Assembly: GCA_963745035.1 (NCBI GenBank) | Contig: CAVUVW010000023.1 | Location: 29,915 to 93,914, forward strand | From: an uncultured delta proteobacterium | Lineage (GTDB): Bacteria > Desulfobacterota > Binatia > UBA9968 | Direction of reading: 5' to 3' | DNA length: 64,000 nucleotides | Shown: positions 1 through 64,000 of the stretch, piece after piece | How the letters are laid out: each line of letters opens with the position of its first letter | Position numbering within the stretch: the stretch's first letter is position 1 | Notes under the pieces: model-generated | Told to the model about the DNA's origin: nothing | Databases searched by the model: none | Seen by the model: the letters and a program-made list of their open reading frames with translations, nothing else | Made by a program: the position numbers and the translations under genes

Positions 1-18
1 TCCCTCAGGTATCTCCAT
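1..18 (-). CDS. gcvH: 5' end of probable glycine cleavage system H protein (runs off window)
   Basis: ATG at 18 gives MEIPEG; AGGAGG RBS upstream; directly downstream of gcvT. Confidence 0.6.
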
Positions 19-49
19 GACCTTCCTCCTTACACTTGCCGGGGCCCTG

Positions 50-1128
50 TCAATGCCGGTAAAACGGCAACGGCACTACCTTGGCGTGAACTGATTTGTT
101 ACGAATTTCAACATCAAGTATATTTTCGGTGCAGGCTTCTTCCGCGGCCACATACGCAAGTGCAATCGACCGACCCAAGCTCGGCGATCGCGTGCCGCTC
201 GTCACTCTGCCGATACAACGTTGATCCTTAAACAACCGATGCTCACTGCGCGCGATGCCCGGCTCGATCAGCTCCAAACCAACGAGCTTGCGTTTCACGC
301 CTTCTTGTTTCTGCCTTAGCAAGACTTCACAACCGATGAAAGAGCCTTTTGCAAATTTCACTACCCAGTCTAATCCTGCCTCTAAGGGAGTCGTGCCGTC
401 ATCGAGCTCATGACCATAAAGCGGATAAGCCTTCTCCAAACGCAAGGTGTCGCGCGCCCCGAGCCCTACCGGCACTAAACCCACCGGAGAACCTGGTCGA
501 GTAGATCGTCCCACATTTTCTGCGCGTCATTGGATTGGCAATAGAGCTCGAACCCGACCTCGCCAGTATAACCCGTGCGCGCCATCAAACATCGCTTCCC
601 CGCGAGTTCGCTCTGGGCAAAATAGAATGATTTCATTCCTGCTAAATTGATCGGAGTTAAGGGCTGCAAAATTTTTTCGGCCAGCGGTCCCTGTAATGCC
701 AACTGCGCATAGTCTCCACTGACATTTTCGACTTCAACGTCCCCGGTCGCATGGTCCCGCAGCCATTGGAAATCCTTGTCGGTATTAGACGCATTGACGC
801 AAATGAAAAAATCCCCCGACTGCCGCTTGTAGAATATGACGTCATCGACGACGCCGCCCTGGTCATTGAGAAGTAAGTTGTATTGAGCTTGAGATACTTT
901 TATCCGGGAGAGATCGTTGGCCGTAAGCCTCTGGCAGAGAGCTTCGGCTCCGGTGCCGCGCACTTCAATCTCGCCCATATGGCTGACGTCGAAAAGCCCG
1001 GCGCGGCTGCGTACCGCCAGATGTTCCGCAATCACACCGCTGTATTGCACAGGCATCTCCCAGCCGGCAAAGTCAACCATGCGGGCGCCAGCTCGGCGAT
1101 GAGCGGCGTATAATGGAGTTCTTTTCAT
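50..1128 (-). CDS. gcvT: Glycine cleavage system aminomethyltransferase T (one frameshift near 490)
   Basis: [29 protein letters not shown] and [11 protein letters not shown] motifs across two ORFs. Confidence 0.93.
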
Positions 1129-1167
1129 CGATCGCGACAAGAAGCGGACGCTGCAAGCTGAGTGAGA

Positions 1168-2028
1168 TTAACGTTCGCGCTGGATGGAATCCTTGGCCGC
1201 CTTCAAAGTGTTATACAGCAGCATGCAAATGGTCATTGGACCGACTCCTCCCGGAACCGGCGTGATCGCGGAGGCTCGTTCCTTGGCGGTCTCGAATTCC
1301 ACGTCACCGGTGAGTTTGCCGCTTGGCAAGCGATTGACACCGACATCGATGACCACGGCTCCAGGTTTGATCCAATCGCCACGGACTAAGCCGGCTTTCC
1401 CAATAGCGACGACCAAAATATCCGCCCGGCCGACTTCGTCCCGCAGGTTGACGGTCCGAGAATGACAAATTGTCACGGTAGCATGCTTTTCAAGCAGCAT
1501 CAGAGCTAGTGGTTTTCCGACGATGTTGCTGCGGCCGACGACGACAGCGTTTTTACCCTTGAGAGTGCAACCCGTCGCCTCCAGAAGTTTAATAACGCCC
1601 ATCGGCGTGCACGGCCTAAAACCGTCGGCGCCGATCAGTAACATTCCTTGGCTTACCGGGTGAAAACCATCGACGTCTTTGTACGGAGATACCGCTTCGA
1701 GAATCCTTTCCGAACGGATGTGAGCGGGAAGCGGCAGTTGAACTAGAATGCCATGAACATTTTTATCCTTGTTCAGACTGTGCACCAGAGCAAGCAGTTC
1801 CTTTTCTGAAATCGTCGCGGGAAGCAGATGTTCAAAGGATCTGATTCCGACTTCTTTACAGGCCCGCTCTTTATTTTTGACATAGATATGTGATCCCGGG
1901 TCATCTCCCACCAACACAACAGCCAGTCCTGGTGCCATCCCCCAACGCCGCTCGAGCCCGTAAACTTCTTCCTTGATTTGTTTTTGAACCTCTTTGGCCA
2001 CGGCCTTACCTTCAATGATCAGTGCCAT
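1168..2028 (-). CDS. folD: Methylenetetrahydrofolate dehydrogenase/cyclohydrolase
   Basis: [41 protein letters not shown]; start reassigned to ATG 2028. Confidence 0.96.
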
Positions 2029-2403
2029 GCCTACCTCTTGCGGGCTTGAAAATGTAAAGGAGAAAAAAACATTTTGGAGAAGCGACTTTCTATTGGCATG
2101 CCACGCACAAAGCCAAAGGTCAACCCTAATGGAGAGTCCTTGCCCGGAAAAGCTGCAGCAAAATTTAGAATTTGCAGGTTTCTGTGCTACTTCAACGTGC
2201 ACCTGGTGTGTGATCAAGGCGGATGGACAAGCCATGCTCCGATTTTCATCCGTCAGAAGTTTACATTCGGCCCGCCAATGATCGCGCGCACACGGCCCTT
2301 GCTCATGCGGTGCAGAGAAACGATTGCATTTATGCCTCAGGCCGATCTATGTTTGTCGAACAGCTTTGATCACCGGTCAATACCGCAATTGGCGAGGAGA
2401 TTT

Positions 2404-3496
2404 ATGAACAGACCACGTACTCTTGAGGAAATTAAAAACGACATTCGCGCGCGCTTGGGTCATCGCGCGCCGTTTCTGCATGCCGACAAAGCCGAAGCTG
2501 AAGAGGCCCTCGGTAAGATGAACTCAGTGCAAGGGGAGATATGGGCGCAGGCGTGGAATGAATTGGGGGCCCGCTGGGAAGATAGAGCAAGAGCCGCCGA
2601 GAGCGCCGGCAACAAGGACCAAGCTAAAGAGAGTTATTTGAAGTCCTACGGTTACTACGGCATTGCGCGCCACCCCTTTCCCAGCAGCCCGGGTAAACAT
2701 CATGGCTATGTAAAAACGCGCGAGATGTTTCTAGCCGCTTCAAAGTACTTCGATGTCCCGATTGAACCAGTGTCAATTCCATTTCAGGGCAGACAGATCA
2801 TCGGGCATCTGCGGTTGCCGAAGAAAGTGCCCGCTCCGCTGATCATGCATTGGGGCGGTATCGACAATTGGAAAGAGGAACGCCACTCCTTTGCTGAATC
2901 TTTTGTGCAAAGAAGGCTGGGGATGTTTCGTTATGGATAGTCCAGGAACCGGCGAATCCCCGGTGCTCGCCGGACCGGACGCGCATCAAGTTCACATCAC
3001 GGCGTTGGATTATCTGATGAAAAGACCGGAAGTGGATATAACCCGTATTGCTGTGGTCGGCGCCAGCTTTGGCGGTCACTGGTCGACAAAGCTGGCTCAT
3101 CTCGCGCCGGAGAAATTACGAGCGGCCGTCAACTGGGGCGGGGGCGTTCATTATTTTTTCCAACCGCAATGGCAGGAACGGTCGCGCAATGCCGATTCTT
3201 ATCTTTTCGATCTCATCGAAGCGCGCGCTAATCTTTTCGGCAAAACTAGCTTCGACGAGCTATGTCAGGTGATGCCGGCGCTATCATTGCTCGATGGAGG
3301 CTGGTTGGATAAGCCATGCGCGCCGTTGTTAATCGTCAACGGTAAAGAAGATAAGCAAGTGCCGCTAGAGGACTTCTATTTGCTTTTGGAGCACGGCAAT
3401 CCGAAAACGATGCGCCTGTTTCCCGGCGGCCACATGGGCGCTATTCCGAACATTTTTAAAACTGTGATCACATGGCTGCACGAAAGACTGGACTAA
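2404..3496 (+). CDS. Alpha/beta hydrolase, FrsA/2,6-dihydroxypseudooxynicotine hydrolase-like (frameshift ~2910)
   Basis: GGIDNWKEE, DSPGTGES, nucleophile GASFGG, C-terminal GHMG; RBS GAGGAG. Confidence 0.75.
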
Positions 3497-3500
3497 CAAT

Positions 3501-3755
3501 ATGAGTCTTTATCAACTTCAGAAACTCATTTACGAAGTAAATCGCAATCCCGAGCGCCGTGACACATACCGGGCCGACCCAGTCGGATTCTTCGCTCGTT
3601 ACCAGCTAACGCCGGAGGAGCAAGAGGCGATAGTTGCACTAGATGTGCGCAAGCTTTACCGGCTCGGCGTCCACCCGTTGTTGCTACGGCCGTTCACTTT
3701 GTTGCACCGTGTGTCAAATGAAGATTATGCCAAGGCATTGGCCGAATTGGAGTAA
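3501..3755 (+). CDS. LigA-like small subunit of extradiol dioxygenase
   Basis: 84 aa, YQLTPEEQEAI...LYRLGVHPLLL; immediately upstream of LigB-like gene. Confidence 0.75.
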   Translation: MSLYQLQKLIYEVNRNPERRDTYRADPVGFFARYQLTPEEQEAIVALDVRKLYRLGVHPLLLRPFTLLHRVSNEDYAKALAELE

Positions 3756-3757
3756 CC

Positions 3758-4573
3758 ATGCCGATCGTATTTGCCTGCGCTGCTAGCCATGCGCCGGGGA
3801 TGACTGCCTGGACCGAAGCTGCGCCTCAAGAACAGCGGGAAAAGATTCTCGGCGGTTACCGCAAGCTCGGCGATAGGCTCGTAGCTTCAAAGCCCGACGC
3901 TCTCGTTGTCGTCAGCGTAGAACACTGGGCCAATTTCTTTTTGAACCAAATGCCGACATTCTGCATCGGCCGCGCCGGCTACTACGACGGGCCGGTGGAA
4001 GAATGGCTGAAGATTGCTAAAACGCGGGTTCCCGGAGATGCAGCGCTGGGCGCGGAGCTTTTAGACGCTTGTCTCGACAGCGGCTTCGATCCGGCGTTTT
4101 CGGACGAATTGCTGTTTGACCATGCGACGATGTTGCCGCTGCATTTTTTAAATCCTGGTATGGCCGTGCCGGTAGTGCCGGTGATTATCAACACCTTGAC
4201 AACACCAATGCCCACGGCCAAGCGCTGTTTTGAATTGGGCCGGACGCTTGGCAAAGCGCTGGAGCGACACCCGAAACGAATCGCACTGATTGCCACCGGA
4301 GGTCTCTCCCACTGGCCTGGCGAAGCGAAGATGGGCAAGATCAATGTGCCTTTTGATACGCAATTTCTCGACAGACTGATCAATGGCGAGCGCGCCCGTC
4401 TTGCCGAATACTCCCATTCAGAGATCGACAGAGAGGCTGGTTCCGGCGGTCACGAAATCAGAACCTGGATAACCGTTGCGGGTGCCGTGGAGAATTGGCA
4501 GGCGACTCTGCTCGCCTATGAGGCGGTTCAGCCCTGGGCGACTGGCTGCGGCTTAGTGGCGTTTAATCGATAG
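3758..4573 (+). CDS. Class III extradiol ring-cleavage dioxygenase (LigB/MhpB-like)
   Basis: SHAP, EHWANFF, DHA, ATGGLSHWP, EIRTW motifs. Confidence 0.88.
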   Translation: MPIVFACAASHAPGMTAWTEAAPQEQREKILGGYRKLGDRLVASKPDALVVVSVEHWANFFLNQMPTFCIGRAGYYDGPVEEWLKIAKTRVPGDAALGAELLDACLDSGFDPAFSDELLFDHATMLPLHFLNPGMAVPVVPVIINTLTTPMPTAKRCFELGRTLGKALERHPKRIALIATGGLSHWPGEAKMGKINVPFDTQFLDRLINGERARLAEYSHSEIDREAGSGGHEIRTWITVAGAVENWQATLLAYEAVQPWATGCGLVAFNR

Positions 4574-4665
4574 GGAACGGGCGGCCACGGCGGCCCCTCA
4601 TTATTTGATCAGAGGAAAAAGACGACACTGTATATGCCCTCAGGGTGAGCCCGCTCACGAACTGG

Positions 4666-4698
4666 GTTCAAAACGTTCAAGCTGTTCAAGCCGTTCAA
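4666..4698. repeat. GTTCAA-N3 short tandem intergenic repeat
   Basis: gttcaaaac gttcaagct gttcaagcc gttcaa; same family at 7217-7378 and ~30610-30640. Confidence 0.7.
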
Positions 4699-4718
4699 TC
4701 CCCCTCTTTCATCCTCCC

Positions 4719-6140
4719 TGTACGGACCGGAAACAAGAGTAACAAACGTACCGGAGACATAGGTAACAGTTTTTATGCTGGATCGGATTGGGCTCAGAGC
4801 TAAATGGCGGGGGGTACTAAGGGTCCAACTCGATCGAGATCGTTCGTTATAAGGAAAATATGAAAGCCGTTTTTTCATGAGCGTCACTGAATGCGGCAAT
4901 CGACAGTCTAAAGCTCCCTCAGATTGATTTGGCGAATGGTTTGATGACAAAAGAGCACGTCAAAGACTCCGTCTGTGGCAGTGGCTTTAAGGCCGACGGG
5001 ATAGCCCGAGAAGGCGTGGCCCACTTTCAAGATTTTTCCTTTAAAGTAGATCTCTCCTTTTTGCTGCACCTTGCGCACCATGACTCCCGGATCATAATTG
5101 ATGGGCGGCAAACTCTCTGGAAACGAGCGCAAGCTTACTTGGTAGCGAGAAGCTGGCACCTCCAGTCCCAGAGCGTCATGAGGGCGAATGAAATTGTACT
5201 GTTGTCGGAACAGAGCAAAGGCTGCTTGGAGATCGGGGATGCCTTGCCACTGCCGTTGCTGGAGAAGCTCTCGGTTAAGCGTGCCGTGAAAGCGTTCATC
5301 TTTGCCCATGGTCTGAGGGTGGTAGGGTCGGCTGTGACTCACCCGAATCTGCAAGCGGATCAACCACACCGTAAGCCGTGTGTAAGGATGGGCCAGATCC
5401 CTACCCCATGGGCTGCCGTTGTCCATGATCATCGAGTTGGGAAGCCCGTAGAGACGAAAGGTTTCGGTCAGAGCTGGCTTTACCGACTCTCTTGTCTGGT
5501 CAGGCAAAGCTTTAAGGCACAAGTTAAAGCGCGAGTGATCATCCAAGACGGTCAGTGCCTGAGCCGGGCCACCGAGAGTGGCCAGTGGCCCTTTGAAATC
5601 CATTTGCCAAAGACTATTGGGCACCTCATGCTCGAAACGCTGCCAGTTGGGCTTGGCCGCTTTACTGCCAGCATCGATCAGCCCATGACGGTGAAAGACA
5701 GCGGTAATGGTGCTCGACGCCGGCACAGTCTTTTCACCTTGATTCTTCAAAAGACGACGAATCTTTCGCGCTCCCCAGCGCGGATAACTACTACGCAGCG
5801 ATATCAAAGCTCGCTCTTTTGCCTGCGGCAATTGCCCGGGACTCTTCTTGGGACGACGCGAATGATCGAGCAGACCTTCGCTTCCTTGTTTACGGTGTCG
5901 ACCCAGCCATTTGTAGCCGGTCTTTCGACTGATGCCGTAACGCTGGCACAGCTCGGTAAAGCTCACTGCTTTTTTCTCCGACAAGCGCACAAACTCTTGG
6001 CGCAAAGACATGAGACTAACCACTCCCCACGGCATAAGTTCTCCCCCCTTTCGACTGCAGGGAGAATTATGCCTTCGGTTATTGAAAAAGTGTTACCCAT
6101 GTCTCCGGTACACCTGTTACCTATGTCTCCGGTCTATACA
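4719..6140 (-). mobile_element. IS481-family insertion sequence, complete
   Basis: TGT...ACA ends; ~50-bp imperfect IRs each with two ACCGGAGACATRGGTAACA-like units; 6-bp direct repeat CCTCCC at 4713-4718 and 6141-6146. Confidence 0.95.
4908..6035 (-). CDS. IS481-family DDE transposase
   Basis: HTH (GISRKTGYKW), WQMDFKG, DDHSRF, DNGSPW, PQTMGKDERFH. Confidence 0.96.
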   Translation of the reverse strand: MPWGVVSLMSLRQEFVRLSEKKAVSFTELCQRYGISRKTGYKWLGRHRKQGSEGLLDHSRRPKKSPGQLPQAKERALISLRSSYPRWGARKIRRLLKNQGEKTVPASSTITAVFHRHGLIDAGSKAAKPNWQRFEHEVPNSLWQMDFKGPLATLGGPAQALTVLDDHSRFNLCLKALPDQTRESVKPALTETFRLYGLPNSMIMDNGSPWGRDLAHPYTRLTVWLIRLQIRVSHSRPYHPQTMGKDERFHGTLNRELLQQRQWQGIPDLQAAFALFRQQYNFIRPHDALGLEVPASRYQVSLRSFPESLPPINYDPGVMVRKVQQKGEIYFKGKILKVGHAFSGYPVGLKATATDGVFDVLFCHQTIRQINLREL

Positions 6141-6186
6141 CCTCCCCCTTGCCTGGTCCTGATGCCTTCTTAATCGGAGAACCCAG

Positions 6187-7182
6187 ATGTCTCTCAAATT
6201 TAGCCTGCATAGTCTTCACGGCGGCGTAAAGAACATCGACGAGATTCATCGACGCGCAAAACGCGCCGAAGAACTGGGCTATGACGGAATCTTTCTCGGC
6301 GAGAGTCATTTAAGCTCGATCGATTCTTTCCAGATTTTGGCCAGTTGCGCGATGCTGACGCAACGCGTTCTTCTCGGCATCGCCGTGACGAATATGGTCT
6401 TTCGCCATCCGACGGTGCTCGCCGGCGCGGCGGCATCGCTCAATGAGATATCCAACGGCCGGGCGATTCTCGGGTTAGGTACCGGCGATGGTCCGGTATA
6501 CACGCAAGGGTTGAAAGCGACGCCGATCAAGCAATTTGAAAAAGGCGTGAGACTGATCCGCCAGCTGGTGCAAGGAAATCGCGTCACCTTCCCCACCGGT
6601 GAGTTCGGCATCAGTTTTACGATCAATCAGCCCGCGCCGATCTATGTTTCAGCCGAGGGGCCAAAGGGACTGCAACTCGCCGGCCGCGCTGCCGACGGCG
6701 TGATTCTCGGCACCGGCTTTGATCTGCGTGTGTTCGAGTGGGCGAAACATAAAATCCGTGAAGGCACTACCGCGGCAGGGCGCGATGAAAAAGACGTTGC
6801 TATACTTGCCGCGGGCATGCTGTGCGTCCGCGACGACGGCGATGAAGCTCGCCGCATCGTGCGCAATCGGATCGCCAACCGCGCCCATCATAATTTTCGT
6901 TTTACTCTGGAAACTGTTCCATCAACAGAGCTAGAGGGTGTCAAGAAATTCATGGCCAGCTTCGATGTCATGAAGCCGATGGAGGAACGAGTCGATCCTG
7001 ATCTCGTCAACGATTATTTAGTTCGGCGCTTTTCAGTGGCCGGCACTGCGGCGCAGTGCATCGAACGTATTGAAGAATTAAACGCCGCCGGTGTTGAGCA
7101 TCTCATGCTCACCCCCGCGCGAAAGGTTTACCATGAGAGCGTCGAAACCTTCGCCCACAAAGTCATACCGCATTTCAGATAA
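6187..7182 (+). CDS. LLM-class flavin/F420-dependent oxidoreductase (Mer-like)
   Basis: AEELGYD, RHPTVLA, SNGRAILGLGTGD, GPKGLQLAGRAADGVIL. Confidence 0.85.
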   Translation: MSLKFSLHSLHGGVKNIDEIHRRAKRAEELGYDGIFLGESHLSSIDSFQILASCAMLTQRVLLGIAVTNMVFRHPTVLAGAAASLNEISNGRAILGLGTGDGPVYTQGLKATPIKQFEKGVRLIRQLVQGNRVTFPTGEFGISFTINQPAPIYVSAEGPKGLQLAGRAADGVILGTGFDLRVFEWAKHKIREGTTAAGRDEKDVAILAAGMLCVRDDGDEARRIVRNRIANRAHHNFRFTLETVPSTELEGVKKFMASFDVMKPMEERVDPDLVNDYLVRRFSVAGTAAQCIERIEELNAAGVEHLMLTPARKVYHESVETFAHKVIPHFR

Positions 7183-7216
7183 ATAGGACTCACATGCGCG
7201 TAGCCGCGCACGTGCG

Positions 7217-7378
7217 GTTCAACCGTTTAATAGTTCAACGTCAGAACCGGGTTAATTCGACTTGGATACGCCGATTTTTTCTGTTCGTGCAGAGTTGCAG
7301 AGTTAAGGGTGCGGGTTACCTGGTACGTCCGCATGGGTTCGGTCTTACGTTGAACTGTTGAACCTTGAACGTTTGAAC
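7217..7378. repeat. Inverted GTTCAA/TTGAAC repeat element between convergent genes
   Basis: gttcaaccgtttaatagttcaacgtcagaaccg ... cggtcttacgttgaactgttgaaccttgaacgtttgaac. Confidence 0.6.
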
Positions 7379-7388
7379 TGTTTTTCGT

Positions 7389-8216
7389 TTAAGAGGTGAC
7401 TTCCCACCAGTTTTTGCTGATGTCGCTGAAGATGAAACGGGTACGGCCGTTTTCTTGCAAGTCCCAGAGCTCGTTGATCCCGATCCCTTTGCCTTTGGTC
7501 GAGAATTCTTTATACGCGTCCGCGACCTGCTCGGCCGATGCCAGCTTCAATGTAAACCGATTGGCTGCGGTCAAGTACTCACGGCGCGTGGTTGGCAAAA
7601 CAACGATATACCATGGCGTGCTCGGATGGCTGATGTAGGTAGACGTGCGGCCGCCGCCGATGATCTCCAGCCCCAAGACTTCTTTGACAAAGCGATCATT
7701 GATCTCCTTATCGTCGCAGTTCAAAGTTCCATGAGTCATTGCCTGGGGCACGTAACCTCTTCCGGGGAACTTCTCTTCCGGCAATGGGCTACTCCAATGC
7801 GGCGCGGCTATTTTGCGACCCTGTTTGACTGCCGCCGGATTGTAGTACTCAATTTCGAGATCATTACCGCCGGGTTCCTTGAAGTAGATGGAATAGGCGA
7901 AATGAGCTTCGTGAGGCTTGGTCACGCTTTTGATCTTGTACTCGTCTTTATGCTCGGTCAGATATTCGTACGCCCTGGGAATTTCCCTCGAGCTTGACAC
8001 ACGGAAACCGTAATGGTTGGTATGCGGCTTGTTAGCGGCGTGGGGTCCGCCCTCATGGACGACGAGACGCCACGCGGTATTCGGATGCTTCAGTACCGCT
8101 TCGTTGTCCTTGCGGTCGACAATTTCGAGAGCCAACAGATCGGTGAAAATCGGCAGCGTTTGGTCCAAAGAGCGGCATTCGTAATGCCCTTCCGTCAATC
8201 CAACTGGTTTCAGCAT
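7389..8216 (-). CDS. VOC/glyoxalase-family two-domain protein
   Basis: Two VOC repeats: HYGFRV...YFKEPGGNDLEIE and FSDISKNWWEV. Confidence 0.75.
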   Translation of the reverse strand: MLKPVGLTEGHYECRSLDQTLPIFTDLLALEIVDRKDNEAVLKHPNTAWRLVVHEGGPHAANKPHTNHYGFRVSSSREIPRAYEYLTEHKDEYKIKSVTKPHEAHFAYSIYFKEPGGNDLEIEYYNPAAVKQGRKIAAPHWSSPLPEEKFPGRGYVPQAMTHGTLNCDDKEINDRFVKEVLGLEIIGGGRTSTYISHPSTPWYIVVLPTTRREYLTAANRFTLKLASAEQVADAYKEFSTKGKGIGINELWDLQENGRTRFIFSDISKNWWEVTS

Positions 8217-8276
8217 GTCCTTCTCCTAGCTTCTATTTATTGTATCCGTGTATAAACAGAAAAACCATAAGCCCCG

Positions 8277-9377
8277 TCAATGTCGGCTGTCTGGGACGGC
8301 AGGCATACGGACTTCCGCACCCGACTTGGCGCATTCCTCTTCAAAGATCTTGCGGATAATCGGATCCTCATCCTCATATTCGATCTGCCAACCACCAAAC
8401 GCCAGCGGCACATCCGACTGAATCTTGCCGGGCTGGAGCTTATATTTTCGGCTGAGAATTTTGAGAGCCAAATATCGCGCCGGTTCGGCGCTGGAATTGA
8501 AGTGCTGATGAAACCAACCTTCGGGCGGCACAACAATCGAGCCCGGCTTCCAATCCACTCGGGTCATCTCTTTGCCCTCCGGCCAGAGCAAGGAATAACC
8601 TTTTCCGGTGAGAATAAAAACATGCGCCCCCGGCCCATGACGATGGGCCTTTTTGTAAATGCCGACGGGAAAGCGCGAAACGTGCGAACCCATCATGCTT
8701 TCCGACATCTCGAAAAAGATCGTCGCATTGCCCTTGCCGCGCTCCGTCCATGCCACCGGTTCGATATTGATGGCATCGGCAACAAAGTTGGTTTCGACCA
8801 CGCGGTCGCTGTAGAGCGTGCCTTTGCCGCCGAAAAAGCCCTCTTCGCCTTTGAACCGGTCAGTAAAGGAATAGGGATTGTTAATCACGAAATCCTCGCA
8901 ATGGAATAGATTAAAAACCAGTGGCGCCGTGGTCACCGCCAGCAACCGCGCCTCGCGGTCTCCCTGACCGTTGAAATGCTGGTACCAGGCATTCAACGGA
9001 ATCGCGAAAAGACTGCCGGTTTGCCATTCGAAACTCTGTTTGCCGCCATTGGTTTGCCAAACCGTCGTAGCGCCGCGACCATCGAGGACGTAGATCAATG
9101 CCTCATAGATATGCCTCTGCGGATTGAGGCTCTTGCCCGGCGGGATGCCGCAAACATAGGCGTCATCGAGATAGCCCGTGCCATCCAACATGATATAGAC
9201 GCCGTTACCGCCCATCCGGTCCCACCATTTAAGCGGGATCGTATAGAGATCTTCCACGAAGAATCCCCTGATCACATCGATTCCCTGTGACGCAATCCAA
9301 CGATCGTAAGGGGTATCCATCACCTCGACCTTGCGGTCGACTTTCGCATAGGACACCTTTGGCAAATCTGCTGACAT
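8277..9377 (-). CDS. Bicupin protein (gentisate 1,2-dioxygenase-like)
   Basis: Two cupin motifs: QRHIYE...WYQHFN and KAHRHGP...WFHQHFN. Confidence 0.8.
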   Translation of the reverse strand: MSADLPKVSYAKVDRKVEVMDTPYDRWIASQGIDVIRGFFVEDLYTIPLKWWDRMGGNGVYIMLDGTGYLDDAYVCGIPPGKSLNPQRHIYEALIYVLDGRGATTVWQTNGGKQSFEWQTGSLFAIPLNAWYQHFNGQGDREARLLAVTTAPLVFNLFHCEDFVINNPYSFTDRFKGEEGFFGGKGTLYSDRVVETNFVADAINIEPVAWTERGKGNATIFFEMSESMMGSHVSRFPVGIYKKAHRHGPGAHVFILTGKGYSLLWPEGKEMTRVDWKPGSIVVPPEGWFHQHFNSSAEPARYLALKILSRKYKLQPGKIQSDVPLAFGGWQIEYEDEDPIIRKIFEEECAKSGAEVRMPAVPDSRH

Positions 9378-9548
9378 ATGCTGGCCTCCTTGGCTGCTTT
9401 ATTGTTTATCCTGATTTTTTTACGAATCATCAAGCAGACGGAAACAAGAGCCTACCGCGAGTAAGCTAAAGATTCGGTGAAGGTTGACAACGGCAGCTGT
9501 ACGCCACATAGGTAAAGTCGAAATCGAAAACTCTGCCATCGAGGGGAA

Positions 9549-10817
9549 ATGATGAGTCAAGACGCAATGAACAGTCTAGTCGCGGCGCTCAAGCAGGGCG
9601 TAGGTCTGCGCGACGAGTTTATCTACTACATCGCCTTTGACGATTATAAAGAACTTCCGGATCCGTTTGCGCGAACAGCGGTTACCGTTGATGAAGTGCA
9701 ACAGACGATCGATCGTTATGCCAATCCACAAAGCCCCGGAGAACTCTTTGCATGGGACATTCACGGCCGGCTTTTCACACCAGCGAAAACCTCGATTCCC
9801 AACACAGCGGTGGTGATGATTCATGGCGGCGCGGCAAACGAATACGAGTTTATATTCACGCCGGATGGCCCGGAAGAATATCCGGATCTCACCAAGACAG
9901 ATCCCGCCCAAGCGCGGGTAGGAGTTGCGCAGCATATTGCTTCGCTCGGCATACCCGTATTGGCGATCTCACTGCCTGGCCACTACAGCCGCAAGCCTTG
10001 GCGGCCTATCGCCGCGCGCCGCCCCGAGTTCGTTATCGGGGAGATGCCCGACGACACGGAGCTTAAAAACAGGCTCGCGGTTTATACGTTTCGAATGTGC
10101 ACTGACGCCATCAAGGCTCTGGTTGAGCGCAGCGTTCCGGATCATGACATTTTTATGTGGGGGCACTCAACCGGCGGGGAATATTTTTATTTAATGGAAC
10201 AGTACGGCCTAAAGAATAAACTCATTGGCGGCTTGGGTTTTGGCACGGGCATGCCGGCCTGGGTGCGCAAGGAATGGGATCTGGCCTGCGCCGAAAAATC
10301 TCCGGAAGAACGCGCCGCGCCGTTTCGCCACCTAACCGATCTCAGCCGCCGCTCTCCCGAGAGCTATACCAAGAGCGGTTATGTCGGACCGAATCAGCCA
10401 TGGGGCAACGCGGAGAAATGGTTTGAGTTGGAAAATCACCGCCGGCCACAGTTCAAACCGTTTCTGCAGGATATCGAGCACAGCGCGCATGATGTTTTGC
10501 TGCCCGAAATTCGCAGGATCTCAGGACTGACTGATAACGAGTTGTTCATCACCTACAGATCCGATTTGAATCGCCTGCGCGGCAAAAAAATACTCCATAT
10601 TGTCGGCGAGTACGATAAGGGCCATTGGATAGAGGGCGGGGAGAAAGGGTTAGAGTTTCGCCGCGAGGTTTATGCCTTCAACCGTTTCTCTCCATACGCC
10701 AAAGCGCTTCGCTTGATCGTAGTTCCGAACTTAACTCATTACGGCCACGTCGAGAGCTATAACGAGAGATTGGCAAACCTCATGGTGACCGGCTTCAAAG
10801 AATATTTCCTAACCTGA
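9549..10817 (+). CDS. Uncharacterised alpha/beta-hydrolase-fold protein
   Basis: MIHGG oxyanion loop, SLPGH, GHSTGG nucleophile motif, GEYD acid, C-terminal THYGH. Confidence 0.6.
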   Translation: MMSQDAMNSLVAALKQGVGLRDEFIYYIAFDDYKELPDPFARTAVTVDEVQQTIDRYANPQSPGELFAWDIHGRLFTPAKTSIPNTAVVMIHGGAANEYEFIFTPDGPEEYPDLTKTDPAQARVGVAQHIASLGIPVLAISLPGHYSRKPWRPIAARRPEFVIGEMPDDTELKNRLAVYTFRMCTDAIKALVERSVPDHDIFMWGHSTGGEYFYLMEQYGLKNKLIGGLGFGTGMPAWVRKEWDLACAEKSPEERAAPFRHLTDLSRRSPESYTKSGYVGPNQPWGNAEKWFELENHRRPQFKPFLQDIEHSAHDVLLPEIRRISGLTDNELFITYRSDLNRLRGKKILHIVGEYDKGHWIEGGEKGLEFRREVYAFNRFSPYAKALRLIVVPNLTHYGHVESYNERLANLMVTGFKEYFLT

Positions 10818-10835
10818 GTCCGTAGCTACTCTCAT

Positions 10836-10873
10836 AAAGAAAGGCCCTGGTAAGTTCAACCTTACCAGGGCTT
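10836..10873 (-). terminator. Rho-independent terminator, possibly bidirectional
   Basis: GCCCTGGTAAG-6 nt-CTTACCAGGGC hairpin followed by a T-rich tract on the minus strand, between convergent genes. Confidence 0.75.
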
Positions 10874-10892
10874 GTCTTCGTACCCGTTCTCG

Positions 10893-11318
10893 TTAGTGAC
10901 GATAGCCTCTGTGATCGAATCGGCGATTGATGTGGTCGCCGCGGCGATCCAATCTGTGTTCGATCCGATTACCTCGGCGATCCAGGTGAGCTTGGATCCG
11001 ATCGCCTTTTTTGTCCAGATGACTCTCGATTCGATCCCCTTTGCGGTCGAGTCGGTCCGCCAACTTGTACTTGCCATCCGCTCTGGCCCTTGCCGCTCTG
11101 GCGTCGAACCGATCGTTGATTCTGTCGCCTCTGGCATCGAGATGCTGATTGATACGCGCTCCTCTCGAATCCAGGCGGTCATTGATTCTGTCCCCTCTGG
11201 CATCCAGGCGCCGGTCAATACGATCGCCACGCCGGCCGTAGGACCGATCGTCCGCTGATACTATTGCCGCGCTGCCCAAAGCTAGAACACTGAGTCCGAT
11301 TACAATTGCTTTTTTCAT
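10893..11318 (-). CDS. Secreted protein with 11-residue repeats
   Basis: Signal peptide MKKAIVIGLSVLALGSAAIVSA; eight xRGDRIxxxLD-type repeats; AAGGAG RBS. Confidence 0.8.
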   Translation of the reverse strand: MKKAIVIGLSVLALGSAAIVSADDRSYGRRGDRIDRRLDARGDRINDRLDSRGARINQHLDARGDRINDRFDARAARARADGKYKLADRLDRKGDRIESHLDKKGDRIQAHLDRRGNRIEHRLDRRGDHINRRFDHRGYRH

Positions 11319-11376
11319 TGAGCGATCTCCTTATTCTGTTGTTAAATGTGATTTCCTCTGCGCCCTTAAACCATTG

Positions 11377-11402
11377 GACGCAGCGAGGCTGCAAAGGTTT
11401 AC
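11377..11402 (-). promoter_or_regulatory. Putative ECF sigma-factor promoter
   Basis: Minus strand GTAAAC-N16-CGTC about 60 nt upstream of the repeat-protein start. Confidence 0.45.
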
Positions 11403-11555
11403 TAGTCCGGAGGTTAATTTCGAAACGAACCGAGAGGCCGCAATAAAAGCCTCATATATTCGGGCGCTTGGTAAAATGTTCTAAATAAGAAACACGCCTG
11501 ATAAGATCAGGCGAGTTGTTGACAGAACCTGCAATCTAACTTACAGATTGCTCAC

Positions 11556-12587
11556 GTGAAAATTGTCATTAAGCGCAGCGATTTATTCTTTTTTTCTCGA
11601 CCTTTGTTACGGCGAATTTGGTTGTTTGCATTTGTTTTATCGCTCCCGACAACTGCAAGCACAGAGCCTTTACGGATCGCCTACACGTCGATCGCCGTAG
11701 TTTACGGTCCTCTCTGGGTCACCAAGGAGGCGGGAATCTTCAAGAAGCTCGGCATCGATCCCGAATTCATCTACATCGCCGGCGGACCGCCATCATTACA
11801 AGCATTGATCGCGGGGGACGTCGCGATCTCCTTCACCGCAGCCGGTGCGACAGTGGCGGCGAATCTGTCGGGTTCTGATGTCGTGCTGCTCGGCGCCAGC
11901 ATCGATTCCCTGCCCTTCGAACTTTGGTCAGTTTCCAGCATCAAAGAGCCGGCCCAACTCAGGGGCACAAAGCTCGGCGTCAGCCGCATCGGCGCGACCA
12001 CCGATTTCGTGGCGCGTTATCTGTTGAAGAAATGGGGAATGCAAAGCGATAAAGACGTCGCCATTTTTCAAGCGGGCTCCGGGCCTCAGGTGTTTGCTGC
12101 GCTCAAGGGCGGTTCGGTTCACAGCGGGGTGCTTTCAACCGGTCCCGAGACACTGCGTGCCGAGGCGGAAGGATATGTTCGGCTCGCGGACGTTTCATCG
12201 TCTGAGTTGGTTTATCCGTTCGGGCCGTTTGCGGCGCGGCAGGCATTTCTCAAAAAGCAACCCGATCTCGTGACGCGCTTCATGAAGGCTTATGTTGAAG
12301 GTATTCATCGTTTCAAAACCGACAAAACAACAGCGCTAGCGACCCTAGAGAAGTATACCAAGCAACAAACGACTCCTGCTGTTGAGAGAATTTACCAAAG
12401 TTACGCGACCAAATATTTCAAGAGGGTTCCGGAAGCTACGTCAGCGGGAATTCAAACTATTTTAGAGGAGCTCGCTGCCACACGAGCGCTACCCCAGGGT
12501 CTGACGCCGCAGCGTTTCGTGGAGTCGAAATTCGTAGGTGAATTGGTTTCCAGCGGCTTCGTCGAGAATCTTTATAAAGGGCGTTAG
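11556..12587 (+). CDS. NitT/TauT (SsuA/THI5-like) ABC substrate-binding protein
   Basis: Signal peptide, LRIAY, LWVTKEAGIF, LRGTKLGVSRIG. Confidence 0.85.
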   Translation: MKIVIKRSDLFFFSRPLLRRIWLFAFVLSLPTTASTEPLRIAYTSIAVVYGPLWVTKEAGIFKKLGIDPEFIYIAGGPPSLQALIAGDVAISFTAAGATVAANLSGSDVVLLGASIDSLPFELWSVSSIKEPAQLRGTKLGVSRIGATTDFVARYLLKKWGMQSDKDVAIFQAGSGPQVFAALKGGSVHSGVLSTGPETLRAEAEGYVRLADVSSSELVYPFGPFAARQAFLKKQPDLVTRFMKAYVEGIHRFKTDKTTALATLEKYTKQQTTPAVERIYQSYATKYFKRVPEATSAGIQTILEELAATRALPQGLTPQRFVESKFVGELVSSGFVENLYKGR

Positions 12588-12860
12588 GCCGCGCCGCCCG
12601 GGATTAAGCAAAGGTGAAAATGATCTTGCAACATCCTGTGCCTCGGCTGGTCCGGCGAGATGAAGCAAACCCAAATCATCCGGATCAACGCAACGACGAC
12701 TGTTGATTTGTTTTCTTCAAGCTGCAAAACCTGCTAGAGGGTTTTGACCAGCCTGATCTCGCCGTCGGCGGCAATTCTGTGGATGTGATGATTTACCAGC
12801 CGTGACCTTTACTCGCGTCCTAACGCCTAACCGTAAAAGGAGACAACCACCATTTCAATT

Positions 12861-13412
12861 GTGATCGTAGCGATGCCGTACGGCTGCGCCGGTTCGAAGT
12901 CGCTCTCGCAAGCATCGCGCATCGGCTTTGAGAAAGCCATCGACTGGTGGCAGAAGTCGATGCAGAATTCTAAGCACAAGACTTACTTTATCCTCGCGGG
13001 CTATACAGACGATGCCGGGCAAGAACTTTCGGTTCGTCGGGAGATCATCAACAAGGCAACCATCGACCCTGAGCTATTGAGCAACCTCGTCGAGATCAGC
13101 GCCCGAAATGAGGAGGCGCTGGCGGTGAAAATCTCGCGAACGCGCCAATTGTTGCCTATCGAAACGATCACGGTTTTCGTCGAAACGCGCAATGCAGTCA
13201 GCGTCAAAGCGATCTTTAAAAGGAAATTCGGCAAGACCCTGCAAATCAGAAAATTCAAAGCACGGTTTGAATTCAATCATCAGTGGATTACCACCTCAAC
13301 CTCGTTTGCCTGGTTATCCAGAAACTGGCTGCTGCGGGTTTGGTTCGCGATGAAAAAGCGGATGGGCCGACGCCTGCGGAAGAAAGTACGTTTTCTGTTC
13401 CGATCGTATTGA
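12861..13412 (+). CDS. Hypothetical protein
   Basis: 183-aa ORF with AAAGGAG upstream; no family recognised. Confidence 0.5.
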   Translation: MIVAMPYGCAGSKSLSQASRIGFEKAIDWWQKSMQNSKHKTYFILAGYTDDAGQELSVRREIINKATIDPELLSNLVEISARNEEALAVKISRTRQLLPIETITVFVETRNAVSVKAIFKRKFGKTLQIRKFKARFEFNHQWITTSTSFAWLSRNWLLRVWFAMKKRMGRRLRKKVRFLFRSY

Positions 13413-13524
13413 TGACGGCAGGATAACGATAGGGCGAACCTAAGTGTTCGTCCTTAAAAATGCAGCGCCGGAACTGTTGCCCCTACCTAGACACCAAGCC
13501 GCGTCCCCGATTACTCCGATTCTC

Positions 13525-14382
13525 TTAAGCCACCTTGGATACCCGCGGCGATGACTCCGCCGAGAAATCTTTCTCCACCCACCAATTCGCGATCTCACTG
13601 CCGGTCGCGAACCAGACTCCTTCGTGGGATTTCATGTATTCGATCAAATTAGCCAAGGTCTTGGCTCGTCCGGGCCGGCTCGAGATATACGGGTGAAATT
13701 GAAACGGGCAGAACGTCGGCGCCGAGCTGGACTCTTCATAGAATTGATCGAACATAGCTTTCCAGATCGCCAGCGTGTCGTTTGGATTGCCTGAGTCTCG
13801 ATGACCATAGGTCCTGCCGTCGCCAAACGGTTGCCGCGGTAATTCTACGAGCTGCTTATCGCCGTCTTGCCAAACAAACGGTAAATCGAAAGAGAAGGAA
13901 TTACTGTTCCACAGGTAGCCCTGTTGCATCAGCAATTCCAAGCTATTTGGACTTTGCGTACAGGAGCGCCAGCCGACCGGCCGTTTTTGGGCGCGAGTGA
14001 GGATCATCTCAGTGGTCCGTTGTATCACGTCGCGCTCCTGCTCCCTGCTAAGGTCGCGCGCGACTTCATGATGATAGCCGTGGCCCGCCACTTCGTGTCC
14101 TTGAGCGATGATGGCAGCGACGGCTTCCGGATATCTTTCTGCGATCCCGCCGCAGGTCAAAAATGTTGCCTTCACATCGTTGGCCGAAAGGATACGCAGG
14201 ATTCGCCAGATACCGGTATGCGGGCCGTATTCGGCCTGGGTGTACTCTTCGTGATTGATCCTACCGTTCTTATCCGGCCGAACATCCTCGCCACCTTGAA
14301 AATCGAAGCTCAGGAAGACGGCGATGCGATTGTTGCCGGGCCAAGATATGTCGCCCCGTGAATGACGTTGTTGCAGCTCCAT
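13525..14382 (-). CDS. Polysaccharide deacetylase family (PuuE-like)
   Basis: WPGNNRIAV, EYGPHTGIWR, HEVAGHGYHH, FHPYISSRP; AGGAGG RBS before ATG 14382. Confidence 0.85.
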   Translation of the reverse strand: MELQQRHSRGDISWPGNNRIAVFLSFDFQGGEDVRPDKNGRINHEEYTQAEYGPHTGIWRILRILSANDVKATFLTCGGIAERYPEAVAAIIAQGHEVAGHGYHHEVARDLSREQERDVIQRTTEMILTRAQKRPVGWRSCTQSPNSLELLMQQGYLWNSNSFSFDLPFVWQDGDKQLVELPRQPFGDGRTYGHRDSGNPNDTLAIWKAMFDQFYEESSSAPTFCPFQFHPYISSRPGRAKTLANLIEYMKSHEGVWFATGSEIANWWVEKDFSAESSPRVSKVA

Positions 14383-14671
14383 CTTGAACCTCCTTAACCT
14401 GCGACCGCTTTTTGAATAAATGAATTTTCGTCTCTTCTTCCTTTTAATCCAGCCGCGCCGGCCTTGCAACCTCGAGCGGCCGCGTTGTTGCTCCAGAAAA
14501 AAGAATGTATAGAAAGGACGATCGTCATTTTGGGAGGTGCGCCGTTCTTGCCCAGCAGTAAGAATCGACGATGCCAGCGCCTATCCGGGCGCAACCGCTC
14601 TTATGACCGTGGGGGATGAACAAACCGGAATAGAATTCTTAAAGGATGTAGCTCATCGCTTAGGAGGTTCG

Positions 14672-15673
14672 ATGTTTCTGCATAGTACTATTCTGTTGCT
14701 GGGGCTGTTGCTGGCAACCGCAACCAATGCGCAGGAAAAAAAACTCGAACCGCTGATTGTCTCCTACAGTTCTTTCACCGGCAATCGCGCTCCGTTGTGG
14801 ATTGCCAAGGATCTCGGACTGTATGAAAAGTATGGGCTCGATGTAAAACTCGTAAGCATTGCCGCAGGCAGCGTTTCTCTTACCGCTCTGCTCGCGGGGA
14901 ATGTCCATCTCACTACCGATTCGAGCTCGGGTGTGGTCGGCGCGGTCGCGCGCGGCGCGCCAATCGTGACCGTTTCCACCAATGGCGCATTACCCTATCA
15001 GCTCATCGCCGTTCCCTCGATCAAATCGCCCTCAGAGCTGAGAGGTAAAATCATCGGCAGCAGCCGCATCGGCGCCGGCACGGATTTTCTCTTGCGGCGA
15101 ATTCTTGCGAAAATCGGGTTCACTCCGGGTAAAGAAGTTTCGTTAATTCCAACCGGAGTGAGCGAGTCCGATAAACGAATTCAACTGATGTTCCAGGGCA
15201 AAATCGATGCAACCATCGGAGAGTCGGACAAGGTCTTTCAGTTCACTGAATTGAGCGGGCAGAAAATTTCGGTCTTGGGCGAACCCAAAGATTTCGGTGT
15301 ACCGGCGCCGGGAAGCGAGCTCAACACCACCAGGTCAATCTTGAAAGAAATGCGGCCGCGATTGAAGGCTTTTTTCATGGCCTACAGCGAGGCCATTGCA
15401 TTGGGCAGAAGAAACAAAGAGCTGGCCAATCAGGTATTCCGAAAGTACATGCGCATCGACAATCCGCAGCTTCTGGAGTTTACTTACAGAGTCCAATTTT
15501 TAGAGGCGATTCCCGCAAAGCCTTATCCGCGGGAAGATGCCATTCAAGCGAGCATCGAGGACCTGAGGGAATCGACGCCAAAACTCGAAGGGATGAAAGC
15601 CGCGGAATTCTTCGACGGGTCGTTGATTAAAGAACTGGATAACGAGGGTTTCTTTACAAGAATAGGAAAATGA
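14672..15673 (+). CDS. NitT/TauT ABC substrate-binding protein
   Basis: AGGAGG RBS; LWIAKDLGLYEKYGL, LRGKIIGSSRIG. Confidence 0.85.
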   Translation: MFLHSTILLLGLLLATATNAQEKKLEPLIVSYSSFTGNRAPLWIAKDLGLYEKYGLDVKLVSIAAGSVSLTALLAGNVHLTTDSSSGVVGAVARGAPIVTVSTNGALPYQLIAVPSIKSPSELRGKIIGSSRIGAGTDFLLRRILAKIGFTPGKEVSLIPTGVSESDKRIQLMFQGKIDATIGESDKVFQFTELSGQKISVLGEPKDFGVPAPGSELNTTRSILKEMRPRLKAFFMAYSEAIALGRRNKELANQVFRKYMRIDNPQLLEFTYRVQFLEAIPAKPYPREDAIQASIEDLRESTPKLEGMKAAEFFDGSLIKELDNEGFFTRIGK

Positions 15674-16639
15674 GCATCGCATCAACACTAAAATTAATCG
15701 TAGCGCTGATCACTCTCTGCTTTTGGCCAGTACAATCCGCGCACTCGCAAGAGCGAGCTCGTATCGGCATCTCGGCCGCGTCGCTCGGCTTTCTCCCTAC
15801 TGTCCTGGCGGAAAAGAAAGGCTTCTACAGTAAACATGGCATCAACTCTGAACACGTGTTGGTTCCCTGCGCGATTGCCACCAACGCTCTGCTATCCGAT
15901 GATCTAGACTACGCGGTCTGCACCGGGCCGGGTATTTCAGGAGCCATCAAAGGGCTGCCGATCAAGCTGGTTATGACCACGCAGGACAAGCTCGGCTATC
16001 TACTGTTGGTCAAACCCAACGTGCAAAAGTTAAGCGATCTGCGCGGCAAGACTATTGGCATCAGCACCTTTGGCAGCCAATTGTATCTGACGAGCGTGAC
16101 CTTGTTTCGTCAAGCCGCGAATGGAACCCGGGAAAGATATCAATCTCCTACCTGGCGGAGACAACACCGCCAGGCTTGCTGCCATGGATGCGGGAAAAAT
16201 CGACGCAGCTTTTGTTTCTTCGCCGGCGGATATTTTTGGCGTTAAAAGAGGCTATCAAGTGCTGCTTTGGACACGCGACCATGTTCCATTGACGCAAAAC
16301 GCCGTCGTCGTGACCGATAGAAGACTGAAACAGTCCCCCGAACAGGTAAAGCGCACGATCAAAGGAACCATTGAGGCTCTTAAATTCATGAGAGAAAACC
16401 AGGAGGAAAGCATAGCGATCGCTGCCAAATGGTTGAAGCTGGATCTCGCCATTACTCGTGCCGCCTTTGAGAACTATTTGCCGTGTTATAGCGCGGATGG
16501 CGGTTTGTCCGATCAAGCATTAAGAGATTTAGTCCGCTACGAACTGGATCGTACCAACCTCAAAAAGGAAATTCCTTTAACCCAGGTGGCGAGCCGCGAT
16601 TTGCTCCAGCAAGCGCAAAGAGAACTCAATGTCCGATGA
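15670..16639 (+). CDS. NitT/TauT ABC substrate-binding protein (frameshift ~16120)
   Basis: AEKKGFY, DLRGKTIGIS; second ORF continues the fold. Confidence 0.8.
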
Positions 16640-17884
16640 CGCCACATGTCAATCGTGGCGGAACGCCTGCGCCCGCTCCCTGGATGGGATTCGGGTGCTC
16701 GATTTCACCCACGTCCTCGCCGGCCCGTTTTGCACCCGTCTGCTCGCCGATTTAGGCGCCGACGTGGTCCGGGTAGAAAGCAGCAAGCACCCGGATCATC
16801 CCTGGCAATCAACTTTTATCAGCGACGATCAGCGCCATGCTTCTTATTTAAATACCAATCGAAGCAAACGCTCCATCGCCATCGATCTCAAGAACGAAGC
16901 CGGACAGAAAATCGCGCTCAAGCTAGCGGCTGCCGCCGATGTCGCTCATCGAAAATTTCAGCGCCGGTGTCATGGGCGGCTTAAACTGGATTACCAGAGC
17001 ATTGCAAGACTCAATCCCAGACTCTATCTACGTCAGCATGTCCGGATATGGCCACGACGGCCCGCGGCGCGACTGGACCAGCATGAACATGAACCTGCAG
17101 GGATACAGCGGTCTGATGATGGTCACCGGCGCCGAAGGCGATCCGCCCACTGCCATTTCGAACTCGTGGAATGATTACATCGGTGGTCTGCACGCATGCT
17201 TTGCCGTGCTCGCAGGCGGTGGATCAGCGCGCCGACAGCGGCACGCGGAAGCCTACATCGATTTAAGCCAATTCGAATGCAGCGCGGCGATGATCGGCCC
17301 GTTGTTACTGAGCAGCGCGGTAAACAGCAAGATCCCCGTCCGCCGGGGCAACCGTTCGGCAGCTGTCGCTCCCCAAGGGGTTTATCGCTGCGCCGGGACG
17401 GACGATTGGTGCACCCTGAGCATCGAAAACGAAGAGCAATGGAAGGCACTTGCCAAAGTTATCGGACAAAGAGAATTTAGTTTCGGATACGTAGCTTGCA
17501 ATACGTCGCCGGACGAATGACCCATCACGATGAGATCGATCGGCAGATCGAAGCTTGGACTGCAACGATTTTCCAGCGCCGAAGTCGAATCTCGGCTGAA
17601 AGCAGCCGGCATTCCGGCCGAACGGGTGCGACGCATCAACGAAGTAATCGATGATGCCGATGGCCAAATCAGTTTTCTCGACGAATGGAGGAGCGGCGAG
17701 TCGGGTCGATGCTGACAACTCGCCTGCCCTTTCACGCTTTCCCCGAGTCTCGCTGCCGGCACCGCGCAGCGCCCCGGTCTTTGGAGAGCACAACGCCGAA
17801 GTGCTGCAGCAATGGTTGAATCTTTCCGATGAGCAATTCGACGAAATCGAGAAACCAGAAGGCTTTCACATGACCATTCCGTGA
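16629..17884 (+). CDS. CaiB/BaiF family III CoA-transferase (several frameshifts)
   Basis: LDGIRVLDFTHVLAGP, NRSKRSIAIDLK, SMSGYGHDGP, APQGVYRC, APVFGEHN. Confidence 0.85.
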
Positions 17885-18411
17885 GCTTCCATTATCACGC
17901 CGGAATTGCGTGGCTGGATCGGTCGACAAAGTCGGTCGCGAGCTCTGGAAACTGAAGTGCCTCCGACGTGCGCCGTTACGTCGATGCGACTGGCGACGCA
18001 AATCCTCTGTGGCTGGATGAAGAGTTCGCCCGGACAGCGGGCTATCGTGGCCGTTTGCTTCCGCCGACGTTGGTGGGCTGGGTTCCGTTCAGCTTCAGAG
18101 AGGGCACGGAACGAGCCAATTCCGATCCGACCGACCTGCGGCGGCAGCTGCCACTGCCCCGGAGTATACCAATGTGCGCAATGCCGGATCTGAAACGGAA
18201 TGGGTTCAACCCGCTTATCTGGGAGAACAACTTTCAACCAGAAGCCCATCCTGGATATAGTCGCGCGCCAAGGACGCGCCGGATTGGGCATCTACATTAC
18301 GCAGGAAGAGCAGATTGTTAACTCTGCCGGGCAAGTCGTGTTGCGCCGGCGCCATACCTCGCCGTGTTCCCCGACAAAAAATTTCCCAGCGAATCGGAGA
18401 ATTCCAAATAG
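17870..18411 (+). CDS. MaoC-like dehydratase (frameshifted)
   Basis: RRYVDATGDANPLWLDEEFAR...PPT motif. Confidence 0.7.
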
Positions 18412-19513
18412 ATGGCACGAATCATAGATCTAACCGGCATGATCGGATCTTACGCCACCCGGCTCTTTGCCGAAGAGCGGCATGAGGTGGTTCGGGTTGA
18501 AAAACCCGCCGGCGACGAATTGAGACGGCTAGCCGCCTTTTCTGGGCGGCAAACAGGACATGGAACACGGCGCTTACCACCAGTTTTTAAATGCCGGAAA
18601 AAAAAGCTTGGCGCTCGATTTGGATTCGCTCCCCAGATCAAAAACTGTTTCTCGACCTACTCTCCCGAAGTGATATTCTGGTAACCGATGACCCGTTGCC
18701 TTTCAACGAACAGCTTTGCTTCGAAGCCAATCCGAAACTGGTTCTGACAAAAATAGAGAACGATGCGCCGGAAATCTGTGCGATGGCGCGATCTGGACTT
18801 ATGTCGCTCACGGGCCAGCCGAATCAAGCACCGATGATCCTCGGAGGCCACATCCCGTTTTTGGCCGTCGGCGCCTACGTAAGCGTCGCTACCGCCGCCG
18901 CTTTGCTGTCGTGCAAGAGCAGTGGCCGCGCAGTGGTCGCGACGGTTTCGATGCAGCGAATCGCTGGAATCTTTCGTCGAGCAGGCGATGGTCGAATACA
19001 GTTTTTCCGGAACCATCACCGAGCGGCGCGGCAGCAAGGGCGCAATCACGGCGGTGTCCGGCGCCCTGCCATGTAAAAATGGCCACTGGGTGATCAGCCA
19101 GATCCATCGTCCCGGGCGCTGGGCTAAATTCGTCGATTGGGTGCAGGATCCGGAACTAAGCTCGGATCCTTCGCTGGCGGACGAAGAAAACCAACACAAA
19201 AGACGCGACTTTATCATGGATCGCCTGAACTGCTTGGGCAACGCGTTTCAGCAAAGCGGAACTGGTGGAAGAAGCCCAGCGCCGGCACTTTCCCGCCTCG
19301 CCGGTTTCGACCACCCTCGACCTTGTCGACGATCCCCAACTGATCGCGCGTGGATTTTTACAGGAAATGAATCATCCACTGCTTGGGCGAATCACATTTC
19401 CAACGGGCGCCCTTGCCACAGTCGTCGGTGCTCAGCTTAGCCCAGCGCCGCGACTGGGGGAACATAATGCGCAGATCTTGAAGGAACTTCGGCACGGCAG
19501 CTGGCAAGAATGA
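18412..19513 (+). CDS. Second CaiB/BaiF CoA-transferase-like protein (frameshifted)
   Basis: VVRVEKPAGD, LNAGKKS, SGLMSLTG, DPQLIARGF, APRLGEHN. Confidence 0.75.
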
Positions 19514-20001
19514 ATCCCGCAGGTAGTCAACGAGAAATGATGCAACACGTTTCGGCAAACCAACAAGTAACTTTCTTCGATAACATCGCTGTGGGCGATT
19601 CGATTCCCAGTCGAGACTACGGTTCTCTGACCATCGTCGATACAGTGCGTTGGGCCGGTTTACAAGAAAACGTGCAGCACCTGCATTTCGACCGCGAACA
19701 TGTGCGCCAGCATAACGGCCTGCGCACATTCATAGCGAGCGGCGCCTATCGCCAGGCGCTGCTCATCCGGATGCTGACGGATTGGATCAGCCCGCGCGGC
19801 TGGTTGCGCAAGATCACCGTGCGCAATACCTATTCGACATTCGAAGGCGATATGATGCATTTTTCCGCACAGGTCGCGGGTAAATCGGCCGATTTTTCCG
19901 ATCCATGGATCGTCTGCGATCTCGAAGGAAAAAATCAGGAGGATCGACAAATTTTAACCGGACGCTGCACATTGATTCTCCCGATACGTAAAGATAAATA
20001 A
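19510..20001 (+). CDS. MaoC family dehydratase
   Basis: FDNIAVGD, LHFDREH, LIRMLTDW, EGD. Confidence 0.75.
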   Translation: MNPAGSQREMMQHVSANQQVTFFDNIAVGDSIPSRDYGSLTIVDTVRWAGLQENVQHLHFDREHVRQHNGLRTFIASGAYRQALLIRMLTDWISPRGWLRKITVRNTYSTFEGDMMHFSAQVAGKSADFSDPWIVCDLEGKNQEDRQILTGRCTLILPIRKDK

Positions 20002-20121
20002 AGCGAGGTTCAGTCATTGCAACAAACCGTGCAGGACTGTCCTTCAACGATCGATCTTGGGCGCGGATCAAGCCTAAAAATCGCTTCTCCGGACTTTGAA
20101 AATGAGCTATGAGGCATAGCT

Positions 20122-20988
20122 ATGGAGACAAAAGTAACCTTTGACTCAGCCGGTTTGAAGTTATCCGGTGTTCTGCACACGCCTGTCGATTTGAAAGCAG
20201 GCCAGCGTCGTCCGGCTTTTCTCGTCCTGCATGGCTTCGGCGGCAGCAAGAGTGGGCAAGGCCAAAGTCTTATCGCCAATCAATTAGCCGGCTGGGGCTA
20301 CATCGTCATGCGTTTTGACTTCCGCGGTTGCGGTGAGAGCGAGGGCGAACGCGGCTGGATTCTTTGCCTCGATCAAGTTGCCGACACATCCAGCGCCCTC
20401 TCTTACATGGCGCGCCGCCCTTATGTCGCTGCCGATCGTATCGCTCTGATCGGCAGCAGCTTCGGCGCTGCGGTGGCGATCTACACCGGCGGCGTCGACA
20501 AGCGAGTTGCCGCCGTGATCTCGTCAGGAGGTTGGGGTGACGGCGAGCGGAAATTTCGCCGGCAACATCCGACACCTGAGGCTTGGACGCGCTTCAACGA
20601 TATGTTGGAAGAAGGACGACGCTATCGGCAACAGAACGGCAAGTCACTCATGGTGCCGCGCTTTGATATCGTGCCTATTCCCGAGCGGCTGCGTGACCGC
20701 ATGAGCCCAGGCTCGATTATGGAATTCCCCGCCGAGACCGCGCAAAGCATGTACGATTTTCGCGCCGACGAGCAAGTCGGCAAGATCGCTCCCCGGCCGC
20801 TGCTGCTCTTGCACAGCGCCAATGATTCGGTGACGCCAACCGACGAATCCATCGAGTTGTTCAAGCGCGCCAAACAACCCGCCGAGCTTCACTTATTTTC
20901 GGAAGTCGATCACTTCATGTTCGGCGAGGAAAATGCCCGCGTCAATCGCATTTTGGCCGATTGGCTCGAGCGCTATTTTCCTCTGTAA
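20122..20988 (+). CDS. Alpha/beta hydrolase (S9/X-Pro-like)
   Basis: LHGFGG, FDFRGCGESEG, GSSFG, PLLLLHSAND, VDHF. Confidence 0.85.
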   Translation: METKVTFDSAGLKLSGVLHTPVDLKAGQRRPAFLVLHGFGGSKSGQGQSLIANQLAGWGYIVMRFDFRGCGESEGERGWILCLDQVADTSSALSYMARRPYVAADRIALIGSSFGAAVAIYTGGVDKRVAAVISSGGWGDGERKFRRQHPTPEAWTRFNDMLEEGRRYRQQNGKSLMVPRFDIVPIPERLRDRMSPGSIMEFPAETAQSMYDFRADEQVGKIAPRPLLLLHSANDSVTPTDESIELFKRAKQPAELHLFSEVDHFMFGEENARVNRILADWLERYFPL

Positions 20989-21004
20989 AACAGCTAGAGG
21001 ACTC

Positions 21005-22066
21005 GTGCCCAGAATCGATCACATCCAACTGCTCCGTTTTAGCGAAGAGCTATTTCTGGCCGGCGGCATGCTTAAAGGCGATGCCGAACTCGTTGCGCGG
21101 CTGCTCGTGAAAGCCGATTTGCGCGGTTATCCGGGTCACGGTGTGACGCGCATTCCTTCCTATCTGGCATGGACTCATGACGGAACCATCGATCTTCGAA
21201 AGCGGCCAAAGATTATCCGCGAAGGAAAAATCACGGCAGTTATCGAAGGTAACCACTACATCGGCCAAGTCGCGGCTTGCACTGCAATGGATCTGGCCAT
21301 AGAGAAGGCCAAAAAACATGGGGCCGGCCTGGTTTGTCTGCGTCATGCGAGTCATACGGGGCGGCTGGCCGATTACATGGAAATGGCTGCGGATGCCGGC
21401 ATGATCGCGATGGGCGCCGTCAGCGTTGGCGCGGGAACGACGACGTTGTACGGCGGCATGGAGCGTGTGACCGGCACCAATCCGATTGCCTTCGGCATTC
21501 CGGCGCGAGACGGCCGACACATCATCCTTGATTTCGCCACCGCGGCAATGAGCATGGGGGAACTTCAAAAACGCGTAACCAGGAAACAACCGATTCCGGA
21601 AGGCGTCATGCTCGACAGCTCGGGAAATCCGACAACCGATTTCAAAGCGTTTCGCGGCGCATCGCGCGGCGTCTTTCTCCCCTTTGGCGGCTACAAAGGG
21701 TCAGGGGTCGCCTTGATCACGGAAATTCTTGGCGGCATTCTGACGGGCAACGGCTTAGGCAGCGAGTGGTGGGCAAACGGCGGACATGGTATCAATGGCG
21801 TCTTTCTGCAAGCGTTTAGCGTAGAAGAGTTTCAAGAGCCGGACGCTTTTTATGACAAGGTCGATAAATTACTCTCGTCGATTAAATCAATTAAGCCCGC
21901 GCCGGGATTCACTGAAGTCCTCGTGCCCGGTGAAAACGGCAGGCGCAAGGAACAGAGACAGCGCAAGGACGGTGTTGATATCGATGAACCGACTTGGAGC
22001 CGCTTGCAGAAACTAGCGGCAGAGCTCGGGATTGCAACGCCTGAACCCAAGGAAGATTACAAATAA
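21005..22066 (+). CDS. Ldh_2 (malate/L-lactate/ureidoglycolate dehydrogenase) family
   Basis: ADLRGYPGHG, HTGRL, GTNPIA, LDFAT, GGYKGSG, PGE. Confidence 0.88.
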   Translation: MPRIDHIQLLRFSEELFLAGGMLKGDAELVARLLVKADLRGYPGHGVTRIPSYLAWTHDGTIDLRKRPKIIREGKITAVIEGNHYIGQVAACTAMDLAIEKAKKHGAGLVCLRHASHTGRLADYMEMAADAGMIAMGAVSVGAGTTTLYGGMERVTGTNPIAFGIPARDGRHIILDFATAAMSMGELQKRVTRKQPIPEGVMLDSSGNPTTDFKAFRGASRGVFLPFGGYKGSGVALITEILGGILTGNGLGSEWWANGGHGINGVFLQAFSVEEFQEPDAFYDKVDKLLSSIKSIKPAPGFTEVLVPGENGRRKEQRQRKDGVDIDEPTWSRLQKLAAELGIATPEPKEDYK

Positions 22067-22078
22067 GGAGCATCGAAC

Positions 22079-22900
22079 ATGGTGATACGCGAACTAAAAG
22101 ATGGTCGTTCTTACGTCAGCCTACAGGAAGATCACGCGGAACTCTCCGCACAATTCGCCGCCCACTGGGGCAACGGGCGCTTTTCACAACTCCGGCCCTA
22201 CAAGACGATGGTATTCGCTACGACCTATCATGATAGCGGCTATCGTGAATTCGAAGGCAATCCGCCGATCAACGCCGAGAAAGGCCGGCCCTACGCTCAT
22301 CGCGAAAGCATTCCGTCATTTGAAGCTACCGAGCTAAAGGCCTATGCAAACAACGTCGAATGGCTTTGTTCGCACGACCTCTACGCCGGCCTGATCGTGT
22401 CGATGCACCGCACCGGCTTATGGCACAACCGCTACAATGTCTTTACAAAACCTGCAGGCAATGTGCGCGAACGGAGCGTGGAAGTGCAAAACGCCAAAAA
22501 GGAGTTGGAAGCGAAGCAGGAAGACTATAAAAAATTGCTCGCCGCTAAAAATCCAGAGTTCGAAAACGAGCTTTCGTACAATTATCGGGCATTGCAAATC
22601 TTCGATCTATTATCGCTTTATTTTTGTTGTGACGGGTATGCATCTGAAAAGGAATTCAAGGAGTATACAATTGCACCGATCCGGATTGCCTATGACACTA
22701 ACGAAGAGGCGGAGCTGAAGATTACGCCCACTGGGCCCGGCTCGGTGAAAATGACCCCCTACCCGTTCGACGCAAGCCCGCTGCAGTTTTCAGTGCGAAC
22801 GAGGCTCATGACCCCGGCCAAAGGACAATCGGCCGAAGCCGGTCTTGAGGCATATCAAAAAGCCCCGCGGCAGTTACTGACATTCGAGGTTAATCGTTAA
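22079..22900 (+). CDS. DUF3891-like protein
   Basis: QEDHAELSAQFAAHWG, HDSG, SMH, DLLSLYFC. Confidence 0.75.
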   Translation: MVIRELKDGRSYVSLQEDHAELSAQFAAHWGNGRFSQLRPYKTMVFATTYHDSGYREFEGNPPINAEKGRPYAHRESIPSFEATELKAYANNVEWLCSHDLYAGLIVSMHRTGLWHNRYNVFTKPAGNVRERSVEVQNAKKELEAKQEDYKKLLAAKNPEFENELSYNYRALQIFDLLSLYFCCDGYASEKEFKEYTIAPIRIAYDTNEEAELKITPTGPGSVKMTPYPFDASPLQFSVRTRLMTPAKGQSAEAGLEAYQKAPRQLLTFEVNR

Positions 22901-22946
22901 TTTCGCTAAGCGGTCAAGCCAAGCCTCAACCGGAAGCAGGACGATT

Positions 22947-23027
22947 TCACCGCAGAGAACGCAGAGTACGCAGAGAAACAAATCCCATGAGAGCCAATCT
23001 CTGTGTCCTCTGTGCTCTCTGCGGTGA
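22947..23027. repeat. Palindromic CACCGCAGAG repeat element
   Basis: tcaccgcagagaacgcagagtacgcagag ... ctctgtgtcctctgtgctctctgcggtga between convergent genes. Confidence 0.75.
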
Positions 23028-23067
23028 CAAATTCTTTTTGCTTTTCTTACGTAGTGCCTGTCCATCC

Positions 23068-23708
23068 CTACTCATCATAGATCTCCACCCGAATCGCCTG
23101 TCCCCTGCCCGACTCCGGACATGCACTTGCCGCAACTAAACAATCCATCTCAGCACGAAAATCTACATGGGCCTCGTCCTTCGGCCTGATCATCGTGTCG
23201 TACATGATTCCCGTGTCCGGATCGATGCGCATGCATTGGAAGATGTTAAATGGACTTGGGATGTCCTCGGGCGCTATCTTCCAATCCTTTAGCGCGTTAC
23301 TGAGGTTCTCAAAACAACCATGATCCGGGAATTTCTTGCGGGTGCTTTGGGATTGATATCAACACCTTCGGCGAAAACGCGTTTTGGCTTGCCTTGTGCC
23401 ACCATCTCAAAACGGTTGCGGCTGCACATGCCCTTCTGCAGATCGTGCCGTCCTTCGGTAAATGTGTCTTCGACAATGGTCAGCATCGGATTGTTGCGCT
23501 TGGAAAAAAGGACGTCGCCGGTGCTGATAAAAATTTTGACTTGATTGGTCTTGGTCCGTGCCTGATCGAAGCGTTCGGTCAAGTCGTCAAAATTGAACGC
23601 GACAAAGTCTACGATACTTTTTCCGGCGATACGGAGTCGCTGTCCTTTCTTGACGACATAGGCCCGACCGGAGTTCTTGGGAATATGATCACTCTTTAAA
23701 ACCGCCAC
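23068..23708 (-). CDS. DUF1989 / urea carboxylase-associated family (frameshift ~23330)
   Basis: VKKGQRLRI, ERFDQART, HDLQKGMC, then HGCFENL, DIPSPFNIF. Confidence 0.8.
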
Positions 23709-23991
23709 TCTGCTCTCCTTCGACACACGCCTGCCAAGCAACGCAAGTCTTTCATGATGTTCTTATTATTGTCAATAAAGCGTGCGCTTCATTGTAGGTC
23801 CAAAGGTGACTAGAGGCGCCATAATCGCCGCTCAGGGGCGAGGCTCAACTCGTAAACTAGTCAGTGACCCATAACTCGAGGGAGATGCTGCTTCGCCAGA
23901 CAACAGATTCGCCCCGGCCTCACTGGATTCCGGCATCTCAATTGCCGATAATTTAAGTGGGAAGACTAACCCCAATAAGGAGGAACCGAGC

Positions 23992-24339
23992 ATGGCTGAA
24001 ACAAGCATTACCAAAGTAAACGCAAAATCTTCTCCCAAAGGTGCCATGGGCCAGAAGTATCTTGCTTCCGGCGTAAGCATGGCGATGCGCTTGTGGGAAG
24101 ACGAACAACCGGGCCAGGAAAAACCTGCAAGCCAGCGCGATTACGAAACGGTCGGCTACGTTATCAAGGGAAGGGCCGAATTGCATCTGGGCGAACAGCT
24201 CGTGCTGTTAGAAGCCGGCGACTCTTGGGTTGTGCCGCGCGGCGCTCGCCACAGCTACCGGATCCTTGAATCTTTCACGGCCGTCGAAGCCACCCATCCA
24301 CCGGCATTTGTTCACGGTCGAGATGAAAAGGAGCGTTAG
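23992..24339 (+). CDS. Cupin domain protein
   Basis: GQKYLASG, YETVGYVIKGRAEL, GDSWVVPRGARHSY; AAGGAGG RBS. Confidence 0.88.
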   Translation: MAETSITKVNAKSSPKGAMGQKYLASGVSMAMRLWEDEQPGQEKPASQRDYETVGYVIKGRAELHLGEQLVLLEAGDSWVVPRGARHSYRILESFTAVEATHPPAFVHGRDEKER

Positions 24340-24523
24340 CCGAGGCGGGACAGTGCGAACTTGTCCCAACCTGAATAATTGATGGTGTCGCGCCATATCT
24401 ATCTCCGTCGACGATCGCACCAATGATTTCGAGTTAGCTTACCTCACGCCTTGAGTGGGATCGATTGGTTCGCTGTGCAGATCGATAAACGTCGCCTGTG
24501 CACCGGCCCGGTGACCGACGGCA

Positions 24524-25706
24524 ATGAAAACTTCCACCGACGCCACTACTCAAGCTCTGGTCTTCTCAGTCGTCGCCGCGGGTTTTACGACGATCTACAT
24601 CACCCAACCGGTACTACCAGTTATCCGGGATGAATTCGGTGTAGACGCTAACAACCGCTTCTTTAACCGTGTCGATGGTCATCTTGGGGATCGCGCTGGC
24701 GAATCTTCCCTTCGGCATGCTCGCCGACCGCTCAGCGATCAAGCCGATTATCCTAGCCGGCGGAACCGTCGTGAGCGCCGCCAATCTCTTTTGCGCGGTT
24801 ACCGACAGCATTGTAGGGCTGATCATAGCGCGATTCGTGCAAGGCCTATTTATTCCTTCCCTGACCACGTGCATCGCCGCCTACCTGGCACGAAGCCTAC
24901 CGATTGCGCGGCTTAATGTCGCGATGGGATCTTACGTAGCCGCCACAGTGGCGGGAGGACTGGGCGGTCGGCTGCTCGGCGGCTGGATTCATCCACCACT
25001 ACATTGGCGTTACGCATTTGTCAGCGCGGCCGCACTGCTGATCCTGGCTTCCATTGCCGCGTTGATTTGGCTGCCGGAAGAAAAGGCCAATGTGCAGGAA
25101 CCGCAGCAGATCGGCTTCAGCGAGTTGCTTGTGCAGCCCGGGCTGGTTCGCATGCTCGTCGTTGGATTCGGCGGATTTTTCGTCTTCTCGTCGACTTTTA
25201 ATTACCTGCCCTTTTATCTGTCGAGTCCGCCGTTCTCGGCGCCGACTGAAGTCATCACTCTTGTTTATCTGGCGTATTTAGTCGGCCTTGTAATGGGGCC
25301 TTTATCCGGCCGGATTAGCAACCAGATCGGCAGCGGCGCGACCATGATCGGTGGATCTCTCGTATTGATTGCCGCCGTGGCGGCTACCCTGATTCAATCG
25401 CTAGCGGTGATTGCGACAAGCCTGGTTGCTCTCTGTGCCGGCTTTTTCTCCGTCCACTCCGCCGCCGTTGGCTTGCTGAACCGAAGATTGATTACTAGCC
25501 GGGGCCGTGCCAATTCCCTGTACGTTCTGGCATATTACATTGGCGGTGCGGTAGGAATTACCGCTTGCGGCTACACGTATAATAGATTTGCCTGGTCCGG
25601 TGTCGTGGCGTTGAGCATAGCCGTGCTGCTGTTGCCATTGGCGATCGGCCTAGTCGAAATCATGCAGGAACGCAAGCAGCATAGCTGGGTCAAGAGTTTG
25701 ACATAA
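24524..25706 (+). CDS. MFS transporter, YnfM-like (frameshift ~24650)
   Basis: YITQPVLP, GMLADR, ARFVQG, GGLGGR, FNYLPFYL, ANSLY. Confidence 0.85.
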
Positions 25707-25844
25707 GGTCAGCAAGACGAGTTCGTTCCGAACGCCTCGGCTAGTCGCCTTTAACCCTGCACATAATTTTTACAGTGCGCGCTGAGCAGCTCTAATTTAG
25801 GTAGTGGTTCATTTGTGGTTTCTTGAATCGTACCCTCGGGAAAG

Positions 25845-25936
25845 ATTCCTCGCGGAGTTTATCCTGAGTCCCACCGAAGGACTCGGAATGACATCAAAAT
25901 ACGCGAGCTGTCATCTCGAACGAAGTGAGAGATCTT
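25845..25936. repeat. REP-like intergenic palindrome (GGAATGACA/TGTCAT type)
   Basis: agattcctcg...gagtttatcctgagt...ggaatgaca...tgtcatctcgaacgaagtgagagatct. Confidence 0.55.
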
Positions 25937-26022
25937 TCTTTAAATGAACCACCACCCTAATTTTGCTGCATTGAAATTCCAGCAGCCAGTCAATATGATC
26001 GTCTCATTGAGCAGGAGGCACT

Positions 26023-27495
26023 GTGGACACGATTTATTTCGTCGACACCACGATCCGCGACGGTCATCAAAGCCTGTGGGCGGAGAACATGACCACTGGC
26101 ATGATGTTACCAATCGCGAAGAACATGGACGCGCCGGGTTTGAAGGCATCGAACTGATTTCCGGCTCGCATCTCAAGAAAACCGTGCGCGAGCTCAAGGA
26201 GGATCCCTGGGAGCGGGTCAGGCTCGTTGCCAAAGAAATTACCCAAACGCCGCTGCGGGTCATCGCCGGCCGGGTCAACACTTTCGAATACAATCCGCCT
26301 TCCATGTACTGGCTCTTCATCGAGCGAATGTTTGCCAACGGCATTCGCGAAGCGCGCATCTCCGATGAATGGAACGATTACGAAGGATGGAAATTTCGAG
26401 TCGGCGTCTGCCATGCCGTGGGCATGAAGACTATTTTAAATCTGATCTATTCGGTGTCGCCGAAACACACCGACGAATATTTCGCCGAACGGACCCGCCA
26501 AGCCGCGTCGCTTAAACCCTATCGTCTATGCCTCAAAGATCCCGGTGGACTGTTGACTCCCGAACGCATGCAAACGCTCGTGCCGATAATTTTCAAGAAT
26601 GCGGACGGAATCCCCGTCGAGCTCCATACTCACTGCACCACCGGATTGGGCCCGCTTTGCTGCATCAAAGGCATGAAGCTCGGTATTCGGTCCATCAATA
26701 CCGCGCTGCCGCCGCTGGCGGACGATACCTCCAATCCTTCCCTGTTCAATGTCGCCAAAAACGCCCGCGCTTTGGGCTATGCCACAGCCATCGACGAAGA
26801 AGTCTTGAAGCCGGTATCGAAAACACTTTACCGCCATCGCTAAGCGAGAAGGCTTTACCATCGGCGCGCCGGTGGAATACGACTACACCCAGTACCAGCA
26901 TCAGGTTCCGGGCGGCATGCTTTCCAACCTGCGTCACCAATTGCGTAAGGTCGGCCTGGAACACCGATTCCCGGAGGCGCTTGAGGAATCGATCCGAGTG
27001 CGCGCGGAGTTCGGCTATCCGATCATGGTGACGCCGCTTTCGCAGTTCGTCGGCAGCCAGGCGGCGATCAATGTTATCGTTGGCGAGCGCTATAAAGAAG
27101 TCACCGACCAGGTGATCAAGTTCGCTCTCGGTCATGCCGGCGCGGAAGGCGCCCGCGACATGGACCCGAACGTCAAGGCCAAGATTCTCGATCGTCCTCG
27201 CGCCAAAGAATGGGCGCGCTGGCAGCCCGATGATCCGAGCGCCGACGACATGCGCAAGCGGCTCGATGCGGTAGGCGTTTCGGATGAAGAACTGTTGCTA
27301 CGCTGGATCGTCGGCAAAGAAGACATCGACGCCATGCGCGCCAATCCGCGCCCGCTGGAATATCTGAATTCCGAACAGCCCCTGGTCAACCTGCTTCAGG
27401 AGTTATCCAAGCGTACCGACAGCCGTCAGATACACGTGCAAACACCTGCCTTCTCAATCACCCTGGAGAAGCGCGCCGAGACACGGCCATTGTGA
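26023..27495 (+). CDS. Pyruvate carboxylase B / oxaloacetate decarboxylase-alpha-like carboxyltransferase, copy 1 (two frameshifts)
   Basis: DTTIRDGHQSLW, EDPWER, LKDPGGLL, ELHTHCTTG, HQVPGGM, YPIMVTPLSQ; no biotinyl domain. Confidence 0.85.
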
Positions 27496-27672
27496 TTCGT
27501 GTTCGTGGCTCGTGTTCGTTAACTCGGAACCGGTTGCTCGATTCCGCATCCATCGGCTTCGATGAGAGCACGCCGGCTGGTCTGTTGAAACCAGCCAGCA
27601 GCAGTGCCATAAGAAGGTAATTAAATTTTTTTGCCCGCAGTTGAGACGAGCAAACAAGGAGGATAGCAGATT

Positions 27673-28530
27673 ATGGCTAGAGACATCGTCGCCATCGACG
27701 TTCATATTCATCTTTCCGACGAAACCACACAGAAAGCGAAAGGCTCGCGCACCGCGCAAATGGCCAAATACTTTGGTCGTGAACGACCGCCGGTCTCCAT
27801 CGATGAGTTGGCCGATCAGTATCGCGCGCGCAAAATGATGGCGGTGCTGATGAATACGCGAGACGAGACCGTCACCGGCTTAACCCCGGTGCCCAACGAT
27901 CATGTCGCCAGTGCCGTCAAGAAACATCCTGACGTGTTCCTCGCCTTCGGCGCCATCGATCCTTGGACCGGCAAGCTGGCCCTGGATGAGATTCGTCGAT
28001 GCAAAGACTTGGGACTGCACGGCATGGGCGAGCTCAATCCGGCACGGCAACATTTTTTCGCTAACGACGTTCGCTTCTACCCGCTCTGGGAGGAATGCGC
28101 CAAGCTGAATATGCCGATTCTATTTCACGGCGGTATGGCGGCGGCAGGAGCCGGCACGCCGGGAGGCATGGGCATCAAACTAAAATACAGCCAGCCGATT
28201 TATCTGGACGAAGTCGCCGCCGATTTTCCCGAGTTGAAGATCATCAGCGCCCATCCGACCTGGCCGTGGACGGCGGAGAGTCTGGCGATCGCGCGCCACA
28301 AGGCCAATTACTTTATCGACCTGTCCGGTTGGGCGCCGAAATATTTCCCTGCCGAGCTACTGCATAACATCAACACTTTGCTTCAAGACAAGGCGATGTT
28401 CGGTTCAGACTGGCCGGCCATCGGCGTGGAGCGCTGGCTGGAGGAATTTCAGCAGGTCAATATGAAGCCGGAAGTGCGCAAGAAGATTATGCTCGATAAC
28501 GCAGTGAAGTTCTTCGGCTTAACTCTGTAG
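27673..28530 (+). CDS. Amidohydrolase_2 family protein
   Basis: IDVHIH, ILFHGG, AHPTWPW, IDLSGWAPKYF, FGSDWP. Confidence 0.9.
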   Translation: MARDIVAIDVHIHLSDETTQKAKGSRTAQMAKYFGRERPPVSIDELADQYRARKMMAVLMNTRDETVTGLTPVPNDHVASAVKKHPDVFLAFGAIDPWTGKLALDEIRRCKDLGLHGMGELNPARQHFFANDVRFYPLWEECAKLNMPILFHGGMAAAGAGTPGGMGIKLKYSQPIYLDEVAADFPELKIISAHPTWPWTAESLAIARHKANYFIDLSGWAPKYFPAELLHNINTLLQDKAMFGSDWPAIGVERWLEEFQQVNMKPEVRKKIMLDNAVKFFGLTL

Positions 28531-28537
28531 AACAGAT

Positions 28538-28620
28538 TGGAGTGATGGAGTACTGGAGTATTGGAGTGCTCGGGCTCGGATAATCTCAAAACCATTACTC
28601 CAGCACTCGATTACTCCGAT
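28538..28620. repeat. TGGAGTA/TACTCCA palindromic repeat element
   Basis: tggagtgatggagtactggagtattggagtg ... cattactccagcactcgattactcc; second copy at 45911-45977. Confidence 0.75.
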
Positions 28621-28630
28621 TCATACGGCG

Positions 28631-30107
28631 ATGACTACTAACAACGACATCAAATTCGTCGATACCACAATCCGCGACGGCCATCAGAGCCTGTGGGCGG
28701 AAAATATGACCACCGGCATGATGCTGCCGGTGGCAGAGCGCATGGACCACGCGGGCTTCGATGCCATCGAATTGATCTCCAGTTCCCATTTGAAAAAGTG
28801 CGTGCGCGAGCTCAAGGAAGATCCATGGGCGCGGGTGAAGTTAATGAGCGAGCGCATTACGCGCACGCCCTTGCGGCTGAACGCCGGACGCTTCAGCGCC
28901 TTCGACATTACGCCAAAGTCGATGTACCGGCTGTTCATGGAACGCATGGCCGCTAACGGCATTCGCGAGGCGCGGATTTCCGAAGAGTGGAACGAGCTGG
29001 AAGGATGGCGCTGGAAAACTGAAGTCGCCCGAGAAGTCGGCATCAATCCTGTTCTTAACCTGATCTATTCGGTATCGCCCAAACACACCGATGAGTATTT
29101 CGCGCAAAGGACACGCGACGCCGCCTCACTTAAAGTCAACCGGCTGTGCCTTAAAGATCCCGGCGGCTTGCTCACGCCGGATCGGGTCAAAACTCTAGTG
29201 CCGATCGTGTTTGAAAACGCCAATGGCATCCCTGTCGAGTTGCACACCCACTGCACGACGGGGCTCGGCCCGCTTTGCTGTGTGGAAGCGGTCAAGCTCG
29301 GGATAAAGATCGTCAATACAGCTTTGCCGCCGTTGTCGGACGGTTCCTCGAATCCTTCGCTTTTCAATGTGGCAAAAAATCTCCGTGCGTTGGGCTATCA
29401 GACTCTCATCGATGAGGAGCTCTTGAAACCGGTTTCCCAACACTTCACTTTCATCGCCAAGCGCGAAGGGTTTCCCGATCGGCACTCCGGTGGAATATGA
29501 TTACACCCAGTATCAGCATCAAGTGCCGGGCGGAATGATTTCCAATCTGCGCCATCAGCTGCGCAAGGTCGGACTAGAGCACAAGATCGACCAAGCCCTG
29601 GAAGAGACGATGCAGGTACGCGCCGAGCTGGGCTATCCGATCATGGTGACGCCGCTGTCGCAGTTTGTCGGCAGCCAGGCCGCCATCAACGTCATCGTCG
29701 GCGAGCGGTATAAGGAAGTCACCGATCAAATCATTCAATACGCTCTCGGTTACTGGGGGCGCGAAGGCGCTGAGTTGTTGGATCCTGACGTCAAAGCGAA
29801 AATATTGGATCGGCCGCGTGCCAAAGAATGGGCTCAGTGGCAACCGCCTGAACCGACAGTGGCCGAAGTGCGCAAGAAAATGAACGCCGAAGCTGTTTCC
29901 GACGAAGAGTTACTGTTGCGCTGGAATCTGAGCGTCGAAGAGATCGAAACCATGCGCGCCGCCGGCGCACCCAAGGAATACCTGACGGCGCGCCAGCCGC
30001 TGGTAAATTTAATCGATGCCTTAAGCAAACGAAGCGATTACCGCCAAATCGTCATCCAGAAAGGCGAAATGGTTGTTTCCTTGAACCGAGGCTCTGCTCC
30101 AGGTTGA
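28631..30107 (+). CDS. Carboxyltransferase-like paralogue, copy 2 (frameshift ~29475)
   Basis: Same motif set as copy 1; no biotinyl domain. Confidence 0.85.
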
Positions 30108-30223
30108 GCACTGCCTTCCTTCCGGAGAACTCTTTGGTTGTTCGTAGATTGTGAATGAATTGAGCCGGCGTTTAGTCCTTCTCTTCACGACCACGATCAC
30201 GTTTCACGAACACGATTGAAGCC

Positions 30224-30589
30224 ATGGAACGTTTTTTTTTCACCGCTGGTTCACTCGCAGCATTTTTGGGCGTGGCGCTCGGCGCCTTTGCCGCGCATGG
30301 GTTAAAAACCCGGCTTACACCGGACATGCTCGATATTTTTGAAACCGGCGTCCGCTATCAGATGTACCATGCGTTCGGACTTTTCATCGTAGCCTGGGCA
30401 TCATCGCGCTGGCCGGAAAGCAATTTCAATGCAGCAGGCTGGTGCTTCATTGTCGGCATCCTGGTTTTTTCAGGAAGTCTTTACGTTCTGAGTTTAACCG
30501 GCGTTCGCTGGCTTGGCGCGATCACACCCGCCGGCGGTGTCGCCTTTCTCATCGGCTGGGCCATCCTGGTCTGGACCAGCGCGCGCTAG
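30224..30589 (+). CDS. DUF423 membrane protein
   Basis: GAFAAHGL, FETGVRYQMYHA, FSGSLY, GAITP. Confidence 0.9.
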   Translation: MERFFFTAGSLAAFLGVALGAFAAHGLKTRLTPDMLDIFETGVRYQMYHAFGLFIVAWASSRWPESNFNAAGWCFIVGILVFSGSLYVLSLTGVRWLGAITPAGGVAFLIGWAILVWTSAR

Positions 30590-30690
30590 TCGTACTCCGG
30601 ACTTCGTCAGTTCAACTGTTCAACCGTTCAAAAGTTCAAAACTATGCTGGCGCGCGAGACCTTGCTGACGTTTAGTGAAAGACGCTTTCA

Positions 30691-30816
30691 GCAGGCTGCT
30701 CAAAAGGATCTCAGAGGCAAGGCGCGCGAGTTCGATGGGCTGAGGCGTACGTTCCAGTACGTTGAAGCGAGTCGGGCAAGCGCAACGAAGCATATGAGTC
30801 CTTTTCAGCAGCCTGC
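30691..30816. repeat. MITE-like element with terminal inverted repeats
   Basis: gcaggctgctcaaaaggatctca ... tgagtccttttcagcagcctgc; related ends at 41220-41427. Confidence 0.7.
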
Positions 30817-30867
30817 CACTGAAGCGCTACGTTGACTCTCCACATGCCTTAAAGTACCTTGCACGTG

Positions 30868-31986
30868 ATGATCATCGGCGTGCCGAAAGAGATCAAAACA
30901 GAAGAAAATCGCGTCGCAGTCACACCCACCGGTGTAGCCGGCTTCACCTCTCGCAATCATAAAGTGTTGGTCGAAAGAGGGGCCGGCGTAGGCAGCGCGC
31001 TCAGCGATCGCGCCTACGAGAGTGCCGGCGCGACGCTTGTCGACTCGGCAAAACAGGTATGGGAGCAGTCCGACTTGGTCATGAAGGTTAAAGAGCCGCA
31101 GGCTTCGGAATTTCCCTGGTTGCGTCCAGGCCTGATTCTTTTCACGTATCTTCATCTCGCCGCCGAAGAAGCAGTCACGCGCGCGCTGCTCGATCGAAAG
31201 ATAACGGCAATTGCGTACGAAACGATTCAACTCGAAGACGGTTCGCTGCCGCTGTTGACGCCGATGAGTGAAATCGCCGGGCGCCTTTCCATCCAAGTAG
31301 GCGCCTGGTGCTTGCAGGCGGAGAACAGCGGGCGTGGCGTACTTCTCGGTGGCGCCTCCGGCGTGCGTCCGGGAAAAGTCGTCATCCTTGGCGCCGGTAT
31401 CGCCGGAACCGCAGCTTGCCAGGTGGCCACGGGCATGGGCGCATACGTCAGCATCCTCGATATCAATCCAACCAAGCTGCGCTATGTGCGCGACATGCTG
31501 GGCGGCCACGTCACAACTTTAATGTCCAATCGCGCCAATGTTGAAGAAGAAGTGCTCGATGCCGATCTGGTGGTCGGCTCGGTGCTGATTCCCGGCGCCA
31601 AAGCGCCCAAGCTTATTTCTCGCTCGCTGGTGTCGCGTATGAAGCCCGGCGCGGCGTTCGTCGATATAGCCATCGATCAGGGCGGCTGTGCCGAAACGTC
31701 CCGCCCAACGACACACCGGCAGCCGATTTATGTCGAAGAAGAAGTCGTCCATTACTGCGTGACCAATATGCCGGCCATCGTTCCGCATACTTCAACCTAT
31801 GCACTGACGAACTCAACGCTCTCCTATGGTCTAGAGCTCGCCAATCGCGGTTTTCCTCAGGCGCTGGCGCGGAATCGAGCTTTGGCCAAAGGTCTCAACA
31901 CCTTTGCCGGTAAAGTGACGCATGAAGGAGTCGCGGCGGCATTCAACCTTCCTTTATTGCCGGTCGAGGAGGTCGTTCGGGCATGA
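30868..31986 (+). CDS. ald: Alanine dehydrogenase
   Basis: IGVPKEIK..ENRV, KVKEP, FTYLHLA, MSEIAGR, DIAIDQGGC, HYCVTNMP. Confidence 0.95.
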   Translation: MIIGVPKEIKTEENRVAVTPTGVAGFTSRNHKVLVERGAGVGSALSDRAYESAGATLVDSAKQVWEQSDLVMKVKEPQASEFPWLRPGLILFTYLHLAAEEAVTRALLDRKITAIAYETIQLEDGSLPLLTPMSEIAGRLSIQVGAWCLQAENSGRGVLLGGASGVRPGKVVILGAGIAGTAACQVATGMGAYVSILDINPTKLRYVRDMLGGHVTTLMSNRANVEEEVLDADLVVGSVLIPGAKAPKLISRSLVSRMKPGAAFVDIAIDQGGCAETSRPTTHRQPIYVEEEVVHYCVTNMPAIVPHTSTYALTNSTLSYGLELANRGFPQALARNRALAKGLNTFAGKVTHEGVAAAFNLPLLPVEEVVRA

Positions 31987-32973
31987 GATTAGTCACACGG
32001 GCGGACTTCGATGGACTGGTCTGCGGCGCGTTGCTAACGAAGTTCGAGCCCATCGATTCGTATCTATTCGTCGAGCCAAAATTCATGCAGGACGGCTTAG
32101 TCGATATTCGCGCAGGCGATATCATCGCCAATCTGCCCTACCATCCAAACTGTACTCTCTGGTTCGATCACCACATCACCAACACAACGCCGGATTTTCG
32201 CAATCCGATTATGCTCGGTAAAGGCGGGTTTCGTTTGGCGCCGAGCGCGGCCCGCGTCGTTTATGAGTACTACACAGAATTGGGCATGACGCACGACGGG
32301 GCCGATTGTCGCAGGGGCGGCGCAGGCTACTGCTGCGCCTGACTCCTGCGAGATGCTGCAGTTCTTGAATACCGACCGTATCAAATATCTGCTCCACGAA
32401 ACCGACCGAATCGATGCCGGCAAGCTGGAGCCGCAAGATGTACTGGATCCTCAGGGCTATGTGCTGATTTCCATGACCACTGATGGGCGAAACGCCGGCG
32501 ATGAGCCCTACTGGCTGAGAATTATTGAATTACTGCGTGACGCTTCGCTGGAAGAAGTCTTGAGCGATCCGGAGGTCAGCCGGCGTTGCCGGCAGATTCG
32601 TGACGAGCAGGAACAACTACGAAAAATATTGCTCGCAAGAACGACGCTTAAAGGTAACGTGATCTATGTGGACGTGCGCGGCATCGAGGAGATCCCGGAT
32701 GGCAATCGGTTTTTGATCTTCACTCTGTTCCCGCAAGGCAATATTCAAGTCAAGGTCGCTGATGACAAACAAAGAGAAAACACGACGAGCATTTCGGTTG
32801 GCTATAATATCTTCAACACGACTTCCAACGTAAATGTCGGCGAACTGTTGAGTCATTACGGCGGCGGTGGGCATAGAGTCGTCGGCTCCTGCCGCGTTCC
32901 CAACGAGCAAGCTGAGCAAGCGATTCGTGAGATCCTCGCCGCGGTGACCGAGTCGGAAGGCGATAAGCATTAG
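31983..32973 (+). CDS. DHH-family phosphoesterase/exopolyphosphatase-like (frameshift ~32310)
   Basis: RLVTRADFDGL, FDHH, APSAARVV, GGGGH. Confidence 0.82.
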
Positions 32974-33053
32974 GCGACAAGTTTAAACCGTGCCGCGTTG
33001 CCTCTCTAATTAAGTGAGTCGCCTAGTGGCTATTGCCTATTTGCCCAAACGCA

Positions 33054-33383
33054 ATGAGAATCGTTAAGATATCAGCGGCGCTTAAGCGTTTAAGAAAGAT
33101 CAACGACGAAATCCGCTATGCAAGCTGTGTTGAAGAAAAAAACTTCACCAGCGGCCTGATCGCTTTCAAACGGACAAAGAAGTCGAACCCCAAGCAGATC
33201 ACCCACGACGATAAGGACGTCGTTTGCCATGTACTGCAGGGTTCCGGCAGGTTGATTGTTGACCGGCGTCGTTTTCAGCTTCGTCCAGGTACGGTATGCC
33301 ACATCCCTAAAGGAACGCCGCACGATTTCGCTGCCGGAATGAGCGGCGAACTCGTGCTTTTCTACTCGTTAATAAAAAGCTGA
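33054..33383 (+). CDS. Small cupin protein
   Basis: HDDKDVVCHVLQGSG, HIPKGTPH. Confidence 0.75.
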   Translation: MRIVKISAALKRLRKINDEIRYASCVEEKNFTSGLIAFKRTKKSNPKQITHDDKDVVCHVLQGSGRLIVDRRRFQLRPGTVCHIPKGTPHDFAAGMSGELVLFYSLIKS

Positions 33384-33401
33384 TGAAACTCAACTCCCGA
33401 C

Positions 33402-34131
33402 CTATTTCTCGAGATGGTAGAAAGCTACTTCCAGCGGGCGGATCTGACTCGCGGCTCGCCGTTGTCGATGCGGCGTAGACCCTGTGAATGACCCTTTCTC
33501 TTTCACTTCGGGGCAAGCAGTCCCTGACTGATAACAGTCAGGGTATAATTGAGCCTGGTTTGCACTTGAACTCACTGGGCTCATTCGATGCAGCTCGGTG
33601 AGACGAGTCGCATCTTTAGTGTTCCTAACGAGCACCGCCTGAATCGCAGTTGGCATCTTGAAGGAACCTTTGCATCGCCACTCTCTCTCATGTAACCAAC
33701 TAATCCAGCCATCATCTGTTACTTCGAATCGTACGACGCGCCAGAGTTCGTCCTTTGGAATGCCAAGCTTCTTTGTCTCATCATTAGAAAGGTAGAGAAC
33801 GGGACGGCATCCTCTTCCATATGCATAACGCTTAGTGATGACTAAGCCACAGGGCTCATAACGTGGCTTCTGTGGATCGGCGTTTTCCGGTGTGAGGACG
33901 TATTTTAGGACCTGAAACGGAATGTCCATAAAGCACGTTGCATTGTTGGGACCCTTGATGAACCCTTTCGACGAGTCACTACCAAAAATTTCACCAGTCT
34001 GGAGAATGCTGACACGATTATCAAAAGCTGAATAGCCGTCTGCTGCCTTAGTATTTTTGGTGACGAATCAGGTACGGACTCAAGTCGGGACGGGCATTAA
34101 ACGGCAACTCATCAAATTGTGGTAGTGGCAT
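33402..34131 (-). CDS. AbiGi-like (DUF2743-type) abortive-infection protein, frameshifted; true stop possibly 33503
   Basis: Joined frames give RPDLSPYLI...TCFMDIP...GLVITKRYAYGRGCRPVLY...WLHEREWR; GGAGG RBS before ATG 34131. Confidence 0.6.
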
Positions 34132-34157
34132 TTGCCTCCAACGGCTAATGCTTCGAC

Positions 34158-35003
34158 TCAACGGTAGTTGATGGTCAGTGACACTCCGCTATTCAATTCT
34201 TGTTGTATGATTTCCAGGTCTTTCAGAAAATCGTACAATTTAGATTGAATACCCAACTTGAAGAATTCATCGATAGCCATCCAACTCCTGGTGGCGACAT
34301 CTACTCCTATTGCCAAGCAGGTCGGTACATCCTCTTCTCTCGGTCCCCATTCCATGTTTTGGATTTCATCTTCAACGCCGGTAGAAACGTATTGTTTAAG
34401 CGACCGTACCTGCGAATGCACGTCCTGAGACAAAATCCGATAAACTGAATCGTAATAGGCTCCTAGTCCTATGCTCTGCGCAATGGACTCAATCTTAAGC
34501 GGCTTAATATTTTCGGACTTCTTTTGTTTCTCCAGCTCTTGTATCTTGTCATGAGTTGCAATGTTTTGAATGTCGGTAAACAGTGGTCCGTGATACTTGT
34601 GTGACGTTTTCATAATATTCAGCCGGTTGATAATGTCGGCATTGATATACTGAGTGACAATTGAAGGGTCGGTTACTAGTTTCGCGAGTAGAAAAAAACT
34701 TTCAAGAGTCGAACGTAAAATGATTCGGCTCTGTTGGGTAAGCCCGTAGGTGCAAAGCACATAGACGGATTGAAGATCGTTTAAAATTTTAGTCAGAAGA
34801 CTAATCGATAGAACCTGTTGTCCGTTATCAGGATCGATCGCAAGGTCAAACTTCTTACCCTGAGCGTATAGATTGAGTTGTCTTACAAGATCGAAAAGCT
34901 TGATGTATTTTTCAAGAACTGATTGTTGGAAATTTTGAATCTCTTCGCCGAGAAATCCTTTTTCGTTGAAGTCGTTATTCGATAGGCTGCGTGAGGCACA
35001 CAT
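34158..35003 (-). CDS. DUF5677-like (HEPN-related) protein; start uncertain
   Basis: ILRSTLE and YRILSQDVHS motifs; very low GC. Confidence 0.6.
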   Translation of the reverse strand: MCASRSLSNNDFNEKGFLGEEIQNFQQSVLEKYIKLFDLVRQLNLYAQGKKFDLAIDPDNGQQVLSISLLTKILNDLQSVYVLCTYGLTQQSRIILRSTLESFFLLAKLVTDPSIVTQYINADIINRLNIMKTSHKYHGPLFTDIQNIATHDKIQELEKQKKSENIKPLKIESIAQSIGLGAYYDSVYRILSQDVHSQVRSLKQYVSTGVEDEIQNMEWGPREEDVPTCLAIGVDVATRSWMAIDEFFKLGIQSKLYDFLKDLEIIQQELNSGVSLTINYR

Positions 35004-35091
35004 CGATTTTTTCGGGGATATGGAGTGGGCATCGGTATGCTGCGCAACGAGTCTCAGACGAACCGATACTTGCCGTAGTAAAGTGTCGGCG

Positions 35092-36450
35092 TTATTTACC
35101 TCCTTTAAGCTGAAACGGTTCAACGAACTCCATTACTACCGACATTTTTCCCTCGCCCTCTTTCATAGGCGTCGACTCTATAACATTTGCAGTTCCAGCA
35201 TTGCCATCGACTCTGATCTTGTAAGAAAATGAGTTTTTAGTTTTTCCAGTTCCATCCCGATAGCTCACCCCCACCTCCGGATACTTTGCACGTTGCCCGG
35301 CAGTATTCACCACGAGCTTACCGTGGAAGACGCCCTCTGGAAATATCTTCTGAGCGTTAATCTCAAGCACATTTGTCCGATAAATAACCAGCTGGTTTAC
35401 CTGGCGTTGATTTCCAACCTTGACAGTGTTGCTATCGGTTCCCGCAAACGCTAAACCTTCGCATCCTTGCTGATGATGTAAGCGCGAGGAAACTATCGGC
35501 CATGGAAGCTGATATCGCAATCGGAGATCGACAATGTTCTCAGTTTTACTCGGATTTCGTACTGAGAACTGGTACTCATGGTAATCTTCCTTCCACTCTA
35601 CGCCCTCTACAATTAGCCCCTCTTTATAGTTGTAGTGCGTTTTCCAAAGGTCATACTGCGGCCCGGGAGCATCTTCAGCCAGCAAACTGCTTTCTCGAAT
35701 ACGAGCTGCGGTCCAACTATAAACAAACGCGTCTATACTATCAGGCTTGACCATATCGAAGTGATTCTCCTCGATCCCCACTGCGTTCTGATCACAACTT
35801 GTTGCAGCATAGATTCGATTGACGATTATCCTTCCGAAGGTGGGCTTTGTCTCATAAGCGCAGAAGGATCGAGGAAACTGCTCAGCGCCACGATCGCGCA
35901 TTAAGTTCTGCCATTGGTTTTTGAGGCTTTGAAGGAAACTATTGAGATCAGCAGGCCGCATATCTTGAAGCTGTGGGTTTATGCTCAACCACGAACCAAG
36001 TTCAGCCATGTTGGCCCCCTGAGCCGGTGTAGAGATGTATAAAACCGCCTTCACCTGCCGAAGGGTTGCGACCTCTTTTGGACGGTTCAAGTCGACCAAC
36101 ATTCGTTTTACAAGAAGCCCCCCCATACTGTGTGCTATGAAATAAATCTCTCGGTATTTCTCAAATATACCCTTATCTTTTAAGTCTCTAAGCAAACGGG
36201 TTGCTAACTCTTCGATTGTTGAGGTTCGGGTGAGGAGCGGCGTATGATATCCTAACGACGCAACTGTAAAAGCTCGAAACCCAGCGTCACCGTTCATTAG
36301 ATCCATCCACGACTTGGCGGCCGGATTTGACCAGGTGCCGAAGGAATCGCCCTGAAAACCATGGACGAATATAACAAGCTTCTGTGTTGGTTCTGGCCTG
36401 GGCCAAAAGGATAAGCCCGATTTTGGAAAAAGGCTGAGATCTCTCCTCAT
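35092..36450 (-). CDS. Alpha/beta hydrolase (DUF676/SERAC1-like) fused to an unknown C-terminal domain
   Basis: VIFVHG, AHSMGGL, STPAQG, CAYETKP, ENHFDMVKP; ATG overlaps upstream TGA. Confidence 0.7.
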   Translation of the reverse strand: MRRDLSLFPKSGLSFWPRPEPTQKLVIFVHGFQGDSFGTWSNPAAKSWMDLMNGDAGFRAFTVASLGYHTPLLTRTSTIEELATRLLRDLKDKGIFEKYREIYFIAHSMGGLLVKRMLVDLNRPKEVATLRQVKAVLYISTPAQGANMAELGSWLSINPQLQDMRPADLNSFLQSLKNQWQNLMRDRGAEQFPRSFCAYETKPTFGRIIVNRIYAATSCDQNAVGIEENHFDMVKPDSIDAFVYSWTAARIRESSLLAEDAPGPQYDLWKTHYNYKEGLIVEGVEWKEDYHEYQFSVRNPSKTENIVDLRLRYQLPWPIVSSRLHHQQGCEGLAFAGTDSNTVKVGNQRQVNQLVIYRTNVLEINAQKIFPEGVFHGKLVVNTAGQRAKYPEVGVSYRDGTGKTKNSFSYKIRVDGNAGTANVIESTPMKEGEGKMSVVMEFVEPFQLKGGK

Positions 36451-37620
36451 CGCCGCACATACTTCGCCTTCAGAAAGCCGTCCCATACAGGTAGTGCCGG
36501 CTTGGGCCTTCCATTGCTTGTCTGCATCCCGGTAAATGCCCAAATCCGCGCAAGATCGTCCATCGGCGGCCGCAAACGAGCAACGAGGCGATCGGAATCG
36601 GTGCCGGCAAAGTTGATGACGAATTCATATTTGTCGCGTGCCGCCGTTTTCAGCAGCAACTCAGTAAAGTTCTTTTGTTCGGCTTCCGAACCTATAAGAC
36701 TGATGCCGTAAGTTTTCAGCGGCACATCGCGCGACGTCATGCCGCTCTCGGAGACGGCGATCGGTTTTTTGAACCGGGTTGCAAAATCCAGAAAATTCCG
36801 CCGGGACGGGGCGCGGCGTCTCCAGGCTCATATAAGGATAGAGGCTCATGGCAAAGAGGTCGCTGTAGCGCATCAGTTCCGCGACCTCCTTCTCCTGCTC
36901 TGACTGCTTGGCGTCCCGCGCCAAGCGCTTGTAGTGGAGAACCTCAGTGGTAAAAAACACCGGCAACTTGGGATGGGCTTTCTTCACCGCCGTGTACGTC
37001 TCGCGGTGCAATTCCTTAAGCTGGCGCCATTTAGCGATATCGCGCGAGAGCAATACGTTGGACTCAACGCCGATGGCCAAATAGTCGGGCCGCATGGTTT
37101 TCACAGAATGCAAGACGAAATTCAAAAAAGACTTCTTTACGCGAGGGCTATTGAGCGCTTCTTTGTCCCACGGATCCGGTAACGGCTGGTTGTCCTTTTC
37201 TCCCCAATACGGCGCCAGGCCTTTGCGATCTTTGTCGAGCGGCGAGATCGACAGAAAAAGCTTTTTTTCGGCGGCGGGCCTATCAGCGAGAGCGTCCTGG
37301 ACATCTTTAGAAAACGGTTTACCCTCAAGCGCTTGAGGCCAAGGGATTCCGCCTATGAACATGACTGAGATGATGTCGCCATGGGCATCGGCAAACTTTT
37401 TCGCAGTCGCCACTCCTTCGGGAGTTAGATCTGCAGGCCACGGCGTAAAGCCCATGGCGAAAGGACGGCTGGCGGGGCCCTCGTACTGAGGAAGCGGCGC
37501 CGCAGGAAGACTCCCGGACTCAGCTTGCCCAGGCACACGGTCGTTGGCCGCAGGCGCACAACCCGTGACGAAACTTCCAAGGGCAAACGCCCATAGCACA
37601 TGGCGAAAATAAACTTTCAT
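36447..37620 (-). CDS. Lipoprotein with TIM-barrel glycoside-hydrolase-like domain (frameshift ~36795)
   Basis: Lipobox VTGC; YLAIGVESN, SLYPY, KPIAVSESG, KPALPVW. Confidence 0.6.
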
Positions 37621-37777
37621 AGCACCAATATGAGTCGTTGGACGAAGAGGGTCAAGCTCAGAATTGTCTCGCCGCCCGCTTGACTTAGGGCAAAAAGTCC
37701 GGAAAATAACTCAAATCACTTAGGTCTGAGCAGTCCTCGGGTCACTCTTCGCCAGCAGAGGCCGCGCAAAGAACACT

Positions 37778-38704
37778 TTGATAGCATCCCGCAGAGCATT
37801 TCGATTCTTCATTTCCGCCACGACGGTTATCTCACTCTCTGTCCTCGCCGGCTGTTCATCGCGAACGGCGCCGCCTGAGGCGCGCTATGCACCGGCGGGA
37901 GACCTGCTCGATATCATCAAAGACTTCCAGCGTCTGGCCAAAGAGGACACTTATCGTTTTGTCATACCGAAAGACGTTACCGGCGTAAACATCATGAAGG
38001 CAACATTGGTCCGTCTCGACGATTATGAAAAGAAGAACGGGGGCAAGTTTACCGATATCATTCAATTTAACAAGGCGCTGGCGTTGGAACGGCTGCGAGA
38101 CTATGAGCAGGCGACGGTTTTCTACCGTAGGGTGGCGGAAACCGGCGGACGCCTAGGCTCGGAAGCAACCAAGAACCTCGAGGCGCTGGAGACATTTCTA
38201 ACGGTTCTAGACAAGCCTCTGTCCGCGGAAGATCCTTTTCAGTACATCAAAGGCCTCGACGAAAAAGTCGCCGCTTGGAATCACCTGATTCAAAAACATC
38301 AAGGCACCACTTATGAATTTCTCGCGCGCTGCGAAGAAGAACGCATCGATCGCGCCAAAGTGGCCTTTGTCGAAGCCAATCGCTATCGCCTGAAGGACGG
38401 CAATCAACTGGTGATCCTAGGCTACAGCCAATTGATTACCAAACATCGACAAAGCAAGAACATCCATCGCTTCGTCATTGACTTTGGCGACTTCTACGCA
38501 TTGCTTGCAAAAGAATACGCCGCCCAGTACGATCCTGAGGGTTTAAGCTTTGAAGTCAAAGCATTTGATCAATTTGCTAAATCGGCACTTAAACTCTACA
38601 CCGAAGTCGTTCAGATCGATGGAATCGTCGAGAAGATCGAAGCCCAGGGCAAGGTTGAGGCGATGCGCGGTCTGATCGAAAAAATCATGAGGCTAAGCCG
38701 ATGA
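37778..38704 (+). CDS. Uncharacterised helical/TPR-like lipoprotein
   Basis: Lipobox LAGC; intact 308-aa ORF; ATGA overlap with next gene. Confidence 0.65.
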   Translation: MIASRRAFRFFISATTVISLSVLAGCSSRTAPPEARYAPAGDLLDIIKDFQRLAKEDTYRFVIPKDVTGVNIMKATLVRLDDYEKKNGGKFTDIIQFNKALALERLRDYEQATVFYRRVAETGGRLGSEATKNLEALETFLTVLDKPLSAEDPFQYIKGLDEKVAAWNHLIQKHQGTTYEFLARCEEERIDRAKVAFVEANRYRLKDGNQLVILGYSQLITKHRQSKNIHRFVIDFGDFYALLAKEYAAQYDPEGLSFEVKAFDQFAKSALKLYTEVVQIDGIVEKIEAQGKVEAMRGLIEKIMRLSR

Positions 38705-41216
38705 GAAAACTATTCATGTTCGCTCTATCGCTCTCGTTAGCGCTTGGCGTCATTAGCACTTCCACCGACCCTGCTCATGGACAAGAGCGGGAGGTGATCA
38801 TCGAACGCATTTTAAATCCCCTCCCCGATTTCGATCCGTTCGAGAAACCACCCGCACCTCCTCAATTTTTTCCCGACGCCGTGGACAAACGAGCCCGTGA
38901 ACTGCTGATTGACGCCGTTACCAATCGAAAAGAAGCTATTGAAGAGCATGTGAAATTTTTAACGGTGGAGGATAGCCGCTTACAGAAACAACACGGATCG
39001 AGCACCGGGTTGACCGAGCACGCCCAAGATCTTCTGAACAATACGATCCCAGATCGCGAGCGCTATCTCGCAGCGCAGCGGCAGGCTCTAAAGAAGAGCT
39101 CGGCGCCACAACGCAAAAAGTATCTCCAAGCAATCATCGATGACGATGATCTGGCGCAAGCCGATCAACTGACGCGCCAAGGCTCGGTCAATCAATGGGG
39201 CGGTGCCTTCAATCGCTTGTTGAGCTCGGTGGATCTGGTCGGCGTCGCTTCGGGAAACTACATTGGCGCCGCGGCAGAAACCGCTATCGCACAGGTTTAC
39301 TCGCTCCTCAGCAGTGAAATGTCGGTCGAAGAGCGGCGCGCTTTGGCTCGGCACATCGATCACCTCAAGCGCTATCCCAACGATCCACGCAACAACAAGA
39401 TCATGAAAGAGATCGAAGATCTCGAGAAGAAAAAGACCGCCGCGCTGGTCCGTAAACAACTCGATCACTCGAAGCAGGCTAGGCAAAGGGGAGATAAGGA
39501 CAAGGCGCTTTTTTATGCCGAGATCGCGTCCTATTTAGATCCTCAATCCAAGATAGCTCAAGCCGAGCTGCAAAAGCTATCCAAGTCTTACCTGGAACAA
39601 CTCGAGCAACAGAATAAAGGGCTTTCAGCCCAAGCCGAGAAATCATCTTCAACGGAGCAGCAGAAGGATGTCGAGCAACTGCTGCACTGCGCTCAGCTTG
39701 AGAGATCAACAACAAATCGTCCAGCAAGCTGCCATCCTCGAGAAAAAGTATGCCGGCAAACCGTTGGCCGATGCCGCGCGTGACGTCTCGTCGGTAGCTC
39801 TGGAGATGCAAGGCCGCCATGAACAGGCAAAGAAGATCGTCGAACACCTCGCCCGTTCGGCAAAAACTCCGGAAGTGCAAAAACGCGCCGCGGCGCTTTT
39901 GAAAAGCCCGGAATACAATCTTCTCGCCACCTTGCAGGACGCACGCAGCGAACGCCGGGCCGAGTCAGTGAAATATGTGCTGCTGGGTGAAGACCTGCTG
40001 AAGAAGAACCTGCTTTATGCCGCCGGTGCGGTGGCCGCCGCCGGTCCGGCTGGGGCGGTTACCCTCGGCGCGGCCAATGCGATGATGCTCGGCAACAATT
40101 TGATCAACGTGTTGACCAACAACCCGGTCTCAGGCCAATCGGTGATCGATGCCGGGGTCGCTTACGTGCGCACATCACCCGACCTCAGGCAGCGCCACCG
40201 ATGTCTATAAAATTCTCGCCGAGGCTTACGAAGAAAAGGGCCTGATCGAGAAAGCGATCGACTACCATGAGCTTGCCGGAACGCCTACGGAAAAGCTTTC
40301 ATCGTTAAAGGAGAAAGCTGCAAAGGCGCTGCTCAACGCGGCAAGCAAGAGCAAAGGGAGAGGGAGCCAGGAATATTATCTCACAACCGTAATCGATCAG
40401 TATCCCGAAAGCCCGGCAGCGGCAGAGGCCACCAAGAAACTCGCCGAACTGGCAAAGACCGACAGCCATGGTTTGCGTATGAGCAAAGAATTTCTTAAGG
40501 AAAATCCGGAGCTCTTCGGCGCCAGCGGGCTCGGGCTTAAAGCCTCGCTGTTCGACGGCAATCCGCGAAACATGGAACTGGCTGATCGCGGCATCAATGT
40601 CACCGACGACAACCAGCTGTTGATTTATTATCAGACACCTTCCGGCGTGCGCAGTCAGAGCTACCCGCTGTCAAGAAAAACGTCGGACCGCTTTTTTGTC
40701 GCGCTGCGACAAAAGAATCACGCGATCGCGTCCGCCGATGCCGGCCAGCGCGCTAAAGGCAGCGTCGGCGGTATCAAAAATCTGCCGATGCCGATTATCC
40801 AAGGGGCGGGCCCGAACATCGGCGATCCAGATCAGGAACGTGACGACACGACGTTTTCCTTCGTGCGCGAGGCGGGTGCCCATGCGCCTGCGTTCCCGAA
40901 GGTATTGGATCATGACATGCTCAGTGAGAATGAGCGCGATCCCGCCGGTAAGTACTCGCTGCCGCCGATTCAAGGAAGTGTTTCCGCCAGCCGCTTCAGC
41001 ATGAGCGGCGCTTTGCCCGCGGGATTATGGGGCAATCAGATCGGCATCGGCAGCGACCATAAGGGTTCCTTTGCCGGCGTTCAACTGCCGATACCTTTGC
41101 TGCAGGATTTCATCCCGGTGGATTTCATGGTGCAAGGCAGGCCCGGCGGCGTCTCCGTTTATCCTAAAATCCACATGCGCGACGACAACGGCGAAGATCG
41201 AGAGCTTTATAAATAG
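38701..41216 (+). CDS. Large secreted TPR-like hypothetical protein (two frameshifts)
   Basis: Signal peptide; LAEAYEEKG..EKAI and VIDQYPESPAA motifs; three abutting ORFs. Confidence 0.6.
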
Positions 41217-41219
41217 ATG

Positions 41220-41427
41220 GCAGGTGGTTGAAAACCCTGTCGAGTCCTTCGACGCCTCCGAGCCCGCCTGAGTTCATCGAAGGGACGAACGGAGAGCGGA
41301 TAAAATGATCGAACAAATTCGTCATGCTGATCCCTCGACAAGCTCGGACTAAAGGCGCAGTCTAGGCAGCCTGTCATGAGCGAAGTCGAACGATCGAAGC
41401 ATACTCCACCTCTTTTTAGCAACCTGC
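41220..41427. repeat. Composite MITE/REP-like element
   Basis: gcaggtggttgaaaa ... ttttagcaacctgc ends; internal ttcgac..ctc / gag..gtcgaa palindromes. Confidence 0.55.
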
Positions 41428-41439
41428 TGGAGCAAGATC

Positions 41440-42213
41440 TTGGCTAAAAAAGAAATCCTCCGCGGATCTCTGTCCATATTCATCGGCCTGGTGATTTGGG
41501 AAGCTTTGACTCGCCTGTTGCTGGAAAATGAGCTACTCATTCCGCCGCCAAGCAGCGTGCTTCGGTCGTTTTGGACTCTCGCCAGCACCGGCAAGCTCAA
41601 TCAACATTTTGCCGCCACCTTGATCGAGTTTATCTGCGGCTTTACCACCGCCTGCGTCATCGGCATCATCATTGGTTACTTGATGGGAATGTATAAATGG
41701 TTCGATGAAATCATGGACCCATGGATCGCCACGCTCTACTCAATCCCGATCATTACCGTCGTCCCGCTGATCATCATCTGGTTCGGCATCGGCATTTTTT
41801 CCAAAGTAGTGGTGGTTTTTAAAATTACCGCGGTGGCAATTATTTTGAATACTGCGGCGGGAATTAAGGCCTTGGATCCGGTCTGGCTCGAGCTCGCGAA
41901 ATCGCTTCGGCTGAGCGACTGGGAAACCAGTTATAAAATTCGCTTACCCGGCGCCCTTCCTTTCATTATCACCGGCATGAGACTTGGCGTCGGCCGAGCG
42001 CTCTTGGGAGTGGTCGTCGCCGAGCTCATGGCGGCCAATGCCGGGCTGGGGTATCTGTTGCGCGACTCTTCGGAAACGTGGGACAGCCCGAAACTGTTTG
42101 TCACGGTCATTTTGCTCGCGGTCATGGGGCTGGTGAGCTTTAATTTGATCAAGAAGCTAGAGCAAAGGATGGCGCCGTGGCGCCAAAGCGCCGAGTGGTC
42201 TTCAGATGGATGA
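41440..42213 (+). CDS. NitT/TauT ABC permease
   Basis: PPPS, LYSIP, LPGALPFIITGMRLG, VVAEL. Confidence 0.9.
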   Translation: MAKKEILRGSLSIFIGLVIWEALTRLLLENELLIPPPSSVLRSFWTLASTGKLNQHFAATLIEFICGFTTACVIGIIIGYLMGMYKWFDEIMDPWIATLYSIPIITVVPLIIIWFGIGIFSKVVVVFKITAVAIILNTAAGIKALDPVWLELAKSLRLSDWETSYKIRLPGALPFIITGMRLGVGRALLGVVVAELMAANAGLGYLLRDSSETWDSPKLFVTVILLAVMGLVSFNLIKKLEQRMAPWRQSAEWSSDG

Positions 42214-42234
42214 TAAGCCCGTCCCCCTAAGCGG

Positions 42235-43017
42235 ATGAACGAGCGCAACCGCAAATCGATTTCGACTCTCCTGAAAGTCGGTTCCATCGCTGGCGGCCTT
42301 CTCCTGTGGCATTTTCTCGCGACGGTGATCGTCAACGACACCACCTTATTGGTTTCACCTCTGGTCGTGGTTGGCAGCGCCTACGACATGCTTTTCGTCA
42401 GCAAAGATTTATGGCCTCATTTATTTGCCAGCTCTTGGATTTTTTTTTACGGCTTTGTCTTGGCGATTGTCGCCGGCGTGCCTTTCGGTTTCGTGATGGC
42501 GCTCAACAAAGTGGTGCGCGATTACGTCAATCCCTGGATGGCGACGCTTTACACAACTCCACGCATCGCCTTTGCTCCGATACTGCTACTTTGGCTCGGG
42601 ATCGGCGCCGGCTCTAAGATCGCCATCGTCTTTCTCGGCTGCGTCTTCCCGATCCTGATCAACTCCTACTACGGCATGCGTGTGGTCAATCGTGAGTATG
42701 TCGAGCTGGCGCGTTCCTTCCGACTGAGCAGCTCGGCGTTGTTTTTCAAGATCCTTTTACCGGCGTCGATTCCTTTTATCCTTGCCGGCATTCGCTTGGC
42801 GATTGGTCGCGGCCTGACGGGCGTGGCGATTGCCGAATGGTTTGGCGCAACTGAGGGGTTGGGTTATCTGGTCTACTTCGCCGGGCAAACGTTAAATATT
42901 CCCGTTCTTTTCGTCGGTGTAGCGGTGTTTGCAGCACTCGGCATACTGGGCTTCGAAGCGATCCGGGTCATCGAAATGTATGCGACGCCATGGAGAAAGG
43001 AACCCCAAGGAAGCTAA
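42235..43017 (+). CDS. NitT/TauT ABC permease
   Basis: LYTTPRIA, LPASIPFILAGIRL, AEWFG..GLG. Confidence 0.9.
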   Translation: MNERNRKSISTLLKVGSIAGGLLLWHFLATVIVNDTTLLVSPLVVVGSAYDMLFVSKDLWPHLFASSWIFFYGFVLAIVAGVPFGFVMALNKVVRDYVNPWMATLYTTPRIAFAPILLLWLGIGAGSKIAIVFLGCVFPILINSYYGMRVVNREYVELARSFRLSSSALFFKILLPASIPFILAGIRLAIGRGLTGVAIAEWFGATEGLGYLVYFAGQTLNIPVLFVGVAVFAALGILGFEAIRVIEMYATPWRKEPQGS

Positions 43018-43019
43018 GC

Positions 43020-43820
43020 ATGGCCGGACCCGTACTCGTATTGCGCAACTTGAGCAAGGCGATCACTAGACCGGATCGGGACCCTTTCGTCATCTTCAGC
43101 GACATCAACTTAAGCGTCAGTGACGGGGAATTTGTCAGTATCGTCGGCCCGAGCGGCTGCGGTAAAACGACGCTGCTACGTGTCATCAATGGCTTGATGC
43201 CTCATACGACCGGAGAAATTCTTATCGACGGCAAGCTCGCGCAGGAAGTCGATAGCGAACTGCTGATGGGATTTGTTTTTCAAGGCGCGTCTCTCCTGCC
43301 CTGGCGGACCAGTCTGAAGAATGTTCTCTTAGGTCTGGAGGGTGGCAATCATCAGGCAAAGGCAGCTGAGCAGACGGCGCGCAGGTTTCTCGAGCTGGTG
43401 GGCCTCTCCGGGTTCGAAAATCATTATCCTCATGAGCTCTCCGGCGGCATGCAGCAGCGCGTCAATCTCGCCAGAGCGCTGGCCGTAAACCCCCGAATTT
43501 TGCTGATGGACGAGCCCTTTGCCGCTCTCGACGCGCAGACCCGCAATTTCATGCAGCTGGAACTGCTGCGCATCTGGCGAGAGACCAAGAAAACCGTCAT
43601 CTTTGTGACTCATATGATTGCGGAAGCGATCCTGCTTTCAGACCGGGTGGTGGTTTTCAGTCACCGCCCAGGATCGATCCGTTCTGAATTTCAGGTGCCT
43701 CTGCCGCGTCCAAGAGCCATGGAGATGAAATCAGACCCCCGTTTTTTGGAATTGGAAAATATCGTTTGGAAACAAATCGAACACGAAGTCAATGCATCCG
43801 GCGGCTTCGCTCAAATGTGA
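43020..43820 (+). CDS. NitT/TauT ABC ATP-binding protein
   Basis: GPSGCGKT, LSGGMQQR, LLMDEPF, VTH. Confidence 0.93.
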   Translation: MAGPVLVLRNLSKAITRPDRDPFVIFSDINLSVSDGEFVSIVGPSGCGKTTLLRVINGLMPHTTGEILIDGKLAQEVDSELLMGFVFQGASLLPWRTSLKNVLLGLEGGNHQAKAAEQTARRFLELVGLSGFENHYPHELSGGMQQRVNLARALAVNPRILLMDEPFAALDAQTRNFMQLELLRIWRETKKTVIFVTHMIAEAILLSDRVVVFSHRPGSIRSEFQVPLPRPRAMEMKSDPRFLELENIVWKQIEHEVNASGGFAQM

Positions 43821-43842
43821 ACACAGCAGAAAGGAGGATTCC

Positions 43843-44871
43843 ATGCAAAAGTCTAGCATTGTGGATTTACGTTACTGTGAGCTAATGTGTCGGAGCTTAT
43901 GCCGGCTCCATCACTTTCGCCGCCGATGCCGGGTTGCTGCAAGCTGCGCTTCGCTCAGAGCGGCAACACCTCGTCGAGCTGGCCGCTCTATGTCGCTGAA
44001 CAAAAAAAGATCTTCGAAAAAAACGGATTGCAGGTTCGAAAACATCATTATTCAGTGGCGCAACCAATACTACCCGCGCCGTTTTCAGCGAAACCATTCC
44101 CATCGGCCGAATCAATCCCGATTACGTCATCGGCGCCATCGAGAAGGGCGCCAAAGTAAAAATCGTTGCCGCCAATATGGAAAAAATCCCCTACGATATC
44201 TATTGCCCGGCAGGAGATAAAGAGCGGCGCCGGATCTCAAAGGCAAAACAATCGGCGTCAGCACTCTCACCGGCGGCACCACGTTGATGGTTCATGAGGT
44301 TTTGGAAAAAGCCTATAAACTCAAAGAAACGATTACAAACTGCTGGTGGTCGGCACCTCGCCGCAGCGCTACGCCGCTCTCAAAGGCGGTTCGGTGCAGG
44401 CAACCTTCATGGGACCGCCATACAATTTCCGGGCCACCAAAGATGACTTTCGCAAACTCGCCAATTTTCACGAGCATCTCTGGGCCGATTCTGTTTACCG
44501 CCGATTTCGCCCATATGAATTATTTGAAAACAAACCGCACGGAAGTCGTGCGTTATATAAAGTCGATGATCGAAGGCACCCGCTGGCTCTACGATCCGAA
44601 GAACAAGGAAGAAGCTCTCGCGATTAACATGAAGGTTCTGAAAAGCACGCGAGAATCGCCGAGGAAGATTACAAATATCTCGTTCAGGAGTTCCAACCCT
44701 TTCCCCAAGGACGGCACGGTAAGCAAAGCCGTCCTTCGACAAAACCATGGATCTGCGGGTTAAAGAAGGCATCTATCCAAACAAGAAGGCGCCGCCGGTC
44801 ACACGACTACGTCGACAACTCGCTGGTCGAGGAGGCGCTTAAGATGGCAGCGGGAAAAAAAATCACACTAA
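43843..44871 (+). CDS. NitT/TauT substrate-binding protein (many frameshifts; end approximate)
   Basis: WPLYVAEQKKIFEKNGL, DLKGKTIGVS, RYAALKGG. Confidence 0.65.
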
Positions 44872-44903
44872 GATGATTCGAATTAGATTAAAGGTCATCA
44901 CGT

Positions 44904-45904
44904 ATGAAGTCATCGATTAAATTTGCCCTTGTTGGGGCGATTCTTCTAAACCTGGTCGGTAGCGCAAACGCTCAAAGCTTAAAAAGGATTCGCATCGGTT
45001 ATCCGTCGTTGAGCTTCAGGCAAAGCAACGTCTGGGTGGCTAAGGAGATGGGGTTGTTCAACAAGTACGGTCTCGAAGTCGAGCCAATTTTCCTTCGCGG
45101 CGGACAAATGGCAACTCAGGCGCTGGTGGCCGGCGATCCGCCCATCGTCAATATCGGCACCGTGGTCCAGGCCAGCCTGCAAGGCTACAACCTCGTCCTG
45201 GTTGCCGCGGTGGAAACAATGTATGACCAAATCGTTTTTGCCCGCAAAGGGATCACACAAGCTTGAAGAGTTAAAAGGCAAGCGATTCGGCATCAGCGGC
45301 TTCGGCTCGGCGACCCATAACGCAGCCAATATATTGTTCAAGCACTTGAATATGGACGTCAACAAAGACGTCGCGCTGGTTCCCACAGGACCCGACGCGG
45401 AACGTTTCGGGGCAATGACCGCGGGCAGGATCGACGCGACATTTTTCACCTCCTCCGCTGCCGCGCCGGCACGAAAAGCCGGCCTCAATGAACTCTTCCA
45501 TGTCGCGGATTTGGGAGTTGAGGTCCAGGGGAACGGCTTTGCCACCTCCAAGAGCTACATCGCCAGCAACCGCGACACGGTGAAAAATGCGCTCAAAGGA
45601 TTTGTCGAAGCGATTTATTTTGTCTATGCGCAACAAAAAAGAAGCTCAGCAGGTCTTCGCCAAATATATGCGCACCAACGATCCGGAGATTCTCGAAGAT
45701 TCTTACAATGGTTACATCAAGTGGATTCCGAAAAAGCCCTACCCTACCCTCAAGGGCATCCAGTACATGCTCGACATCGTCGCGCCGCAATTACCGCAGG
45801 CGAAAAATGCCAAGCCCGAGCAATTCGTCGATCTGAGTTTCTTGCAGGAACTCGAGAAGGAAGGCTTCTTCAACGAGATGGCGAAACGGTATCCGACCAA
45901 ATAA
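44904..45904 (+). CDS. NitT/TauT substrate-binding protein (frameshifts)
   Basis: IRIGY, WVAKEMGLFNKYGL, LKGKRFGISGFGS, KPYPT. Confidence 0.82.
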
Positions 45905-45910
45905 AGCAAA

Positions 45911-45977
45911 TTGGAGTGATAGTAGACTGAATTGTTGGGTTTCCGAACCCATTACTCCATCACTCCAGTATTCCATT
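45911..45977. repeat. TGGAGT/TACTCCA repeat element
   Basis: ttggagtgatagtag ... cattactccatcactccagtattcca. Confidence 0.65.
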
Positions 45978-46003
45978 ATCGATTCTCAAAAGGAGGGAAC
46001 AAA

Positions 46004-46394
46004 ATGGCAACTAAAACTATTCAACCGGAGTCTTTGAACGATCCTAGACCCCGATATTCCCAAGGCATTCAGACGGAGGGCGGGAGGCTGCTTTTCATTG
46101 CCGGCCAGACCGCTTCGGATAAGAATGGAAACGTCGTCGGCAAGGGAGACATCAAAGCTCAAACCCGGCAGGTTTTCGACAATATCAAAGCAGTCTTGGA
46201 ATCAGCCGGCGGTTCGCTCGATAATCTGGTGATGACGACCACCTATATCACGGACCGAAAATACCGCGAAGGATACAACGAAGTGCGCCGCGGTCTTGTA
46301 CAAAAAAGATCCGCCGACGAGCACCCTTCTCATCGTCAGCGGCTTGGCCAACGAAGATTACATGATCGAGATCGCCGGAATCGCAGTAATCTAG
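46004..46394 (+). CDS. RidA/YjgF family protein (frameshift ~46300)
   Basis: YSQG, LFIAGQ, QTRQVFDNI, PPTST, IEI. Confidence 0.85.
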
Positions 46395-46398
46395 CGTT

Positions 46399-47397
46399 AT
46401 GAGGGTCACGGTTCTCGACGATTACCAGCATGCTTTCCAAAGCACGCCGGCGATCAAACGATTGCAGCAGCACGCCGACGTGCAAATCGTAACCGAGAAG
46501 TTACCGAGCCAAGACGCGATCGTCGGCGCGCTTGCGGGCTCGCGCGCCGTCATTCCGATTCGCGAGCGCACAAAGTTCAACGCATCTCTGTTGAGGGCAT
46601 TGCCGGATCTCGAATTCATCTCGCAAACGGGCAACCACGTTTATCACGTCGATATGGAAGCGGCGACCGCAGCAGGCATCCTCGTTGCCATGGCGCCTGG
46701 AGGCAACAGCACCACCGAGCTGGCTTTCGGTCTCATGCTCGCAGTCATGCGGCGTATTCCTCAGAGCGACGCGCGATGAGATGCGGCGAATGGCCGCTGG
46801 TGTTAGGCTATGTCCTTAAGGGAAAGACCCTGGGGATTTTAGGTTTGGGAAAAATCGGCACCGAGGTTGCGGCAATCGCGCGCGCGTTCGGCATGAAGGT
46901 CATCGCCTGGGGGCCAACCTTGACCGCCGAACGCGCCAGCCAATCGCAGACGACCTATATGGGGTTGGAAGACGTCCTGAGAAACGCCGACGTGATTTCC
47001 ATCCACCTGAAACTTTCCGATCAAAGCAAGAATCTTTTAAACGAAGAGCGGCTTGGTTAATGAAAAAAACCGCTTATCTGGTCAACACCGCGCGCGGCGC
47101 GATCGTCGATGAACAAGCTCTCGTCAGAGCATTAAAGAAGGCGCGATCGCCGGTGCCGCGCTCGACGTCTTCGTTGAAGAACCAATGCCGGCGAATCACC
47201 CGCTGCTGAAACTCACTAACGTCGTGCTCACTCCTCATCTCGGTTGGCCGACTGATTCCGGCTTCGAAGGCTTCGCAGAAAATGCCGTCACCAACATTCT
47301 CGATTACATCGACGGCAAACTGACGCGGGTCATCAACCCTGAAGCGCTGCATCATCGCGCGCGAGCGTACGTAGCCAGCCGAATCAGACCGCTCTGA
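46399..47397 (+). CDS. D-2-hydroxyacid dehydrogenase family (frameshifts)
   Basis: [37 protein letters not shown]. Confidence 0.88.
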
Positions 47398-48670
47398 TTT
47401 TTGTCGTGTGAAAGACGTGATTATCTTGATCGATGAATTCGACTAACGCCTGTGCCGGCTTAACGGCCGGGTCGACGGTTATTTTGGCGAAGTTGAAATT
47501 GTCGGCGAGAAAAAAATCGAAACGCCCCGCCGATCCATCCGTCACTCGATTCAACGGTGCAGCCAAAGGACCGGCGGTAATATCTTTGAGTCCGTGGCTA
47601 TTGGGGATGCTCGTCACCGCCGCATAATGAAGATCGGCGCTCAGGAACACCACACCGGTTATTCGCTTCTTTTTATAAAGCGCAGGAGCTCCGCCCGCTC
47701 CACCGGATAGCCGTCCCAACGGTCAATACCGCCGCCGGCCATCGGCACCGAAGTCGCCACGAACTTAAACATTGCGGAAGAGTCGGCCAGGCCTTTAAAT
47801 AACCAATCCTTCTGTGCTTTACCCAGCATAGTCGCCGCTCCGGGCTGCCGATACTGCCGCGTGTCTAGCAGAAATAGTTCCATGCCCTTGGCCCCAACGA
47901 AACGAGCGGTAGATCCGATCCGCTTCATCAGGGTGGCGCCGAACCGGCCAATAATCGAAGAACGCCTTTCTCCCGGTTGGCGCCAGCGGATTGCCGGCAA
48001 AATAATCGTTCACGACTTCGTGATCGTCCCAGACGACATAAGTGCTGGTCTCGAAGAAACAGAGCTGGCTAGCGGGATCGTTACGATTGGCGCGGTACTT
48101 TGCCCAAAAATCACTCAACTGGCGCGCTGGCGCGCCGAAATCCGCATAGACGGTGTCGCCTAGATAAAGAAAGAAATTAGGTTTTTGCGCTCGCACCGCG
48201 TTCATGATCGTAAACGGTTGATAGCTTTCGCGGCTATCGCCGCTGAAACAAAACGAAACTTTAGCCGCATCAGTGATACGTGGCGCGGTTAGAAAGCTGG
48301 CGAGATAACCTGGTTTTTTGCCTGCCACTGCGGCGTAATAAAAATAAGTTGTTCCGGGCTCGAGCTTGTCCAGTTCAATTCTCACCGTGTAGTCGGCGTC
48401 TTTATCAACCGGAAATGGGCCGACGGAAGAGAACCGACTAAAAGTTGGCTCATCGCTGTAGTGCAGCACAACCCGGCTTCCCGGCTCGGCGCGCAGCCAG
48501 ATGATCGCGCCATCGGATGTGACATCGCCGGCGACGTAACAGAGCGACAAACCGGTGTCTCTATCGCTGCCGATGAGAGCGGGAGCGCAGGACGATTGAC
48601 TCAAGAGCGCCGGCATGGCGAGGCCGGCGCCGGTCACCATTCGAAGGAATTCTCTGCGTGTCACGTCCAA
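47384..48670 (-). CDS. phoD: Tat-exported PhoD-like alkaline phosphatase (frameshifts)
   Basis: TRREFL Tat motif; GDTVYAD, WDDHEV, LDTRQYR, DRWDGY, SADLH. Confidence 0.85.
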
Positions 48671-49177
48671 TTAGACCTGGAAATGGACTTTGTTCCAGAT
48701 CACCTCGCAGAGCCAACCTGCGAGCACCGGAAAGAAGAAGCTGACAGCGAAGCGAATCGCCACGATTTTCGGTCCAAGAAAAGGAATCTCCCACATGATC
48801 ACTCGCTGCAGACCGAAAAGAGACCAGGCGGTGAGATAAGCTACCAAAGGTCCGACGCCGATGCCTACCTTGTACAACGATGCGATCACCGGGAAGTGAG
48901 TCATCGGCCCGCCGGGCGTCACGCTGCCTAGCAGCATGCCAATCATGAGTCCCTTGTTTCCCGATTCATGGCCCATCCAGCGAACGATCAGTTCCTGTGG
49001 AACCACCGCCTGAATCAAACCGGCAAGCGTGAAGGCGGCAATCATGCGCGGTATGATTTCAATGATCAACGAAACGGTCGCATTCAAGCCATCATTTGCG
49101 GCTTGCGGCGACTTCCAATAGACGATGACCAGGGTCACGATCGCGGCCGCCAGCATCACAATGGTGGACGTGTCCAT
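48671..49177 (-). CDS. Predicted permease (DUF318-like)
   Basis: GSVTPGGP, LVAYLTAWSL, EIPFLG; hydrophobic. Confidence 0.75.
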   Translation of the reverse strand: MDTSTIVMLAAAIVTLVIVYWKSPQAANDGLNATVSLIIEIIPRMIAAFTLAGLIQAVVPQELIVRWMGHESGNKGLMIGMLLGSVTPGGPMTHFPVIASLYKVGIGVGPLVAYLTAWSLFGLQRVIMWEIPFLGPKIVAIRFAVSFFFPVLAGWLCEVIWNKVHFQV

Positions 49178-49480
49178 AGATCTCCTTAGGATAAGGCGTA
49201 ATTTCTGGGAGTTGAGCATTGCTGAAGTTTCGACCGGACATGAAGCGTAGCCGTCAACTTTAAACGGCAACCCGCGATTTTTCAAGCAGACTGATAGCGC
49301 CACCCATTTGACTTGCATGGTGAAGCTATAGTTTCTATAGGCTTCTAGGCTAGTGTCTTGTCCGGAAAATTGATGAACAAAAAGACTCTAACGTCGTGGC
49401 CGCGATGCTAGCCGACAGCTGAATGTGACTATAAAGTCGCAGAGCCAAAACCTAAGTTAACTGATCAGGAGGAGAACGAC

Positions 49481-50765
49481 GTGACATTTGATCCGGAAAC
49501 GGCAACTAAAGTCTTAGCGCAAATCGACCGGGAGGAGCTCGCTCAGTTGGGTTGCGATCTCACCAGCATTCCTAGCCCGACCGGCCAGGAAAAGGCCATC
49601 GGCGAATTCATTTTGAACTGGTTTGCAACCAATGGCCTTAAAGCCGTCCGACAAGATGTCGAGTTCGACCGTCCCAATGCCGTCGGGATCGTCAAGGGGG
49701 ACGGTACCGGATTGAGCCTGGGCTTTAACGGCCATACCGACACCAGCTTCACCGGCACGGCGGAGGACGCGCGCATGGTTGCCAACCTGGAGCCGGAATC
49801 GGAACTGAAGGGGATGATCAAGAACGGCAAAGTCCAGGGTTTGGGCATTTCGAACATGAAAGGCGGCGTCGCAGCCTTTATGATCGCCGGCAAAGCGCTC
49901 AAGAAAAGCGGCGTCAAGCTCAAGGGCGACGTCATCCTTGCGGCGGTGGTCGGCGAAATTTCGCGCACTCCGATCGGACCGTGGCAAACCAAGGAATACC
50001 GCGGCGAAGGCGCCGGCACGCGACACCTGCTGACCCACGGCATGCATTCCGACTATGCGGTCGTCGCCGACGGTTCGGATTTGAACGTCGTCTGGACGCA
50101 AACCGGGGTCGTCCAGGCCAAAATTCAGACCTTCGGTAAGGCCGAAGCCGCCTGGGGCTCAAATCGCGCGACCCATCCGATGGAAAAATTCAACGCCATC
50201 GTTAAGATGACCAAGATCATCGAAGCCGTTGAACATTGGGGCACCGAGTTCGAAAAAAAATACATCTACAACTCCCCTACCGGTCCGCTCTATCCCAAGG
50301 TGAACATTGGCGGCATCGAAGGCGGCGCCCCCTATCGGCCGAACTACTTTCCAGGCGTCTGCACGATCTATGTCGATGTGCGCATGCCGCCGCAGGTCAG
50401 GCCGGTGACGATCAAGCAGGAGTTGGAAAGCGCGTTAAACCGCAGCGGCGTTGAATACGACATGGAGATTTACAAGTCGCTCCTCGGTCATGAGGGTAAA
50501 GGGATCGAGCCGCTGGTTAAATCGGCCGAGGAAGTCTACCAGTATTTATTTAAAGAAAAGCTCAAACCCGAGGTGCCTGATCGAGCCAGCATCTGGACCG
50601 ACACCAACGTTTACAACGAGCTCGGTATACCGGCTGATCAAGATCGGCCCCCGGGGCCGGCGCATAGGCCCGAGAAACGAAGAAATCGAAATTGACGTGA
50701 TGGTCAAAGCAGCGCAGATCTATGCCTTGATGGCTCTGGACATCTGCAGCCGCGAACGGCCGTAA
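49481..50765 (+). CDS. M20/ArgE-like peptidase/deacylase (frameshift ~50630)
   Basis: IPSPTGQE, FNGHTDT, NMKGG, VVGEI, DVR. Confidence 0.85.
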
Positions 50766-50794
50766 GACGCTTTATACCGCTGACTTTGCGAAGA

Positions 50795-51752
50795 TCATCT
50801 TTTCAGTTTCTCAACGATCCTCGTGTCGTAGAACTGATTTACAGGCGCATCCTTTGCTGCCGGCAGCACCGTACCGCCCAAGAATTTTAGAATTTGTTCG
50901 AAACCTCGTTCACTAAAGGTCAGATCTTTATTGAACCCGGCCTGCTTGGTAAAAAACTCGTAGGTCTTTTCCAGGGTCACAGGATCGTTGTCTCTCGTGT
51001 ATTTAGCAACGACACTCTTGGCTAACTGTGGATTCTCATACCACGCGTTGATGCCGCGACGGACCGCGGTCAACAACCGTAGCCAGATGTCCGCCTTTCT
51101 TTCAACTTCAGCTTTTCTAACGACCAGACCGATATTCTGGTAAGGCAAGTCGTACGTGTCGGTTAGCCTTGTGTATCCTTGCGCATCCGCTTTGAAGCTC
51201 ACAGGCGGCGTTAGCGCCGATGCCGCAATCTGCTTGGATTGTAGCGCGGACCACTGGATTGCCGATCCGCCGAGACGCAACAATTGAACATCGCTTTCGG
51301 GTTTCAAACCGAGCTTGTTCAGAGCCGTCCTTACTCCGTAATCATTCGGCGTGCCCAGGCGGTCTGCGCCCACCAGTTTGCCTCGGAGTTGCTCAGCCGA
51401 CTTGAACTCCTTCTGTGCGTGAAAGGAAAAAATCATCTTGTTGAGCAGTCCGGCTATCATAGTGATATTCCCGCCCGCGAGGACCACCGGAACAATACCT
51501 GGAGCGGAAATCTGTACGGCATCGACCTCGCCGGCTACGATAGCCGCTATCGCAGCGCTCGCTTGGATCATATACCAGTTCGACATCAAGCCCTTCGGTG
51601 TGGAAGGCGGACGAGGCTGCGGCCATCCAAATCGGTGCCATAGCGCCGATGGGTGAAACATAAGCGATCCTAAGCTTGTCCAGCTTGTCTGCCGCGAGCG
51701 CGGGAATTGCCGGGCGCAAAATGAACAGCTCAAGGATCACAAGCGCAAGCAT
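50795..51752 (-). CDS. NitT/TauT substrate-binding protein (frameshift ~51575)
   Basis: LRIAY, PIWMA, LRGKLVG, LTPP. Confidence 0.8.
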
Positions 51753-51780
51753 CTGGCCTCCGTCTTATCCTTTGCATGGC

Positions 51781-53408
51781 TTAGCTCCGCTGCTTATCAC
51801 TAAGCAGTGCATGCTCGACGGCCATCCTTCCAAAGGTCATCCCGCCAAGCAACGTCAGACCCGCCTGGTAGCCGGCGCCATACTCCGTGCGTACCCTCAC
51901 GGTGCCGCCCGCGTATAAGCGCGGGATTGCGTGTCCGCGCAAATGCATGACTCGGCCGTGAATGTCCGTATAAAGCCCGGCAGACGATGATTCCGTAGGC
52001 GTCAGTTCCACGCCGTAGAACGGCGCCTTTTCCAACGGTCCCAAGTTGGGGTTGATCGGGTGTTTGGTGTCGCCGACTTTGCGAATCCATAAAGACTGAC
52101 CGCGACCAAATTCCGGATCCAATCCCGCGCGCGCATTTTCATTGAATCTGGCCACCGTTTGCTGCGAGTTGCCCCGCATCAATGTCCAATTGCCGTGCGA
52201 GATCGGCAAGCGACTCAGCTTGCTTGATCCAATCCGGCAGCGGCGTTCCGGGCGGAATATTGGCAAATGGATAGCGCTCTCTAAATTGAGAATCAAACAG
52301 CAGAAAGAACGGAATGTTTGCGTAGCGATGCTTCGTGACTACATCGAATTCTCTGAGCTTTACGACAAACTCTTGAAAGAAGGCCTCATTGCCGAATCGC
52401 CTGCCGTCAGAATTTACCACGATGGAATGAGGATAGGCCAATTCTTGGATGCCGGCGGAGTGAAACTCAGGCTCACCTTCGGGGCGCGGGATCCAGTAGC
52501 CGACCATGGAACTCAAGCTAGTCGGAATATTCCGAATAAACGCTCCGAGTTCTCCGGCCATAAGGAGTCCGTCACCCGTCTGTGTCGGCGGATGGTGCGG
52601 AGCGGAATTGGGAAACGATTGGTAAGCGCGAACGAACTCAGGGTTGCTTTCATATCCACCGGTGCCGAGAAAGACGCCGCGATCACCTTTGGATCTGTTG
52701 CGCGCTGTCTCCCATTCTTACTTCAACACCAGCGATCCGGCCGTCCTGCAGCAGGAGCCTTGTCGCCGGCGATTGCGTCAAAATGGTCACGCCATTTTCT
52801 AAACACTTCAGGAGCAGCCATGCCACCAATCCTTGACCCGCCGCATAGAGAGAGGCCGCATGCTCGAGGTTTTCACGAGCCCAAGAATAACGATTGCCAA
52901 GTCCTCCCCATTTGATTGCCTCAGACCAGGAAACGCCTCCAGGCATGTACGGGCTTTCCAAAAGAGCGGGAGCGCCGTCAGGCAGGGCATTCTTTGGCAG
53001 CGGCACTACTTCGAGTGTGCGACCGAGACCGAGTGAACCCGGCGCGCCCGGAAAGTAATGGTCGGGAAGACCCTCGATCATTCGAAATGGAACACCCAGC
53101 CGGGCAAATGCCTCAATCGTTACGGCCGCCTCTGTTGCGTACAGGCGCATCTTTTCTTCTTCAGCAAATCCGCCCGAAAGGAAGCGCAGGTATTCGAGCC
53201 CCTGTTCATTAGAATCGTGCAGCCCGGCGGCGCGCTGAAGCGCATTGTTGGGCGCCCAAAGTCCGCCGTAAGAATATGCGGTGGCTCCGCCTACAACAGG
53301 TGCTTTCTCCACGACAATCGCCTTTAGACCGCGGTGTGCCGCCCATAAGGCACTTGCCAAACCTGACGCTCCCGAGCCAACAGCTATCCAATCATAATGC
53401 AGATCCAT
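51781..53408 (-). CDS. FAD-dependent oxidoreductase, 3-ketosteroid-dehydrogenase-like (frameshifts)
   Basis: VGSGASG, EK..VGGATAYSYG, VNSDGRRFGNE, DPEFGRG, APFYG, IPRLYAGG. Confidence 0.8.
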
Positions 53409-53438
53409 GAATCGCCCTTTCAGCCGCAACTAACGAAA

Positions 53439-53546
53439 TCTCGTCTGGCAATTGTGGAAGCGGCGAACTTCGCAATCCGGTTCAATTCCAAGATCGAGAA
53501 CTACCAGAGAAAGAAGTCCAAGAGCAACGCCACGACCGTGGCTTTT
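53439..53546 (+). pseudogene. Remnant of IS110-family transposase C-terminus
   Basis: Translates AIVEAANFAIRFNSKIENYQRKKSKSN..VA, resembling the conserved IS110 C-terminal helix; no full ORF. Confidence 0.55.
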
Positions 53547-53673
53547 CAGAGCTTTTCGGAAAAGCAGCGGTCCATATTGGACGAACCGCAAATGGAAACT
53601 GAATTGACAAGTTGTTGGTCGAAAAGGTAGAGGTTGCGCAACTGTGATTTTGGTAATCATTAATATACTGGTC

Positions 53674-53693
53674 CGTATACTCGCTGGTTAGCC
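53674..53693 (+). promoter_or_regulatory. Possible attI-like site at head of cassette array
   Basis: cgtatac-tcgctg-GTTAGCC, 53 nt before first cassette gene; AT-rich upstream with TTGACA and TATACT. Confidence 0.35.
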
Positions 53694-53745
53694 CGTTTAA
53701 ACGACTACCGTTCCGATGACATCAACTCAATAAAGGAGAATACCG

Positions 53746-54060
53746 ATGAAGTACATGATCAGCTGGTTCGAACGTCCGCAAGGATCGCCTACGGAGTACG
53801 AGAATGCCCAGAAGCGAATACTGGAGGTTTTCACTCAATGGAAGGCGCCCGACAATTTCAAGATCGAGTTGTTCGTGGTGCGGGTAGGCGATTGGGGTGG
53901 GTATATGTTGGTGGACTGCGATGATCCGTTGACCGTTCACAAGTTCTGCTCGACCCTCCCTGCTTTTGTATTCGAAGCACGGCCAGTGGTTCCCGTTATG
54001 GACGCTGTCCGGGTGGAGCTTGAAGCGATTGCCTTTCGTGATGGGCTAAAAGGCGAGTAA
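53746..54060 (+). CDS. DUF3303-like protein (cassette 1)
   Basis: MKYMISW...FEARPVVPV; AAGGAG RBS. Confidence 0.75.
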   Translation: MKYMISWFERPQGSPTEYENAQKRILEVFTQWKAPDNFKIELFVVRVGDWGGYMLVDCDDPLTVHKFCSTLPAFVFEARPVVPVMDAVRVELEAIAFRDGLKGE

Positions 54061-54135
54061 CATTCGAGAGGATCGAATCGCATTTGCCGAGTCTGCGAAA
54101 GATGTATTCACGATGAGTTTGATAAACGCCGTGTG

Positions 54136-54194
54136 GCCTACCCATGCGCTGCAGCGAACGGCTCCGGCTGTCGCTGAGCTTGGGGTCGTTATGT
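54136..54194 (+). repeat. attC site 1 (degenerate R'')
   Basis: GCCTACCcatgcgctgcagcgaacggctccggctgtcgctgagcttggggtcGTTATGT. Confidence 0.7.
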
Positions 54195-54242
54195 TTCTGC
54201 AACAACCTCGCCCACCGCGAGTAACGACCAGTGGAGGGAGCA

Positions 54243-54509
54243 ATGCGCACCGTGATCATCATTGTTGGAGGCTTTGTGCTTTGGGCAGTTTGCCTGGGAA
54301 TAGCAAAGTTCCTTGCGAGGTCCAGCACTACGTCCATGACTACAGCAACGGCGGCATTTGTCGCCATTTGGTTTGTGGCAGCTGCTTCAAACATGTGGAT
54401 TGGCGTCTCGCAGGCTGGCTATTCGTTCCAGGAGGAGTTGCCAATCTTTCTATTGATATTTTTGCTGCCGGTAGGGCTAGCGGTCTTGGCGAAGTGGAAG
54501 TTTCTTTGA
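54243..54509 (+). CDS. Small three-TM membrane protein (cassette 2)
   Basis: 88 aa, hydrophobic, NMWIGVSQAGYSFQEELPIF; GGAG RBS. Confidence 0.75.
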   Translation: MRTVIIIVGGFVLWAVCLGIAKFLARSSTTSMTTATAAFVAIWFVAAASNMWIGVSQAGYSFQEELPIFLLIFLLPVGLAVLAKWKFL

Positions 54510-54577
54510 GCAAGTACGAGATCTGGGGGTATGCCTCGGGTGTTCTCGAGCGAGTGCTCGCGGGGGTGCCAGTGCCG

Positions 54578-55507
54578 TGTCAGACTTGCGTTAAATGCGC
54601 AGAAGTAATAGAAGCACTTTATGCCACGTCATCCACGCGTACACGCCCCGGGACTGCTCTATCACGTCATGGCGCGAGGTAATAATGGTCAAAAGGTATT
54701 CGCGAGCGACCAGGACTACGAGGCTTTTTTAGATCAAATTCTTGTGGTGCGGGGGCGTTATCCGTTTTATCTCTACGCTTACGTTTTGATGCCGAATCAC
54801 TTCCACTTGTTATTGGAGGTTCAAGAAGCGCCAACAGCTCGGATCATGCAATCGCTGCTCACCGGTTATGTTCGGCGCTTTAACCGGATCCATCGACACA
54901 AGGGCCATCTTTTTCAGGGGCGCTACAAGGCCATTGTGTGCGATCGAGATAGCTATCTAATGGAATTGGTGCGCTACATTCATCTTAATCCGCAACGCGC
55001 CAAGATGGTGAGGCAGCCTGGGCAATGGCCGTGGTCGGGACATGGAGAATACTTACAAACGAACCATCGTGGATTGATTGATCCCAGCCCAGTGATGGAT
55101 GAACTGAGGACACCGAAACGCTATGAAGCATTTATCCGCGAGGGAGCTAAACAACCGTACCGAGCGGAATGGCATCCAGGAGAACAGGCCCCGTTTCTTG
55201 GGCCAGGGGAGTTTGAAAAGAAACTCGCGAGGCCAAGAAAGAAGGATTTCCGTCGGCAACCGCTCGCGTTAGAAGTATTAATGCGGCGGGTGGCAAAACA
55301 AAGTGGAATAGATCCGCAAGCGGTACGGGGAGGAGGGCGTACGAGGTTATTAGGAGAAGTGCGACGGCGGTTTATTGAAGCGGCTGTCCTGGAACAGGGA
55401 TACCGACCGGTGGAGGTAGCCGTTTTCCTGGGCTGTCATGCCTCCAATGTGAGCCGCGCATTGCAACGAACAGCCAACGCGATTAAGCAAATAACGCAAG
55501 TCTGACA
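54578..55507 (+). mobile_element. HUH Y1-transposase element bounded by perfect 16-bp inverted repeats
   Basis: TGTCAGACTTGCGTTA (54578-54593) / TAACGCAAGTCTGACA (55492-55507); outer GGGG/CCCC motifs. Confidence 0.8.
54621..55505 (+). CDS. RAYT/IS200-like Y1 HUH transposase with C-terminal HTH
   Basis: YHVMARGN, YVLMPNHFHLL (HUH), GHLFQGRYKA, YIHLNP, WPWSG; C-terminal VAVFLGCHASNVSRA. Confidence 0.9.
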   Translation: MPRHPRVHAPGLLYHVMARGNNGQKVFASDQDYEAFLDQILVVRGRYPFYLYAYVLMPNHFHLLLEVQEAPTARIMQSLLTGYVRRFNRIHRHKGHLFQGRYKAIVCDRDSYLMELVRYIHLNPQRAKMVRQPGQWPWSGHGEYLQTNHRGLIDPSPVMDELRTPKRYEAFIREGAKQPYRAEWHPGEQAPFLGPGEFEKKLARPRKKDFRRQPLALEVLMRRVAKQSGIDPQAVRGGGRTRLLGEVRRRFIEAAVLEQGYRPVEVAVFLGCHASNVSRALQRTANAIKQITQV

Positions 55508-55600
55508 TGGGGCCCCTGGGTTTCGTGTTCGTCGCCAAGTGGGGATGTGGATTCAACCGGCAGATCGCCCAATTTGCTAAAAGATATGGGAGAAAACCTA

Positions 55601-55945
55601 ATGCAGATCTATTATCTTGAAATCGTGACCAAGGACGTCGATACGGTGTGTGCCGTGTACGCCGCCGCGAACGGACTGGAGTTCGGCGACGCTGACGCCG
55701 CACTTGGCAACGCACGTACAGCGGCTCTGTCGGGAGGAGGCTTGGTCGGGGTGCGTGCGCCCCTGCGCGAGTCAGAGGAGCCGGTGGTTCGTCCCTATTG
55801 GCTCGTGGACGATATCGAATCTGCAATTGCTGCAGCGGCAGATACCGGCGCCAAGGTCGCCCTTCCGCCGATGAAGATTGCTCGCCACGGCACATGCGCC
55901 ATCTACATCGAAGGAGGAGTCGAACACGGCCTGTGGCAGAGGTAG
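55601..55945 (+). CDS. VOC/glyoxalase-like protein (cassette)
   Basis: YLEIVT, RPYWLVDDIE, PPMKI..HG..AIY, HGLWQ. Confidence 0.8.
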   Translation: MQIYYLEIVTKDVDTVCAVYAAANGLEFGDADAALGNARTAALSGGGLVGVRAPLRESEEPVVRPYWLVDDIESAIAAAADTGAKVALPPMKIARHGTCAIYIEGGVEHGLWQR

Positions 55946-55970
55946 CCGTACGATGTGGGCAGTCGCATTC

Positions 55971-56096
55971 GCCTAACAAGGCGCTGCAGCGAACCGCCGC
56001 CCCGCTTTGCAGTCGGGCGGTTCGGGAGAACTTGTTCGCGACTGTTACAGCCGGCAGAGCGTTTCCGGCGGCGGTCGCTGAGCTTGGTCGTTATGC
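55971..56096 (+). repeat. attC site 2
   Basis: GCCTAACaaggcgctgcagcgaaccgccgc...gcggcggtcgctgagcttggtcGTTATGC. Confidence 0.88.
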
Positions 56097-56120
56097 GGCT
56101 TGGTTGCAATGCCGAGACAT

Positions 56121-56818
56121 ATGACTGAACTTGTTGGCGTTGATGGATGTGCAGAAGGCTGGATTTTCTTGGTTGAGAGTGGTGGCCAACTTGAGGTCGG
56201 CGTCCTGCCGAATTTGCAATCGCTGCTAAAGGACATGACCAACAGCGCTATAGTTGCTATTGATGTCCCGATTGGACTGACGGAATGTGGACCGAGAGAG
56301 TGCGACATTGAGGCGCGGCGTCTGCTCGGCTCACCTCGTGCGAGCAGCGTCTTTCCAGCACCGGTCCGCGCGTGCTTGGACGCCGCATCGTATGCGGAAG
56401 CGTGCGAGGCTCACCACCGTGCAGACGGGCGGCGCATGTCTCAACAAGCTTTCGGGATTTTGAAAAAAATTCGTGAAGTGAACGAAGTGATGTTGCGGAA
56501 TCCAAAACTTCAGGCTCGCATCCGAGAAGTACATCCAGAAGTGTGCTTCGCGCGTGGAACAGTGGAAAGCCGATGTCGCACCGCAAGAGTCGCCGGACCG
56601 GAAGTCTGGAACGAGAAGCGCTCATCGATTCGGTCTGGCCAGGCGAACGGGATCGACTCCGTAGTCTAATCCGCGGCCAACGGTACAAGGCGGACGATCT
56701 TAACGACGCGTTCGCAGCGCTTTGGACTGCGCGTCGGATTCTGAAGCTTAAAGCCGCCGTCCTACCGGTGTCGCCCCGTGAAGACGCTGTTGGTCTTCGA
56801 ATGGAAATCGTAGTGTGA
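56121..56818 (+). CDS. DUF429 family predicted RNase-H-fold nuclease (frameshift ~56550; cassette)
   Basis: VGVDG..GW, AIDVPIGL, RECD..AR, SSVFPAP, EVHPE, DDLNDA. Confidence 0.8.
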
Positions 56819-56827
56819 GCGCCAACC

Positions 56828-56911
56828 GCATAACGAGCGGCTTGAGACGGATCTTCGGACCCGCTTGCCTTTGCCTCGCTGGCCTTGTCCGCTCAGCCTA
56901 AAACGTTATCC
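56828..56911 (+). repeat. attC site 3
   Basis: GCATAACgagcggcttgagacgga...tccgctcagcctaaaacGTTATCC; GCATAAC complements upstream GTTATGC. Confidence 0.85.
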
Positions 56912-56947
56912 CCCCTGAGCAGTCAGTTTGCCGAAAGGAGTTTTCCG

Positions 56948-57373
56948 ATGACCATCGCGTCTGATCTCTTGGAGAGACACATTCAAACTCTTGTTGCCGA
57001 TCCCACGCAATGGCAAACGCTGATCGCCGACGACATGGTTTGGGAATTGGCCTATGCGCCCGCCATCGGCCATCCCGCGCGGCTGTCTGGCCGGGACGAG
57101 ATCATTCGGCATGTAACGTGGTTCCTGAGTGCCGTGGAGAACTTTCGTTTCATCGAACCCAGGATCTCAGCCTTCGCCGATCCCTTAGCTGCGGTCGTTC
57201 AAGTGAAAGCGGAAGCGTTGATCAAACCTACTGGCCGGGTTTATCGTCAAGAGTACGTGATGTTTCTGATCGCCAAGGACGGAAAGATCGCTCACATACG
57301 TGAGTATTTCGACCCAACGCGAGCGGCCAAGTCGATGAACGAGTCGATCCTCGATCTTGAACCGTGGTTATGA
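56948..57373 (+). CDS. SnoaL/NTF2-like protein (cassette)
   Basis: LIADDMVWE, GRDEI, TGRVYRQEY, DGKIAHIREYFDP. Confidence 0.85.
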   Translation: MTIASDLLERHIQTLVADPTQWQTLIADDMVWELAYAPAIGHPARLSGRDEIIRHVTWFLSAVENFRFIEPRISAFADPLAAVVQVKAEALIKPTGRVYRQEYVMFLIAKDGKIAHIREYFDPTRAAKSMNESILDLEPWL

Positions 57374-57390
57374 TCGCCGTTCTTGCAGGC

Positions 57391-57495
57391 AGATAACCAC
57401 CCACTGCAGTTGACGAGCCGCATGCGATGAGGGTTTCGTCGAGCTATGTGTGTTCCTGTTCTGCACACGGCTCGCAACTGAGCGGCAGGTTAGTT
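57391..57495 (+). repeat. attC site 4
   Basis: AGATAACcacccactgcagttgacgagccg...cggctcgcaactgagcggcagGTTAGTT. Confidence 0.87.
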
Positions 57496-57512
57496 TTCCA
57501 TTGGATATCTCT

Positions 57513-58220
57513 ATGCCGCACCAAAGCTCTCAACTCAGCCCACTTCAGTACCGCATCCACATGGAGTTTGACACGGCGGCAGATTACATCTGGAAGGCAC
57601 CGGGACTTATCCAGCACGAAACTGTATTGGAGGCCAAGAAGCTTCGCGAATACTTTCCAAGTGGCGGCGAGATTGCAGACTTTCGATGGCGCCGCGAGTC
57701 CGAAAAACTTGAAAGCTGTTTTCCCTACCTGATTGCAGTTGGCAACCTTTTTTCAGCGACGTCATTGTTTGAAACGTACCTTATGCTGATCGCTCGCATC
57801 CTCGACGCACATTTCAGTTCACTTAGTTTGTGCAGACGTCAAGGCGTTTCCCGAATTCGGGAGTTCTTTTCCAGGATCGGATTGCGCGAATCAAACCTCA
57901 CTACCTATCAGGTCACGAAGAACGCAATTACAATCAGGAACTGCTTGTTCCATTGCAGTGGAGTGCTTTCCTGGTCAAGGGATAGCGAGTCCCTTCGCAT
58001 TTTGGTACGGGATGGAAAGTATTTATCCGTTGACGACCGGGCTCGTCGTCTAGAACTGGGAGGCGTGTTCGACGAAGTCCAGATCGTTGATTCGTTCCTT
58101 GGGGAGCGGATTCAGGTTGACAATTCATATTCTCATCTCGTTTGCGCTTACTTTCGAGATCATCTACTACAGCTTGCTGATGCCGCGGAGGCACTAATGC
58201 CCGCGGGTATGAAAAGCTAA
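57513..58220 (+). CDS. Hypothetical protein with HEPN-like RX4H motif (cassette)
   Basis: SLFETYL helix plus IRNCLFH; stop TAA lies inside the attC R'' AGCTAAC. Confidence 0.6.
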   Translation: MPHQSSQLSPLQYRIHMEFDTAADYIWKAPGLIQHETVLEAKKLREYFPSGGEIADFRWRRESEKLESCFPYLIAVGNLFSATSLFETYLMLIARILDAHFSSLSLCRRQGVSRIREFFSRIGLRESNLTTYQVTKNAITIRNCLFHCSGVLSWSRDSESLRILVRDGKYLSVDDRARRLELGGVFDEVQIVDSFLGERIQVDNSYSHLVCAYFRDHLLQLADAAEALMPAGMKS

Positions 58221-58300
58221 CCCGCGGCTTAAAACTGATGTCGAAAACGCTCTCCTTTCAGGTTCGCGTCTTCGCCACGGTTTAGCCGCAAACGTTAGGC
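58215..58300 (+). repeat. attC site 5
   Basis: AGCTAACccgcggcttaaaactg...cggtttagccgcaaacGTTAGGC. Confidence 0.85.
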
Positions 58301-58317
58301 ATCAGGAAGGGAAGTCG

Positions 58318-58695
58318 ATGCACAGAAGCAGACTGGGAAACATCGTCATTGATTGCCAAACGGAAGATCTTCTGTCAGAGGCTCAGTTTTGGAGTGCCGC
58401 ACTGGGTTACTCATTACCCCAAGATTTGGATGTAATCAGCAGCTTTATCCAGCTCGTAACTCCACCCGGCGACGTGCAGGTCATCATTCAGCGAGTTCGT
58501 CATGAAGCGCGGGCACATCTTGATATTGAGACAGACTCAATAGATTTGGAGGTTGCGCGCTTGGAGCGCTTGGGGGCAACAGTCGTGTCCCGCAATGATG
58601 GATGGGTGATAATGCAAGCTCCGACTGGGCATCGGTTCTGCGTTGGTAGTCCCTATCGTGGCGGCTTCGATCAGGGAGCCAACACATGGGAGTGA
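58318..58695 (+). CDS. VOC/glyoxalase-like protein (cassette)
   Basis: IVIDC, FWSAALG, RAHLDIE, LERLGA, APTGHRFC. Confidence 0.85.
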   Translation: MHRSRLGNIVIDCQTEDLLSEAQFWSAALGYSLPQDLDVISSFIQLVTPPGDVQVIIQRVRHEARAHLDIETDSIDLEVARLERLGATVVSRNDGWVIMQAPTGHRFCVGSPYRGGFDQGANTWE

Positions 58696-58696
58696 T

Positions 58697-58765
58697 GCCT
58701 AACAATGCATTCAAGTCATTCAAGCCGAAGCCGCTTCGCGGCGCGGCTTAATTCAAGCGTTAGCC
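58697..58765 (+). repeat. attC site 6, aadA-type short attC with a 9-bp internal duplication
   Basis: GCCTAACaatgcattcaagtcattcaagccgaagccgcttcgcggcgcggcttaattcaagcGTTAGCC. Confidence 0.9.
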
Positions 58766-58997
58766 ACCTAAACACGGAGTCAGCGAGCCGATAGTAAGAT
58801 TTCTACTGCTGAGGAAACTTTCAGATGTAGTAACGGCTCACCAAGAAGTACGGGAAAGTCAAAGTTACTTCTGACTCTAACGCGAGGGCACGCTTTGGCT
58901 AACCTTCCCAGACGACACAATTCAAACCACTGCGTGGAACCAACAGCAAATAAGGTTTCGTGGGAGGCGGCCTGGGCGAAAGCGGTGCATCCCCTAC

Positions 58998-59974
58998 TTA
59001 CTTGAGGCCGTACTGCGCCACCATGCGATCGATGAAACCGGTGGTTTCCAGTTCTTTGAGGATCGAGTGATCCACGAACTGCGCTGGGTTTGCCTTCAAG
59101 GCTTTAGGCTCACTCTTGCTCACCTCCTGAATGGGAATCTCCAACTCCGCATCCGTGGCATAGGGGCGAAGGCTATGATCGTAAGCGCGAAAGTTTTCCT
59201 CCAACACCTCTCGATCCTGTATCCGCATGTATTTGCTCATCACCCTGAAGCTTTGCTCCTTGTGAGTCTTGTAATAGCAGATGCCTTCGATCAAGCCTTC
59301 ATGAAATTAATCACCACCGGCCGATTGGCTTGAATGAAAGCTCTTCTAGTCACCACGACCGCGCTCGTATACGGAATTTTTAGACGAGAGGCGTCGATCA
59401 AAAGGGGGAATCCTTTCTTTCTCGCCATCAGGGTAATCGGTGGCGTGACAATCGCGGCATCGGCGCGCCCCGCTTCGACCGCAAGCAGCCGGCTGGTTTG
59501 ATTTCCAAACTGGAGTAAGGCTACCTCGCTCTCCGGCTTTAAGCCCTCCCTCTGGAGCAAGAAACGTCCCATGAAATCCGACGAACTGCCGTATCGGCCG
59601 ATTGCGAGGCTCTTGATCTGTTTGACGTCCGCGACTCCTTTTTTGCCAAAAATATTATTATCCATGAACTGATTGAAGCTCATGGTTATGGCGAAATCCA
59701 TTCCCTTTATATTGTTGGCGATGGCCAGCATCGGAGAAAACTGTGCCATCTGCACATCATTATTGAGCAGAGCGGAAATCGAGACGGTGGCACCCTGGAT
59801 GAACACTAAGCGAACCGTGTTGCCGTATTTTTCAAAGAAGCCGAGATCCGCGGCTATCCATAAAGGCGCGGTATTTCCAGAATCGCTCGCGGTACTGAAG
59901 TTGATAATGTCTGCGCCGGCCGGGTTGGTTGCAGCGAAAAAGAGGAAAACCGCAATAAGAGCGAGTTTTTCCAT
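58998..59974 (-). CDS. NitT/TauT substrate-binding protein (frameshift ~59292)
   Basis: PLWIAADLGFFEKYG, GRYGSSSDF, IEGICYYK, FVDHSILKELE. Confidence 0.82.
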
Positions 59975-60057
59975 AGAGAACTGTCCTTCAGTCGCTTAGC
60001 GCTCTGCGGTCGGCCTGTGTTAACCCGTGACCCGGCTGCCATAAAACGTTCAAATCG

Positions 60058-60312
60058 TTACTCGTTCAGAGAATCGAGGCTCGAAGTTGAACAGGTTGTG
60101 GCTCCCTCTTCCGTCGTCGCCTGGTCTCGTTCGTTGTCAGCGGCTGTTTTCGCCCATTTCATTTTCACTGCGGGTAGCCCCAGCCTCTTGGCTAGCCGCG
60201 CGCACGAAGAACATACAACCATATTGAGCAGAACCACGCCTTCATCTTCGGTGGTGACCCGATACGGGTTTCGTTTTGTGATGTCGTTGCAGCGCCGGCA
60301 AACAAACTCCAT
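60058..60312 (-). CDS. Small CxxC..CxxC (Zn-ribbon-like) protein, copy 1
   Basis: CRRC and CSSC; AAGGAGG RBS; mainly synonymous differences from copy 2 in the core. Confidence 0.75.
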   Translation of the reverse strand: MEFVCRRCNDITKRNPYRVTTEDEGVVLLNMVVCSSCARLAKRLGLPAVKMKWAKTAADNERDQATTEEGATTCSTSSLDSLNE

Positions 60313-60465
60313 GTCCCTTTACCTCCTTGCGATTTGAAGCGCGAATCGCTTCACAACGGATTGATCAAGAAAAATTATCGGAAGAACGTGAACGTTAACG
60401 CAGCGTACGCAGCAATCACCAACGTGGCAAGAAAAAAAACACCGTTGCCGCCCATCTCCCGGGCG

Positions 60466-60500
60466 TTATCCACAGCTCCATGTAAACAAGCTGTTTATAA
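60466..60500. promoter_or_regulatory. DnaA-box-like cluster, copy 1
   Basis: Perfect TTATCCACA plus inverted degenerate TGTAAACAA and TGTTTATAA. Confidence 0.5.
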
Positions 60501-60948
60501 CCTCCGTTTGACGACTGTTGCCCCGGCCAACTCAAATTGCCTAAAGCATGAGCGAAAGAAAATAAAAATTCAGAAGCAGGCCAGCGCCGTGAGCTTATGT
60601 TGAATCGCATTAGCTCAAGCGGCGAAACTACAGAGATCGAATTGTGGCTTGGTGGTAGAAGCCTGCCGGCGCCTCGCTATACATCTCCTTAACGCGATTC
60701 GTTGATTTTGAGCCATCCCAGACTTTCTTTCTTGTTTGTCTTGTGAAGGTGAATCGATTCGGTGTGACATGGGTCGGACCCATGAGACCGACGTGAACAT
60801 CATCCGTGGTTGCACCGGATCTTGGCAGAGTTATCGGTCGACGCGATCAAAGCAACATGATGCCGCGGTCTCTATCATCATGCCCCGACAAAATAGTCGC
60901 CGAGTACCGGTGAACCGGTGCCGTGAAACGCTGAAGTCGTTCGGCAGT

Positions 60949-61194
60949 TCAGGAAACCGAGGCTCGAAGCTGAACAGGTTGTGGCTCCCTGTCCGTCATC
61001 GCCTGGTCCCGTTCGTTGTTAGCGGTTGTTTTCGCCCATTTTATTTTCACTGCGGGTAGCCCCAGCCTCTTCGCTAGCCGCGCGCACGAAGAGCAGACCA
61101 CCATATTGAGCAGCACTACGCCTGCATCTTCGGTGGTGACTCGATAGGGGTTTTGTTTGGTCATGTGATAGCAGCGCCGGCAAACAAACTCCAT
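60949..61194 (-). CDS. Small CxxC..CxxC (Zn-ribbon-like) protein, copy 2
   Basis: CRRC and CSSC; AAGGAGG RBS. Confidence 0.75.
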   Translation of the reverse strand: MEFVCRRCYHMTKQNPYRVTTEDAGVVLLNMVVCSSCARLAKRLGLPAVKIKWAKTTANNERDQAMTDREPQPVQLRASVS

Positions 61195-61345
61195 GTTCTT
61201 TTTACCTCCTTGCGATTAAAGCGCGAGGCGCTTCACAACGGATTGAAAAAATCCCGATGAAGAATGTGAAGAGTTGACGAAGCGTACGCAGTAATTGCCA
61301 AAGTGGCAACAAAAAAAACCACCGTTGCCGCGCATCCCTTGGGCG

Positions 61346-61380
61346 TTATCCACAGCTCCATGTGAACAAGCTGTTTATAA
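61346..61380. promoter_or_regulatory. DnaA-box-like cluster, copy 2
   Basis: TTATCCACA, TGTGAACAA, TGTTTATAA with identical spacing. Confidence 0.5.
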
Positions 61381-61660
61381 CCTCCGTTTTACGACCGTTG
61401 TTACGGCCAGCTCAAATTGCCTAAAGCATGAGCGAAAGAAAATAAAAATTTCAGCAGCCCCTGCAGCTTCTTCTTGGGAGGCCAGCGACATGAGTTTGTG
61501 TTAAATCGAACCGCATTGACAACGACTTAGCGGCAAACTATACGAGGGCTATGTTCTGCATCGTTTTCGTCCTGTCAATTCTTCTCCTCCTTCAAGATAC
61601 GTCGTCATCGGTATTTGCCTTGGAACGACACATCCATGCTCGCAATACCCGGAACCTGAC

Positions 61661-61944
61661 GTGCTCTCGAACCTCACGCGCGACCGCGACATCACCGAGC
61701 AGATGTGGATCAATTACTACACCGAGGGCGGTGGCGTGAAATCCGAAGTCCGGCTCCTGAACGACGCGTTGCAGGCGTCAACGACGACTTTGGTACGGAG
61801 TTCTGGGCGCCGAAAGAGACCGGCGCGACCGTGCTCTGGGCGGTCGTTCACGACAATCGCGGCGGCATGAGCTGGGTGGGGGCGCCCATCTTGATGAGAA
61901 GCCGCCCGCGACTCCCTAGTTTTCCGGAGCTGATTTTGGGGTGA
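61661..61944 (+). pseudogene. 3' fragment of a high-GC hypothetical gene
   Basis: EQMWINYY...VRLLNDA...WAVVHDNRGGMSW over a frameshift; no start seen. Confidence 0.4.
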
Positions 61945-61989
61945 GCTCTGCGCGGCGCTCGACGTCGGCGGGACGGCGCGCGCTCCCCC

Positions 61990-63699
61990 TTAGCGACCAC
62001 CCAGGTCGATCTCGCTGACCGCGGACCAGAGGAAAGCGCGGTCGCTGCGGCCGAAGCAGAGCGCGACGAGGTCGCGCAGCGGACCCGGAAGCGGCACCAG
62101 GGCGCTCAGAACGCCGAGCGCGCTGACGAAGCGCGGCAGTCCGAGGGCGGTGGGTCGGAGCCGGTGCGGACCGATCAGCGCCGGCTGCAGCGCTTCGGCG
62201 CCGGCGCCGATCATGTCCCTGAGCTCGCTCAGCGCCAGATCGAAGCCGCCCAGGCGGTCGACCAGGCCGCGGGCTTGCGCGTCACGGCCGCTCCAGATCC
62301 GCCCGCCGGCGAGCGCGTCGATTTCGGCAAACTCGCGGTTCCGGCCCAGCGCCACCGCCGCCACGAACCCCTGGTACACGTGCTCGAGCTGGCGCTCGAT
62401 CACGGCGCGCTCGCCGTCTCCGAGCTCGCGCGTCGGCGAATGCATGTCCACGCGCGCCCCGCGCTTCACGACCTCGACCGCTACGCCGAGCCGTTCCAGA
62501 AGCGGCCCGACCACGATCCGCGCCGCGACCACGCCGATCGACCCCGTCACGGTCGTGGGCTGGGCGACGATCCGGTCGCGCGCCGACCGCGATAATGAGC
62601 CGCCGCTGGCCGCGCTGTCGGCCAGAAATGCCACGAGCGGTTTCTTCTCCGCCAGGCGCCGGGCCGCGTAGAGCATGCGATCGGACGCCAGCGCGCTGCC
62701 GCCGCGCGAATCGACGTGCAGGACCACGCCGCGCACCGAGCGATCGTCGATCGCGCCCTCCAGCGCTTCGCACACCACTTCCTCGGAGGCCACCGGCATC
62801 GGCCCGCGCGCCTCCGAAACGATCGGGCCGTGCACCTGGACCACGCCGATCCGCGGCCGCGGCAGGCGGCGCCACGGGATCTGCCGCCGCCGCAGATAGC
62901 GTCCCGCTTTGACCAGTTTTGCGCCGTCCTTGGCGCGCGGATCGAGCTGTTTCTCCAGACCGTCCGGGTACACGATCGCGTCGGCCATGCCGTGATCGAC
63001 GGCGCCCTGCGCGGGCCAGGGCCCCTCGTCGATGAAGCGCTCGACCGCGTCGCGCGCGAGCTTGCGACCGCTCGCCAGCGCGTCGACCAGCACGTCCCAC
63101 GCGGTGTCGAGCAACAGGCCGAGCTGCTCGCGCTGCGGCGCGCTCATCTGCTCGAGCTGCAGCGGCTCGCCGGCGGTCTTGTACGCGCCGCGGGCGAACA
63201 CCTCGGCGTGAACGCCGGCGCGGTCCAGCGCACGCCGCAGGTACGGCGCCTCGATCGCGAAGCCGAGCGCGGTGACGTCGGTCTCCGGTCCGAGCAAGAT
63301 CTGGTCCGCGGCCGAAGCCACGTAGAGCTCGCGGGTCCCCGCGCCCGACGGAAGATACACTGCGACGCGCAGGTGCTTCAGTTTTGCCAGCAGCAGCAGT
63401 TCACGCAGGTCGGTTGCCGTCGCGCTGCCGCAATGCAGCCGTTCGATTTCGAACAGGATCCCGGCGACCCGCGCATCGGCCGCGGCGGCTTCGACCAATC
63501 GGCGCAACGCTTGCAGTGCGAAAGGGCGCCTCTCCCGGCGCCAGAAGGGCAGCCGCGGTGCGAACTCGACCACGGCGCCGTCGATCTCGAGCCTGAGCCA
63601 GGCTTTCTCGGGGCACGCGCGCGCCCTGCGCCAGGCGTAAAGCGGAAACAACAGCAGGATCAGCGCGTTGACGAGCAGAACGTAGAAGAGGCGCAGCAT
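61990..63699 (-). CDS. sppA: Signal peptide peptidase SppA (protease IV, S49), 67K type
   Basis: LYVASAAD, GAYKTAGEP, LHVDSRGGSALASD, AASGG, TGSIGV, GGRIWSG..A. Confidence 0.9.
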   Translation of the reverse strand: MLRLFYVLLVNALILLLFPLYAWRRARACPEKAWLRLEIDGAVVEFAPRLPFWRRERRPFALQALRRLVEAAAADARVAGILFEIERLHCGSATATDLRELLLLAKLKHLRVAVYLPSGAGTRELYVASAADQILLGPETDVTALGFAIEAPYLRRALDRAGVHAEVFARGAYKTAGEPLQLEQMSAPQREQLGLLLDTAWDVLVDALASGRKLARDAVERFIDEGPWPAQGAVDHGMADAIVYPDGLEKQLDPRAKDGAKLVKAGRYLRRRQIPWRRLPRPRIGVVQVHGPIVSEARGPMPVASEEVVCEALEGAIDDRSVRGVVLHVDSRGGSALASDRMLYAARRLAEKKPLVAFLADSAASGGSLSRSARDRIVAQPTTVTGSIGVVAARIVVGPLLERLGVAVEVVKRGARVDMHSPTRELGDGERAVIERQLEHVYQGFVAAVALGRNREFAEIDALAGGRIWSGRDAQARGLVDRLGGFDLALSELRDMIGAGAEALQPALIGPHRLRPTALGLPRFVSALGVLSALVPLPGPLRDLVALCFGRSDRAFLWSAVSEIDLGGR

Positions 63700-64000
63700 T
63701 GGCGATTCGAGCCGGAGTCAGTGGTGATCGACAGCACTGACAACGGGTCCTTGCCGATCGTGATCACGTTGTCACCTTTTTCGACCATGAACTCGGGGCC
63801 GACGTTGAGCTCGACGCGCTCGCCACGGCGCACGCCGATCGGCAAGTGTCCGTGGGTTTTGCAGCTTTCGACCAACGTGCCGTACGCCTGGGTGCGTGAA
63901 CCGGTGTATCGCGTGAGAAACACCTTCTGGCCGCGAAGGTTCGAGGTCAGCTCCTCGACCACTTCCTGCACGCCGGGATTCAACAGCTCGTGGCTCAAGA
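63660..64000 (-). CDS. C-terminal RCK/TrkA-C-like domain of a probable K+ channel (runs off window)
   Basis: HELLNPGV..VVEEL, LPIGVRRG....LN, KGD.VI. Confidence 0.55.
   Translation of the reverse strand, partial: LSHELLNPGVQEVVEELTSNLRGQKVFLTRYTGSRTQAYGTLVESCKTHGHLPIGVRRGERVELNVGPEFMVEKGDNVITIGKDPLSVLSITTDSGSNRQCCASSTFCSSTR

Follow-up and report, generated by a model that had tools for sequence, protein, structure and literature searches.

Within the 64-kb stretch of DNA analysed here (64,000 nucleotides, hereafter the window), a gene encoding a Y1 HUH protein is enclosed by inverted repeats and lies in an array of attC sites, at a spot that has no attC. The question raised by this locus is whether the element recognizes attC sites, or whether it landed in the array as it might have landed in any other spacer. 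A previous interpretation of the bare sequence (the sequence-only reading) suggested a possible HUH element that targets or removes attC. Based on the comparisons described below, we consider it likely that the feature is instead a TIRtron of about 0.93 kb (54577-55507 plus a few outer bases), which landed in a dispensable spacer and has no specificity for attC. TIRtrons and their TIRYT proteins, RAYT-like genes with terminal inverted repeats sharing the sequence GGGGWSAS, have already been described (Di Nocera, De Gregorio and Rocco 2013, BMC Genomics 14:522, PMC3733652), and the window holds a further member of this type, here inside a cassette array.

The attC sites were searched with a covariance model (R1) built from 12 sites of the lineage, five of them from the window. 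Folded singly, each of the 12 sites has an R-box stem that is followed, after a bulged spacer, by an L-box stem with an extra-helical base, and the tip varies; the consensus structure was set by hand from these single folds, RNAalifold on the MAFFT alignment of the 12 sites having given none. A retrained model (R2) was based on 17 sites, with both strands in training, and consequently hit polarity was ignored, the strand scores of two loci discussed below (L125 and L140) being ambiguous. Two hand-written finders, one relying on arm alignment and the other on an R-box plus L-box helix, gave counts in the real genome that hardly rose above those in the reversed genome (e.g. 39 vs. 23), and therefore the covariance model was used. 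An nhmmer profile of attC without structure returned 13 rows genome-wide, mostly training sites, and is too insensitive to give the share of the genome that lies in arrays. The array and the two open reading frames next to the element are as follows.

54136-54194, forward strand: degenerate attC after the DUF3303 cassette, with an R'' box GCCTACC and a shortened centre (R1 with filters off: 8 bits, E 0.7)
54231-54509, forward strand: 92-aa hydrophobic (membrane-protein) ORF, the upstream gene in the attC-bounded unit of the element; no Pfam or NCBIfam match
55601-55945, forward strand: 114-aa VOC-like ORF, which lies downstream of the element within that attC-bounded unit; no Pfam or NCBIfam match
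55971-56096, forward strand: attC closing the unit of the element, with R-box stem, bulged spacer and L-box stem (R1: 33.7 bits)
56100-56818: split DUF429 gene (parts 56100-56669 and 56543-56818), directly before the following span
56828-58765, forward strand: rest of the array, with attC at 56828-56911, 57391-57495, 58215-58300 and 58697-58765 and, between them, SnoaL, unnamed 256-aa and Glyoxalase_6 cassettes

From 54136 to 58765, six gene junctions have a legible attC site, and across the 64 kb R1 returned five attC of the window at E<1e-4 and nothing else. The DUF3303 cassette has a copy, 96% identical, on contig C26, and the attC of this copy, which belongs to the same type as 54136-54194, is complete (93 nt). 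Between 54195 and 55970 no credible attC was found by R1 with filters off, and thus both junctions of the HUH gene are without one; the sequence-only reading correctly placed the element at an attC-less spot of the array, but took it for a single missing junction. The element shares one attC-bounded unit with the two ORFs and carries no attC of its own, which would mark an integron gene cassette. No integron integrase was found in the window, and the sole match in the genome above the integron-integrase cut-off lies on another contig (C6), so that the array is a CALIN-type cluster. Homologues of the 92-aa ORF occur in seven relatives, at 43-66% identity, and are sited behind attC R' boxes, and the Atlas clusters nearest to the VOC-like ORF are named 'VOC family protein' (score 0.98). 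Besides DUF429, other split genes are found near the array, namely FAD_binding_2 (51781-53429) and NMT1-like (58998-59974), and all three may reflect either true decay or indel errors of the assembly.

The element itself comprises the following parts.

54546-54576, no strand: outer left segment, with a small GC hairpin, a GGGGG run and a GTGCC(A)GTGCC repeat; co-travels with the element in one other sample (X5)
54577-54598, forward strand: left terminal inverted repeat GTGTCAGACTTGCGTTAAATGC, its inner part holding, by reading, two TGCG boxes 9 nt apart
54621-55505, forward strand: TIRYT gene (294 aa), with an N-terminal Y1/HUH core and a helical, HTH-like domain at about residues 217-284
55487-55507, reverse strand: right terminal inverted repeat, containing the TIRYT stop codon TGA (55503-55505)
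55508-55519, no strand: outer right segment TGGGGCCCCTGG, which the X2 and X1 contigs place outside the VOC cassette leader

The arms of the inverted repeat (54575-54598 and 55487-55510) are 24 nt long and matched at 21 of 24 positions (88% complementary), with a perfect 16-nt core, TGTCAGACTTGCGTTA, at 54578-54593 and 55492-55507. Both the perfect 16-bp repeats around the HUH gene and the position of the stop codon inside the right one, as originally noted, are therefore borne out. With up to two mismatches, the 15-mer GTCAGACTTGCGTTA occurs at two sites in the window, which are the two repeat ends, against 0.09 expected, and none of 100 shuffles reached two occurrences. Reading of the flanks revealed no direct repeat of the flanking bases, in accordance with the earlier statement that a target duplication is absent. 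When the ends of the element were folded as single-stranded DNA, z-scores of -0.9, -1.0, +1.75 and +0.58 relative to shuffled sequence were obtained, i.e. no significant hairpin. Poor folding sets these ends apart from REPs, IS200 ends and attC. A promoter scan of 54450-55650 displayed no sigma-70-like site, and a comparison of Rfam with the window gave no family match.

The 294-aa protein is matched by Pfam Y1_Tnp (E 5.9e-11) and by NCBIfam REP_Tyr_transpos (82 bits, cut-off 80). In the alignment, H60-F-H62 and Y119, the latter being the putative catalytic tyrosine, are unchanged across all 26 homologues. The AlphaFold model of TIRYT has a mean pLDDT of 79, with the C-terminal helical domain (217-284) at pLDDT 72-85, and its closest fold is 4ER8 (TnpA_REP with a REP hairpin; E 2e-8), which is also the sole PDB match at the sequence level. 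HTH_23 matches the window protein below threshold (E 0.13, residues 257-283); among the 26 aligned homologues, five are matched by HTH_23 (best 1.7e-4) and five by Bac_DnaA_C (best 7e-3). These matches tentatively suggest a C-terminal HTH in the window protein. The first description, in which a Y1 HUH gene bears an additional HTH at its C-terminus, is consequently confirmed by Pfam and NCBIfam as to its core and holds for the presence of an extra C-terminal region, whose HTH identity is tentative.

Whether the repeats are peculiar to this site can be judged from the relatives of the protein, which belongs to a very large family with at least 6908 members at E<=1e-3 (6908 of the 8000 candidates scored). 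Related loci were fetched, 80 from genomes and 80 from metagenomes. Both flanks were available for 102 relatives, and 69 of these carry an exact flanking inverted repeat of at least 12 nt; a reversed-not-complemented control gave 2 of 102. The flanking repeat contains GTCWR in 54 of the 69 loci. Most relatives, from many phyla, carry inverted copies starting GGGGTCAGRC on both sides, and the genome to which the window belongs holds two other, more distant paralogue loci with GGGTCA-type repeats on their flanks. A direct repeat of at least 5 nt was found inside 36 of 82 left repeats, compared with 36 of 154 controls, with a spacing of 7-9 nt in 30 of the 36. Judging from these loci, the flanking repeats are a trait of the whole family and not a peculiarity of the window site.

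The window feature has in common with TIRtrons a Y1 HUH RAYT-like gene and, at a short and constant spacing from it, long terminal inverted repeats. TIRtrons have ends of the GGGGWSAS type and are usually single-copy and often without dispersed repeats (PMC3733652). The window feature differs from them in its repeat, CGTGTCAG, whose start, GTGTCAGAC, agrees with GGGGWSAS at six of eight positions, and in its GGGG runs (54562-54566 and 55509-55512, with the reverse complement CCCC at 55513-55516), which are displaced outward from the repeats by 10-13 nt on the left and 2 nt on the right. A further difference is the setting in an attC array, the word 'integron' being absent from the accessible text of Di Nocera et al. 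(2013; PMC3733652). In the literature searched, which includes few subscription journals, no TIRtron was found to be described from within an attC array. In the accessible text of a later survey, 20 of 26 TIRYTs fall in TnpA_REP subclass 2.1, which is characterized by a long protein, a C-terminal tail like Bac_DnaA_C, HTH_23 or HTH_28, and the absence of REP nearby (Quentin, Siguier, Chandler and Fichant 2018, BMC Genomics 19:475, PMC6006769). The window protein is likewise long, has a putatively HTH-like C-terminal extension, its own HTH match being subthreshold, and has no REP nearby; by domain make-up and repeats it would accordingly be placed in subclass 2.1.

Two other types of element were considered and rejected. 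REPtrons, in which a RAYT/TnpA_REP gene is associated with REP or REPIN sequences, are similar in the fold and motifs of the catalytic core, in having the gene between inverted copies of its cognate DNA and in being mostly single-copy. In contrast to REPtrons, the flanking DNA in the window is neither a self-folding palindrome nor dispersed, and the protein has an extra C-terminal domain. In fact, the search for a cognate dispersed REP family failed, since in the 7.4-Mb genome the 15-mer of the repeat, two mismatches being allowed, gave 3 forward and 4 reverse sites, compared with 4 and 4 for the reversed-pattern control, and thus no excess; its only exact matches are the two ends of the element. 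Elements of the IS200/IS605 type, in which tnpB is often present, lack terminal inverted repeats and have hairpins in a subterminal position. The window element resembles them in its Y1 HUH transposase and in being without a target-site duplication, but it is bounded by inverted repeats, forms no significant hairpins and is devoid of tnpB.

In the window, 42 nt separate the left repeat from the TIRYT start codon downstream of it, and across phyla this distance is kept at 42-60 nt. Such a fixed geometry would suit an immobile, domesticated host gene, coding for a nuclease or a regulator, whose repeats are operator sites and whose place in the array is an accident of gene order. This explanation, which we regard as very improbable, also draws on the fact that the window element is single-copy in its own genome, where solo repeats are not above the control, and on the many genomes reported to have TIRYT genes without TIR repeat families (PMC3733652). 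It is, however, difficult to conciliate with the recurrence of the unit, with exact boundaries, in unrelated flanks. Contigs from four public runs were compared with 53600-56300, with gaps in cover at 54484-54545 and 55517-55519. An X2 contig, 89% identical, is similar over exactly 54577-55507 and differs in both flanks. A second X2 contig is identical over 55520-55941 and has other sequence upstream, the VOC gene with its 81-nt leader being joined elsewhere. An X1 contig, identical over 55090-55516, carries ...GTCTGACATGGGGCCCC, where 19 nt of the right terminus are duplicated in tandem, and continues into another flank, and an X5 contig shares 54546-54653 across the left repeat, with a 5-nt repeat-unit deletion at 54572, and is different upstream. 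The flanks at the loose ends of the X1 and X2 contigs are absent from the genome of the window.

Relatives of the organism gave a similar picture. In the sister genome G017, a remnant that is truncated on its 5' side and 90% identical stops at 55507 next to a different flank, and copies 87% identical are found in two unrelated flanks (the L118 and L120 types). For other TIRtron clades, the sister genome G015 holds three copies that are 96.3-98.6% identical over 1015-1030 bp, as well as a pair 98.2% identical over 997 bp, ending at GGGGTCAG repeats. These repeated copies argue against a domesticated gene, as do the patchy presence in the genus (16 of the 24 genomes surveyed with a match at E<=1e-40) and the truncated G017 copy and a frameshifted copy at locus L017, which resemble decaying mobile DNA. 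These alignments show a discrete unit that has changed its context, either by itself or by being carried. Its exact boundaries in other flanks and the near-identical repeated copies argue for a mobile or recently mobile element and against a fixed host gene.

If the TIRtron is mobile, its position could still reflect a choice of target. According to this alternative, which we consider unlikely, TIRYT recognizes attC as a folded single strand, makes its insertion in or at the site and destroys it, thereby fusing the neighboring cassettes. It would account for the lack of an attC on either side of the window element, and single-stranded DNA is indeed the substrate of HUH Y1 enzymes according to the accessible text of PMC5027513. 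In order to assess the association with attC, the fetched loci were scanned with R1 and R2. An attC was found only in L017 among 87 loci (487,904 bases) and only in L125 and L140 among 80 loci (312,609 bases), and a scan of 28 further relative loci (95,555 bases) gave an attC in L227 (E 0.004) and a weak one in L216 (E 0.2). Two of the 28 are duplicates (L208 of L113 and L209 of L114) and two come from an unpublished genome, G005, which together with G035 also enters the tallies of relative genomes, no claim being based on these genomes alone. Altogether, the fetched flanks have an attC at E<0.1 in four of 193 other loci (L017, L125, L140 and L227), a count to be read with the reservation that models trained on this lineage may miss the attC of other phyla. 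The adjacency of homologues to attC, proposed as a check of the first interpretation, is thus rare.

The four loci are unevenly spread. The sub-clade of the window element, defined by at least 54% identity and GTCAGACTTGC-type repeats, comprises 41 loci, including the window, in 30 distinct flank contexts, and four of the 30 (the window, L017, L125 and L140) are in attC arrays, a raw count whose members are perhaps non-independent. This proportion may be higher than the array share of these genomes. The other 26 contexts of the sub-clade are without attC, and outside the sub-clade only one of 154 loci (L227) has one. Within the arrays, TIRYT is codirectional with the cassette ORFs in the window, L017 and L140, and with a cassette ORF fragment in L125. 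In L017, where the TIRYT gene is frameshifted, the left repeat is preceded at a distance of 48 nt by a weak and degenerate attC (6.4 bits). Nevertheless, L125 and L140 have an intact attC that lies 400-500 nt past the right repeat, with another ORF between, and no attC remnants or halves abut the repeats in the window (R1 with filters off) or in L125. The ends are not hairpins. Likewise, neither R1 nor R2 found an attC in the flank of the G017 remnant, and the flanks of the 89%-identical X2 copy, of which 30 nt each were inspected, are unlike those of the window and have no attC R' box.

Moreover, a junction without attC needs no eraser, since two-ORF cassettes that lack an inner attC exist in the absence of a TIRtron. 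Among five informative loci without a TIRtron that contain homologues of the 92-aa ORF, three have a second ORF without attC (L201, L203 and L204), and the homologues in L200 and L205 have an attC of their own. A DNA search of 60 relatives found no junction of the membrane-protein ORF and the VOC-like ORF without the element, i.e. no empty allele, and none of the run contigs, whose gaps in cover argue neither way, shows one; in 60 relatives no homologue of the VOC protein was found. In the second X2 contig, the 30 of 77 upstream bases inspected have no GTTRRRY box, and this stretch is too short to be judged as an empty allele. The idea that the element targets or removes attC accordingly finds little support, considering the four of 193 loci, the ends that form no hairpins, the absence of an abutting remnant and the family-wide distribution of the repeats.

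IS1111-attC elements and group IIC-attC introns reportedly insert at a defined position inside attC. The former encode a DEDD transposase, and the latter are ribozymes with a reverse transcriptase. The TIRtron of the window is similar to both in its location within an integron cassette array, but it differs in its enzyme and in having no abutting attC sequence. A behavior like that of IS1111-attC, with most copies in or abutting attC, is at odds with the four of 193 loci, within the limited reach of the models outside the lineage. Integron-associated group IIC introns are mentioned, and an IS200/605 element adjoining a CALIN is reported, in the accessible text of PMC7923331, and in that of PMC8266576 attC serves as an analogy only. 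A narrower version of attC targeting would be that a single TIRtron sub-clade, the one with GTGTCAGACTTGC-type repeats, prefers integron arrays, either through attC-like recognition of single-stranded DNA or through the single-stranded phase of recombination, and leaves behind fused multi-ORF cassettes; we also hold this preference to be doubtful.

The recurrence in arrays could have yet another origin. A TIRtron of the sub-clade may once have landed in a cassette and then have travelled between arrays within composite cassettes recombined by the integron integrase, which would explain the recurrence without any recognition of attC by TIRYT. In accordance with such a passenger role, the four array-borne copies are all within attC-bounded units, an attC in L017 shares its sequence type with one on contig C26, and the genome of the window has an integron integrase and scattered attC sites. 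However, the array-borne copies are only 62-71% identical to the window copy, and their neighboring ORFs differ (VOC, hydrolase fragment, coiled/membrane ORF, none), so that no common composite cassette is visible. In addition, the similarity to other samples ends at the repeat ends and not at attC boundaries, and we assign a low probability to this origin.

Returning to a TIRtron without attC specificity, TIRYTs are RAYT-like Y1 HUH nucleases of single-stranded DNA. We hypothesize that the HUH/Tyr core cuts DNA at the ends of the repeats and joins it again there, these ends, GTGTCAGAC, approaching the GGGGWSAS type, and that the inner part of each repeat offers the putative HTH domain two short direct boxes, spaced by 7-9 nt, as docking sites. 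Given the distance of 42 nt between the left repeat and the start codon, TIRYT may also regulate its own gene. The unit most likely landed between the membrane-protein ORF and the VOC-like ORF as it would in any dispensable non-coding spacer, and the junction would either never have had an attC, as in a two-ORF cassette, or have lost it through ordinary decay.

TIRtrons and TIRYT proteins are a described but barely studied type of element, and the example in the window is an ordinary member of modest value, with boundaries confirmed in other samples. The copies in the sister genome are discrete, recently copied units of 1 kb and bear on the question of whether TIRYT genes are mobile or domesticated. 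The recurrence of the sub-clade in arrays is the one lead worth a survey. If the preference for arrays were true, it would constitute a third, HUH-based class of integron-associated mobile element, and real targeting would tie HUH single-strand enzymes to integron dynamics and explain the origin of multi-gene cassettes.

Short direct repeats directly flank the terminal inverted repeats of the TIRtron on their outer side, and their sequence varies by lineage among the related loci fetched from other genomes and metagenomes (L014-L197), the examples including GGGCAATAG in two copies and ACTCACGCCCAC and GGGGTCCGT in three copies each.

54562-54576 and 55520-55534, window: outer direct repeats of the window copy
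1076-1096, related locus L120: outer direct repeats
3749-3790, related locus L132: outer direct repeats
840-868, related locus L123: outer direct repeats

An exact direct repeat of at least 8 nt was found in 51 of 159 windows of 60 nt abutting a terminal repeat, in contrast to only 4 of 143 comparison windows located 200 nt farther out. In the passages of the TIRtron/TIRYT literature consulted, no description of such lineage-varying outer repeats was found. The outer repeats also differ in copy number among samples: in the public sequencing run X5 one GTGCC unit is absent from the left end (window 54572-54576), and in run X1 the right terminus carries a 19-nt tandem duplication (window 55500-55516). 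Judged from these differences, the termini of the TIRtron appear to be reiterated or trimmed on short time scales.

TIRtrons of other clades are repeated in the sister genome G015, where three copies, 96-99% identical, lie inside 6 kb and are accompanied by a partial fourth (L236, G015:C8:233500-244500). A second pair, 98% identical and 7 kb apart (L237, G015:C9:286000-297500), adjoins a long internally repetitive stretch with a self-similarity of about 77% (L237 116-1845). In L017, an array-borne copy with a frameshifted TIRYT gene, a segment of about 60 nt immediately beyond the right repeat (3900-3960) is a second copy of sequence from a minus-strand ORF lying 650 nt onward (4558-4620), which hints at a rearrangement adjoining this copy.

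The DUF3303 cassette of the array is present in two copies in the genome, at window 53700-54159 and at G000:C26:81649-82109, with 96% identity, and the duplication reaches as far as mid-attC. The attC is full in the C26 copy (93 nt), whereas in the window copy it is shortened to 59 nt and its R'' box is mutated. In and around the array, three genes are broken into consecutive ORFs, reflecting either real decay or indel errors of the assembly.

51781-53429, window: split FAD_binding_2 gene
56100-56818, window: split DUF429 gene
58998-59974, window: split gene for an NMT1-like binding protein

A distinct palindromic repeat family, with units GTTCAAC / GTTGAAC, surfaced as false positives of a hand-written attC finder and looks like a dispersed REP-like family.

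7217-7363, window: palindromes
C14:275225, C17:146758, C24:47826, C24:51100 and C25:116451, own genome: palindromes

The left repeat contains, in its inner portion at window 54586-54600, a box of 5-8 nt in two copies, with a lineage-dependent sequence in the window's element and its relatives (TTGCGTT, CTTGAAT, CACTAACT, TTGAAGAT, TTTATTG). The box pair is present in 36 of 82 left repeats versus 36 of 154 control windows, mostly with a spacing of 7-9 nt (30 of the 36 repeats). The DNA target of the C-terminal HTH domain is left open by Quentin et al. (2018, PMC6006769), and these inner boxes are candidate binding sites for that domain.
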